From Octopus bimaculoides (Eukaryota), in contig NC_068989.1 in NCBI RefSeq assembly GCF_001194135.2, forward strand, positions 16,786,753 through 16,850,752: DNA of 64,000 nucleotides, given 5' to 3'. Position numbers and translations under genes: made by a program. Positions 1 through 64,000 of the stretch are shown here, in pieces (the first letter of the stretch is position 1; every line of letters starts with the position of its first letter). The notes under the pieces are model-generated. The model was not told where the DNA came from and did not search any database. It was given only the letters and a program-made list of their open reading frames with translations.

Positions 1-31
1 AATAAAGGCTGTATGATATAACATGGATATC

Positions 32-110
32 ATGAAAACCAAGTTCCCCCAAACTGTGATGGTATTTGAGTGTGTCTCCAGTGAGAGTGATGTTATGTCA
101 CCCCACATCT
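32..110 (+). mobile_element. Tc1/mariner (maT/DD37D-like) transposase fragment
   Basis: Translates MKTKFPQTVMVFECVSSESDVMSPHI, homologous to the TKFPA..V..VVSNEGHVMPP segment of the larger copy at 8.9-10 kb. Confidence 0.65.
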
Positions 111-1699
111 TATATATATATATAAAGCGAGAGAGATGATAGATAGGCTTCCTCACAGCTTTCTTCTACTCACAGATTATTTATTGGTCAATTGAAGGCT
201 CAAAGTGTTGTGCTGTAAGTGTTAAAGCTAGAACCATATGATTGTAAAATAAACTTCTTAACCATCGATATGTTAGTGTGAAGTAAGTACATAGATACAG
301 TTGAAAGTGATGAGTCACTGCTTTGCTTCATAGAGTTTCTTGTCATTTGTGTTCAGGTGAGAAAAGTAATTGCTTTCTTTTTATTTCATCTATGAATATT
401 TACTCTGTATGAAGTATTATGTAATTCTTGATGTAATCTTGCCAAACAGAACAAATAATATTGAAGGAACTTTCTGAAAATATTCTGTTTATGCAAATTG
501 AATATGTAAAATTAAATTGTTTCATGACTTGCAAATTATATCAGATATCAGCAAAATATCCCCAAAATTTTAATTACAAAATTACTTTTTAATTAATGAC
601 TTAACCCCTTCTTATGCTCTAATAAAATGGATTAGGTACTGGATAATACACTTATTCTGCTCTAATGATTTTTCACATTAGCACAAGGTTATTCATTTGT
701 AGGGGTACAGTATAGTTGACGGAATCAAGCCCAGTACATATATTGATACTTGTTTTATAGACAAGAAGGTGGTGGTGGAGGGAGCAGGTGGCAGACAAAT
801 CCTGATGTAATTTGAACTTGATATGTAGCGGGATAAAACAAAATGTCGTGTGTTCTCCATTTCTGTGCTCCACCTTCTGCTATGATACTTTTGAAATATG
901 GAGGAAATAATTCTCTATTTCACAACTACAAAGACTTGTTGTTTTCTAAAATTTCAGTGTTTTACAAGAAATTAATTATTTACTATTAATAATTATTTAT
1001 GAAATTTGTTGTTTATTTATTTATTTGTTTTGCTTCATTTCTGCTTGAAGGTGGAGTTTCTTTTCAAACACTGAAAGAATTTAACAGCAACTTCACTATA
1101 TAAACGTTGTAGAATTTTCTTTTTCTTTATTGAATGATATAAAGAAATATGTTATTAAATTTTATCTTTTCATTATTGCATTTTTTTAAAAATTACAGTT
1201 TTTCTGCAGATAAATATTTATACAAACTTAATTACTTCAGAATTTTCAATTAATATCATTTTTACTTATATATTCTTATTTCTGCAACTTAGTTTTTTTT
1301 CTTGTGATATGACAGTTTTTCTACAGCAATCATTTCATACTCACTCACAAAACCACATGACATAATCCCTGTCCCACTTTGTGAATATCATGTCCTGATA
1401 TAAATCTTGCTTGAAGCACTTTGCCAGTATAAATACCTGAACTCGAATAGCTATTGCACAATCTCAAAACTACTGAAGTTAGAAAAATCAGACTATTGTG
1501 TTGTTACTGTACTAAGTCCAACATTTCAAATTCTGCATTTCTATTTAGGTGAAGATATAGATGACATAAAAAAATAGTGTCTGATAGATACTATTCATTA
1601 GTTTCTGACTAGAACACAAGGGCAGCAATTTTAAGGGAGCTATCTCTCCTCAGAATACATTAGAGATTTATGTGTGTGTGTATATATATATATATATTT

Positions 1700-1982
1700 A
1701 TTGTCATCAGTTAATGCCCCATTTTCCATACTGGCATTGGCTGGCTCAATATGAACTGACAAGTCAGAGGACTGCTGAGCTCCAATGTCTGTTTTAGTAT
1801 GGTTTCTAGTTGGATGCCTTTCCTAATGCCAACCACTTCACAGAGAGTACTAGGTGATTTTCATGGAAGTAGCACTGTTGGGGTCATCATGCATCTTGAA
1901 AAACAAGGTCCCTCAGCTGAGTGGGATATAGTTCTGAAGTTTATGAAAGGATGATAGAAAGATAAGGAGCAAGTGTCTTAGT
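1700..1982 (-). mobile_element. RTE-tailed retroposon (family D), degenerate 3' part
   Basis: Contains ggatgccttTcctaatgccaaccact, shared with copies at 19.3, 37.7, 41.9 and 57.3 kb; 1880-1930 matches the reverse complement of 57240-57300. Confidence 0.65.
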
Positions 1983-2059
1983 GAAGAGGTGAATACATGG
2001 CTTCCGTATATGTATTTGTGTGTATATATGCATATCCATAGAACAATTTTGAAGGAGAG

Positions 2060-2465
2060 TTGAAAACATTGATCCCAGTACTTGACTGGTACTCAGTTTT
2101 ATCAACACCGGAGAGATGAAAAACAAAAATTTTACCGTAGCATAATTTGAACCCAGAAAGTAAATAACCCAAATAAACACTACCAGACATTGGAATAAGA
2201 ATTGAGGTCAATGTAACTGACTGTACTTTACAAGGCAAATCTCCAGATTGACATAATCCATTGACTGAATCCAGCAAATGAATTTGAAAAATATGCATGA
2301 GGCTTTAAATTTTGGGGAAAGTATATTATTGATTAAAGTTAATCCTTAGTACTTGAGTGATTCTTATTTTATTAACTATGGAAGTATGAAAATTAGAGTT
2401 GACTGTGGTGAGATCTAAACTGAAAATATGGGGTAACATTGCTAATTACCATAAGCCATTTCGAC
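2060..2465 (-). mobile_element. Two degenerate Nin/Deu-domain-like SINE fragments (family E)
   Basis: cccagtacttgactggtact..ttttatcaac..gatgaaa motif at 2070-2120, and a more decayed copy at 2325-2465. Confidence 0.55.
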
Positions 2466-2999
2466 CATTGTTTTTATAGAGGACATAATAACAAAAGAAA
2501 TATATGAATAATATACAAATAATGCCTAAAATTCACTGTAGATAATAATGAGGGGTGTATATTCTAGGTGTGTTACAGGATCACTGCACACCCATAAAAA
2601 ATAGTAAATTTTCTTTATATTAATCCCGTTATTGTAGTATTATGATATCATCTCATAATTTGCTTCCAAATACAGTAGCACATACCCAGAAAGAAAGACT
2701 AAGTATGGTAGTATTACAATAGAAATTAGTCTAAACCTATTTGTAATGGTTATGCCACAATAGTAAGTTCAACATATATTTCTATAAAAAAAAAATCTAA
2801 TGGTATCAATGGTTTATCAGAAAATTATGAGAGATTAAGTATGGATGCAAACATTTAAGCTATAAACTAGATTGTGCCATTAGCTATTTCTTAGTCTATT
2901 TTTATGCTTGGAAATATTAGCATGGGTTGTTTACTGTATTTTATCTTAAAAGTGTTATTATAGAGTGATTTCTTATGATAACACTTTCTATTACATACA

Positions 3000-3145
3000 C
3001 AAGGTCTGGTACATATTTTATCAACCCCAAAAAGATGAATGGCAAAGTTACCTCAGTGGAGTTTGAACTTAGAACGTAAAGATGGATGAATTGCTGCTAA
3101 GTATTTTGTTTGACATGCTAACTATTCTGCCAGCTCACAACCTTA
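3000..3145 (-). mobile_element. SINE family E (tRNA head plus Nin/Deu-like central domain)
   Basis: Reverse complement of the 18755 copy: ttttatcaacccc..gatgaatggcaaagtt..tttgaacttagaacgtaaag..ttctgccagctc. Confidence 0.75.
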
Positions 3146-4789
3146 CCCTTTGTTATGATGATGAGAAGTATTAATGAATATAGCCTCATTTGATGGTGAG
3201 GAGGACATACATCTATTGATGTTGGGTATTACATTTTTTAAAATAGTAAGCATGGGGATCCTTACCTAAACCTATTTAGCTCATAGCCATTGATGTTATG
3301 TATGATTATTAGACCACCATCTCTGTATAAACCACCATGTCAGGTAGAAAATCTTTTATCCAAACTGTCCAAAATACAAATTCCAATAATTTCACATAAG
3401 GCAGCTCTTTATAAGATCATATGGAAACATAAAAGAATTCAGCTCGATTTTTTTAAACCTTAGATAAATTATCAAAAATAAGAAGATTTTTTTGCAAACA
3501 ATGATCTCAATATCAGATTCCTAAATTGGTATCATGCTGTTGGTAGAACGTAATGCAATCAGAAGTAGGATATCAGTTATGAAAGAATAGTATTCTATAA
3601 TATCAAATGTGTGAATTTTTGATGTTCGTCTAAACTATTCATTTCGAATTTACAAATGTTTTTTTTTATTCTAAATATAAAATAATCTGGAATGCATTCT
3701 GCTGACTCAGTTTTATATATATTTATTTATGGTGTCAGGTGCTGTCAAAAGCAAGTCACATTAGATTTTATATTTCTTATGCAATCTCTGATGATTTAAT
3801 GACATAATCTGTTGTTCTCTTATTCCACATAGAGATTTGTTGATAGGAGAAACTGACAACACAATCTGATGTACCATACAAGAAATTGCTGAAGAAAACA
3901 GACACACTGACACACACAAGCACACATTTACACATACAGAGTATAAAGGCATATCACACACACACACACACACACACAACAGCCTTCTTTCAGTTTTCAT
4001 CTGCCTAACCCACTCACAAAGCATACACAGCATTTATATGTGTGCGTGAATGTATGTTTGTGTATGCTAGGGCATAGTGTAAATAACTCATTATATGGAA
4101 ATAAATGTCTAGAAATTGATTTACTCAAGCAGTCTCAGAAACCCTCTAATACTAATAGTCTTACTCACTGGCCCTTTTTGATTAGGTTATAACATATACA
4201 TTCATACACACAAGCAAAATGTCATATATTTGATATTTTTCAATTAGAGTTCCTCTTGAATTTCTTTCTTTTTGCTTATAATTCCTGCATACTTTTATAA
4301 TGTTGAATCATATAATTATCATAGTTGTCGAACTGAAAATTATAGACTTGAATATATGAAATATGCCCAGTATAGACCTGGGAAGACCATAATTCAAGTG
4401 AAGAAGACCATATTTCAGTACATGAGTGGGGTAAAATAGATGTGTTTATTAGTAGCAAAAAGCCTTAGGGAGAGCTCATCTTTTTCATGGGTCCAGTGTT
4501 AAATTTAAATAACTTTTCATTTTGATACATTACTTACTTAGATAAGTTTTGGCCGAAGTTGGCCCACGCCATGTCTAATTTAATAGCATGACTTGGAAGA
4601 GACACACAGTCAACTCTTGGGTACCATAGCCCAATAGAGCAGAGAATTATTGTTTTCAGAGACATATCTGGGTGTGGGTGGTTTGTCTAGTATTCATTGG
4701 AGGTAATCATCTAGGGACCCAGTCATTGAATTTTAAGGGAGTAGTGTAGTCAATTGAACCAACACAAATAAAATAGTTGACCTAATCCA

Positions 4790-5230
4790 CCTCCTGTTTT
4801 GACATCAACACCTGGCCCTTAGACTAACTTTTGAGAAGTCTTTTCTCTTCCAAGCATTCTGTCTCAAATCTAAAGAGATGAGGTGCTTTCTAACACAAGC
4901 AACCAATGGTCATCCCTGTATAACCACTGTATCTGCTAGAGATAGAAGCCAAGTCTACCTCCCATAAATCACATTCTGGTAGCTTAGGAACAGATAATGA
5001 TGTTTTTGGCATATAAACTAGACTTTGATATGCAGGTTAGCCCACAAAATGTAACCTCTTTTATATAGTCTGACTTTTTCTGACATGATGGTTGATCTAA
5101 ATGTTGATTTATATGACACAAATTTACAGTATTTTTATCCACTTGAGAAAGACAGGATGGTCATGGCTTGGATGTCTTTGATCATAGCCCTACTCAATTG
5201 ATGCTGACCAAGGGCTAAAAACAATAGCCA
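4790..5230 (+). mobile_element. Old SINE-like repeat (family G) ending ctgaccaagggctaaaaacaa
   Basis: 3' block gacaggatggtca..tttgatcatag..gggctaaaaacaa recurs at 11985-12062 (-), 60110-60180 (-) and 61330-61398 (+). Confidence 0.5.
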
Positions 5231-5320
5231 CCCATGAGTCATGGTTTATTTCACCTTTACCTCCCTACCATTTTCCCCATGAGATTCAAAGGTTCTGGAA
5301 TGTTCATGAACTTCTCCTTC

Positions 5321-5395
5321 TCCTCTTCCCTCTCCTCCTCCTCCCCCTCCGCCTCACCACCACCGCCGCCGCCGCCACCACCACCACCACCACCA

Positions 5396-5441
<46 letters not shown>
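5321..5441. repeat. Compound trinucleotide microsatellite (CTC)n-(CCG/CCA)n-(CTA)n
   Basis: Directly visible; explains the poly-Pro/Leu/Gly/Ser ORFs. Confidence 0.95.
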
Positions 5442-5445
<4 letters not shown>

Positions 5446-6106
5446 CTCCACTCCCCTGACTAAGAGTTATAACAACAAAATTCTCAGAGAGAATAAAAGG
5501 CAAAGTTGACATCAGTAGGATTTTGAAATTAGAGCATTAAGTGTTGTGACAGGAATGCTGTTAGTCATTCAATCTGACAACCATTTCTGCAGCCATTGTA
5601 ATACTTACTACTAACCTATACATCTATTGATAAAGCTTTGTAAACAAACAATTATGAGATAACTAAGATATATATTTGATAGTTAAATTACTGCTAATAT
5701 ATGTTATATTGAAATATGCTAACACTAATTTTTAAAATATGTAGAATATTTTTTAATTTCTTAAAATGTTTATAATGATAACACTAATTTTAATTAAAAA
5801 TATGCATACAACTGGAGGTAAAAGACAACATTAGCCCAATGATTAATATCATTTTAGTCATTTTTAGGAAGTACAATAAACTTTTACATGTCTTATTAAG
5901 TCTCCTCAGTAAAGTGTAAACTTCACCATATTTATCAAAGTAGTGATAAGAAGATCTCATCACCGATTTAGTTAGAAAGTTTACTTAAATTCAACTGCAA
6001 TATGAAACACAAATTAGATGTCAAATGTATTTAATTCTTGAATATGAGACTGTGAAGGTCTGGAAATGTCAAGTATGAATTTAGGAACTTTATTGTTTCA
6101 AATCAA

Positions 6107-6503
6107 CTCTTTTTACTTGTTTCAGTCATTTGACTGTGGCCATGCTGGAGCACTGCCTTTAGTCGAGCAAATTGACCCCAGGACTTATTCTTTGGAAGCC
6201 TAGTACTTATTCTATCGGTCTCTTTTGCTGAACCACTAAGTTACGGGGACATAAACACACCAGCATCAGTTGTCAAGCAATGTTGGGGGGACGGGGACAA
6301 ACACAGACACACATATATATATACACATACATATATTCGATGGGCTTCCTACAGTTTCCGTCTACCAAATCCACTCATAAGGCTTTGGTCGGCCCGAGGT
6401 TATAGTAGAAGACACTTGCCCAAGGTGCCATGCAGTGGGACTGAACCCAGAACCATGTGGTTGGTAAGCAAGCTACTTACCACACAGCCACTCCGGCGCC
6501 TAT
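6107..6503 (-). mobile_element. tRNA-derived CORE-like SINE (family B), full length
   Basis: tRNA-like head aggcgc.ggagtggctgtgtggtaag..gttcagtccc, core ccttgggcaagtgtc, central (CA/TA)n and 3' gactgaaacaagtaaaag; more than 10 copies in the window. Confidence 0.9.
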
Positions 6504-6859
6504 ATATAAAAAAAAAAATTTTTAACTGATAAGAAAATATGCAAAAATCTAAAATAGAAAAGTTAAAATTTGAGCACAGTCATGTATTTAAATGAAATAT
6601 GTGTGTGCATGTATGTGTGTGTATGTATGTATGTATTTGTGTATGTATGTATGTATGTATATATGCTAATATTGAACAGTGAGAATGGGTACTCAGCACC
6701 ACATTGGTGAATAAATATTCTTTATTTGTGGATTAACAAAGCAACCACTGGTTTCATGCCAAGATAAAATTTCTTAGCAATTATCAAGCCTGCCACAGGA
6801 GATGTTATTCTGTATAAGTAGGTGTGTGGAAAGAAGATGTATGATGGATATATAACATG

Positions 6860-6890
6860 TATGATGTATATGTGTATGTGTGTATGTGTG

Positions 6891-6960
<70 letters not shown>

Positions 6961-7005
6961 TATATATATATGTATATATAACATTCACATACACATATAC
7001 ATGTA
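6860..7005. repeat. (TG)n/(TA)n/(CA)n microsatellite
   Basis: Directly visible. Confidence 0.95.
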
Positions 7006-7254
7006 TGTTCTATATCTCTTTTCAATTTAGAGTTAATTTTAACTGGTCACCTGCTCGGTAACAAGGTTGTAAAGGAAAGCAGCTTGTTTTGTTTATCATC
7101 CTTCAAATCTTAAGGTCTTGTAGCCTTTTGTAGTCCCAGATATCATGATCATTTGTAGTGTATGAATTAAGAAGCCAAGTTTAGCCATGCTTTGCTCCGG
7201 ATGGGTTGGTACATATATACTGTTGCTCCAGTAATAATAGGTGTGTAATGTACA

Positions 7255-7311
7255 TGTGTGTGTGTGTGAGAAAGAGAGAATGAGAGAGAGAGAGAAAGAG
7301 AGAGAGAGAAG

Positions 7312-7344
<33 letters not shown>

Positions 7345-7381
7345 TGAAAGAGAGAGAGAAAGAGAGAGGGAGACAGAGAGA

Positions 7382-7429
<48 letters not shown>

Positions 7430-7478
7430 GAGAGAGAGACAAAGAGAGAGAGAGAGACAGAGAGTGTGTGTGTGTGTC
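7255..7478. repeat. (GA)n microsatellite flanked by (TG)n
   Basis: Directly visible. Confidence 0.95.
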
Positions 7479-7640
7479 AGTATCATTGTTGAAATTCCTG
7501 GTGAACTTTATACCCTGTAGTACTTCAGTTTTTAAGTTTAGTGGTATGATACAATGTTACCTGAAAAACAAGTATGGGTTAGTTACATAATGTGTATATG
7601 CCTAAAAAAATACTGCTTCAAATAAATATTCAGCCACCTT

Positions 7641-8447
7641 TGTTGTTGTTGGCACTCCGTCGCTTACGACGTTGAGGGTTTCAGTTGATCCGATCAACGG
7701 AACAGCCTGCTCGTGAAATTAACGTGCAAGTGGCTGAGCGCTCCACAGACACGTGTACCCTTAATGTAGTTCTCGGGGATATTCAGCGTGACTAATCTAT
7801 TTTTTGTTGAGGAATGCCATGTTTGAAACAATTTTTTGTTGAGATATGTCACGGTTATTGAATATATTTTTTAGTAGATAATAAACGCCATTACTGGAAT
7901 AAGCGTGAAATTGAATTTNNNNNNNNNNNNNNNNNNNNNNNNNNNNNNNNNNNNNNNNNNNNNNNNNNNNNNNNNNNNNNNNNNNNNNNNNNNNNNNNNN
8001 NNNNNNNNNNNNNNNNNNNNNNNNNNNNNNNNNNNNNNNNNNNNNNNNNNNNNNNNNNNNNNNNNNNNNNNNNNNNNNNNNNNNNNNNNNNNNNNNNNNN
8101 NNNNNNNNNNNNNNNNNNNNNNNNNNNNNNNNNNNNNNNNNNNNNNNNNNNNNNNNNNNNNNNNNNNNNNNNNNNNNNNNNNNNNNNNNNNNNNNNNNNN
8201 NNNNNNNNNNNNNNNNNNNNNNNNNNNNNNNNNNNNNNNNNNNNNNNNNNNNNNNNNNNNNNNNNNNNNNNNNNNNNNNNNNNNNNNNAACAGTACAGCA
8301 GGGTTCGCCACCATCCCCTGCCGGAGCCTCATGGAGCTTTAGGTGTTTTTGCTCAATAAACACTCACAACACCCGATCTGGGAATCGAAACCACGATCCT
8401 ATGACCGCAAGTCCGCTGCCCTAACCACTGGGCCACTGTGCCTCCAC
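7641..8447 (-). mobile_element. tRNA-derived SINE (family A), interrupted by repeat X and an N gap
   Basis: Head ggaggc.ca.tggcccagtggttagggcagcggact..ggtttcgattccc (A and B boxes), (CAA)n tail, 11-bp TSD tcagccacctt at 7630-7640 and 8448-8458. Confidence 0.9.
7792..7918. repeat. Unclassified interspersed repeat X inserted in SINE A
   Basis: Near-identical to 22196-22580 once the MITE there is removed; runs into the N gap. Confidence 0.75.
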
Positions 8448-8863
8448 TCAGCCACCTTAAGACTAGCATAAACAGATATAAAATAAAAGACTAAAATAGA
8501 AAATTTCTATTTGTAAATAGTTTTCAAAATGACGACTGCCTTGTTATGGTGACAAATAATCTATCCTCTAGAGTACTGTTACTGAATGTCTCTCATTGAG
8601 AGATTTACAAATAGAAATTTTCTATTTCATTAGATCAGTGATTGTGTGTCACTTTGAAAATTATATATTTCAAACAAGAATTTAGCAGTTTTTTTTTTGT
8701 TTTTTATTGATAGTTTGCTATTGCCAAGGTTACGTGGGTTCATTCCACATGTTAGCGTCGGTTATTGTAATATATATATATATATATATAATGTTTAATA
8801 AAAGTGAACATATATTCATATTTCGAATTCTCTGTTTCCTATTTGCATCACCTAACCTATATA

Positions 8864-9985
8864 TACAGGGTGCATTAGATATTTGTGGACAGATTTATGT
8901 TTATAAAAAACAGACATATGATAACAGATAATAACTATATTTATCAAAAAATGCTATGAGGATAAAAATAAACCTTCTTTTCTATAATGTTATTCAATAA
9001 AGCCACCTTCAGCTTCAACAACTGCTTCTGTATGAGATCTAAATCATCTACATGCTCAAATCAAATGGTCCTGGTTCATTTTGGACATTACTCTGACTAT
9101 GGCAGCTTTCAAAGAATCTTTGGTGTTATGGGCGTGTTCATTGACCTCTCTCTCAACAGCGCACCCATATAATAGTTCAATGGATTGAGATCTGGAGAAT
9201 TAGGAGGCCAAATGTTAAGGGTTATGTGATCATGAAAATTTTCAGCCATCCATTCCTGTTACTAGAACCATGTGTGATAGTGCAGAGACTTACTGAAATA
9301 CATATGGCCTTCTATTGCATACACTGCCTATCCAGGGCTTAACAATTATTTCCAGGACTTCAACGTAGGCAGTAGAGTTAACTCTAAGGCCTTGGGGAAA
9401 AAGTAAGGAGGCATCACATGTCCTTCATTGCTGACAACTTCTAAAACCTCGAGAGCTGCAGGAAATTTTGTATACATAACACTTGTAACTTCAAAACGGT
9501 CTGTATATAACCGTCTGTCATTTCTTCTGTTAACTTTTTGATCTTGGTTGAAGTTTTCCTCATTTGAGTAAAACTAAATCAAATCTTCTGCTGCATTTTT
9601 CAGTTTGTTTGAGAGCCTTTTAGATCTGATGTAGTGATTTTCTTTTGCATTTTCTGACAAATTGACTTTTTCTCATCATATAAAACTTATATCTGATGTC
9701 TTCGTGGACAAAATTTCTGACTGTTCCTTCTGACATATGGAGATCTTTTGCAATTGACCTCATGAACTTTCTGGGATTGTAATCAATGGTCTGTTGAACT
9801 TGCTGGATAATTTCAGGTGTTCTGATGATTTCAGAACGTTTAGAATGCTCTTTATGCTTTGATACTGGTGATACATTTCCATCTTCAGTCTCTAACTCCT
9901 CACAAACTTTGTAGACAAAAGATGTGGCAACTTTAAAAAATCGAGATATTTCTAAATTGCTATGCTCAGCCTTTATAACCACAAT
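8864..9985 (-). mobile_element. Decayed Tc1/mariner (maT/DD37D-like) transposon
   Basis: ORF 9620-9982 resembles a transposase HTH region (..RSIAKDLHMSEGTVRNFVHEDIRYK..). Downstream frames give WPPNSPDLNPLNY..AVEREVN and end EAEGGFIE*. Probable TIR cagggtgcattagat at 8867 after TA. Confidence 0.85.
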
Positions 9986-10615
9986 AACAACATGCCTCTT
10001 AAGGGGTGGGCTGCAGTAATCCTAAAGAGGCCAGCCCAAGTCACCAGTCTAGCTACCGAACTCCAATGTCACGGCTATTCATTGGAGAGCGACCATCTGA
10101 GATTCACTGCCAATGTGTGGTCACCGACTAGAGGCTTCCAGCTTTCCAAACCTGCCTCCGGTGTCCACAACACCATTGACATTGAGCTTTTTGAGACAGA
10201 TTAGAAAGATGAAACCATTCACTGAGTAAATTGTTTGAGGTGGTCGTGGTTGCACGACAGCCATGTGCACACACTTGGCCAGGAACTTCTCCACTGCGGC
10301 TCAAGAATTGAGACATACATTCTTGATGAGGTTGGTTGCAGTGAGTTGCCAGAACCTATCTGCCTTTGTCACACCTGCCTGCCAGGTGTTGCCCTCTTCC
10401 GCCGGAGTCAATCCTTAGGGGCTTGAGATAGCCCTCCTCTACATGCTCTGCCGTTGGGGTCTTGATGTTGGTGTTTGGTCATGTTTAGTCTGGGACCTCA
10501 TCCTTGACCTTGCATCCATGGGTGGCCCTACCAGGAGTCTAGGACTCCTGACGGTATCGCTCTCGGAATCATTGGAACACACAAGCTCTTCCACCATGCC
10601 AAGGAATGAAGGAAA
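9986..10615 (-). mobile_element. RTE (Expander/Rex3-like) LINE 5' UTR fragment
   Basis: Minus strand reads gagcttgtgtgttccaatga..ctcctggtagggccacccatg..aggtc..cccagactaa, the pattern I recognise from RTE 5' UTRs; GC-rich against the background; truncates the mariner 5' end. Confidence 0.6.
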
Positions 10616-11159
10616 AAGAAAAAGACAAAGAATACAATAGAAGAAATGCATTCATGAATCGCTAAAGAAGTGGGTGTGGGTAATGCCATTATCCAAAGAA
10701 TGCCTTTATATATATTCTTTTAGGTTTACTTCAAACATATTTAGAACTTGTACAGTTCTGAAAATACTCAAATTAGGAAATGCAATAAAACTGTAATTAA
10801 TTGTTATCATATTTGATTCAGAGCTCATTAAAAAAAAGCTAATTAGAAATAATTGTGTGGTGAGAGAGAAAACAAAGGGGAAAAAATATAAACGAGATTT
10901 TAACCAACAGTGAATTGACAGGATTGGGAGAGTGATAGACCAGTCTCTTGAGTTATTTAGTTATGACCCTTCACATTCTGATTTTAAATACTGCCACAGC
11001 CTTGTCATTATGGGGTCAATAAAGCTAGTACCATTTGAGCACATATTTTACTCTCTCTCTCTCTCTCCCTCCCCCCCTCTCTCTCCTCTATCTGACTGCT
11101 CTCATCCTCCAAATTTCAGGTCTTGTGCTTAATCTAGAAATCAATTTTCGCATTTTTCA

Positions 11160-11505
11160 ACAATTTTGACCTTTGTAGGGGACACATTGCATGAAGGCCT
11201 AGTCTTGGGTGAATTGTAAACATAATACCGATATAGCACAGAACTTTGTCAGTGAACAGGTCACAGTCTCAAAGCGACGAAAATATTTTGACAAATTAAA
11301 TTTAAATGTTGAAGTGAATCTAATGGTTTTTGTGTGTTACTTTAAATGGCTTATAAACACCTTCCATGCTGCAATCATTTGGATAATATTGGTGGAATAT
11401 TTTCCACATGGTGTAAATAATATATTGCTCATGGCAGTATTGCAGAGAATAGAGTTTCAGCTGTTTAAGTCAAGCCCAATAATTAAGTCCCATCATGCCT
11501 TTGTT
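11160..11505 (-). mobile_element. CR1/L2-like LINE reverse-transcriptase C-terminal remnant
   Basis: Minus frame GMMGLNYWA*LKQLKLYSLQYCHEQYIIYTMWKIFHQYYPND, then FTIHPRLG after an intervening segment; resembles the CR1 Y..RL..L.LYSL..RR motif. Confidence 0.55.
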
Positions 11506-12512
11506 TCATGAGAAACTAGTTTGGCAACTGAAAGTATTTCATTTTTACAGATGTACCCATCATACTCTTTTTATTGCTTTCTTTTTTAAATTTTTTGTTG
11601 TGTCTTTTCCCATTTTTATTTCAAATAAGCCTGCCATTCCTCTTTGCCTCCATTTGGTTTTGATTGGCATAAGTGGATGGAGTGGTACTGCTATGAGGTG
11701 TTGGTTCCTGATACCTTAGTTCTCACTGTTGTTGTTACTGCTGTGAGCGACTCCTTTTATTGTCACTGGTTGTGATTGGAAGTGGAAGTTCTTGTTTCTT
11801 ATGGTTTGCTCCTGTCCATGAAGACAGGACAGTTTTATTTGCTGTCTCATTAGTGGTGTTTAGTCTCATCTTAGAACCACCAACCTTCACGATTTGTTCT
11901 TGTGTTGTTGCCATTTTTGTTCATTTAAGCTTTTTGTGCAGAGAGTCCTTAAATGACTTTTATTGGCACATGTGTAACAGCTGTAGTTGTCCGGCCCCAG
12001 GTCAGCACTGATTGGGTAAATCCATGATCATAGGTATCTCTGCTATGACCATCCTATCTTTCATTAAGGCTGGAAATAATTACAGGAGAAAATTCATGGA
12101 ATGTTTTCTTTTTCTATAGAACATTAGTGGATTGGAAATTCAGAGAATAGAGAGATAGTGTTTACATACAGAATTATAACTGTTTCCCTGTAATTCTACA
12201 AAGTGGGAATATCTTATAGGAGCCAATAATTTTAATTTTAGTGACAAACAACTTCACAAGCTGTTTTACAGTGTTTCATTTGTGGCGTAGACACTTCTTT
12301 TAAGCTGTTATCAATTTTAGTGATATTTCATCGTGTGTGTGAGTGTGTGGTGAAACAGACATTTGTTCATAAACACATACACCTTGACCATTGTCAACAA
12401 TTTAAAATGAATTTCACACATTCAAAAGCTTTAAGTGGATCCAAAGCTAAAGTGTCAAGAGGTTTTTGTGAAATTGTTTAATATACACCCCCATTGTTCA
12501 AATGAATTAGGA

Positions 12513-12904
12513 CTCTTTTATTTGTTTCAGTTATGTGACTGCAGCCATGCTAGAGCACCGCCTTTAGTCGAGCAAATCGACCCCAGGACTTATTCTTTGT
12601 AAGCCTAATACTTATTGTATCAGACTCTTTTTGCCGAACCGCTAAGTTACGGGGACATAAACACACCAGCATCGGTTGTCAAGCGATGTTGGGGGACAAA
12701 CACAGACACACAAACACATACACACATACATATATATACATATATACGACGGGCTTCTTTCAGTTTCCGTCTACCAAATCCACTCACAAGGCTTTGGTCA
12801 GCCCAAGGCTATAGTAGAAGACACTTGCCCAAGGTCCCACGCAGTGGGACTGAACCCAGAACCATGTGGTTGGTAAGCAAGCTACTTATCACACAGCCAC
12901 TCCT
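12513..12904 (-). mobile_element. SINE family B, near full length
   Basis: High identity to 6107-6503. Confidence 0.9.
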
Positions 12905-14154
12905 AGGAAGTGTTTTCCATACACATTCACATTATTTTTTTCTGTTGTACATTTAACAAAGTTCTTGGTATAAGTTATTTAGAGCATGAACATGCTTTTG
13001 AAGAAACCTGTAAAAATAAAAAATAAAATATAAAATATAAAGATTAGTAACATAATTTAAACCATCCTTACAGATTACAAATATATCAAATATGAGCCTT
13101 ATGTAAGTTTTATATAAATCTTAGCAGTGACTGACAAGTGATATGCACGTGCTAAAAATATCCAAACATATTCATTATTAGTTCAAAATAGCTTTCTGTA
13201 CAGCTTACTTAACGTGCATGCACTGTATGCTTTCTTGAGTACATCCACAATATGTCCATGTTGAGAAAGATATACAAATTGCTGTTTTGAACTAATACTA
13301 CTTCCAGCACTAATAAATTTTTACCTGGCCTGCCTGCTATTTGCAACAAGAGTGATTTGTTGATCACTGTTTCTGTCTATCAGTAGAAGCTAAATATATC
13401 TAAGCATGTAACTGTTTGCAGATACTTGCTACGATGGCACTCAAAGATCCAGAAATACATATTTAGCAATTCCACCACCACTGCTAGATGTTTTTTGTCT
13501 GCTGCTGATACACTTCTGTGATTTTTAACACTATACATCTATAGGAGATGTTTTTTTGAGATGAATACTGTAGTTTTCAGGTTTTGTACAGCATTTCTAT
13601 ATTACGTAAGATATACAGAATGTTATTTATTCAAAAATGTGTTGAAAATAATGCCACAAACCTTCAGCCTATGCAAATAGTAGATTTAAAAAAGAAATGA
13701 ATCATTTGCTTAACAGATAAGCCTTAAGGCTTATTACTTACAAATCTTTAGTTGTTATATTTAAAAACCTAAACCACATGCAACACATGACATAGGATGA
13801 GACATGATGTCAAACAATGCTACGTAGAGTTAATTGTAAGCATATATTTGGCAAAAATAAATGACAAAGAATTAAAGTAACACAGTGTAATAGTTTTCCT
13901 TTATCATCAAATGGGAATCTCTTCTTCTCTGAAGAAATGCACATGTCTATTGCAATTTGCTTAGGTGGTTAGTTATTCATGTAGTTGTGTTTCATTTTAT
14001 AAATTGAAAATGATATAATCATTACCCACCCTCTATGTGTATGTGAATCTGTACAGTGTAAATGTGACACTTTTATAATATCATTACTATCATAGGTATT
14101 ACTGTTTATCTCCAAGGTTGCCAAGACATACAGAATAACAGATTAATAAAGCAT

Positions 14155-14537
14155 GTTTTTTTTTTGTGTTGGCACTCAGTCACTTACGATGTTGAGGGTT
14201 CCAGTTGATCCAATCAACGGAACAGCCTGCTCATGAAATTAACATGCAAGTGGCTGAGCACTCCACAGACACGTGTACCCTTAACATAGTTCTTGGGGAT
14301 ATTCAGCGTGACACAGTGTGACAAGGCTGGCCCTTTGAAATACAGGTACAACAGAAACAGGAAGAAAGAGTGAGTGAAAGAGTACAGCAGGGTTCGCCAC
14401 CATCCCCTGCCAGAGCCTCGTGGAACTTTAGGTGTTTTCGCTCAATAAACACTCACAATGCTCGGTCTGAGAATCAAAACCGCGATCCTATGACCGCGAG
14501 TCTGCTGCCCTAACCACTGGGCCATTGCGCCTCCACG
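14155..14537 (-). mobile_element. SINE family A, full length
   Basis: 11-bp TSD taataaagcat at 14144-14154 and 14538-14548; poly-A/(CAA) tail. Confidence 0.9.
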
Positions 14538-14792
14538 TAATAAAGCATAATCAACAACATAATAAAGTGTGCACATTCAAAACTGGAAGTTTCCAATATT
14601 CAGGAACCAGTGGACCTTGGTCATGATAATGGATGCAAATCAAGGGGAATGACATCAGATCCTTGAAAACAAAGGAAGTGTCTGATCTGGGATATCAAAG
14701 TTTTAGTTACATTTGCTTGATGTGACTGAAAAGTGTAATTGATCTGGGTTCTGTGACTTTGCACAACAAATAAATGAAATGTTGAAAATACG

Positions 14793-15012
14793 ATGCAGGT
14801 ATGGCTTTATGGTTAACAAGTTTGCTTTCCAGTTATGTGGTTTCAAGTTCAGTCTCACTATGCAGCATATTGGGCAAGTGTCTTCTTCTATAGCCCTAGG
14901 CGCAGAAAAGTCTTGTGAGTGGATTAAGCAGATGGAAACTGAAAAAAGCCTGTTGTACACACACACACACTCTGTTACACATATACACATAGATATGTGT
15001 GTGTGTGTGTAT
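14793..15012 (+). mobile_element. SINE family B, degenerate 5' half
   Basis: tRNA-like head plus ttgggcaagtgtcttcttctatagcc core. Confidence 0.75.
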
Positions 15013-15144
15013 GTTGACAGCACCTGGTAGTTCTAAACAAATATTACTGACAATAAGTGATGTTATTCTTTTCTAGTTTTCCGTGAAAACCCTGTCTTGT
15101 TATGGGAAAACATTACCTTGCCTGGAAACTGGCAAAGGTTTATG

Positions 15145-15505
15145 CAGGTCCAGTCCCACTGCATGGCACATTGGGTAAGTGTTTTCTACTATAGCCTTGT
15201 GTGCTAACCAAAGCCTTGTGAGTGGGTTTGTCCAACAGAAACTGAAAGAAGCCTGTCATACATATACGTGTGTGTGTGTGTGCATGTGTCTTTGTGTCTG
15301 TGTTTGTCCCCCACCATCGCTTGACAACCTGTGTTGGTATGTTTATAGTCCTTTAACTAAGCAGTTTAGCAAAAAGGACTGACAGAATAAGTACCAGGTT
15401 TTAATAAGTAAGTAATGGGTTCAATTCATTTGGTTAAAAACTCTTCAAGGTGGTGCCCCAGCATGGCCGCAGTTTGATGACAGAAACAAGTAGAAGATAA
15501 AAGAT
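15145..15505 (+). mobile_element. SINE family B, 5'-truncated and degenerate
   Basis: cagtcccactgcatggcac..core..ggccgcagtttgatgacagaaacaagtagaag. Confidence 0.8.
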
Positions 15506-15649
15506 ACAAGATATATATAGTAAACTTGAAGTATTTCAAAGAAAATCATTAAAACTGAGTTGCTGTCATCATATTTTATACAACACACTTTGTTAAAGCA
15601 ACAATTAGCATGAGCCCATGTGAGAGCTGCTACATAGTCACCCAACCTA

Positions 15650-15745
15650 CTAGAAACAGTAGCCAAATTGGCACTAGAAACAGTAGCCAAATTGGCACTA
15701 GAAACAGTAGCCAAATTGGCACTAGAAACAGTAGCCAAATTGGCA
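15650..15745. repeat. Perfect 24-bp tandem repeat x4 (ctagaaacagtagccaaattggca)
   Basis: Four identical units, directly visible. Confidence 0.95.
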
Positions 15746-16153
15746 CTTTTGTTTATTTTCAGAGATGCAGTGAGTACGAGAGAGTGAAAGTTAATTTTGA
15801 AAGAAAATAATTGTAATCTTTTTATTTGCTTCAATTTCTTTGATAACAATTAGGTTGTAAATATCATAAATTTGTGATCTTGTGATAACATTTAAAATGT
15901 TTTTTCTTTTATGAATGAATTCACTCCTCTATTTTCCAGCAGTTTTATCAATAGCTTTTTTGTATTACTCATCCACTTGTATGGTCCTATTAGAGACAAG
16001 TCAACACACAGTTTACCGTCTTCAAAAAAAGTAAAAGTAAATTATCCTAAAAAAATGAAAGTAAATTGCAATAAAACTGGTGGTGACAATAGTGACATCC
16101 CATAATTTCATGTAAGCAATGTAGATGACATAAGTAATGTATAGCACACACAC

Positions 16154-16217
<64 letters not shown>

Positions 16218-16859
16218 CATGGAAATCGAGCATAAATTTTCTATGACATGAACACAATCACATTTACAGGAAAATGTAAGTTTTTGATGTATGAAATGAG
16301 AATTGTGAATAGTTTTTAATGATCTCTAAATCTGTTTTATCACACAAGCTTATGAAGATAATGATGTAAATAAATTTTTGCAAGTCCTATATTGTCACTT
16401 AAGTTTCTTCTTGGTGAGTATCCACCAACATTCTATAGTCTGTCTATGGGTGCTATCATGGTTTGGATCAATAGAATTGAGTGAATGGTTGACAACTTCA
16501 TGAATTCTGAGGTTGCCGAGACCCAAATAGGAAGTCAGCGTGTCAAATATCAAACATGTTTTATGAAATGTTGGGATATTTCTATCATTACTTCTAGTTT
16601 CTATTGTATTTTATTTTCATTTTTAGTACAATTTATTTACACTCTTTTACAATGTTGAACTGTATGCTAACCTAGATGTCCATTATAAAAGTCTCATGAA
16701 TTTTCTTAAGAGATTTATTATCCTAAATACCAAAGAAACTTAGTTGAAATACTTTGACATAGCTTTTGGAATAATAATAGTGATAATAGTTGTATACAGT
16801 TACAAGTAAAATAGCGTATCTAATAACTAACCAAATTTACTTTTAAATATTTTCTAATT

Positions 16860-17030
16860 TTAGAAACAAGGCCATCAATTTTGAATGGATTCATTCAACC
16901 ACTGTACTTTTCTGGTAATTTATTTTATCAATTCTGGAAGGAGGAAAAGCAATGTTAACCTCAATAGGATTTGAATTCAAATACCAGGTGACATCTTGTC
17001 CAGCACTCTAATGATTCTCCCAATTCACTG
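16860..17030 (-). mobile_element. SINE family E, degenerate
   Basis: tttattttatcaa..ggaggaaaagcaatgttaacctc..gatttgaattcaaa..ctaatgattctccca. Confidence 0.6.
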
Positions 17031-17067
17031 ACCTAATTTAAAATATAGCTAGATAAACAAAACTTAT

Positions 17068-17273
17068 CAGTGCTGCATTTCATTTCAGAGATATCACTTA
17101 CATCACAGTGCTGCATTTCATTTCAGAGATATCACTTACATCACAGTGCTGCATTTCATTTCAGANNNNNNNNNNTCACTTACATCACAGTGCTGCATTT
17201 CATTTCAGAGATATCACTTACATCACAGTGCTGCATTTCATTTCAGAGATATCACTTACATCACAGTGCTGCA
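17068..17273. repeat. 38-bp minisatellite (cagtgctgcatttcatttcagagatatcacttacatca), at least 5 copies, with an internal N gap
   Basis: Identical head-to-tail units with no spacers. Confidence 0.95.
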
Positions 17274-18001
17274 GAATGTGCATTGCTTGTTAAGCCTAAT
17301 TTTTTTACTTTGATATTTTATTTCAATTCAATATAATGGGGAATGCAGTTTAGGAGTGATATACCAAGAAGAGCAAGGACAGACAGAATTGCAAGTCAGG
17401 CAGAATAGGTTCAATTAATGATGCACCTTGTTCTGGTTGCTCACTATCAGCCGGAACTGTAGATAATGCTTGTCAGCTAGCATTATATAAGACACACAAG
17501 TTTAACTTTTGAATTAGCAGGAACAATGGCCTTAAAACACTTATTGCTCTTTCTTTATCTCTCCCTCTCTCCCACTTTCTCTGCATGTATGTATATAAGT
17601 ACATATAAATATATACTTGTACATATACATATATATATATATAATGTATGTTTTCCCTGTTGTTATGTCCTGTTATTATTTTTATTGTATTTGTGTAACA
17701 TTGTTCGTTTTTTCTGTCCTTGTTTTTGTATACATTTGCTGCTTCCTTCCAAGGAATCTAGTGCTCTTAGCTTAGTTTTTCCTTGGGGCTGACCAGATTG
17801 GAGCAATATCGAGTATAACCAGCCGAAATTGCAAAGATAATCTGGATCTTGACTGATGAAAGAAAACTCCGAATGACCCATCCTTGTTTTCTTTGTATCG
17901 TCTATCTGGATGTTTTGTTGTCCCTTTCTTGTATCACCTAACTGTCTGGATGTTTTGTGCTCTTTCCCCATTTTGTATTATTTATTATTTATATATATAT
18001 A

Positions 18002-18370
18002 TAGGCACTGGAGTGGCTGTGTGGTAAGAAGCTTGCTTCCCAACCAAATGGTTCCAGATTCAGGTCCAACTGCATGGTACCTTGGGCAAGTGTCTTCTAC
18101 TTTAACCTCAGACTGACCAAGACCTTGTGAGTGGATTTGATAGACGGAAACTGAAAGAAGCCCATTGTGTGTGTATGTGTTTGTCCCCTCCACCATCGCT
18201 TGACAACTGATGTTGGTGAGTTTACGTCCTCATAACTTACTGGTTCAGCAAAAAGAGACCGATAGAATAAGTACCAGGCTTGCAAAGAATAAGTCCTGGG
18301 ATCGATTTCTCTGACTAAAAGTCAGTGCTCCAGCATGGCTACAGTCAGACGACTGAAACGAATAGAAAGA
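18002..18370 (+). mobile_element. SINE family B, full length
   Basis: ataggcactggagtggctgtgtggtaagaagc head through gactgaaacgaatagaaag tail. Confidence 0.9.
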
Positions 18371-18754
18371 AAAAAATATATACATGTATATATATATATA
18401 TTACTGTGTGTATAACACAATTAGAAAACTTACCACTACAACTACTACCATTGCTACTGCTGTTATTAATGTTATCACCATTAAATCACAACTCCTATTA
18501 GATCCCTTTATCGATAAAACCTTTACTAACTTTTAACTCCCCACTTATTTGTGAATTTCAGTTTTTATTTCTTTTATATATCATTCTCTCTCTCTCTCTC
18601 TCTCTCTCTCCTCTCCCTCCACTCCTTCTCTCTTTTTTGCTCTAATCTATCTCTCTTTTCTTTTCTGCTCACATTTCTTGTCAACTTTTAAAAGCTTATT
18701 ATTTATTTATTTATTTATTCTACTTAAACCTTTCAAATCCTCATCTATTATTTA

Positions 18755-18972
18755 CGGCAAGCTGGCAGAATCATTAGAGTGCCAAACAAAATGCTTTGCG
18801 GCAATTCTTTCAGCTTTATATTCTGAGTTCAAAATCCACCGAGGTCAACTTTGTCATTCATCCTTTTTGGGGTCGATAAAATAAGTATCAGTCGAGCACT
18901 GAGGTCAATGTAATCAACTAGCACCCTCCCCACAAATTTCAGACGCTGTACCTTTGGTAAAAAAGGATTATT
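18755..18972 (+). mobile_element. SINE family E (Nin/Deu-like domain), full length
   Basis: Head ggcaagctggcagaatcattag..ctgagttcaaaatcc, central tcatcctttttggggtcgataaaataagta, tail aaaggattatt; a second degenerate copy follows at 18985-19110. Confidence 0.85.
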
Positions 18973-19282
18973 TGCCTAAAGGTAGGGAGCTGGTAGGGCC
19001 ATTGGGACATTGGATAGAATCTTAGCAGCTTCTTCTGCTTCTTTAGATTTTAAGTTCAGATATTGCTTTCATCCTTTCTGGGTTGATAAAATAAAGTACC
19101 AGTCAAGTACTGGGTTAGGGTTAGGGTTGCATATCTATCTATCTATCTGTTTACCTGTCTGTCTGTCCACATACAAACGTTTATATAGAGGTATATAAAT
19201 TATTATCCACGTGTGTGTATGTATATATATAAGCATGTGTTTGTATGTGTGTGTGTGTGTGTGTGTGTGTACACATACATAT

Positions 19283-19548
19283 TATCATCATCATCATTAT
19301 CATCATTTAACATCTGTTTTCAATGCTGGCATGGGTTGGATGGTTGGACTGGAAACTGGTAAGCTTGGAAGCTGCACCAGGCTCCAATCTGATTTGACAT
19401 GGTTTCTACAGCTAGATGCCCTTCCTAATGCCAACCACTCCAAGAGTGTAGTGGGTGCTTTTTATATGCCACCCGCATGGGTGCCAGTTATGAAACACCG
19501 GCATTGGCCACAACTACGATCTCACTTGGCTTGACCGGTCTTCTCAAC
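19283..19548 (-). mobile_element. RTE LINE-type 3' end with (GAT)n tail
   Basis: (cat)n-ttaacatctgttttcaatgctggcatgggttgga..gatgcccttcctaatgccaaccac; reverse complement of the 41.9-42.04 kb tail. Confidence 0.8.
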
Positions 19549-19551
19549 CTT

Positions 19552-19697
19552 TTGAGTCTTTTTTACAGGACTTAGAAAAACTGAAGGATTGCTGCAATAA
19601 GTGTGTGAATTTGAGAGTGGAATATGTTGAATAAAATCATAATGAACTGATCCTCCTGTATTTTCTTTTGCTCAAAGCCAGGAACTTTTCACACATC
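19552..19697 (+). mobile_element. mariner transposon 3' end plus TIR
   Basis: Translates FLQDLEKLKDCCNKCVNLRVEYVE* (typical mariner C-terminus), then TIR-like aaagccaggaacttttca. Confidence 0.75.
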
Positions 19698-19806
19698 ATA
19701 TGTAGAAATAGTGATTATTGTTCCATGTCAGGGTGTCTCTATATAGATGGTTAAAAGTAAGATGAGAGCATAATAACAACATCAAAGAGGAAAGAATAAT
19801 ATCTAC

Positions 19807-21148
19807 AGATATTGCAGAAAGGAATTGATCATAATAAATGGCAAACTCAAGTGAAAAACTGACCAGTCTGGAGAAAGCTTATCAAGGCATGCCAAAGCCA
19901 TGAAATCAAAGTCGCAATGACTATGCAGGTAAAATGATAGGGGATCTATTTCAAAACGGGGGCACCAGTATTTTCTTAACGAAACACTAACGAAACACTT
20001 TGAAACTTGGGACACTGGTAGAATGTGTCATATAAAACATCTTTTACTCTTAGTCTTCTTAACAAAAAAACGTACATCGCAAGTTATTCCATGTTAAAGT
20101 TGTCGTATTTCNNNNNNNNNNNNNNNNNNNNNNNNNNNNNNNNNNNNNNNNNNNNNNNNNNNNNNNNNNNNNNNNNNNNNNNNNNNNNNNNNNNNNNNNN
20201 NNNNNNNNNNNNNNNNNNNNNNNNNNNNNNNNNNNNNNNNNNNNNCTGGGCGGTCATAAAAATGTTATTCCCTGTGACATATTTCATCCAGTTTAATCGT
20301 AATTTATAGGCATATATTGTTTATATAATAAATTACGCTGTGCGTATCTATGTGTGTAACAATTTTAGAGTTCGGATTCTAGAGTTAGGGTTAGGGTTAG
20401 GGTTAACAGTCTAGTTAGGGGATTAATACGATATACACCGTTACAGCGCTAACTGTTTTCAACTGAATAGACGTCAGTGATTAGTAGAAATTATCGAAAT
20501 AAGACAATTTTTTACATGAAATAAATTCGAATACAAAATTTTTTTTCTGTTCTATAACACAAAATAGATAAGTATACGAAGTTTGAAAGTCTTTCGGTAC
20601 CAAAAACACTACATAAAACATAAATGAAAACTGGTGCCCCCGTTTTGAAATAGATCCATGATGGGCTCACTTACAACAGTCCATATGTGATAAAAACTTA
20701 TTAATTGTAACCTTCTCCAATACCTTGAATCCCTACAAGCGTATGCAGTATTGAGTTGAATTGCAAGCAAACAGCAAATGTTTGGTTGGGATCAAGAGTT
20801 AAGTGCAACAACATTGTTTTCACCAGACCTCATAAGGTTGAGGGTCCACAAGTGAGTGACATAGAAGAGTAGGTTTCCAATAAATTTGACTTTATCTGTA
20901 TGATACTGGTAGTTAAAAATATGGAGAGGGATTCAAAGTATTGGAGAAGGTTACAATTAATAAGTTTCTATCACATATGGACTGTTGTAAGTGAGCCTAC
21001 CATTTTATCTGCACAGTCATTGCAACTATGACTTCATGGCTTTGGCATGCTTCGATAAGCTTTCTCCATACTGGTCAGTTTTTTTGCTTGAGTTTGCAAT
21101 TTATTATGATCAATTCCTTTCTACTTCATATCTCTTTCTGCAGTATCT
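19807..21148. repeat. Local inverted duplication with ~200-bp arms, the left arm split by MITE M1
   Basis: 19807-19941 plus 20666-20734 is the reverse complement of 20927-21148 (roughly 90% identity); 192-bp spacer. Confidence 0.9.
19942..20657. mobile_element. GG-terminated MITE family M1, copy 1 (Merlin-like)
   Basis: 27-bp TIR ggatctatttcaaaacgggggcaccag; 8-bp TSD atgatagg/atgatggg (19934-19941, 20658-20665); internal (TTAGGG)3 near 20385-20403. Confidence 0.9.
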
Positions 21149-21586
21149 TTGAATATCTCTGTTTAAGTCTTCCATGGTTTCATTTCCCCTTGCATAGTTG
21201 GGAGAAAAAGGAGTTATCTGGGAAGTCTGCTGTTGTCTGTCCTGTGCACGTGTCCCAACTAACATAAATTTCTCTCAATGATGACTTCCATCATAGGAGG
21301 CAGACCAGCACCTCAAAGGTTCTCTTCAATTTTGATCTTGTCAAACAGCGATTTTCATAATTTGTGGTATGAAAGTGAGCCTGATAGGATAATAATTGGC
21401 AAGACCAGAGGGGTTAGCCTTCTTTGGAATGGGACACACTCATGTAGTATGTTTCAAAAGATCAGAACATATCCTTAAAAAGAGAGAGAGAGAGAGCAAG
21501 CTCTGAGATTCATGTTTGATAGGAATGGTTTTGGTAAGGAACACAGAAAATCCCAAAGAATTTTTTACAGTATATAATATCTCGTG

Positions 21587-21841
21587 GAGGCGCATGGCTT
21601 AGTGATTAGGGTGTCAGCATCATGATCGTAAGATTGTGGTTTCGATTCCTGGACCGGGCGATGCGTTGTGTTCTTGAGCAAAACACTTCATTTCACATTG
21701 CTCCAGTCCACTCAGCTGGCAAAAATGAGTAACACTGCGATGGACTGGCGTCCCGTCCAGCTGGGGAACACATACGCCATTGAAACAGGGAAACTGGGCC
21801 CATGAGCCTGGCTAGGCTTTAAAAGGCGCTAAAAAAAAAAT
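21587..21841 (+). mobile_element. tRNA-derived SINE (family F), full length
   Basis: Head gaggcgcatggcttagtgattagggtgt..ggtttcgattcc; A tail; TSD atatctcgtg/atatctcatg (21577-21586, 21842-21851). Confidence 0.9.
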
Positions 21842-22195
21842 ATATCTCATGAAGATTGCAACCTGTACATGCCATCTATATTTTGTCTTTGTCACCAACG
21901 ACACGTCCAAAGTATGCATAATAAATTCTAATATTGTCTGTTACATTCCTTTGATACTTTAAGAAAGTCAAATTACCTATGAAAAAAAAAATATATATAT
22001 AGAAAAGAACTTGTCTGTATAATTTTTGCATGTAAATGTCCTGCTTTAGTCCGACAGGAGTCAGACAATTATGTAATTTACAATTTCTATGATTAGTAAA
22101 CAAACCATGTTAACAAAACATCTTTAACTGTGGAAATCACATATATCCACTCAAAATTTCATCACTCTTAACAGTGGAAAGCAGTTTTATATACT

Positions 22196-22620
22196 AATTT
22201 ATTTTTTGTTGAGGAATGCCATGTTTGAAACAATTTTTTGTTGAGATATGTCATGGTTATTGGGTACTACTAAAGTAGCGCGGACCCGAACGCGCTAGCT
22301 AGTCTTGAGTGGTCGATCCTAACCCTAACCCTGTCCCTAACCCTGTCCCTAACCCTATCCCTAACACTAACCCGGGTGTGCAAATGAATACGTGTTTAAG
22401 GTTAAGGTTAGGGTTAGGAATAGGGTTAGGGTTAGGATCGACCACTCACGACTAGCTAGCGCGGACGCGCGAATGCGCGTTCGGGTCCGCGATGCTTTAG
22501 TAGTACCCGGTTATTGAATATATTTTTAGCAGATAATAAACACCATTACTGGAATAAGCGTGAAATTGAATTTGACAATTAAGGTATTAAATAAATTTAG
22601 ATAATCAGGAGAGCGCTTTT
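22196..22620. repeat. Repeat X, copy 2 (host of MITE M2)
   Basis: Matches 7792-7918 on both sides of the MITE. Confidence 0.75.
22263..22507. mobile_element. Foldback MITE M2 bearing telomere-type repeats
   Basis: TIR ggtactactaaag..cgcggacccgaacgcgc..gagtggtcgatcctaaccctaaccct (~90 bp); (CCCTAA)n/(TTAGGG)n in the arms; TSD tggttattg/cggttattg; empty site at 7852-7860. Confidence 0.92.
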
Positions 22621-22644
22621 TTAAATTCCAATTATCAAAGGGTT

Positions 22645-23007
22645 TGTTGTTGGCACTCCGTCGCTTACGATGTCGAGGGTTCCAGTTGATCCAATCAACG
22701 GAACAGCCTGCTCATGAAATTAACGTGCAAGTGGCTGAGCACTCCACAGACACGTGTACCCTTAACGTAGTTCTCGGGGATATTCAGTGTGACAAGGCTG
22801 GCCCTTTGAAATACAGGTACAACAGAAACGGGAAGTAAGAGCGAGAGAAAGTTGTGGTGAAAGAGTACAGCAGGGTTCGCCACCATCCCCTGCCGGAGCC
22901 TCGTGGAGCTTTAGGTGTTTTCGCTCAATAAACACTCACAACGCCCGGTCTGGGAATCGAAACCGCGATCCTATGACCGCGAGTCCACTGGGCCATTGCG
23001 CCTCCAC
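22645..23007 (-). mobile_element. SINE family A, full length
   Basis: 12-bp TSD tatcaaagggtt at 22633-22644 and 23008-23019. Confidence 0.92.
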
Positions 23008-24968
23008 TATCAAAGGGTTATATTATTGAAAATTATATGTAAGTTTATAGAGGAGAAAAAGAAATATAGACTTAAGAAAATGGGATCAGATACATGATCA
23101 ATAGATCTGAATTAATAAAAATGACTCAATAATTATTTTGAGATTTCAATAACATACATGTTTGTTTTTAGATTGACAAAGTAGGGTAGGTGTGAAAAGC
23201 TGGATTTGGACAGTTTGCAAAAAAAAAACTGATGGAATATTTGGGCCGGATATGGCCGGTTTGAATACTAAGGAGTTAATCAAGATGTCATGCATTTCTT
23301 TTTAGCATTTATACTAAGAGGACACAACTCTAGCTGACAACTTACTGCACTATCAGTATAAGGTAGGTAACTCTCTTCGTTAGCATTTGGAGACGTTTGC
23401 TCGGCTTGCAGGAAATAGCAGATACCTTGTCTTCAAATCCCTCCTTCCATCACTTAAATATGTAGCTTTTCCTTTTTGTGCTGCATTTAAGATAATAAAC
23501 ACCTCTTAATACCCACTAGGTTTAATTTCATAGTAGTCATACTTAGCAAGGTGAGAGAAAAAAAAGAGTAAACAGAAGCTTTTCCTGTTAGATACATGAA
23601 GACATTGCACACGAGGAGTGTTAATCATCTTAACTCGAGATGCAATTTCTAATAAACCTAAAGGGTGTGTACAGATTTCTTCTCAGTGTCAATCAAAACT
23701 GTTCCAGTTTGATACGGTATACGTAGAAACACTGAAAAGGGTACTAACTTAATAAAATATAATAGAATGGAAACCTTGTAACAGGACAGGTGGCGAGGGA
23801 TTGTAGTTCAAAACAGTAGAGTTGTTAAGGTATTTCGAATTAAGCTAATAAACCTTAGAATCAAATTCACTGAAGGCATCTCTTCATGTGGACAAGATAA
23901 TTCTACATATAACTTCGAGTAGTTAGTTTGGCAGAAATAGACTGTGTACCTTGCATATTATAGAATCGCTTTGATTATTCTTTATGCTTAAAAAAATGTC
24001 AGTATCAACGAAAATAAAAACAAGTCTCGAACATGTCGTGAGATAGATTTTGTTGTCTACACTTATCCTACAAGTTTCTTGTAGGAATGCAAAGTTCAGT
24101 AATGTAGATTAGGTTTATTTTTGTATAATCCCGACTTCATTTTCTTTCGTTTTCAATCGCTCCCTTATATGTCGCTAAAGCGAAAGATCGCCGGCATCAT
24201 TATTATTATTCAGTTAAGAATGAGTAGGGAACTGGTTGAAAGAGTAGAACGTCGAATATGCATGACTATAAATCGGTGCCTTTCACTGAATTTGTTACCT
24301 TATAACTTTCTTTGGCGCTACTTTAGTGCGGGACTTGCAACTTCAAGGGTGATTACTTTAGGCTACATTTTAGTTTTTTGACGTTGCAAAACTCGCGGCT
24401 GCCAAACTTGTGTGATATACGCGCTTACTTTAATTATTATTTTGTTTATTCTTGGTTCCTTATTATTATTTACAAAGACATAAACGAAGTATGGTTTTAC
24501 TATTATTAAAATAGTCAGAATTTTGAAAAATTACATTTACAATGCTAAGTATGTACAAAAAAATTTATTGTAAAGAATCTTTAATTGTTATCTTAAGGGA
24601 TTTTAGAAGTTGAAAAGTGAGCTAAAAAGTAACCTAAAGTAATCTTCCTTTAAGTTGTACATCACACACCAAAGTAACACCTTTTCTTTATTATGTATAA
24701 GATGCTATGAAAATATCACAGAAATACGTTTCCATTGATATAATGTTTGTACCAGAAAAATATTTTTTATGAGTTTTGGATCATTCTCTTGCCTCTCGGC
24801 TACCTTTGCTCCATATCTTTGGCAAGAATGCATAACATTAGATAGAATTTTGTAGAGATACGTTTTCAAGAAAGCAGATATGTATTTGTATATATGATTG
24901 TGTCAGTACAACTTTTACTTACACGCTCTACATAAACTTATAGCATAATAATTTAAGAGTAAATCAGC

Positions 24969-24974
24969 TTTATT
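24969..24974 (-). terminator. Candidate distal poly(A) signal of ZNF gene 1
   Basis: AATAAA on the minus strand within cagctttatttaaatt, also found downstream of ZNF gene 3 (56683-56688); both are followed by catgaggatgattca. Confidence 0.45.
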
Positions 24975-25129
24975 TAAATTCCCATTTATTGAGAAAGTTC
25001 ATGAATAGTAATGCAATCAAAGTCAAGGCTCTGAGCCTCCTGAGATGAGAAACTGTATGAAGAATGTATCTATGCAGAATGAGCACTAGGCTATCCATGA
25101 GGATGATTCAAATATAGTATTACTTGTTT

Positions 25130-25169
<40 letters not shown>

Positions 25170-25330
25170 ATGCAAGAGAGTTAGGGGTTGAGGATTCAAC
25201 CCACTAAGGGATAGTATCTATCCAATATACTGCTGGGATGGTACCCAATTATAGTTACACTAGTGTTATACCAAGTGTAATAAGTGGGTGCGGGTAAAAG
25301 GGTGGTTATTTTACCCTAAATTTATATAGC

Positions 25331-25948
25331 AATTAGAAAATGGAGGAGAACATGCTGTACCTAACGACTTGCAGACAGTGTATTCCGTTGAATTAATTAA
25401 CTTATTTTGTAACTAAAATGACAAAAACCACAAAATACAAATGTTTATGACAAACCATGTTATATTAAGAATCGGGGTTACAAATATAAAGTACATTAGG
25501 AATTTGAGAATAAACATAAACTTACAGCTGTTTCGGCCTAGTGTTGGCATGCCCCATTCTATCCGTATAGCTCCTGCCGGAGTAATTAGCAGATGAAATG
25601 CTGAAATGGGGGTACATGCACGATTCGCAAGGCCTCTTCAGAGATTCATAAAAATTCCACACAAATATAAAGTAAAATATAAAATAGAAATAAAAATAAA
25701 GATAAGAGTACAGTAAGAATAAAATAAATAAATGAAAAATGAAAATATAAAATATAAAAATATAAGGCACATAAAATGCCTACAAACAGTACATAAGGTC
25801 ATACCGATTCTTAATATAACATGGTTTGTCATAAACATTTGTATTTTGTGGTTTTTGTCATTTTAGTTACAAAATAAGTTAATTAATTCAATGGAATACA
25901 CTGTCTGCAAGTCGTTGGGTACAGCATGTTGTCTTCCATTTTCTAATT
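25331..25948. repeat. Long inverted repeat: 145-bp arms (about 4 mismatches), 328-bp spacer; the right arm runs into an N gap
   Basis: 25331-25475 is the reverse complement of 25804-25948. Confidence 0.93.
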
Positions 25949-26878
25949 NNNNNNNNNNNNNNNNNNNNNNNNNNNNNNNNNNNNNNNNNNNNNNNNNNNN
26001 NNNNNNNNNNNNNNNNNNNNNNNNNNNNNNNNNNNNNNNNNNNNNNNNNNNNNNNNNNNNNNNNNNNNNNNNNNNNNNNNNNNNNNNNNNNNNNNNNNNN
26101 NNNNNNNNNNNNNNNNNNNNNNNNNNNNNNNNNNNNNNNNNNNNNNNNNNNNNNNNNNNNNNNNNNNNNNNNNNNNNNNNNNNNNNNNNNNNNNNNNNNN
26201 NNNNNNNNNNNNNNNNNNNNNNNNNNNNNNNNNNNNNNNNNNNNNNNNNNNNNNNNNNNNNNNNNNNNNNNNNNNNNNNNNNNNNNNNNNNNNNNNNNNN
26301 NNNNNNNNNNNNNNNNNNNNNNNNNNNNNNNNNNNNNNNNNNNNNNNNNNNNNNNNNNNNNNNNNNNNNNNNNNNNNNNNNNNNNNNNNNNNNNNNNNNN
26401 NNNNNNNNNNNNNNNNNNNNNNNNNNNNNNNNNNNNNNNNNNNNNNNNNNNNNNNNNNNNNNNNNNNNNNNNNNNNNNNNNNNNNNNNNNNNNNNNNNNN
26501 NNNNNNNNNNNNNNNNNNNNNNNNNNNNNNNNNNNNNNNNNNNNNNNNNNNNNNNNNNNNNNNNNNNNNNNNNNNNNNNNNNNNNNNNNNNNNNNNNNNN
26601 NNNNNNNNNNNNNNNNNNNNNNNNNNNNNNNNNNNNNNNNNNNNNNNNNNNNNNNNNNNNNNNNNNNNNNNNNNNNNNNNNNNNNNNNNNNNNNNNNNNN
26701 NNNNNNNNNNNNNNNNNNNNNNNNNNNNNNNNNNNNNNNNNNNNNNNNNNNNNNNNNNNNNNNNNNNNNNNNNNNNNNNNNNNNNNNNNNNNNNNNNNNN
26801 NNNNNNNNNNNNNNNNNNNNNNNNNNNNNNNNNNNNNNNNNNNNNNNNNNNNNNNNNNNNNNNNNNNNNTATATATAT

Positions 26879-27360
26879 AATCAAAATAAGCAACAGGATA
26901 TTCAGAGGTGATTCAATACAGTCATTTCAAGTGGCTCCATTTAATTGAATCAAATCTTTAATATACAAATCTTTGATATACAAGACTATAAATCAAAACC
27001 AACTCCAAAAATCAGTGACAAGCTAGAACCCTAACAAGTTTCTTTTTCCCTGATGTCTTAGCAGCTTCTAAGCTGAAGTGAAAACAGCATGAATTTTGTC
27101 TTCTTACCCTCTTAGAGGATTTAAGTAAAATTATACAAATGTGTCCGAATGACTAAATTAATTCATCATCACCATCATCATTTAATGTCCGCTTTCTATG
27201 CTAGCATGGGTTGGACTGGCGAACCAGTATTTATTTATTTATGTATCTGAGTATAGCTCTGCATTTAAATCGATGCAATGATTGCATTGTTCAATTAAAT
27301 GGAGCCACTTGAAACGGTTGTATTGCATCACCTCTGGATATTTTGTTGCTTATTTTGATT
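26879..27360. repeat. Inverted repeat with 71-bp arms (about 7 mismatches)
   Basis: 26879-26949 is the reverse complement of 27290-27360; the spacer contains an RTE tail fragment (27165-27220). Confidence 0.88.
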
Positions 27361-27474
27361 TTATTCACCTTATTTTGAAATTGTACGGATAATACTGCAC
27401 TAATTTTTAGTGCTTCAACTTAAGTACCTAATTCATCTGAATCTCATATATATATATATATGTTTCAAATGACT

Positions 27475-27718
27475 GCTTTTATTAAAAATATCGCAATGTT
27501 TTCTCACCAATAATGTAAATATATTTATGGTTTTATACAATAGTGTTGGGAGCATATTAACACATGCTGTTATATCTACTTTCTTGTGTGAATACATTTT
27601 TAAGATAAAACTTATACTTTCTAACAGGATAACTTTTGATACTGATACAGTAACTCCTCTGTATGGATACAAATGTGTAAAGTAACTTTTATGGGAAAAT
27701 AATTTATTAGAGATATCA
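27475..27718 (-). pseudogene. About 3 decayed C2H2 fingers in the 3' UTR of ZNF gene 1
   Basis: Reads (C)DISNKLFSHKSYFTH..KHCDIFNKSSHLKH in the frame restored by adding TG to AAC-TG^AT; AATAAA at 27478-27483. Confidence 0.7.
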
Positions 27719-27727
27719 GTTGTATGG

Positions 27728-28034
27728 TGGAGGCGCAATGGCCCAGTGGTTAGGGCAGTGAACTCACGATCAGAGGATCGTTGTTTCGATTCCCAGACCG
27801 CGCGTTGCGTGTGTTTATTGAGCGAAAACGCCTAAAGCTCCACGAGGCTCCGGCAGGGGGTGTTGGCAACCCCTGTTGTAGTCTTTTGCCCCAACTTTCT
27901 CTCACTCTTTCTTCCTGTTTCTTGAGTAATGTTGCGATGGACTGGCATCCCATCCAGCTGGGGGGAACACATACGCCATAGAAACCGGGAAACCGGGCCC
28001 ATGAGCCTGGCTAGGGTGCATAAATAAAAAAATA
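27728..28034 (+). mobile_element. Chimeric SINE (family A 5' part plus family F 3' part) inserted at the ZNF gene 1 stop codon
   Basis: Family A sequence to ~27921, then tgagtaa..gcgatggactggc..catgagcctggctagg of family F; 13-bp TSD atcagttgtatgg at 27715-27727 and 28035-28047. Confidence 0.9.
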
Positions 28035-28035
28035 A

Positions 28036-28821
<786 letters not shown>

Positions 28822-29160
28822 TCATCCTTCACAACAATATAAAGATTTTTTTCTTCTTTTTGATCTGTATTTTATTTCAACATTACATTTTTACTGCTGA
28901 ACTTTCATCAACTATGATCTTATTAAAAATCAACAGATGCAGCAAACTTCTTGGCAATCCATGTTTAATTTGTAGACAAAATAATTTTATACACATTCCA
29001 GATAGTGAGACACTTTGCTAATAATCTCACTCAGGAAAATATTTCATAGTAATTCAGCCTAAGATTTACATGTAAATGTTAGTAACAGCTCTTTACAACT
29101 TCATTTAGTTTGATGATACATCTAAAGTAAAATTCTGTCAATCCAGTATCACCTGGTATT

Positions 29161-29178
29161 CTGAAATAATAGAGAAAC
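29161..29178 (-). promoter_or_regulatory. Probable 3' splice site of a 5'-UTR intron of ZNF gene 1
   Basis: Minus strand gtttctctattatttcag|, identical to 59406-59423 upstream of paralog 3. Confidence 0.65.
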
Positions 29179-29185
29179 AGCATAT

Positions 29186-29334
29186 GATAAAAATCACTTC
29201 AAAAGCAAAGATTCAACAGAGGAATAAGTAAGCTTAAGCAGTATAAGTCTTCTATTAGATAAAATCACTTTAAGAGCAAAGATTCAACAGAGGAACAAGT
29301 AAGCTTAAGCAATATAAGTCTTCTATTAGATAAA
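29186..29334. repeat. Tandem duplication of a ~71-bp unit in the ZNF gene 1 intron
   Basis: gataaaatcactt..agattcaacagagg..aagtcttctatta occurs twice. Confidence 0.9.
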
Positions 29335-29889
29335 TATAACTACTGTTTCATAACCTTCTCTTTCATTGTGAATAGATTATTCATCTGATGGATGTGATTT
29401 GATTGAAGGTATATTATTTTGGTACCTTTGAAACACAAACTGACACACACTTATATACAAATATATTATTTATATGTTTTGAGCCATACTGTACATCTGC
29501 CTGTCCTTGGATGGTTCCAGTATGATATCAGCTCTTCTATGAAAAGTGCTTGTTATCCTTGTTCACTCAACACTCTCCATTTCTTGAGAAAGGGATGCTG
29601 TGTGTGCTCCATCCATGCTTCTTCTAATAGCAGAGCTGATGGAGAGAGAGAGAGAAATTAATCTTGGATACTAACTGATACTTTGGGAGAAAAAATAAAT
29701 TTAAATGACCATATATACACACTTTACTTCGCACAAGGATACATATGGAGACACACGTTCACACATATGGAGATACACATCCATACATACAAACACGGTA
29801 CATAGTTGCAAAACACACACATACACACACTCAGATATGCATACACAAGGAGACAGAAGTACACACACACACATGTCTTGCAAACAACT

Positions 29890-30050
29890 CGCACATGCAA
29901 GTGCTACCAGTCGAGAACTCCGCATACCGGAAGCCAGCAAGTGTATGGGGTCATCAGGAGAGAATGCGCGCTGTTTCGGGGCCTACCTCTCGACGGCATC
30001 AATGCGCAGCACCCCGCCCCCCTCACTGATATGAGGCCCCGCTTGCTAGA
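29890..30050 (-). promoter_or_regulatory. Candidate promoter/first exon of ZNF gene 1
   Basis: CpG-rich patch with a GC box ccccgcccc (30012-30020), an ETS-type ccggaag (29927-29933) and a possible donor ccg|gtatgc at 29927. Confidence 0.45.
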
Positions 30051-30621
30051 TCAACTGGTTATTAAAAACAAAGCTCAATATTTCTCTAGCCATCGCTCAT
30101 CGTCTCTTTTTAACCAAATCCAGTGGCTAGTACATACATAAAAACACACAAACTCGGACACGCAAACATGAATATGCAGAATACATATATGCAAATGTAT
30201 ACACATACATACATAAATACATGCATACACACACATGCATGCATGTATATGCACACACACACATGCGCACAAATAAAAAGAAAAGGAACGCAGTGTGAAT
30301 AACGGACAGAGTGAAAACTATTGAAAAGGTTGCAAGACGCAACGAAAATTTTAGAAAAATAAAGGAAATAAGTGGAAATTTTACCGGTGTTCTGTTAAAT
30401 TATAAGGCACCAAAAGAGAATGACTCTCCCCAGACACAACAGTAAATTTAAATAGTTGAATTAATAGATAGTAAACAACAAAAATGTACAAAGAATGGCA
30501 GTAGAAAAATAAGGGAAACAGTTGGGTGTATTAAAGTGTAATACCAAAGTATATTATTTAAAAAAAATAATATTTATTTTGGTAGGAAGTGGGATTAGTT
30601 GGAATATTTCAGAGAAATTGG

Positions 30622-31129
30622 GGATCTATTTCAAAACGGGGGCACCAGTTTTCATTTATGTTTTATGTAGTGTTTTTGGTACCGAAAGACTTTCAAACTT
30701 CGTATACTTATCTATTTTGTGTTATAGAACAGAAAAAATTTTTGTATTCGAATTTATTTCATGTANNNNNNNNNNNNNNNNNNNNNNNNNNNNNNNNNNN
30801 NNNNNNNNNNNNNNNNNNNNNNNNNNNNNNNNNNNNNNNNNNNNNNNNNNNNNNNNNNNNNNNNNNNNNNNNNNNNNNNNNNNNNNNNNNNNNNNNNNNN
30901 NNNNNNNNNNNNNNNNNNNNNNNNNNNNNNNNNNNNNNNNNNNNNNNNNNNNNNNNNNNNNNNNNNNNNNNNNNNNNNNNNNNNNNNNNNNNNNNNNNNN
31001 NNNNNNNNNNNNNNNNNNNNNNNNNNNNNNNNNNNNNNNNNNNNNTTTATATGACACATTCTACCAGTGTCCCAAGTTTCAAAGTGTTTCGTTAAGAAAA
31101 TACTGGTGCCCCCGTTTTGAAATAGATCC
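30622..31129. mobile_element. MITE M1, copy 2 (opposite orientation, gapped)
   Basis: Same 27-bp TIRs; perfect 8-bp TSD gaaattgg (30614-30621, 31130-31137). Confidence 0.92.
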
Positions 31130-31135
31130 GAAATT

Positions 31136-31430
31136 GGCGATCTTTCGGTACGATTACCTAAATATCGGCCTTTTCCGTAAAAAGTGTTATAGAGAAACAG
31201 GGAAACGATATCATAACAGCGAAAGACATACAGAGAGCGCGATTTATTTTGAAGGGTTTAGAGTTAGGGTTTTAGGGTTTGCGTTAGGGAATTCCGTCCC
31301 TAACAGTAACCCTAACACCGTAGTGAAGACCGTGCGGGTGTTACGGAAAAGGCCGATCTTTGGTAAAGATCGCCGAAGACACTTTTGACGGAAAAGGCCG
31401 ATATTTAGGTAATCGTACCGAAAGATTGCC
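31136..31430. mobile_element. GG-terminated MITE M3 with central TTAGGG/CCCTAA repeats
   Basis: ~50-bp TIR ggcgatctttcggtacgattacctaaatatcggccttttccgt.aaaagtgt; extra internal copy of the TIR motif; no TSD found. Confidence 0.8.
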
Positions 31431-31525
31431 AAAAGCTTGCTTCCGGTTACCCAGGATTCATCAGGTTTGTTGGTTTCGTACGAGACAGACGTGTTGTTTA
31501 ATTGTGCGACATTTTTCCTCTTGTG

Positions 31526-32583
31526 ATGGAGGGACAGCGAACGGAAAGTTCAGAGAAGTCGAGGTGTTCTTCCCCAGAATGTGATTCGTCTGAGGAGGAA
31601 TTTTGGGAGTACTGGGATGATACGGATAGTGAAACAGCGGACAGAATAAAAATTGAAATAAACCTGGAAGAGCTGATGAGCAAGTACAAGGGAATGTTTA
31701 AAAAGGAGGGGAACAGCGTGAGAGTGTTCCCCCCGAAGGAGGTGATACAGGAGTACAATGATAAAACTATAATTTATGAAACACACTCGATAGCGGCCAA
31801 GAAGATAGATGTTATGTCAACAACTCAAGTGGAAAAGGCGCTCGAACCAATCTGGCAGGGAATTGCCTACCTCGATAGAGGTATAAAATTTGGAACGGTG
31901 AAGGTGTTATTTCAGGATGCCGCTACCGCCAGGCTGCACTCAACAACATCGCTGAAAACGAATGAGGTAGTTCTTCTGCCCTTTTACTGTGGGAGGCCTG
32001 CTTCCAGGGTTAGGGTGGAGGAAAAAGATATGGCACTACAGAGTACCAGCAGCGAAGAAAAGACAAATACCAACTGTGAGATAGCAGGGAAGAAGAGAAG
32101 AAAAGGGAGGAAGAAACATGTGGTAAAGGATGACCCCCAACCCATACCNNNNNNNNNNNNNNNNNNNNNNNNNNNNNNNNNNNNNNNNNNNNNNNNNNNN
32201 NNNNNNNNNNNNNNNNNNNNNNNNNNNNNNNNNNNNNNNNNNNNNNNNNNNNNNNNNNNNNNNNNNNNNNNNNNNNNNNNNNNNNNNNNNNNNNNNNNNN
32301 NNNNNNNNNNNNNNNNNNNNNNNNNNNNNNNNNNNNNNNNNNNNNNNNNNNNNNNNNNNNNNNNNNNNNNNNNNNNNNNNNNNNNNNNNNNNNNNNNNNN
32401 NNNNNNNNNNNNNNNNNNNNNNNNGGTAGATATAACGGGAGTAAAGTCTTGGCGGACACGGAGTACGTGTGTGAGGAAAATCTGGACTGCGAGTGGTGGG
32501 TAAAGAATATAGACACCAGCAGAATGCCGGAACACAGGGTATGTGGATATTCTAAAAAAAAGCACAATTTAGACATTTTTTAA
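31526..32583 (+). mobile_element. L1/Tx1-like LINE ORF1 (RRM-like), split by an N gap, with no ORF2 seen
   Basis: 207 open codons including IAYLDRGIKFGTVKVLF..HSTTSLKT..VLLPFYCGRPASRVRV. After the gap one frame is open for ~52 aa (GRYNGSKV..CEENLDCEWWVKNI..HNLDIF*). Acidic N-terminus and basic KKRRKGRKK patch. Confidence 0.5.
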
Positions 32584-32749
32584 AAAATGATGATTAAATA
32601 ATTGTTTTCAAAAAAAAAGTTTCAAAAAAGTTGTATTAACAGGTTCAATGAAGTCGCTCGGAGGTTAGTGGCTTCATTTCATCTTTTTATTCGGTTTTTT
32701 TTTTTTTTATCCTCTGTATGAAGGCCTTTATGGTCAATTTCATAAAATA

Positions 32750-33080
32750 AAGAATCTTGCTTCTCAACCACATGGTTCCGTGTTCAGTCCTACTGCATGG
32801 CACCTTTGGCAAGTGTTTTGTGCTCTAGCCTCAGGCCAACAGAAGTCTTGTGAGAGGATTTGGTAGACATATATCTATGTAAGGGGTGGGTCTGTGTTTG
32901 TCCCCCACCATCACTTGACAACTGGTGGTGGTGTATTTACATCCCTGTAACTTAGCAGTTCAGCAAAACGACCGATAGAATAAGTACTAAGCTTCGAAAA
33001 TAAGTCCTAGGGTTGATTTATTCGACTAAAACCTGTCAAAGCGGTGCCCGGGCATAGCCACAGTCAAATGACTGAAACAT
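32750..33080 (+). mobile_element. SINE family B, degenerate
   Basis: Head through cagtcaaatgactgaaaca. Confidence 0.8.
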
Positions 33081-33202
33081 TTTATAGATATACATGTGTA
33101 CAAGAAACTCAGTAAACATGCAGAGGTTAAGAGAGATTTCCTGAGAAAAAGTAAATTTTGTGACCTAAGTTTAAACTTTCCAAGTTATCTCACAAAATGG
33201 TA

Positions 33203-34321
33203 GGATCTTTGTGATTTGACGGGCAACACTTGTTTTCTTAACGAAACACTTTCAAACTTGGGACACTGGTAGAATGTGTCATACAAAACAACTTTTTCTC
33301 TTAGTCTTCTTAACAAAAAAATGTACATCGCAAGTTATTTCATGTTAAAGTTGTCGTATTTCTGTAATTTCAACCAATCACTGACGTCTATTCAGCTGAA
33401 TAGACGTCAGTGATTAGTTGAAATTATCGAAATAAGACAATTTTTAACGTGAAATAACTTCGAATACAAAATTTATTATCTGTTCTATACCACAAAATAT
33501 ACAAGTATACGAAGTTTGAAAGTGTTTCGGTACCAAAAACACTACATAAAAAAATGTTGCCCGTCAAATCACAAGGGTCCANNNNNNNNNNNNNNNNNNN
33601 NNNNNNNNNNNNNNNNNNNNNNNNNNNNNNNNNNNNNNNNNNNNNNNNNNNNNNNNNNNNNNNNNNNNNNNNNNNNNNNNNNNNNNNNNNNNNNNNNNNN
33701 NNNNNNNNNNNNNNNNNNNNNNNNNNNNNNNNNNNNNNNNNNNNNNNNNNNNNNNNNNNNNNNNNNNNNNNNNNNNNNNNNNNNNNNNNNNNNNNNNNNN
33801 NNNNNNNNNNNNNNNNNNNNNNNNNNNNNNNNNNNNNNNNNNNNNNNNNNNNNNNNNNNNNNNNNNNNNNNNNNNNNNNNNNNNNNNNNNNNNNNNNNNN
33901 NNNNNNNNNNNNNNNNNNNNNNNNNNNNNNNNNNNNNNNNNNNNNNNNNNNNNNGAAATGAAGCACTTGGTGGAGGTGCATTAATAATTCTGGTAGCTCC
34001 AATAACAAGTGCAGGCGATATTCAAGTATTTTGATGGCTTTTTCCCCTTTGTTTACGAACAATCTAGTTAATCGGAAATGTCAGAACTAACGGGGATTAA
34101 TACCATATACACCGTCACAGTAGTTACTGTATTCAGCTGAATAGACGTCAGTGATTAGTTGAAATTATCGAAATAAGACAATTTTTAACGTGAAATAACT
34201 TCGAATACAAAATTTATTATCTGTTCTATACCACAAAATATACAAGTATACGAAGTTTGAAAGTGTTTCGGTACCAAAAACACTACATAAAAAAATGTTG
34301 CCCGTCAAATCACAAGGGTCC
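33203..34321. mobile_element. MITE M1' (M1 body with different terminal TIRs)
   Basis: TIR gga(t/c)c(t/c)ttgtgatttgacgggcaaca; perfect 8-bp TSD aaatggta (33195-33202, 34322-34329); subterminal arms homologous to M1. Confidence 0.88.
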
Positions 34322-34752
34322 AAATGGTAAGTTGGAACATGTTGAACACACCAGTATTTATAGGGCAATTTAAGAATTATGCTAACATTATTTCAGTTTA
34401 CAGTTCCAATTATGTATTTTATCAGTAACTTCCGTGTAATTGTCATTTTGGTTTATTGCCTATAAATGTTTATTGGTCAACATGTTCTTGTATATACCCT
34501 AGCCTGTAGGTTGATAGATCAACAAGAAACAGGTTTCTGCTAACAATGTATTATTTTCCAACAGTTGTATGGAGCAGACAGAACAAATGCGATGTCCTCA
34601 CGTTCATATATGAGGCTATCACAAGGTACCAGCCTTATCCTCGCCAGATTTTTTGTTTCTACTGCACAACAGTTGCTTCAACTACCCATCAACTAACCAC
34701 ACTTTATCCCTATAAGTATCATAATTTTAGTTTTAACATTTTCCAGAGTTTC

Positions 34753-35123
34753 CGTTTGTTGGCACTCCTTCGCTTACGACGTCGAGGGTTCCAGTTGATC
34801 CGATCAACGGAACAGCCTGCTCGTGAAATTAACGTGCAAGCGGCTGAGCACTCCACAGACACGTGTACCCTTAACGTAGTTCTCGGGGATATTCAGCGTG
34901 ACACAGTGTGACAAGGCTGACCCTTTGAATTACAGGCTCAACAAAAACAGGAAGTAAGAGTGAGAGAAAGTTGTGGTGAAAGAGTACAGCAGGGTTCGCC
35001 ACAATCCCCTGCCGGAGCCTCGTGGAGCTTTAGGTGTTTTTGCTCAATAAACACTCACAACGCCCAGTCTGGGAATCGAAACCGCGAGTCCGCTACCCAA
35101 ACCACTGTGTCATTGCGCCTCCA
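34753..35123 (-). mobile_element. SINE family A, near full length
   Basis: 9-bp TSD cagagtttc (34744-34752, 35124-35132). Confidence 0.92.
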
Positions 35124-36032
35124 CAGAGTTTCTGTAAGAGCAGAATAATACGTCCCATACAGAATATTGTACAACTGTAAATACGAGATTACGTAATGCG
35201 AGTTACACCGCATCTCCTTTCTCTTTCTGTTGATATAAAAATGTGAGGAATAGGGAAAATAGGAATGGAGTGTCGAATGGAAAACGAAACGATGAAATAA
35301 GGCAATATTCTTACTTTCGTAAAACTTTTTTTTTTTTCACTTTCTTTCCTTTGCTGAACAAAAGAAATAGATGTACAGACAAGGATACGTATTCAACAAT
35401 GTTTACATATAAATGATACTTACACATTAATGTAGACCCTTTAAGGAAGATCTCACATGTTCGACATCAGAATAGATAACAGCTTCATGAAAACTTCAAG
35501 ATTTTACAGGTCAACATAGTAAAGAATGCCACAGTAATTACACAATTATCAACTATTTATATTTAATTCGATCTCATAAATGTCACTTGTAGACTGGATC
35601 TGGTTAGGAGATGTCTAACGAATAATAAGCAGGGAGTGATCAGAAATATTTGGGAGCGTTTAACACTTAGTGTTAGGGGAAGTAACTCTCTCTATAATTC
35701 ACTCTTTGTCATTATCTTCATTAAGACCAACACTATCACTTTCACATTCAATACCGCGTTTATCATTGATAATAATGTTTAATTATTTTTTGCTTTTTTA
35801 AAATTAATCATCTTTCAGACACATCGTCCATTAAAATAATTCAAAAACGTAGAAATAGATCTGTATAATGCACCTGAAAAAAATTATGACTGTAGTAAGG
35901 CGTTAAAAATGCTCCCAAAAATCTTCGGTGCAAACTAAAATAATATTCAACGATGTTAATATTGATTTCAAATTTTGGCACAAGAGAGAAAAAGGCAGCA
36001 AATTGCCGAATCCGAATTAGAGATTTTAACTC

Positions 36033-37180
36033 CTTGTAATCTGCTTCCCCTCTGGCTAAATAAACCTGTCTCCTAGCTTCCTTTCGGGCAGTCTGATACA
36101 ATTCCCTGCTACCTCCATTCTTCCAAGCCTGTTTTTTTTGTCTAATAGCCCTGTCAACCAGATTGTTCCATCACCACGTTACCATGGGTTGAGAGGGGAC
36201 TTTGCACCATCCACAGATCTGGTCAGTGACTCTCAGCAGGTTGTCCCGAAGAAACCTCCAGTTGTCTTCCACATTACGTGATGCTATATCCCCTTCTATA
36301 TCCCCTTCTATTTCATCAAAGGCTTCGAGTAATGCGTCTCTAAATCTCTGTCCATTTGCAGGATCTTTAAGCTTCCAGACCCTTCTCCTCCAAGCTGGTC
36401 TTCTTCTGGGCATCCATTTAGCCCTGATCCCGAAGTTGCTAACTACTAATCTATGTTGAAGGATACATTCTTCGCCTGGGAAGGTTTTGACATTTATAAG
36501 CAGCCCTCATTCCCTTTTTCTGGTGAGGATGTAGTCAATTTGGCTAATGTGTCTGCCAGAACAGTAGGTGACAGGCAGGTTTCCTGAAGTTGGTATTGCA
36601 AACCATAAGATTATTTGCATCACAGAACTCCAGCAGTCTTGTTCCCTCCTCATTGCGGGAACCATAGCCTCCATGTATGCCATGGAAGCCCCCTGCCTGT
36701 TGTCCAACATGTCCATTGAAATCACCAGCCACAAAGAGAAGGTCCCTGTCATTCGTCAACAAGGTAGTCTGCAATAGGGTGTCATAAAATCGGTCTTTCT
36801 GCCCATCCAGTAGAGGAGCATAGGCCGAGATAATGGTAGCTAATCCATGGTGAAGCACTAATCTAATCTTAAGTACTCTGTCACATGCTCTGACTACCTC
36901 GATTACCTTATCAACCCATTTCTCCGCAAGAAGTCAACCCACACTCCCGATCCCGTCAGTGTTCTTTGCCCAGAAAATCTTGTACCTGTGTTCTTTGCCT
37001 GTGAGGAACCTAGCAGAACATCCTCTCCACCTTACTTCTTCGATGCAGCACAAATCTACACGTCTCCATTCCAGTATCTCAACAATCTCACCAGACCTAC
37101 CTTTCAGTGTGCTAACTCTGAGGGTGTGGGCCTGTGAGGCCCTGGGACGAGGGACAGCAGTGTCATGTACCTGAAAAGAA
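36033..37180 (-). mobile_element. RTE-clade LINE 5' ORF fragment (APE endonuclease plus linker), frameshifted and 3'-truncated
   Basis: APE motifs STLKGRSGEIV..VDLCCIEEVRWRG, IISAYAP, AGDFNGHVG, RNEEGTRLLEFC..NTNFRK, SQIDYIL; then RRRVWKLKDP..WWWN..ARRQVYLAR. Confidence 0.93.
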
Positions 37181-37699
37181 AGCTTACATTTGACTGAATT
37201 CATAAACAAACAATAGCCTACAACCTGCATACACTACACCATTTTTATGCGCTATATGATCGATAAACCCTAGGTAGGGGTGGGGATGGCATTAGGCTCT
37301 TAGAAGTGTTTGCAGGAGACAAGCAAGGATGACAGGATAGGAACTTCTGATACAGGTGGAGGGGGTGTACCACGAGCCAGCAAGTTTAGACGAGAGCATC
37401 TTCTGCATTTGTATACTATGGTTAGACAAATTTAGAGAGAATGAATTAAAAATGATAAACTTGAATAAAATAAATAAAATGTGACAATTAACAGATATGC
37501 ATGAACTTAAGACAAACAAGGAAGACAAAGCTATNNNNNNNNNNNNNNNNNNNNNNNNNNNNNNNNNNNNNNNNNNNNNNNNNNNNNNNNNNNNNNNNNN
37601 NNNNNNNNNNNNNNNNNNNNNNNNNNNNNNNNNNNNGTACATGAATGAGGTTGAAAAGACAAGATTTCCTATCTGAGCATTTTCTGTAATTCGTATTCT

Positions 37700-38052
37700 A
37701 TCAGCAGTTAGACAGGAGCTGGCCAAGCAAGAGACTTTTCCAAGCTTCAGTGCCTGTTTTGGCATGGTTTTTGCGGTTGGATGCCCTTCCTAACACTAGC
37801 TACCTAACAGAGTGCTTTTTACTTGGAACAAGTACAGACGAGATCGGTTTTGGCATGGTTTTTACAGCTGGATGCCCTTCCAAACGCCAACCATTTTACA
37901 GTGTGGATTGAATGCTTTTTCATGTGGCACCAACAATAGCAGGGTCACCAAATAAGTTGCAAGACAAAGGGGCACTGGAGGAGGTGATCTTGTGTCAGAG
38001 GATGAAAGGTTCAAGGGTGACTGAGAGGCAGAAACAGGTGATGTAGAGGAGG
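37700..38052 (-). mobile_element. RTE-tailed retroposon (family D) with an internal tandem duplication
   Basis: ttggcatggtttt..g(g/c)tggatgcccttcc occurs twice; ggaggaggtgatct..gatgaaagg block shared with 53770. Confidence 0.7.
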
Positions 38053-38619
38053 AAAGAGAGAGAGAGAGTCAGGCTGAATATATATTTATTATTTACAACA
38101 CTGTTCCTTCTGCTATCCACCTTATCTTTAGCTCCATTATTTATTCTCAGGTTTTTAATTCTTAACCTACTTCCTTCCCTGCTTCATCAGTTCCAGTTTC
38201 TCCATCTGCTTTCTAACCCTATTATTATTGGTTCTCTTTCTTTCTTTTCCCTCCCCTTCATGTTTCGCTTTTCTTGTATCCTTTTTCTTTGATTTTCTCT
38301 CTCTTTGACTTTCAAGCACAAAATAAGTAATTTAACTTTCGACTAACGTCCACTGATATCTTCACATCCTTTTTGTGAAATAATTGTTGGATGTATGACA
38401 GAAATCGAAAATTTTGTTTCAACCTTCACTGTTTGAACAAGCCATTAAGGTGAAAATTGAAGTCTCCATCAATTCAATATTATCAATAAATTTCACTCTA
38501 CTAAATGTTTTGTTGTATTGTACAAGATGATCAACAATATCAAATAATTCATTTGTGTGTGTGTGTGTGTGAAGCAATATATCAGATTGTAAAAAAGTTA
38601 TTCTGTATTTGGATGAATG

Positions 38620-38928
38620 TGGAGGCGAAATAGCCCAGTGGTTAGGGCAGCGGACTCGCGGTTTCGATTCCCAAACCGGGCGTTGAGTGTTTATTGAGCG
38701 AAAACACCTAAAGCTCCAAGAAGCTCCGGCAGGGGATAGTGGTGAACCCTGTTGTACTCTTTCACCACAACTTTCTGTCACTCTTTCTTTCTGTTTCTGT
38801 TGTACCTGTATTTCAAAGGGCCAACCTTGTCGCACTGTGTCACGCTGAATATCCCCGAGAACTACGTTAAGGGTACACGTGTCTGTGGAGTGCTCAGCCA
38901 CTTGCACGTTAATTTCACGAGCAGGCTG
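38620..38928 (+). mobile_element. SINE family A lacking its 3' end
   Basis: Head tggaggcgaaatagcccagtggttagggcagcggactc through cacgagcaggctg. Confidence 0.9.
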
Positions 38929-40552
38929 GAATATTGCCCACCACTCCAAGTTTTCATGCCAATTACTGACTAATAACGAATGTGTAAGCTGAACAGGATT
39001 GATCTCATCAACCTTGGAGGGTCAACAAAGGTAATGGATGCTGCCCACTTCTTCCAGTCTAAAACAATTTCTTCATCCATGGACAATGAAAACATTTTTC
39101 ACTAAGAAAGTGCATGTCCTAACTTCTACAGTTACATACAAGAAGCTTGGTATTTATTATCTACCTTTGACAAGGTTAAATAAAATATTTTAGAGTTGGA
39201 CTCAGTTTCTATGAATTGTTTTTCAAATATTACACAAGATTACATTTCTCATGAAACCTCCTTGTTCTTACATCAACAAATTTCTGCTTCACATTGTGCA
39301 TTCTTAATTTGATCAGTATGGACCAATGCCTCATTCATTCCTTATAATGAGAATAGTGCTGTTTCCATGTTGTAATTTCTGTTGTAGAACCACCATTACT
39401 CCAAACTTGTTCATTAAGGGAAAATAATGCACAATGTTAATGTACTATTGATGCAAAAATACTTTGTATTCTACAAATGTGAGCATAGTGTAATTATGTG
39501 ATAACTAAACAATAGATGGGGTAAAGATGATTAAAATATTTCTCTAGAAAAGGAGAGTTTTTAACCTGATTTAAGTGTTTATATCTTCTATCTACAATTC
39601 CATTCAATTGTGAGTGATATGTCTAATAAGCACTGTACCCAATTTTCTTTAGCCAAGAGCACAGATCGTCAACATGAAATTCTTAAGTATTATCAAATGC
39701 TAAAATATTTTACATAACATTTTCAGATAAAATTACACATAAAACTTGTTTTATTGCAGAACACTTCCTATCAGAAATACAAATAACTCCTGCTTAAACT
39801 GAAAAGGTATTAACTAGTATAAGCAACAATTTGAAACCACACACTCAATTATTTGTTTGTTATTAGCAGCTGATGTGGATTTAATGTAAGTTAGCCAGTG
39901 ACCACAACCCTGTCACTCTCACAACACAGATAGCCAGAGATGAGAAGAAGATGAGATGAGAAGACATCAACAGCCTCAGACACACACAGAAAAGGGAAAA
40001 GAAAAAAAATGATAATCAAGTGTTAACATATTCAGTAATGAAATCCTAAAAGCTCAAAGAGAAGCAGTCATATGATAATAATGTAACACTTGAGTCTGAA
40101 ATCATTCCTGAAAAATGGGAAAAAAATAGTGTAATTATCTACACACATACAACAGTCAATCTGAGTGAATGTTAAGATCAAAGAGAGGTGAATCTGCTGC
40201 CTGTACCATAGAAGGTGTACTGACAAATATTCTACAGCCACATGCTTGATGTGACCTTAAAGAACAAGTGCAGAGCAGTTTTACCAAGTGGTGCATCACA
40301 ATGAAGTACCAGGATTAGATAACACTCACAATCAGTTACATTGATCTTGGTAGAATCCACAGACCCGTACTCAAAGCATATTTTATATTGAATTCTGATA
40401 TTTATAAGATTTAAAGGAACTTCAGTTACTGTGCAGGATAATGAACTGGCTACTACTGCTAGTTGTAGGTCCTCATTAAAGTATAACAGATTATCCCCTT
40501 TGTTTATTGTTGCAATTCACTATTTTAGTTTAAATATCTAAGGAATAGATTG

Positions 40553-40912
40553 CAGGTTCAGTCCTACTGTGTGGCACCTTGGGCAAGTGTCTTCTATTAT
40601 AGCCTCGGGCTGACCAAAGCCTTGTGAGTGGATTTGGTAGACGGAAACTGAAAGAAGCCTGTCGTATATATGTATATATATATATGTATGTGTGTGTATA
40701 TGTTTGCGTGTCTGTGTTTGTCCCCCCAACATTGCTTGACAACCGATGCTGGTGTGTTTACGTCCCCGAAACTTAGTGGTTCGGCAAAAGAGACCGATAG
40801 AATAAGTACTAGGCTTACAAAGAATAAGTCCTGGGGTCGATTTGCTCAACTAAAGGCGGTGATCCAGCATGGCCGCAGTCAAATGACTGAAACAATTAAA
40901 AGAGTAAAAGAG
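40553..40912 (+). mobile_element. SINE family B, 5'-truncated
   Basis: High identity to the reverse complement of 6107-6503. Confidence 0.9.
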
Positions 40913-41677
40913 AGTAATAGTATCTTTTATATAGTCTAAAGATAAAAGTTTCTCAAACCTAATTTCTGCATATAATATTGCAGTCTCAGCAATATTCATT
41001 AAAAACAAGTTAGACTTGATCTTAATAGAAGCAAAGAAGCTGCTGCTAGGCAACCACCATCCAAAAATGGATATTATAACAAACCAGTAGAAGACTGAAA
41101 ATATCAAAACAACCTTGTTGCCAAATTCTACCTTATCAATGAAGTTGTGATGAACAGCTACAGAATATCTAAGCTAGGATTTGAAATTAAATCCACATTA
41201 TCAAATAAGTGATCAGCCTATTTTTGCTTTTTTGCACAAAGAGATTAATGTGAATAGGTTGACCTCTCAGACATTTTTGAGTTATTCAAGGGTCAAACCT
41301 GATATTGAAGAACCCCATTGTTATCAGCTGACTTAATTAAATTAGCAAAAATATAAATATACATGTCAGATTGCTTTCACTCTCTTTTGGTAATTTGGTG
41401 CCTACCAAGATCATGGCTATTTCCTTCACTTTAGGTATGTTCTGGTATGAGTGTGAGAACAACTGTTACTCTATCTACTTTGACTATCTTACTCTTTCTA
41501 TCTCTAAGAGTCACAGAGATGAAACTAACTACTATCATACAGAATGAACCAGAGATCTACAAACAAGTTGTGTACACACAAACAACTTGACGAAATTGTA
41601 TATTTCTTAAATATTGTAATGACTAATATTATAAACAATCTTAATAAACGGCCATTTTAATAATTGTGGAGGGAATC

Positions 41678-42045
41678 TGTGGAAGGGGTTGACCGAGGAA
41701 GATGTGGGACAAAGTGGTGAGAAAGGATCTTCAGACCCTGTGTCTCACTGAAGAAAATGACAAGAGACTGGGAGTTGTGGCCATAAGAAAACATGTCAAG
41801 CCAAGCAGAATTGCTGCAGTTCATACATACAGGCTTGTTCTTTACAGATGCCAGTGCTGCATAAATGTACCCATGCTGGTGGCATATAAAAAGCACCCAG
41901 CACACTCTGTGAAGTGGTTAGTGTTAGAAAGGGCATCCAGCTGTAGAAACCATGGCACAGCAGACAATTTGGAGTCTGGAAAGTTCCTGCCAAACTGTCC
42001 AATCCATGCCAGCATGGAAAACGGACATTAAATGATGACAATGAT
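41678..42045 (+). mobile_element. 5'-truncated RTE LINE: ORF C-terminus plus 3' UTR and (GAT)n-like tail
   Basis: GRG.PRKMWDKVVRKDLQTLCLTEE (RTE GRP..W C-terminal motif), then the shared tail ..catgccagcatggaaaacggacattaaatgatga. Confidence 0.85.
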
Positions 42046-42679
42046 TCATTTTTCTGATGCATCTTCATATTAAATTCTGTCATTACATTTGGTGACCCTT
42101 GACTAAAGAACTGTATATCTTCATTAGATTTTTAAACTGTAACAAAGTAATATGCCAACTAAGACCAAGCCACAGAATTATTTGAACTGCCTCAGATGCA
42201 TCAAGCAGCAGGACTCTCTATTTTCAAGTTTGTGTAAGTTTGGTAAGGAGACAATTTTATTTACCAATATATTGTAGTATTTTCAGTGGGAAATCAGTTT
42301 TGAAAACGACAAATTCAACTCTCCAGAAAATATCATTCAACTAATTTGAGATTTAGAAAAAATTTTAATGTACATATAAATGTGAATAATTTGTCACAAA
42401 TTTTAAATGAAATGAATATCTCATTTATTTGTTCTTTTTTTAAATCTATTTATAAAGAATGTTTTCAACAAATCATCTCAATATTTTGTTCCTGTATATA
42501 TTTCTCTTTACTTTAAGGTGGGATTTTGAATGAGAATTTTCTACAGATTTTCCCTTTTATAAGATTTTGTTGCACCAACATAATTCACAGTGAAAATTTT
42601 CTGTCCAGTTTGTATTCAATTGTAAATTCATTTGTTAACTACAAGCTTTAAATTCATAAATAAGGATTTCCGAAATATA

Positions 42680-42772
42680 TTAGAGAGGGGACAGAATCAT
42701 TTCTGGCATGGTTCACAATGATGTTTTTCCAGTGTGTAATTTGTTGGTGGACTAAAAGTCTGCAAGAGAATC
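42680..42772 (-). pseudogene. Decayed C2H2 finger remnants downstream of ZNF gene 2
   Basis: After TGAKSFNSDT* the minus strand continues cacactggaaaaacatcattgtgaaccatgccagaaatgattc, reading HTGK..HCEPCQK*F. Confidence 0.6.
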
Positions 42773-43648
42773 TCACGTGTCACTGTTAAAAGACTTAGCT
42801 CCAGTGTGTATCCGTATGTGTCTTTTTAATAAACTCTTACTGATAAACGATTTCCCACATATGTCACAGTGGAAAGGTTTTTCTCCAGTATGACTACGTT
42901 TGTGAACTATAAGACTAGAATTCTGAGTAAAAGATTTATCACATAGCTCACATTGGAAGGGTTTCTCTCCAGTATGTATTCTTTTGTGTGTTTTTAAATC
43001 ACTGTTAGAGACAAAAGATTTTCCACATATTTCACAGGGATAGGGTTTTTCTCCAGTGTGACAACGTTTATGAACGGTAAGTTTAGAGTTTTCTATGAAA
43101 GACTTACCGCATATATCACAGTGAAATGGATTTTCTCCTGTGTGTATTCTTTTATGTTTCGTTAAATTACTGTTATACACAAAATATTTCCCGCATATTT
43201 CACAGTTATAAGGCTTTTCTCCAGTATGTATCCTTTTATGAACTATAAGACTAGACTTTACAGAGAAAGATTTCCCACATATTTCACAAAGGAAAGGTTT
43301 CTCCCCAGTGTGTATTGTTTTGTGGGTTACAAGGTTCGAATACTGAGTACAGGATTTCCCACAAGTTTCACAATGGTGTAGTTTTTCTCCAGTATGTATT
43401 GTTTTGTGTGTTGTTAAATGACCATTAGTGATAAATGATTTTCCACATATCTCACATCGATACGGTTTTTCTCCAGTGTGACTACGTATGTGGATTGTAA
43501 GCTTAGAATTCTCACTGAAGTTTTTCCCACATATTTCACAGTGAAGACTTTTACGTGAACGTTTTTCACCGCTGCACGTCTTTGCAACTGATTTTCTATT
43601 GCTGAAAACATTCGTTTTGGAAGTGTCCAAGTGATTAACTTCTGCCAT
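42773..43648 (-). CDS. C2H2 zinc-finger protein, 9 tandem fingers, 291 aa (ZNF gene 2)
   Basis: Nine C-x2-C-x12-H-x3-H units with TGEKP-type linkers; 34-aa leader; intact ORF. Confidence 0.95.
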   Translation of the reverse strand: MAEVNHLDTSKTNVFSNRKSVAKTCSGEKRSRKSLHCEICGKNFSENSKLTIHIRSHTGEKPYRCEICGKSFITNGHLTTHKTIHTGEKLHHCETCGKSCTQYSNLVTHKTIHTGEKPFLCEICGKSFSVKSSLIVHKRIHTGEKPYNCEICGKYFVYNSNLTKHKRIHTGENPFHCDICGKSFIENSKLTVHKRCHTGEKPYPCEICGKSFVSNSDLKTHKRIHTGEKPFQCELCDKSFTQNSSLIVHKRSHTGEKPFHCDICGKSFISKSLLKRHIRIHTGAKSFNSDT

Positions 43649-43667
43649 ATTAATTCACCTTTAATTC

Positions 43668-43683
43668 CTAAAATACAAGAAAT
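43668..43683 (-). promoter_or_regulatory. Probable 3' splice site 19 nt upstream of the ZNF gene 2 ATG
   Basis: Minus strand atttcttgtattttag|gaattaaaggtgaattaatATG. Confidence 0.65.
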
Positions 43684-44686
43684 GTCTGTGAGTATAAGCT
43701 ATTATGGTTCAGTTTATTTTGAATATCACGGGATACTATTTGTATGAGTTAAAAATATGCAATATATCTACTTATTTACTTACCACTGGAATGTTTGTTG
43801 TTGAATACATCTATCGTCGTGAGAGACACATTTTTGACAATACACAACAAAATAAAAGCACCTAAATTTGAATGTCAAGAATTCACCCATTGGTTGGTAA
43901 TTAAAACCATTTCATGAAAGCTAATCGCTCATTGGCTGATCATTAAAACATGTTTGCTCTGTCGTGTTAAATAAGGCTGTATAACAAAGATGTGACAAAA
44001 TAAAATATTTAGTCATGCAAATGATGGAACACCGATCTATTCTCAAACACCTCCCGACATGAGATAATTGCTATCCGTGAACGTTTAGGCGGTGTCGTTA
44101 AAAATGTATTCCACTATTGAATGATACCGGTGACATAAGGTAAAAGTCCTTAACATAAATTAATACCGCTAAAACGTCTTTAGTTACACCAATTTCTATC
44201 CAGCTCATTGAAAATTAAAAATAAGACGTCACCCAGCAAATTAACTCCATTGTTCGACTAGCTAGAAATAACAATCAAAAACTCACTCATCGTCCTGTAT
44301 AATACATTTGACAATGAAGTTCTAGATGTGGCCCAAAATACACACATACATATACACACACACAAACACATGCACAATAGGCGTGCTTTCCGTTTTTTCG
44401 TTATTGTTTTGGTTGACTGTTGAGCATCACCAAATATCAAACAAACGCTGTCTTAGCAATGTCATTTGTAACATATTACCGTAAATATTAAAGACCGAAA
44501 GTATTTATCCCTATTAACATTGTAGACTTTTGTTGCTACCTCTGACTTCGCTATTCCGATTCTTTTTCTATTTTTATTCCACTATTGAAAACCCGAATTA
44601 CATTTTATAATACAACCTGCCTTCCCGTCTTCTTTTGAGATGTTCGGGAGACCCTGGCCACTGACTACGTAGTTTTTATCATTGGC

Positions 44687-44778
44687 GTCTTCACTGTGAA
44701 ATATGTGGGAAAAACTTCAGTGAGAATTCTAAGCTTACAATCCACATACGTAGTCACACTGAAGAAAAACCGTATCGA
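44687..44778 (+). repeat. Inverted 92-bp copy of finger 1 of ZNF gene 2
   Basis: Reverse complement of 43457-43548 with a single difference (cactgaag vs cactggag); encodes (S)[30 protein letters not shown]. Confidence 0.95.
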
Positions 44779-44781
44779 GGG

Positions 44782-45868
44782 TGTAGGGAAACTACCTATC
44801 GTCACTAGATACAAAACTGCTATCGCCATTCTTCTCATTTAAATATAAACAAACGCGAGCGTAGCAGAGAACCCATTCCTTGTCATCACGTGACTGATTA
44901 ATATTCGAACCGTTCCCGCTAGAACGCAAACTGACCAATCACGGCCCCTAATAAGGTCACGTGATAGTGTTTTTCTGCTACCGTCTTGGAGCCGATAATT
45001 CGCTATAAATAGAGCAACTCATACCCAACAAATTTGTCTCGGTTCAGTTTCTCTTAGAGACTGTTCCGTGTACCACACGACAGCAGCAGCAACAATCAGC
45101 CAGCGACCACTTCAATAGCNNNNNNNNNNNNNNNNNNNNNNNNNNNNNNNNNNNNNNNNNNNNNNNNNNNNNNNNNNNNNNNNNNNNNNNNNNNNNNNNN
45201 NNNNNNNNNNNNNNNNNNNNNNNNNNNNNNNNNNNNNNNNNNNNNNNNNNNNNNNNNNNNNNNNNNNNNNNNNNNNNNNNNNNNNNNNNNNNNNNNNNNN
45301 NNNNNNNNNNNNNNNNNNNNNNNNNNNNNNNNNNNNNNNNNNNNNNNNNNNNNNNNNNNNNNNNNNNNNNNNNNNNNNNNNNNNNNNNNNNNNNNNNNNN
45401 NNNNNNNNNNNNNNNNNNNNNNNNNNNNNNNNNNNNNNNNNNNNNNNNNNNNNNNNNNNNNNNNNNNNNNNNNNNNNNNNNNNNNNNNNNNNNNNNNNNN
45501 NNNNNNNNNNNNNNNNNNNNNNNNNNNNNNNNNNNNNNNNNNNNNNNNNNNNNNNNNNNNNNNNNNNNNNNNNNNNNNNNNNCCTTCACATACAGACTCA
45601 TACTATTGGGTACACAAGAACTGGTATAATTGCTCACGTGTTATTGACTCTCTTTCCATCTGCTGTAATAACTCACATACACATACATGTATCACTCACA
45701 TACATACTTTTCTTTGTACGACGGCCTGTCTTTGATTATGTTCTTATATGTCGCATTCACACTCTCACATAGACATACATCTTTTACGCCACAATAAATA
45801 TCTCTGTTATTCATCTTATACGGGTGTGGTCTTTCATTGCTGGTCATCTATGTTATCGTAGTATAACA
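44782..45868 (+). mobile_element. Probable solo LTR (TG..CA), gapped
   Basis: Starts tgtagg and ends gtataaca; two tcacgtga boxes (44886, 44957), CCAAT (44935), TATAAATA (45004), AATAAA (45793); no TSD found. Confidence 0.45.
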
Positions 45869-46237
45869 TATTTGTATATCATCTTTGATATATATTATTT
45901 TGTGTTCGACCGTGTGACACGTTTAAATAAAAGGAGTCCTCTGTTTTTCCATTCGTCACCATTTCTCCTTTTTGAGTTCGCACGGTCGTTCCTTACAAGG
46001 GTACTAAGTTGTTCCAAGTGTCTCTAACTCGCGTTAAAATATCGTGTTTTGGATACCGTAAAACGTGTTGGGGGAAAATGTCAGCATTCCCTGTTTGTGT
46101 GTGTAATTGAAGGAGTGTATTTTCCTCGTGACTCATTTTTATTATTATTATCCATTTACCTTTGTAAATACTATTCTTAATATAATGCTTGTAATGTTTA
46201 AGAAATTAGTTATAATCTGGATATTAAATTCAAATAA

Positions 46238-46400
46238 GCCCGGACCTGTCGATGTGTTGTGTTCTTTAGCAAAACACTTCTTTTCACGTCGCTCCAGTCC
46301 ATTCAGCTGGCAAAAGTGAGTAGACCTATAACAGACCAGCGTCCCATTCAAGGAGGAATATATCCACCAGAGAAGTCGGGAAACTGGCCTTGTGCTTCTT
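46238..46400 (+). mobile_element. SINE family F, degenerate
   Basis: gttgtgttctttagcaaaacactt..gctccagtccattcagctggcaaaa matches 21665-21725. Confidence 0.75.
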
Positions 46401-46699
46401 ACGAAGTAATGTGGACTAGCCACTAAGTTTACTAAAAATTCTCGTTGAAAACCGCAAGAAATTTCATGGGTTTTATGGAGAATGATTTTATTAGTTGATG
46501 TAAAACATGCAAGTATCTTTTGTAGTTACTTCAGCTGTTGATTCCAACATATTTACTTCTCTTACACTATTTTTATACTAATTTCTATTCATTCTACCAA
46601 TTATTAAAAATAAATTTTGAAGACAGCTACCCAGAATTCGATATTTACTTCTGATATTTTTTATTGCTATCCATAAAAAGTAATATTAATCAGGTTGTA

Positions 46700-46880
46700 G
46701 TGACGACTAATATCAGTCGCCATTTCTGGAGAGTTTATCCACGCATGCGCAGGGACTAGTTCCGGAAGGAATACAGGAAGAGTCTCATGCGCATGCGTAG
46801 TCATCCAATATCCAAGCGTTCCCGCTTCTTTCGATCTCTTTGCTCGCTGAACTTCGTGGAAGCTAGACGTCACAATAGCA
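46700..46880 (-). promoter_or_regulatory. CpG-rich housekeeping-type promoter, probably of ZNF gene 2
   Basis: Two NRF1-type sites (cgcatgcgca 46742-46751, tgcgcatgcg 46788-46797), ETS ccggaag (46762-46768), YY1-type AAATGGCG on the minus strand (46718-46725), CRE-like site near 46865. Confidence 0.6.
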
Positions 46881-47671
46881 GCTCTCCGACAACTCTACAA
46901 TGGAGCCATATAGATAACCAGAAAGGAGAAAAATGACTTCTAACCACGCAACTTCATTGACGGCGTCTCATCTAACCAAAGGGCGACATGTTACCGAATT
47001 CCCTCCTAGTGTGAGCAGAATTCTACTGTAATAAATATTCGTTGTGTTGTTAGTTTAGAGTCTGCGTTCCGTTTTCTTCCTTAAGAAATTTTATGTACGG
47101 AATTGAGATACACCTAATGGTGTATAACCACTTCCCTACAAGGTCATTGTTCAGTCATAACTGTCCATCAAGTTAACTAATATTATTACTGATTGAAGAA
47201 GGTTTATATTAGATATTTTCTGATGATATTCTTATCATTGTTCTTTTTTGTTTGTTTGTTTAATCTAATATAAAATTTGTAACACTTTTTAAAACTACTT
47301 TCTTTTGATTATAAACCTGCTCGGAGTTGATTAGGAGCTAAACAACAACAACATGCATTTGATCGTAGGTTGTTAGACTTACTTGAAATAGCAGCCAAAT
47401 TTCTACTATCATGAAGAGAGGGAGGGAGGGAGAGAGAGAGAGAAATGCAGGATTGTTTCTGCTGGAATGTATTTGTCTTAGATCTGCTCACTCAGGTTGA
47501 GTTGGGGTTAAATAAGTCACTAAGTGAGCCTTGATGTGGTCTCTCTTATAGACAAATTTCCCTGAAATTACACCCATCTTGAAATAAAAGGGCTATATTG
47601 GATGACATAGTCCTAGATACATATGCTCAAGAGAAGAATGGAATAGACATGGCTAAAATATTTTTCATTAT

Positions 47672-47865
47672 AGGTCTGGCAGAATTGTTGGCACACTGAC
47701 AAAATGCTTAGTGGCATTTCATCTGTTTTTATGTTCTCGGGTCAACTTTGCCTTTAATCCTTTCAGAGTCAGTGAAATAAGTACCAATTAAGCACTGGGT
47801 CGATGTAATCAGCTAGTTTCCACCCCCAAAATTTCAGGTCTTGTGCCTATGGAAGAAAGGATTAC
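47672..47865 (+). mobile_element. SINE family E
   Basis: ctggcagaattgttggcac..ggtcaactttgcctttaatcctttc..aaatttcaggtcttgtgcc..aaaggatta. Confidence 0.8.
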
Positions 47866-48229
47866 AAGTCTGTTGAGTTGACAAGCCTGAGCTAAAGAAC
47901 TACAAACAATTCTGTTGTTTAACATATATGATGTTAAATGCTCTAAAAAGTGTAGCTACAGTTTACGAATATGTATAATTCACAAAAAGTTGGCTGATGT
48001 AATTTTAATGATGAATTAAAAAGTTCAAATTGTTCAGTCAAATATAATATGTGACGATCAGTTGGTTGTCATAATAAAACTCAGAGTTTCGGATGCCGGG
48101 GCTGAAGTCTGCTCCCGCATCTCATCAGTCATTAAGACAAACAAAAATGCTATGAAAAAAAAACGGTAAATAAAGGGAAATTGCTCTAATAGGCATGGGG
48201 AAAGTAAAACTTCGTTTATAGAATCCGCA

Positions 48230-48517
48230 TATGCACACACACACACACGCACATGTATATCTATATACATACTCACACACGCGCGTGTATATATACATAT
48301 AAACACATATATATGTCTATGCATACACGCACATACACACGCATATGTACCCATGCATGCATCACTACGCTCATATACACATCTCTATACGCGCACACAC
48401 ATGCATACGCGGTTATACAAAACGTAGTTTATACGCACATGCATATACATACGTGGATAGACGTATATACAAATAAAAACACATGCGCAAAAACGCACAT
48501 ACAGATATATTTATGTA

Positions 48518-48553
<36 letters not shown>

Positions 48554-48880
48554 NNNNNNNNNNNNNNNNNNNNNNNNNNNNNNNNNNNNNNNNNNNNNNN
48601 NNNNNNNNNNNNNNNNNNNNNNNNNNNNNNNNNNNNNNNNNNNNNNNNNNNNNNNNNNNNNNNNNNNNNNNNNNNNNNNNNNNNNNNNNNNNNNNNNNNN
48701 NNNNNNNNNNNNNNNNNNNNNNNNNNNNNNNNNNNNNNNNNNNNNNNNNNNNNNNNNNNNNNNNNNNNNNNNNNNNNNNNNNNNNNNNNNNNNNNNNNNN
48801 NNNNNNNNNNNNNNNNNNNNNNNTATATATATATATATATATATATGCATATATATGCATATATATATATATATAATTAG
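48230..48880. repeat. Degenerate (CA/TA)n, (CT)n and (TA)n microsatellites around an N gap
   Basis: Directly visible. Confidence 0.9.
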
Positions 48881-50227
48881 TGGATATGCTACAAGTATTT
48901 TTGTGATGTTATGTGATATCTCTATAATTCACTCTTCAGATGCAAACTGAAATCTGAAACCCGTTATCATTGTGATGATAGATTAGAAATCAATAATAAC
49001 GTTACCAGGCATGTACCAGATAAATTAAGGGTGTGATCAAAGTCTTTTGGAAATTTGGATTAAGAATCAGCATAGCTAAAAACTTCTTAGACTAAACACT
49101 AACTCAACCTAAGCACTAACTTATACAAACCAATGTGAAGTTCATATGCGCCCGCCATTGCATTTAAAATCTTAATCATAAATATTAGTGAAGGAATCTT
49201 GAACATGTCACCGAATAAAGACATCTTTGATAAACCACACTTTTGTTCTACTTGGGGTGGTTGTAGGCTGAATTCAACCCTGAAAAAAGTAAATATGACG
49301 TAACGATTCATAGCATATCCCGGGGAATATATCATAATCCAATAATCTGTATCTTCTCATTTCTGACGAACAGAGTACGCTTTTAACCACCACAAAAATG
49401 AAGAATACTTTAGTACAAAATCTGAATAAGGTGACAAATTGACAATCCTGCAAAATGATGACATTGTTGAACCCAATGTACACTACAAATCAATAGTTGA
49501 TACATCTGAATTTCCAAGTTAATTTCAAATATAGGAAATAGCTAGTGCGAGTAAACAAAACAGTTGAATGTTGTGATGGACTTGTGAACTAAAAAAATCA
49601 GAATCACTGATTAGCACGTTAAATTGTTTTATTCCTCTATGTTCTTGATTAGTATCTCAACATAGATTTAAAGTTCTGATTAATTTCAATGGGTATTCCA
49701 AGACAATGCGCATTATCAATGAGAGGTGATAAACATGAGATGCTCTTCGACATAAGCAAACAACGCAATGCACTACCATTGGCTTGGTAATCAGTTATTG
49801 GAAGTTGCCAGTACAGAAAAAACCACCAGTTATATCTGGGTCATATATGGAAGTTACTAATATGGAAGAAAGACCAGTTATTTTCAGGTCATACAATGAC
49901 ACCTGCAGATGAAGTAACTACCATTGATACAAGGACTGCACTAATTACACGTGCTTCATACTTACTGGAGGAACTCATGCGTATCAAATTGTGAAAGTGT
50001 ATTAGAACAGTTTGCAGATGTCTTTGAAAGTGAATTTACAATTACTTTAGATTCGAAAACAATATCAGTTGAACATCTTCCAAGGAGTATTCTAGAAGTA
50101 TTAAGAGTAGCGCAATAGCAATAAGTCTTTGCAGTCAAGAGGTATCACATACAAAGTTAATGAACCAACTGATAGCCTTAATAGCCCAGTGGATATAAAG
50201 AAATGATAATACTTTGTGTATATGTAC

Positions 50228-50355
50228 GCCACTGAGGTCGACTGTACCTTTTATCCTTTTGGGGTCGATAAAATAAGTACTAGTTGAACACTTGGGTCGA
50301 TATAATCGACTTCACCCCTCCAAAACATTGCTGGTCTTGTGCAAAGATTTGAATT
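50228..50355 (+). mobile_element. SINE family E, 3' part
   Basis: ctgaggtcgact..atccttttggggtcgataaaataagtac. Confidence 0.8.
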
Positions 50356-50485
50356 CAATGTAGCGTGTATAAGTATTTATCTGACAGATTTTACGAAGCT
50401 ATTAATCATACTGTCCCTTTTTACAAACATGTGACGAAATACTATTACAATGCCGTCTGAAAGTATCTCACACTGTTCAATGCTC

Positions 50486-50754
50486 TTCCCAAAAGAGGAT
50501 ACGTTGGATAATTGTGTTTCTTCATACAACGACTATAAACGGAGAAGATTATGCAAGCCGAAATAAGAGGATGAAAAACAAACACGAATGCCGTTAAATT
50601 TTATAAAGAAACAAACAAGTGTTGTATGCTTCTTTATAAAATTTAACGGCATTCGTGTTTGTATTGTAACCACTGACTTTGGTTTGCATAATCTTCCGAG
50701 TATATAGTCGTAGTATGAAGAAACACCGTTATCCAATGTGTCCTCTTTTGGGAA
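50486..50754. repeat. 269-bp imperfect palindrome (MITE-like hairpin)
   Basis: Outer arms ttcccaaaagagga..ttggataa..gtgtttcttcatac.acgactata..gaagattatgcaa; perfect 31-bp inner stem aaacacgaatgccgttaaattttataaagaa. Confidence 0.9.
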
Positions 50755-50882
50755 ATTTACCCACTATTTCTACCAGGTTGAGCGACCACGTAGAGCCCCC
50801 CTCTGTGTTGCTTCATAACCTTTGTGAAATTCTAATATACCACAACGTAAACAACACAGCAAAACGATCAGAGCAAGTTCTA

Positions 50883-50967
50883 GATAGGTATCTAACATCG
50901 ATAGGTATCTAACATCGATAGGTATCTAACATCGATAGGTATCTAACATCGATAGGCATCTAACATT
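50883..50967. repeat. 17-bp tandem repeat x5 (gataggtatctaacatc)
   Basis: Directly visible; the last unit has two changes. Confidence 0.95.
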
Positions 50968-53624
50968 AAATTAACCATATGCAATCTTTCTAGGCAAGAC
51001 TGCTTACATTTAATTCTTCCATCGCATGTGACAGTAGCATGTGGATTTTTTTTACTAATTCTTTTTTTATGTAAACTGTTTCAGTAGTAAGTGGATTACA
51101 ATTCGTTGATCCGCTTGTTTGTGTAGAAAGATCAACATTTTTGTCTGCTAAGACTAGATTGTTGAACAGTACAGTAACTTCTATTGTATGCAGAGAAAGC
51201 AACCTAAATGTAACACGTGTTGAACATTTATCGTCCCATTGCTAATAGAACAACGTTTTTAGCGATATAATTGTACACCCTGGAAACGTGCTAACTCATC
51301 CTTGCAGTTCCAGAAACGTCCAATTAAGTTTTGTAATAAATAAAGTTTTACAAGTCATCCCTGTCCTAGAATTTGTACGAATTCATCCAGCTTACAACCT
51401 TTAGAAGTATAAACTTTCAGTTCAACTAATCAATTACATAGATCAGATTGTCTTACAAGGGGAAGATCGGTCGTTCATTGCATCAGTAATTTTTAAACTT
51501 CTCTCACATACAATTCCACTGTCAACTCATCAGTTTCCGCACTCCTGGAGAGTTTTGTAAAGATGTCCTCTTAGGATTGATTATCAAGGCTTATTATTTG
51601 TCTCTGCTAAGAATGACACGCAGTTCGCATATTTATGAGAGAGCTACCAGGTCATATTCGCTTGCAAGTGACGGCTAAACTTTAATATTTGAATTTTAGC
51701 TGGAATATGATAAATAATGTAGATACATAGCTGAAATAAAAGACTGGACGGTCGTAAATTTTATTGATCATTGTTGACTTGATGACAACGCTCGTAGCCT
51801 GATAACGCATGCGATATTTAGCTTCATCTTTCCACCTTCCGGGTGAATTGATAGAGTAGTTAGAGTGTAGAGTAGAAAGCGATAATTGTTCTGCTTCTTT
51901 ATGCTCCGAGTTCAAATCCCACTGAGGTTAACTTTCAATCATACGGGGGAAATATAAAAATAGAAGTCAAGTACTTGGTTGATACTTTGTTTATCGCCTG
52001 TGAATTAATTCGACTATTCATTCTCTGTATTGGCTATACTGAAGAAAGAGGAGTTCGTATTGCACTGCGCCAATCCTTCACCAAGACTCTGATTTGATAG
52101 ACGTGAATGGGTTATAATAGATCAATATACGAAGGGCAATATTACAGAAAGGAAAAGGGATGTAATAAGAATTGTTTCCCTTTAAATATATATATATATA
52201 TCTTACATTTTGAGAAATCTTAATGACAACTGCTTCGAAACCTCTAATCTCTATACTCAGCTAATGAATTAATATTTATAACAATAATTGATGCACTTAT
52301 GCCTACGTTCAATCTGGATAAGCCGGGGATGTCAGAAAAAGAAATAAACCAGCCAGATTGCAATACATCTGTAGGCAAAACTTTGCTCAAGTTCAAAATG
52401 TGAATTTGTTTATGTTTTCTACATTCCAACAATAGAGCTTCGTATCTTTGTTAGAAACCAGCTCCTACCTTACAGGAATGTTTCGGAAAATTAAGAATAG
52501 AACATACATACATGCATGCGTACTAGAACTGATTTTTTCAGTTTTATGACTATTTTTATCTGTTGTTTGGTTTATATTTCTCAAATACCACACACATTTA
52601 CATCATTCTTTATACAAGTGAGTATTGCTGACTAAAAGTAGCGAATTACGAAAGTACTATATATATGTTATTATTGTATATTTTCGTTGATATAACTGAC
52701 TTTTCGCGGTCCCAGTTGATTTGTCTTATTTATTTATTTGTATTGTAGTACATCTGAGCACTATATACAATTAGTTCATTATTACTTCTTTCGTTTTTGC
52801 ATCATTGAAATATAAAATGTAATTGTTTTGTAATTTACTGACAATTTCAACAGATTTTACTACAAAAGACATTAAGCATAATTCCACGTACTAATGTAGT
52901 GTAAAATATTGTTAAATACATTAGATCCATTCTTTCTAAATGTATGTCGCCAAATAAACATACCTAAATGGTTTGAGATCAAGAACTGTTTTTTTAATTT
53001 TTTCTTATGAGAGGGACGCATCTATATATCTCGAGTGACTGTTGTTTGGTCAATGTCATTTTGAAAGACATGAGGTATATTGGAATTTTATTTTTTTAAA
53101 ATATTACATCAATTCTTACAAGTCAAATGTTGATTAAAATTTTTACGTATTATATATGCAAAATAGTAAACGCGTAGTTTGAAGCAAAGGAGCTATTAAC
53201 ACCAACAGCAACTATTTACAATAATGAAAAGAAGAAAAAAACGACCAGAAGTCGGTCGTGTCTATAAAACATGTTGTAATTATAATATATCTGTTTCGTT
53301 GTATCTTATAGCAATTACTTTTCAATGCATTTTAGAATTTCGTGCTCCATTCAAAGACTAGATATACATTCGAAACAAAATATATTTCGCAGTAAACAGT
53401 AATTTATGCACCATAGCAGGTATGATATAATATACATGAAATATTTTTGTTCCTGTTTAGGTAACGACATATAGAATCATTCTTTTCTGATTGAAGAAGC
53501 TAACGATATTCTAGCTATGATAAACATTTAATATTGTATTGCTTGGATGGAAAATATACATGTATTTTTTGTGGGATCCGGACAAAAGCCCCACGGTTAT
53601 ATTTTTCGGTTTCTTTTTTTTCAC

Positions 53625-54350
53625 CTTTTACTTGTTTCAGTCATTAGATTGTGGCCATGGGGTACCATCTTGAAGAATCTTTAGTAGAACGTATCGATCC
53701 TAGAATTTTTTTTCCTTTTTTACTTGTTGCAGTTATTAGACTACGGTCTGCCATGAGGGGAGGAGGCATTGGAGGAGGTGATCTTCTGTTGGATGATGAA
53801 AAGGTTATAGTGAGACAGATACAGGTGTCTTGCTGTAGAGGAAGTAGAAGGTTACCCGGCCGGCGAGAGAAAGATCAGGAATGAAGATAGAAAGAGGTGT
53901 GCTACCGCAAAGGAAATACACGGTTACGTAACCTGAAGGAGGTGCAGGGGAAGATGAGAGAGAGTGGGAGACAGCAGGATAGAGATGGTGGCAGGGATCA
54001 GAATATAAATAGGATGGTGGAGTAAAGAAAGAGAGAGATATAGATGGTGGCAAGTGCCAGGGCATACCATTGAGGTATATTATATTATGGCAATGCCATA
54101 ATATAAGTGGCAAGATATTGCGAAGGGTGTGTGATTAAAGAGTGCAAGTAGGTGGCGAAAGACCTGGGTATGTATGGAGTGGGGGTGGGGGGATACCAGA
54201 TAGCAATGACACAGAGGAACATGATTGGGGAGTGAGAGCTAGGTATATTATATAATGGGGTTGTGTGCAGGTGGAGGCAGGTCGGAGGCAAGCGGAAAGC
54301 AATGATACAGTGGCACAGGGCCAAGAGGACAGGATTGGGGAGTGGGAGTG
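53625..54350 (-). mobile_element. SINE B 3' fragment (53625-53705) followed by a purine-rich family D-like retroposon body
   Basis: ggaggaggtgatctt..gatgatgaaaaggtt..acaggtgtcttgctgtagagga matches 37980-38050 and the reverse complement of 57150-57215. Confidence 0.55.
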
Positions 54351-56682
54351 AAAAAAAATCACAAATTTCATTTAATTTGCTTTGTATGTAGGGTCTTCCA
54401 TACTTTTTGAATCTCTTTATAAAAGTGAAAGGATTTTGTCAATTTATTTATTCCGACTGTCCACCTGCTACAGTTATTAAATTGACTAGGAACACTGTAC
54501 ATGATGAATGTCCAATACCAAACAATCTCATCTCCATATTTAAACTGCATTAAACTTTAATAAGCTTACCTTTATCTATTCTGAGTTACCTGAAAGGTGA
54601 TGGTCTCTTCTATCTGTTGATACCTTTGTTTACCTACCAATGCGTTGTTTCACTTTAAGGATGCTTATTTGGTAAACTTCGACTGTTGTCCATTGTTTCA
54701 AATATATTTTAGCATTGTCGTTCTAGCCTTTTTTTAAACAATCACATATGATTCATCCTTTAAATAAGAGTTTTGCTTCCACTAGCGAAAGCTATATGTA
54801 TCTTTCAGAAAGCTCCATACCAATTTAACTTTATGCAGCATTCGCTGTTAGTTTATGCACAGGCTATGTGGGAAGACAGAATAAAGGGACTTTTATTAGC
54901 TTATTGCTCCGAAAAAATAACTCCCTTTGCTGTTGAAAAAAATAAACTCGCAGAGGGGAAGTTTCAACATCTTCCTTCAATTTCATTACACGATTCATGT
55001 GGCTGCTTTTCACAAGAAATTTCACTTTCATGCAGAACAACTATATTTTGTAGTCATTATCTGTAATCTACTCCCAAAACACTTCAGTAGCTCTGCTTTG
55101 CATCGCTTGCAAACTTATATGTTCAGTGCTCATTAAAGTGCAACAACCTCCACAATAATCAACCTTCAATCTGATTTTCCGTTCCTAGGTTGATCGGAAA
55201 CATAGATTGCCATGCTACTCATAAAACTTCTTGGTAATTCAATTATTTGGTGAGAAAATACCACCAGAGCAACTTAAACTGTCCAAAGGACAGGTGCACA
55301 CGCTAGTTCTACAATGTGTGTGTGTGCGTGACGGTTAGTTCTCTGTTGCAGTCGAGGGTCTCCGATTGTAACGGTATGGTTATGGTGGAACCAGTGGTCA
55401 CCAGTGTAATGATGCCTGTTATGGTAGTTGTAACGATATGCAACGGCTCTTGTCGCGTCAGAAGGAAGTAGTTCTTTCTAGTCTGAGTTACCAATGTAAC
55501 GGCAATAGTATACGTTGTTTGCCATTTGTAAGATGAAACAAGAACAGTGATCGAAGTTGTAAAGAAATATTTATTTACCGTTACTTTGTATATATTCCAA
55601 ACCACGAAAGGTTAGTATGTATAATTAGTAAATGGAAAAGCATGCGAGGTAAAAAAAAAAGAGTTAATTTCGGCTTGTGTGTGTGTGTACATGTTCTTAA
55701 ACCATAGGTAGTGATAGCACGATGTAGTAAGAGAAAAGAAAGTGAGCTAGTGAAAGTTATAGAGTCGAGGAAAGTTGTGTTGCATAGTTGGCTGGTTGTA
55801 ACCTTCTTTTTCCCTCTGGCTGTTTGTCTTTAGTGGTTGCCTGCATATATAGGTACAGGACATAAAAAAAAAAAAACATTAAACAATGAGAAACGAAAAC
55901 ATAGAAAACGAACTTTTTTCAAACAACGAAAACAAACAAACAGAGAAACAAGACATGCAACATAAAGAGTATACCCCTTCGTCAGTTGTCCCTACTTCAT
56001 CTACTCTGCATTTCGAAAGCAAGGACAATACGCGACTTCGTTGGAACAGTCCTTCCCGCAAAGCAAATTAAATAAAATTTGGGAGTTTTTGCGGAGGGTG
56101 AAAGTGTTAACAAGAACAGGACAGTGAGAACAAGACAGTAAAAACAAACGGTGAGGGCTGTTGAGCCAAGACGATAGAAAAATTATGAACACTAGGTAGA
56201 TGAGCCATGAAGCATTTTCTGAAGAAGAAGTCTATGCTTTGCGGTGCAATTCTAGATATGTTTATGATGTTATCAGGACAGATCGTCTGATATTATGAGG
56301 CATAGTATTTGTAGACTTTGAGTGCTTAAATTACATATTGTCCAAAATTACAGAGGGTGAGACATAATATTATTTCCTTGTTAGTTTTTGTGCCTTTGTA
56401 TTGTAGAAACAAGAGTGTTACATGTAAGTTTCTGTACACATTCAAACTGCATCTAACTGAGAAATATATACTCCTCAGACTGTCTCTAGTTACAACAGAT
56501 CTTCATAAGATAATCACAATCATTAGCATATATGATTCACTGCCTAACATCTAATATCTAGGATTTGGTATCAAATAATTTCAACAAATTATATAGATTC
56601 AAAGTAAACAGCTGTGTTAGTAAAAGCATTGGTTAGATGTTCTATATATAAAAGAAAAGGAGAATAATTTAAGTAAACCAGC

Positions 56683-56688
56683 TTTATT
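56683..56688 (-). terminator. Candidate distal poly(A) signal of ZNF gene 3
   Basis: Same cagctttatttaaatt context as 24969. Confidence 0.45.
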
Positions 56689-57104
56689 TAAATTTCAGGT
56701 TATTAAGCATATTCACAAAGGATAATAGGATCAATACTCAAGATAACAAAAGACAGAAAATGTGATATCTTGTATAGCAGATATGTCCAGCACATATAAG
56801 CATACAGAATCAAGATAAGACCAGTCATGAGGATGATTCATAAATCACATAATCCACTTTGAATTTATATAAACAACTGAGTTATATTGAAGCTTGCAAA
56901 CTAACATTCAATTTAATCATCAGGTTTGAAAGAATCATACTATAAAGAAAATGAGAGAATTATATACATCTTACCAACATGAGAATCATTACTTTGATAG
57001 AATACATTCATAAGTTTACACCATAAGATATATGAAAGAATGTATGGAAGACTGGGGATATATATTTTTTCTCTCTGTAACTTGAGGGTTCACCTCCAAC
57101 ACAT

Positions 57105-57475
57105 CTTGCCTCTCTCTCTTCTTTCATTTTTTTTACATGGGGTGGCCATGTATCTCCTCTACTGAAAGACACATATTTCTATCCCTCTATTATACCCTAA
57201 CCTTTCATCACCTGGTAAAAAGTTATCTTGCTCAATATCACTCCCCACTCAGTTGAGGGGGTCTTGCCTTGCAAGTTACTTGGTGACTTTGCTGGTGATG
57301 GTGCCGCATAAAAGGCACTCAGTACACTCTCTAAAGTGGTTGGCATTAGGAAGGACATCTAGCCATAGAAATCATACAGTACAGTAGAGCTTGGCACAGT
57401 CCCCTGGCTTACAAGCATCTGTCAAACTGTCCAATCCATGCCAACATGGAAAACAGACGTTAAATGACGATGATT
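57105..57475 (+). mobile_element. RTE-tailed retroposon (family D)
   Basis: Ends ..catgccaacatggaaaacagacgttaaatgacgatgat. Confidence 0.75.
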
Positions 57476-57542
57476 TGTAATATAATAACTGCAATGTTAT
57501 CTTTCATTTATGAAAATACATTCCCAGGCTATTTAACCACAC

Positions 57543-57927
57543 TGTTGTTGGCACTCCGTCACTTACGACGTCGAGGGTTCCAGTTGATCCGATCAACAGA
57601 ACAGCCTGCTCATGAAATTAACATGCAAGTGGCTGAGCACTCCACAGACACATGTACCCTTAACGTAGTTCTCGGGGATATTCAGCATGACACAGTGTGA
57701 CAAGGCTGACCCTTTGAATTACAGGAACAACAGAAACAGGAAGTAAGAGTGAGAGAAAGTTGTGGTGAAAGAGTACAGCAGAGTTTGCCACCATCCCCTG
57801 CCAGAGCCTCGTGGAGCTTTAGGTGTTTTCACTCAATAAACACTTACAACGCCTGGTCTGGGAATTGAAACCGCGATCTTATGACGGCGAGTCCGCTGCC
57901 CTAACCACTGGGCCATTGCGCCTCCAC
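57543..57927 (-). mobile_element. SINE family A, full length
   Basis: High identity to the other A copies. Confidence 0.92.
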
Positions 57928-58000
57928 AATATCAAATTAATCAATCATGTTTTTACTCTCTTCTGGAAGTATGTAACATGAAATATATAGGACTTTTCTG

Positions 58001-58241
58001 GCTTTTATTAAAAATATCACAGCTATTTCACTAATGTAGATATAGCTGAGACTATATGAATTATAGTATTGACAAGTTGTTATCACACAGCTTATCTTCT
58101 TTGACATGAATACATTTATGATTATGTAAGATGTTTTGTTTCTTAGAATGAGTTTTGACATCGTCACAGATACACTTCCATATGAATATATACAAATGTA
58201 GGTAAGTGACTTTTTTGAGAATGTCATACTACAGAAATCAA
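58001..58241 (-). pseudogene. About 3 decayed C2H2 fingers in the 3' UTR of ZNF gene 3
   Basis: Restored frame reads GEKPHN(C)DFCSMTFSKKSLT; ends tgtgatatttttAATAAAagc (CDIxNKS), as in gene 1. Confidence 0.7.
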
Positions 58242-59117
58242 TTATGAGGCTTTTTCTCCTGAAAGTAAGCATTTGTGTCTCGTTAAAGTACCTGTCTGAG
58301 AAAATGATTTACCACAGCTATTACAACAATAGGGCTTTTCTCCAGTATGAATGCGATTGTGAGTAGTTAAGTTACTTCTTCCAGTGAACGATTTATCACA
58401 GATATCACAGTGAAATGGCTTCTCTCCTGTATGAACGCGTTTGTGTTTCGTCAAGTGACTGCGTTGAGAGAATGATCTACCACAAATATCACAGAGATAT
58501 GGCTTCTCTCCTGTATGAATGCGTCTGTGTGTAATTAAAACACTTCCATCATAGAATGATTTACCACAGATATCACAAAATGGCTTGTCTCCTGTATGTA
58601 TGTGTTTATGAGTAGTTAATTCACTTGTTTGAGAGAATGATTTACCACAAATATCACACTGATATGGCTTTTCTCCAGTATGAATGCGTATATGTGTAGT
58701 TAACCCATGGCTTTGAGAGAATGATTTGCCACAGATACTACATTCATGTAGTTTTTCTCCTGTATGAATACGTGTGTGTTTAGTTAAACCACTACTTTGA
58801 GAGAATGATTTATCACAGATTTCACAGTGATATGGTTTCTCTCCTGTATGAATGCGTTTGTGGCCAGTTAGCCTATATCTTTGAGAGAATGATTTATCAC
58901 AGATATCACAGTGATATGGCTTTTCCCCTGTATGAATACGTTTGTGCCTAGTTATGTGAGCTTTTTGAGAAAATGACTTTTTACAGATATCACAGTGGTA
59001 AAATGCTTTTGATGTCTCTTTCAGCATCTCATCATGAAAACCAATACCTTCAGATATTTTTTTACATTTAACCTGTTTCTCACATATTTTATTTTCCATC
59101 ATTTTTTTACCTCTCAT
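58242..59117 (-). CDS. C2H2 zinc-finger protein, 8 intact fingers plus 1 lacking its second His (ZNF gene 3); the start may be the MEN ATG at 59099
   Basis: Tandem C-x2-C-x12-H-x3-H units with TGEKP linkers; leader homologous to gene 1. Confidence 0.95.
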
Positions 59118-59405
59118 ATCAGCATTAGGATTCTTTTTGATTGTGATACTTGAAATTGATAGATAATCCTTTGTAAATTTATCAAGTTTAATCAGAATGC
59201 AAAATTATCTTGAGCATATTTCAGATAATAAAGTAGAGCAGTGTTTACAATAATCTCACTCAGAATAAACATTTCACAGTACTTTCACATAACATCTTCT
59301 CTCATGTAATATCTTTCTTTAGTTTTAAAAGATGATAAATTTTGATGATGCAGCCACAAAAAAAAAAAAAAAAAAAATTCTCTTATGCCAATGTCATCTG
59401 ATTTT

Positions 59406-59423
59406 CTGAAATAATAGAGAAAC
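59406..59423 (-). promoter_or_regulatory. Probable 3' splice site of a 5'-UTR intron of ZNF gene 3
   Basis: gtttctctattatttcag|, identical to the gene 1 site. Confidence 0.65.
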
Positions 59424-59548
59424 GATTTAAGATATAGAGGATACATAAGAAATATAGATTCAACAGTAGATATTTTGCATTTTCATACTGACAAACTAGA
59501 TATAAACAATCATTTGAACAACTGAACTTTACTTTTCAATTCGTTTAT

Positions 59549-59930
59549 AGGTGCAGGCATGGCTGAATGGTTAAGAAGTTCCTTTTGCAACCATATGGTT
59601 TCAGGTTCAGTTCCACAGCACAACACCTCAAGCAAGTGTCTCTAGGCTGACCAATGCCTTACAGGTGAATTTGGTAGATGAAAACTGTGTGGAAGTCCAC
59701 CATATATGCATGTGTGCTTTTGTATTTGTCACCCACCACTGCTTGACAACCTGAGTTGGTTTTATTTTTTTATGTTCTCTGTAACTTAGCAGTTCAGTAA
59801 AAGGAACTGATAGAATAAGTACCAAAAGTGAGAATAAGAAGTGGGATTGATTTGTTTGACTGGAGCCCTTCAAAGTGGTGCTGCAGCATGGGCACAGTCC
59901 AATCACTGAAACAAATAAAAGGTAAAAGAT
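59549..59930 (+). mobile_element. SINE family B, degenerate full length
   Basis: ataggtgcaggcatggctgaatggttaag head through ctgaaacaaataaaaggtaaaag. Confidence 0.85.
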
Positions 59931-60291
59931 CCAACCTTTTTTACATTTATAAATAACAGTCATATCTTCAGAGTATGCAACATTGAACTGTATGGAATAT
60001 AACATTGTTAGGTTGTTGTCACAGCTATAATTTCTTTCTAGTTCCATTAGATTACAGAATAATGAAGAGATCAAAATCTAATCTCTCCAGAAATATAACC
60101 ACTCATTGTTCAGCTGTTGTTCTTTAGCTTTATGTCATCCCTAAATGAACCGACTTATGATCAAGGGCATTGCAGTGTAAGGATTTTAGTGTAGTAAATA
60201 ATTGGGGGTATAAATGGATCAAAATTGAAGTATCAGAACATGGTATGGTTCATATTAGATGAACCCCAGTAATAGAGAAACATCTCTTTAA

Positions 60292-60499
60292 CTCTTTTAC
60301 TTGTTTCAGTCATTTGACTGCGGCCATGCTGGAGCAGCACCTTTAGTCGAGCAAATTGACCCCAGGACTTATTCTTTGGAAGCCTAGTACTTATTCTATC
60401 GGTCTCTTTTGCCGAACCACTAAGTTACGGGGACGTAAACACACCAGCATTGGTTGTCAAGCGATGTTGGGAGGACAAACACAGACACAAACATATACG

Positions 60500-60539
<40 letters not shown>

Positions 60540-60845
60540 TACGACGGGCTTCTTTCAGTTTCCGTCTACCAAATCCACTCACAAGGCTTTGGTTGGCGGG
60601 AGGCTATAGTAGAAGACTGAAAGAAGCCCNNNNNNNNNNNNNNNNNNNNNNNNNNNNNNNNNNNNNNNNNNNNNNNNNNNNNNNNNNNNNNNNNNNNNNN
60701 NNNNNNNNNNNNNNNNNNNNNNNNNNNNNNNNNNNNNNNNNNNNNNNNNNNNNNNNNNNNNNNNNNNGTATGTGTGTGTAGGAATGAACCGGGGACCATG
60801 TGGTTGGTGAGCAAGCTACTTATCACACAGCCACTCCTACGCCTA
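60292..60845 (-). mobile_element. SINE family B, gapped
   Basis: High identity to 6107-6503. Confidence 0.9.
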
Positions 60846-61069
60846 TGGAAAAATATAAAATTTAAAATTTTCCCCTACAACTAAAGTTGGAGTGGCGGCG
60901 GTGAGTGTGTGTGTGGCAAGGGAGGGGGTTTATTGATTTGTAAGTGCTAGTCTAGATTCACAACTCCTTTAGTAGTTTCACTTTTATTTTACACTCAACA
61001 CTTTCACTTTTAACTCATACTTTTATGCACATCCACAAAAGCTAGACACAAAAAAAAAAAAACATTGAG

Positions 61070-61398
61070 AGAGCCTGTATGTCTTTGCTCAACTTAGAGA
61101 TAGTAGGTAAATCTCCGTCAAATAAAATCCTACTGTCTTATAAAAGAAAAGATACATGAGATAGCATAAACCTAAATACAACTAAAAAGATGCATGCTCA
61201 ATCAAAGTTGGTCAAAGGTTAAATAACATGTGTATTGAAGACGGCAAATTTCTTCATAAATTTTATGGTAACAAAGTGTAACACCAAGGGGTATTAGTTT
61301 GTCATAATGATTATTTGAGAAGAAATGGTCATGTGTGAAATACTTTTGATCATAGGACTGCTGGGTCAGAACTGGCCTGGGGTTAAACAACAATAACA
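61070..61398 (+). mobile_element. SINE-like family G copies, degenerate
   Basis: ttgctcaacttagagatagtag..aaatctcc and ttttgatcatagg..ctggcctggggttaaacaacaa. Confidence 0.5.
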
Positions 61399-61564
61399 AT
61401 TAGCAACAAACAGACTCATTTCAACTAAAGTGGAAACCTCTACACAGGTACCCAATCTGCCAGAAACAGGTAAATATCCACCCTGAGAGAACAACTGCAT
61501 ATCTTCAGTTGAGGATATTTGTTACGTACAATTTCCATAACATTTAACTGTATTTTATTTTTGT

Positions 61565-62054
61565 CTTTATCTTTTACTTGTTTCAGTCATTTGACGGCGG
61601 CCATGCTGGGGTATCGCCTTGAAGGGTTTTAGTCGAACAAATCGACCCCCAGGACTGTATCTTAAAGCATAGTACTTATTCTATCGGTTTCTTTTGCTGA
61701 ACAGCGAAGCTACAGGGATCTAAATACACCAACACCAGTTGTCAAGCGGTGGCGGGGAACAAACACAGAAACAAAGACACACACACACACATATATATAT
61801 ATATGGTAATCTTCAAGTTTAGCGGGATGAAAAAATAAATAAAAATATTCAAGGGAAGTAACTGAACGTCTTACCAGTATTCTCCGTACATCTCTGTTTA
61901 TAAATAAATCACACACGTGATTTGATTGACGTTAGGATTAGTGTTAGGGTGTGATTTATTTATAAACAGCTAGAAGAAAACGGATAATACTGGTAAGTCG
62001 TTCAGTTATTTCCCTTGAATATTTTTTTTTTATCCCCCTAAACTTGAAGATTAC

Positions 62055-62088
<34 letters not shown>

Positions 62089-62245
62089 GACGGGCTTCAT
62101 TCAGTTTGTCTACCAAATCTCCTCACAAGGATTTAGTCGGCCGGAGGTTATAGTAGAAGACACTACTCCAACGTGCCACACAATGTAACTGAACCCGGAA
62201 TTATGTTGTTGCGAAGCAAGCTTCTTACCACACAGCCACGCCTGC
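61565..62245 (-). mobile_element. SINE family B interrupted in its central (TA)n by MITE M4
   Basis: 3' half 61565-61804, 5' half 62056-62245. Confidence 0.85.
61805..62055. mobile_element. Foldback MITE M4 (GGTAA termini)
   Basis: 251 bp, nearly all palindromic (ggtaatcttcaagtttag..aatattcaagggaa.taactgaacg.cttaccagtatt..ctgtttataaataaatcacac); centre gttaggattagtgttaggg; inserted in (TA)n, so the TSD is unreadable. Confidence 0.9.
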
Positions 62246-62400
62246 AGTAAAATTTTCAGAAATACTACATATACATATATATATATTCTTTCAGCAGCAT
62301 ATGTCAGAGACTAAGTAATCATAGATACACAATGTTTGGAAAAGATTGGGATAGTTTTGACTATTTGTATATGCGACCAAGACTGACTTGAGGCCAAAAT

Positions 62401-62819
62401 GGTCCAGATGGACTATATGTAATCTGAACCTTCCCCCCCTTATTTATTAATTTTTTTTACGGAATCCCACGTTTTAGGCTATGGAGATTCCGATTCTGAA
62501 AAAAAATTGTTTGAAAAATTNNNNNNNNNNNNNNNNNNNNNNNNNNNNNNNNNNNNNNNNNNNNNNNNNNNNNNNNNNNNNNNNNNNNNNNNNNNNNNNN
62601 NNNNNNNNNNNNNNNNNNNNNNNNNNNNNNNNNNNNNNNNNNNNNNNNNNNNNNNNNNNNNNNNNNNNNNNGGGGGGGGGGGTATCGAAATTTTGAAATT
62701 GAGATTTTTGAAAATTTTTTTTCAGAATCGGAATCTCCATAGCCTAAAAACGTGGGATTCCGTAAAAAAAAAAAAAATAAGGGAGGAAAGGTTCAGATTA
62801 CATATAGTCCATCTGGACT
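62401..62819. mobile_element. MITE M5 with TIRs over 100 bp
   Basis: TIR (g/a)gtccagatggactatatgtaatctgaacctt..tacggaatcccacgtttt.ggctatggagattccgattctgaaaaaa; perfect 8-bp TSD gccaaaat (62393-62400, 62820-62827). Confidence 0.9.
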
Positions 62820-63505
62820 GCCAAAATATAAACAATCTTAGGCAACGACACTGATCTCGACTGCATCAAAAACAATTCCTCTCAACCAAAGAAACGGAAA
62901 AAAATGCACGCAGAAAAACGTCAAAGATGTGCTGCCACCAAACAAACTAACATCAAAACATCTTTTCCAAACCTTATATGTTTTCACTTTTAAAGCATTA
63001 CTTATAGCTTTTTATCAATGTTATGTGTTTTCACTTCTACATAATAGTGTACCCTCAAAAATTCACATAATTCTATTGACACCCATTATTATAGCCTTGA
63101 AGCAAATCGAGATCAACTTACGTTTTTCAGATGTAAACAATTGTTGAGCCTTTTTACCAAACTAATTAAGAAATTATTGCATCGATAGATTAAGGTGCTC
63201 AAAGGCTTTATTACTTTCCTTCTATTTTTAGCCATAGATTCGTATCTCGCTGTAACGAAGATAACTTTGTGTCTCTGGCCGCAGTTTCGACAAGTGTCTA
63301 TGTGTTTTATTAACTTTAATCGGTAGGAAGTTATAAAAGTGACTAAAGAGTCGAGAGTTTCGTTCATGGATCTTATGAAACTGGTAGTTTGATAGGTATC
63401 CTGCATAAAATTCTCAGCTCTTAAGTCATTTATGTAATTCTCTGCTGATTACAGATAATGCTAAAATACATATACTCATGTATTAAGTTCTTTTTATCCA
63501 GTTTA

Positions 63506-63645
63506 TGAATGCGTAGCAAGTTCGTTTCCCAGCCACATGGTCCTGGTTTCAATTCTACTTTGAGCAAGTATTCAGCCCTGGGTTGGCCAAAGCCTTGTCA
63601 GTAGGTCTGATAGACGGAAAGAGAGAGAAGCTTATCGTGTATATA
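63506..63645 (+). mobile_element. SINE family B 5' half, degenerate
   Basis: cagccacatggtcc.ggtttcaattc..tgagcaagt..ggccaaagccttgt..tagacggaaa. Confidence 0.6.
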
Positions 63646-64000
63646 TATATATATGGTGGTTGTCTACTCCTTAAACAGAGTTTGACCACCTCCTGCACCT
63701 ACACCTTAGCCCTTTCATGGCGTCTGATGTGGCTTTTTAAACCAGACAGTTTTGAAAAGACACCCACACAGATTGCACCTCTGATTTGCACTACCAATAC
63801 CTGCAAGTAAGTTCTGTTCATTGTGGATCCTAACATGTCTTTTAAGACCCCCATTGGATTTGCAAACCCTCTGGCACACACCACATTCAAACGTGTGCAC
63901 AGACATATAATCAGAATAGCTGGATGAGGTTTGTTTTCCATGGGTTCGCAGGTGAGATTTGAGGCCAGCCAAGGACAGACATGGTCTGTCACAGACTGTG
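63646..64000 (-). mobile_element. RTE-like LINE 3' end with three C2H2-like motifs (continues beyond the window)
   Basis: Minus frame TVCDRPCLSLAGLKSHLRTH..FECGVCQRVCKSNGGLKRHVRIH..RCNLCGCLFKT, a 1-nt frameshift, then LSGLKSHIRRHERAKV*; short 3' UTR ending acaaccacc(AT)n; no TGEKP linkers. Confidence 0.6.

Follow-up and report, generated by a model that had tools for sequence, protein, structure and literature searches.

A young, most likely neutral inverted copy of a single zinc finger upstream of its source gene in Octopus bimaculoides

An inverted copy of one C2H2 zinc finger and its linker lies upstream of the coding exon that carries the original, in a 64-kb stretch of the Octopus bimaculoides genome (hereafter the window). 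The copy is best read as a genuine inverted micro-duplication of recent evolutionary origin that is most likely neutral, an interpretation with a probability of roughly 0.6; neutrality is what the youth of the copy and its non-recurrence would suggest. A sequence-only reading of the same DNA had taken the copy for an intronic editing-complementary sequence (ECS), a legitimate and testable hypothesis that is not supported by the present evidence. The window belongs to chromosome CM046609.1 (GCA_001194135.2; window position 1 is 16,786,753, same strand), on which the exon arm of the repeat occupies 16,830,209-16,830,300 and the copy 16,831,439-16,831,530; all other coordinates are window positions (Table 1).

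Table 1. Features of the inverted repeat and its surroundings, in window coordinates.
Feature	Position	Strand	Description
ZNF gene 2 coding exon	42773-43648	minus	291 aa, nine C2H2 fingers, ATG at 43648
Exon arm	43457-43548	minus	ZNF gene 2 codons 34-64, finger 1 + linker TGEKPYR; duplication source
Candidate 5'UTR intron	43669-43783	minus	115 nt, GTAAGT...TTGTATTTTAG
Two strict NF-Y CCAAT boxes	43887-43937	minus	AACCAATGG + AGCCAATGA, 42 nt apart; candidate proximal promoter
10-nt TGACTACGTA	44662-44671	plus	left flank of copy; identical to 43479-43488 in exon arm
Inverted copy	44687-44778	plus reads as finger sense, minus as antisense	91/92 match
Second promoter-like cluster	44885-45010		ATCACGTGAC / GTCACGTGAT E-box pair, GACCAATCA, plus-strand TATAAAT
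Assembly gap	45120-45582	no strand	463 N; 341 nt away from inverted copy
Third promoter-like cluster	46742-46797		two GCGCATGCG palindromes + CCGGAA

The source, ZNF gene 2, is one of three intact C2H2 zinc-finger open reading frames in the 64 kb, all on the minus strand; its neighbours span 28036-28815 and 58242-59117. Judged by the curated Pfam cut-off for C2H2 membership, the 291-aa ZNF gene 2 protein lies above the threshold, scoring 178 bits on PF00096 (zf-C2H2) and 246 bits on PF13465 (zf-H2C2_2). A search for orthologues with the full-length protein is dominated by generic C2H2 proteins, the best cephalopod match (O. sinensis) being 49% identical, and a query restricted to the N-terminus and finger 1 returns no orthologue candidate, which fits a lineage-specific gene. 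None of the three ZNF proteins of the window turned up in a cluster look-up.

The repeat and its extent are read directly from the DNA. Both an inverted-repeat search and direct comparison give arms of 92 nt with 99% complementarity and a 1138-nt spacer, and the direct comparison places sharp edges at both ends of the similarity. The exon arm begins at base 2 of codon 34 (Ser), opens with S-L-H and stops with codon 64 (Arg) complete, directly before the first Cys of finger 2; set against the 84-nt finger period, its 92 nt make 'one finger plus linker' an accurate description. The claim that the copy is the reverse complement of finger 1 and its linker thus holds, with 91 of 92 positions matching, a level far above chance that makes the repeat non-random. 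The single mismatch falls at 43473, where the exon has C and the reverse complement of the copy has T; in finger sense, the copy carries A at 44762 where the gene carries G. In a minus-strand RNA, this position would form a G.U pair, the exon G facing an upstream U. The G>A substitution in the copy (GGA to GAA) turns the linker TGEKP into TEEKP, and because the exon has the family-consensus GGA for the Gly of TGEKP, the mutation happened in the noncoding copy.

Within the window, the copy is unique. It matches the other fingers of ZNF gene 2 at only 70-77%, and its peptide by itself scores 28.8 bits on PF00096. Self-BLAST of 43650-47200 against the window returned no similar repeat and only one unrelated 150-nt repeat, tblastn with the finger consensus over the 64 kb revealed no further isolated finger outside the three ZNF reading frames, and an inverted finger copy is absent at the two neighbouring ZNF genes in the window. 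A scan of the region for Rfam families and tRNAs gave nothing above threshold. Stop codons stand on either side of the copy in the finger frame and the flanks hold no finger-like remnants, so the copy is neither a decayed head-to-head paralog, a candidate rejected on these grounds, nor an exon.

The state of the assembly bears on whether the copy exists at all. The sequence derives from a 2015 Illumina shotgun draft that was re-scaffolded with Hi-C (PMC9068888), and the 64-kb window contains 12 N gaps, one of them close to the copy (Table 1). The assembly has clear artefacts elsewhere in the window, where a 100%-identical direct duplication of 193 nt flanks the gap at 33582-33954 and several inverted pairs adjoin gaps, and short-read assembly or gap closing might likewise have made the inverted copy; product look-ups with the ZNF reading frames and with three small reading frames over the copy returned no independent contig or transcript beyond the GCA_001194135.2 chromosome. 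An artefactual origin of the inverted copy is nonetheless unlikely: the copy sits within 1.47 kb of gap-free unique sequence and abuts no gap, its one-base difference from the source is unlike the re-use of the same reads, and its orientation and sharp internal placement are unlike the usual gap-flank pattern. The physical existence of the copy in the genome is likely. Inverted-repeat pairs of at least 50 nt and at least 90% identity, no more than 5 kb apart, number nine in the 64 kb, which makes such duplication events routine in this DNA; the 92-nt pair is the most identical of these nearby pairs and is otherwise distinctive only by its coding arm.

With the copy taken as real, a simple history can be proposed for the micro-duplication. 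In it, 92 bp of the ZNF gene 2 coding exon would have been duplicated and placed, inverted, 1.14 kb upstream in the CpG-rich 5' region of that gene. Repair after a double-strand break or during replication is the probable setting, with a neighbouring fragment either captured or used as a template for synthesis; the noncoding copy would then have gained its one substitution. One change in 92 nt, or about 1% divergence, points to a recent origin. Templated or captured 'filler' insertions and inverted duplications made by replication template switching are known at repaired breaks, and the octopus copy resembles them in being a short, locally templated inverted segment with clean junctions and without transposon hallmarks. 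It departs from templated filler insertions in having no junctional microhomology: both junctions are blunt, and only a 10-nt match, TGACTACGTA, lies 16 nt outside the left one. Matches of 10 nt are reached in 66 of 2000 shuffles (p ~0.03), and this marginally significant match may represent microhomology used in the event. Capture by a transposon (MITE or Pack-type) was considered and set aside; no TIR or TSD is present, and the flanks are unique within the 64 kb. In an O. sinensis ZNF locus of 73.6 kb (n = 1, hence not a rate), a single finger array occurs and no isolated inverted finger.

What the copy could do depends on whether it is transcribed together with the exon. On the minus strand, the coding exon would begin at a splice acceptor at 43668 (ttcttgtattttag/G), and an in-frame TGA between this acceptor and the ATG restricts any upstream exons to 5'UTR. 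The sequence-only reading had placed the copy between this acceptor and a promoter near 46.7 kb, and thus in an intron. The acceptor stands, and so does a promoter-like cluster close to the proposed position, at 46742-46797; the intronic placement is weakened by two competing clusters nearer the exon. The donor GTG/GTAAGT at 43783 is the top-scoring minus-strand donor in 43.6-47.1 kb and would pair with the acceptor to define a short 5'UTR intron. The CCAAT boxes AACCAATGG and AGCCAATGA lie 111 and 153 nt upstream of this donor and account for two of the six strict NF-Y boxes in the 64 kb. Together, donor and boxes suggest a proximal start at ~43.83 kb; the copy would then lie outside the transcript, ~850 nt upstream of the candidate start. 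Alternatively, if the cluster at 44885-45010, whose E-box pair consists of two CACGTG boxes in a 10-nt inverted repeat, served as the start, the copy could lie at or near the transcript 5' end; with the cluster at 46742-46797 as the start, it could be intronic. Across these models, co-transcription of copy and exon has somewhat less than an even chance.

Base composition does not choose among the three models. CpG observed/expected is ~1 across 43.8-47.0 kb, against a window median of 0.42, and this whole interval is probably an active, unmethylated 5' domain within which the CpG content does not place the start site. The lack of CpG depletion makes transcription through the copy quite possible, which counts against its inertness. 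The three ZNF genes have no upstream block in common, be it promoter or 5'UTR; the CpG-rich patches that precede the two neighbours consist of SINE copies.

If transcription starts at the proximal CCAAT promoter, the copy would be inert upstream DNA. If a minus-strand transcript spans both arms, from a start at ~44.8-44.9 or ~46.7 kb, a near-perfect 92-bp duplex would form. The exon-upstream pairing with a 1.14-kb loop proposed in the sequence-only reading is borne out by folding: in the minus-strand RNA from 44830 to 43400 (1431 nt), the predicted duplex is the dominant element of the MFE and of the centroid structure, with 92 contiguous pairs, one of them G.U, and an energy of -166.3 kcal/mol. 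Potential intramolecular dsRNA has been defined by reverse-complement identity of at least 80% over at least 50 nt within +/-2 kb (PMC9989829); at 99% over 92 nt with a spacer of 1138 nt, the pair falls within this definition.

The expected fate of such a duplex can be gauged from what is known of ADAR substrates. Editing is site-specific in short imperfect duplexes and promiscuous in long dsRNA, where up to ~50% of adenosines may be modified (PMC4693238). A pan-metazoan editome that includes O. bimaculoides finds editing chiefly on dsRNA formed by young inverted repeats, in hyper-edited clusters, and the matched DNA and stranded neural RNA-seq of this species are public (PMC9989829). In octopus, editing occurs mostly in introns and 3'UTRs, which are rich in hairpins (PMC9699675), and recoding levels are correlated with mRNA structure locally, over ~100 nt (PMC7703385). 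Being a near-perfect helix of 92 bp, the predicted duplex belongs to the promiscuous long-dsRNA class and not to that of site-selective recoding. If formed, it would be subject to promiscuous hyper-editing of many adenosines in both arms (33 in the exon arm, 23 in the upstream arm), to dicing, to interference with the 3' splice site that lies in the loop, or to some combination of these. Hyper-edited RNA may be retained or degraded, and the likely net effect would be noise or a mild drop in intact protein. If co-transcribed, the pair may thus be an incidental substrate for hyper-editing or for Dicer.

This expectation bears on the proposal that the intronic copy is a functional ECS which pairs with finger 1 and lets ADAR recode its recognition helix, giving one gene several DNA-binding specificities. 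The helix codons named in support of that proposal are correctly placed on the exon arm (-1 GAG, E46; +3 AAG, K49; +6 ATC, I52). The complementarity covers the whole recognition helix, the duplex is thermodynamically dominant, the acceptor together with the cluster at 46.74-46.80 kb would put the copy in an intron, and coleoids do recode their proteins extensively (PMC9068888, PMC9989829). Against these points, 26 of the 33 exon-arm adenosines would give nonsynonymous changes on editing, among them H36R, helix positions and His-to-Arg replacement at both zinc ligands (H53R and H57R), so that a heterogeneous mixture of mostly damaged finger-1 variants is to be expected rather than tuned specificity or a few alternative ones. 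The length and perfection of the helix predict promiscuous editing, octopus recoding tracks local structure in the mRNA, neither conservation nor recurrence was seen (in cephalopod protein searches and at the two neighbouring ZNF genes), and the competing proximal promoter with its donor would leave the copy untranscribed with the exon. Taken together, these considerations make a functional ECS extremely improbable.

Editing-complementary sequences are established in vertebrate glutamate-receptor pre-mRNAs (the GRIA2 Q/R and R/G and the GRIK2 Q/R sites), and in BLCAP the Y/C site is edited through a partner sequence in an upstream intron. Kilobase-scale exon-intron pairing, which the ECS proposal requires here, is known at the glutamate-receptor sites. 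These systems share with the octopus pair a noncoding segment that can base-pair with a coding exon over distances of up to kilobases, and a pairing that is confined to the pre-mRNA and places codons in dsRNA, in the octopus as a prediction. The likeness claimed for GRIA2 and GRIK2 fails at the duplex itself: those of GRIA2, GRIK2 and BLCAP are short, imperfect and conserved, with demonstrated editing, whereas the predicted octopus duplex comprises 92 contiguous pairs and is young, with no conservation seen in the cephalopod protein searches. Also comparable are the Alu pairs of primates and the young repeats of other Metazoa, O. bimaculoides included, in which near-identical inverted copies ~1 kb apart form a long helix (PMC9989829, PMC4693238). 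The octopus pair differs from these in its repeat unit, a piece of the host gene's coding exon and not a transposon, so that hyper-editing would fall on codons.

Long dsRNA could also enter a small-RNA pathway. In Drosophila, hairpin-RNA (hpRNA) loci arise by inverted duplication of target-gene fragments, as do the pseudogene-derived endo-siRNA precursors of mouse oocytes. On this pattern, the locus would be an antisense autoregulator, in which a minus-strand transcript through the copy anneals to the ZNF mRNA, in cis or in trans, and Dicer turns it into endo-siRNAs that silence the gene. An inverted gene-fragment duplicate near its parent, with the potential to produce parent-targeting dsRNA, is common to both settings; as the origin of hpRNAs demands, the copy came from the sequence that it would target (finger 1 of the adjacent gene), the near-perfect 92-bp duplex would be a good Dicer substrate, and the CpG-undepleted, promoter-rich setting makes upstream transcription plausible. 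Known hpRNAs carry both arms on a noncoding transcript of their own and have documented small RNAs, whereas one octopus arm is a functional exon. Outside finger 1, the copy matches its own gene perfectly over at most 18 nt and the neighbouring ZNF genes over at most 9-12 nt; any siRNAs cut from the duplex would single out finger 1, which speaks against the idea of endo-siRNA production directed at the ZNF family. With targeting in the window limited to finger 1 of ZNF gene 2, and with one young arm pair that bears no sign of maintenance, an hpRNA-like function is decidedly unlikely.

A related scenario regards the pair as coding-exon dsRNA at birth, co-transcribed in ADAR-rich neurons, with finger 1 variably recoded or the gene self-silenced. 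It is very improbable; if it were true, ECS or hpRNA-like regulators could originate by micro-duplication in the expanding ZNF family of cephalopods. Should the two arms prove to be co-transcribed, the locus would offer a rare natural case of a newborn duplex over the part of a transcription factor that encodes its recognition helix, in an animal whose ADARs are exceptionally active, and could reveal how an ECS originates and what coding-exon hyper-editing costs or gains at once. Should they not be, the copy would be a further small inverted duplication in a draft genome rich in repeats, with the lesson that 'intronic' and 'edited' need transcript proof.

Two features of the micro-duplication touch on its neutrality. 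No sign of selection on pairing is seen in the sole substitution (n = 1 in 92 nt), which lies in the noncoding arm: a G.U-compatible result is expected for about one-third of random substitutions, and one change over 92 nt is too little to tell drift from selection for pairing. The other feature is the position of the exon arm: it takes in the recognition helix completely and ends exactly at the codon ahead of the first Cys of finger 2, a suggestive coincidence that counts against neutrality.

Upstream of ZNF gene 2, two strict NF-Y CCAAT boxes sit a short distance upstream of the best splice donor, an arrangement suggesting that the gene has a proximal promoter and that its 5'UTR contains a 115-nt intron. 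Two further motif clusters lie beyond it: a promoter-like module oriented towards an assembly gap, in which the E-box decamers ATCACGTGAC and GTCACGTGAT symmetrically flank a CCAAT box and are followed by TATAAAT on the plus strand, and a pair of NRF1-like GCGCATGCG palindromes enclosing a CCGGAA site; the window has 11 near-matches, where 1.3 would be expected. A CpG-rich SINE-like element (TGTTTCAGTCATTTGACTG...) has copies upstream of the other two zinc-finger genes, and these explain the CpG-rich patches found there. There are also weak remnants resembling C2H2 fingers close to the window end (tblastn E 0.003), perhaps a fourth ZNF gene that is degenerate or divergent.

Features in and around the zinc-finger genes (window coordinates)
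Feature	Position	Strand	Detail
NF-Y CCAAT boxes	43887-43937	-	42 nt apart
Best splice donor	43783	-	
E-box/CCAAT/TATAAAT module	44885-45010		
NRF1-like palindromes	46742-46797		47 nt apart
C2H2-like remnants	63705-63891	-	
SINE-like copies	32890-33079, 60342-60486, 61579-61769, 59779-59822		
Endonuclease-reverse transcriptase ORF fragment	36547-36858	-	PF14529, E 2.7e-5
Inverted repeat pair	25331-25475 / 25804-25948		nearby pair
Inverted repeat pair	62402-62519 / 62704-62818		nearby pair
Inverted repeats	30661-30764 vs 33447-33551 and 34188-34292		
Direct repeat	33389-33581 + 34130-34322		193 nt, 100% identity

The direct repeat, whose halves lie on either side of the N gap 33582-33954, is the typical gap-flank duplication artefact of the draft assembly, and provides a yardstick for how much trust its small duplications deserve. 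The 64 kb holds nine inverted pairs in all whose arms are at least 50 nt long, at least 90% identical and no more than 5 kb apart. Several of the inverted repeats tabulated here, a set ranging from 91 to 97% identity, terminate exactly at N gaps; the assembly was probably broken by them, as repeats of SINE or hairpin type.

The left flank of the inverted finger 1 copy carries a 10-nt stretch, TGACTACGTA (44662-44671), which is identical to 43479-43488 inside the exon arm, the finger 1 and linker segment of ZNF gene 2; together with 44747-44756 the stretch makes up a 10-bp inverted repeat as well. The identity is of marginal significance (66/2000 shuffles). Elsewhere, the PF14529 match marks the minus-strand ORF fragment as a LINE remnant.
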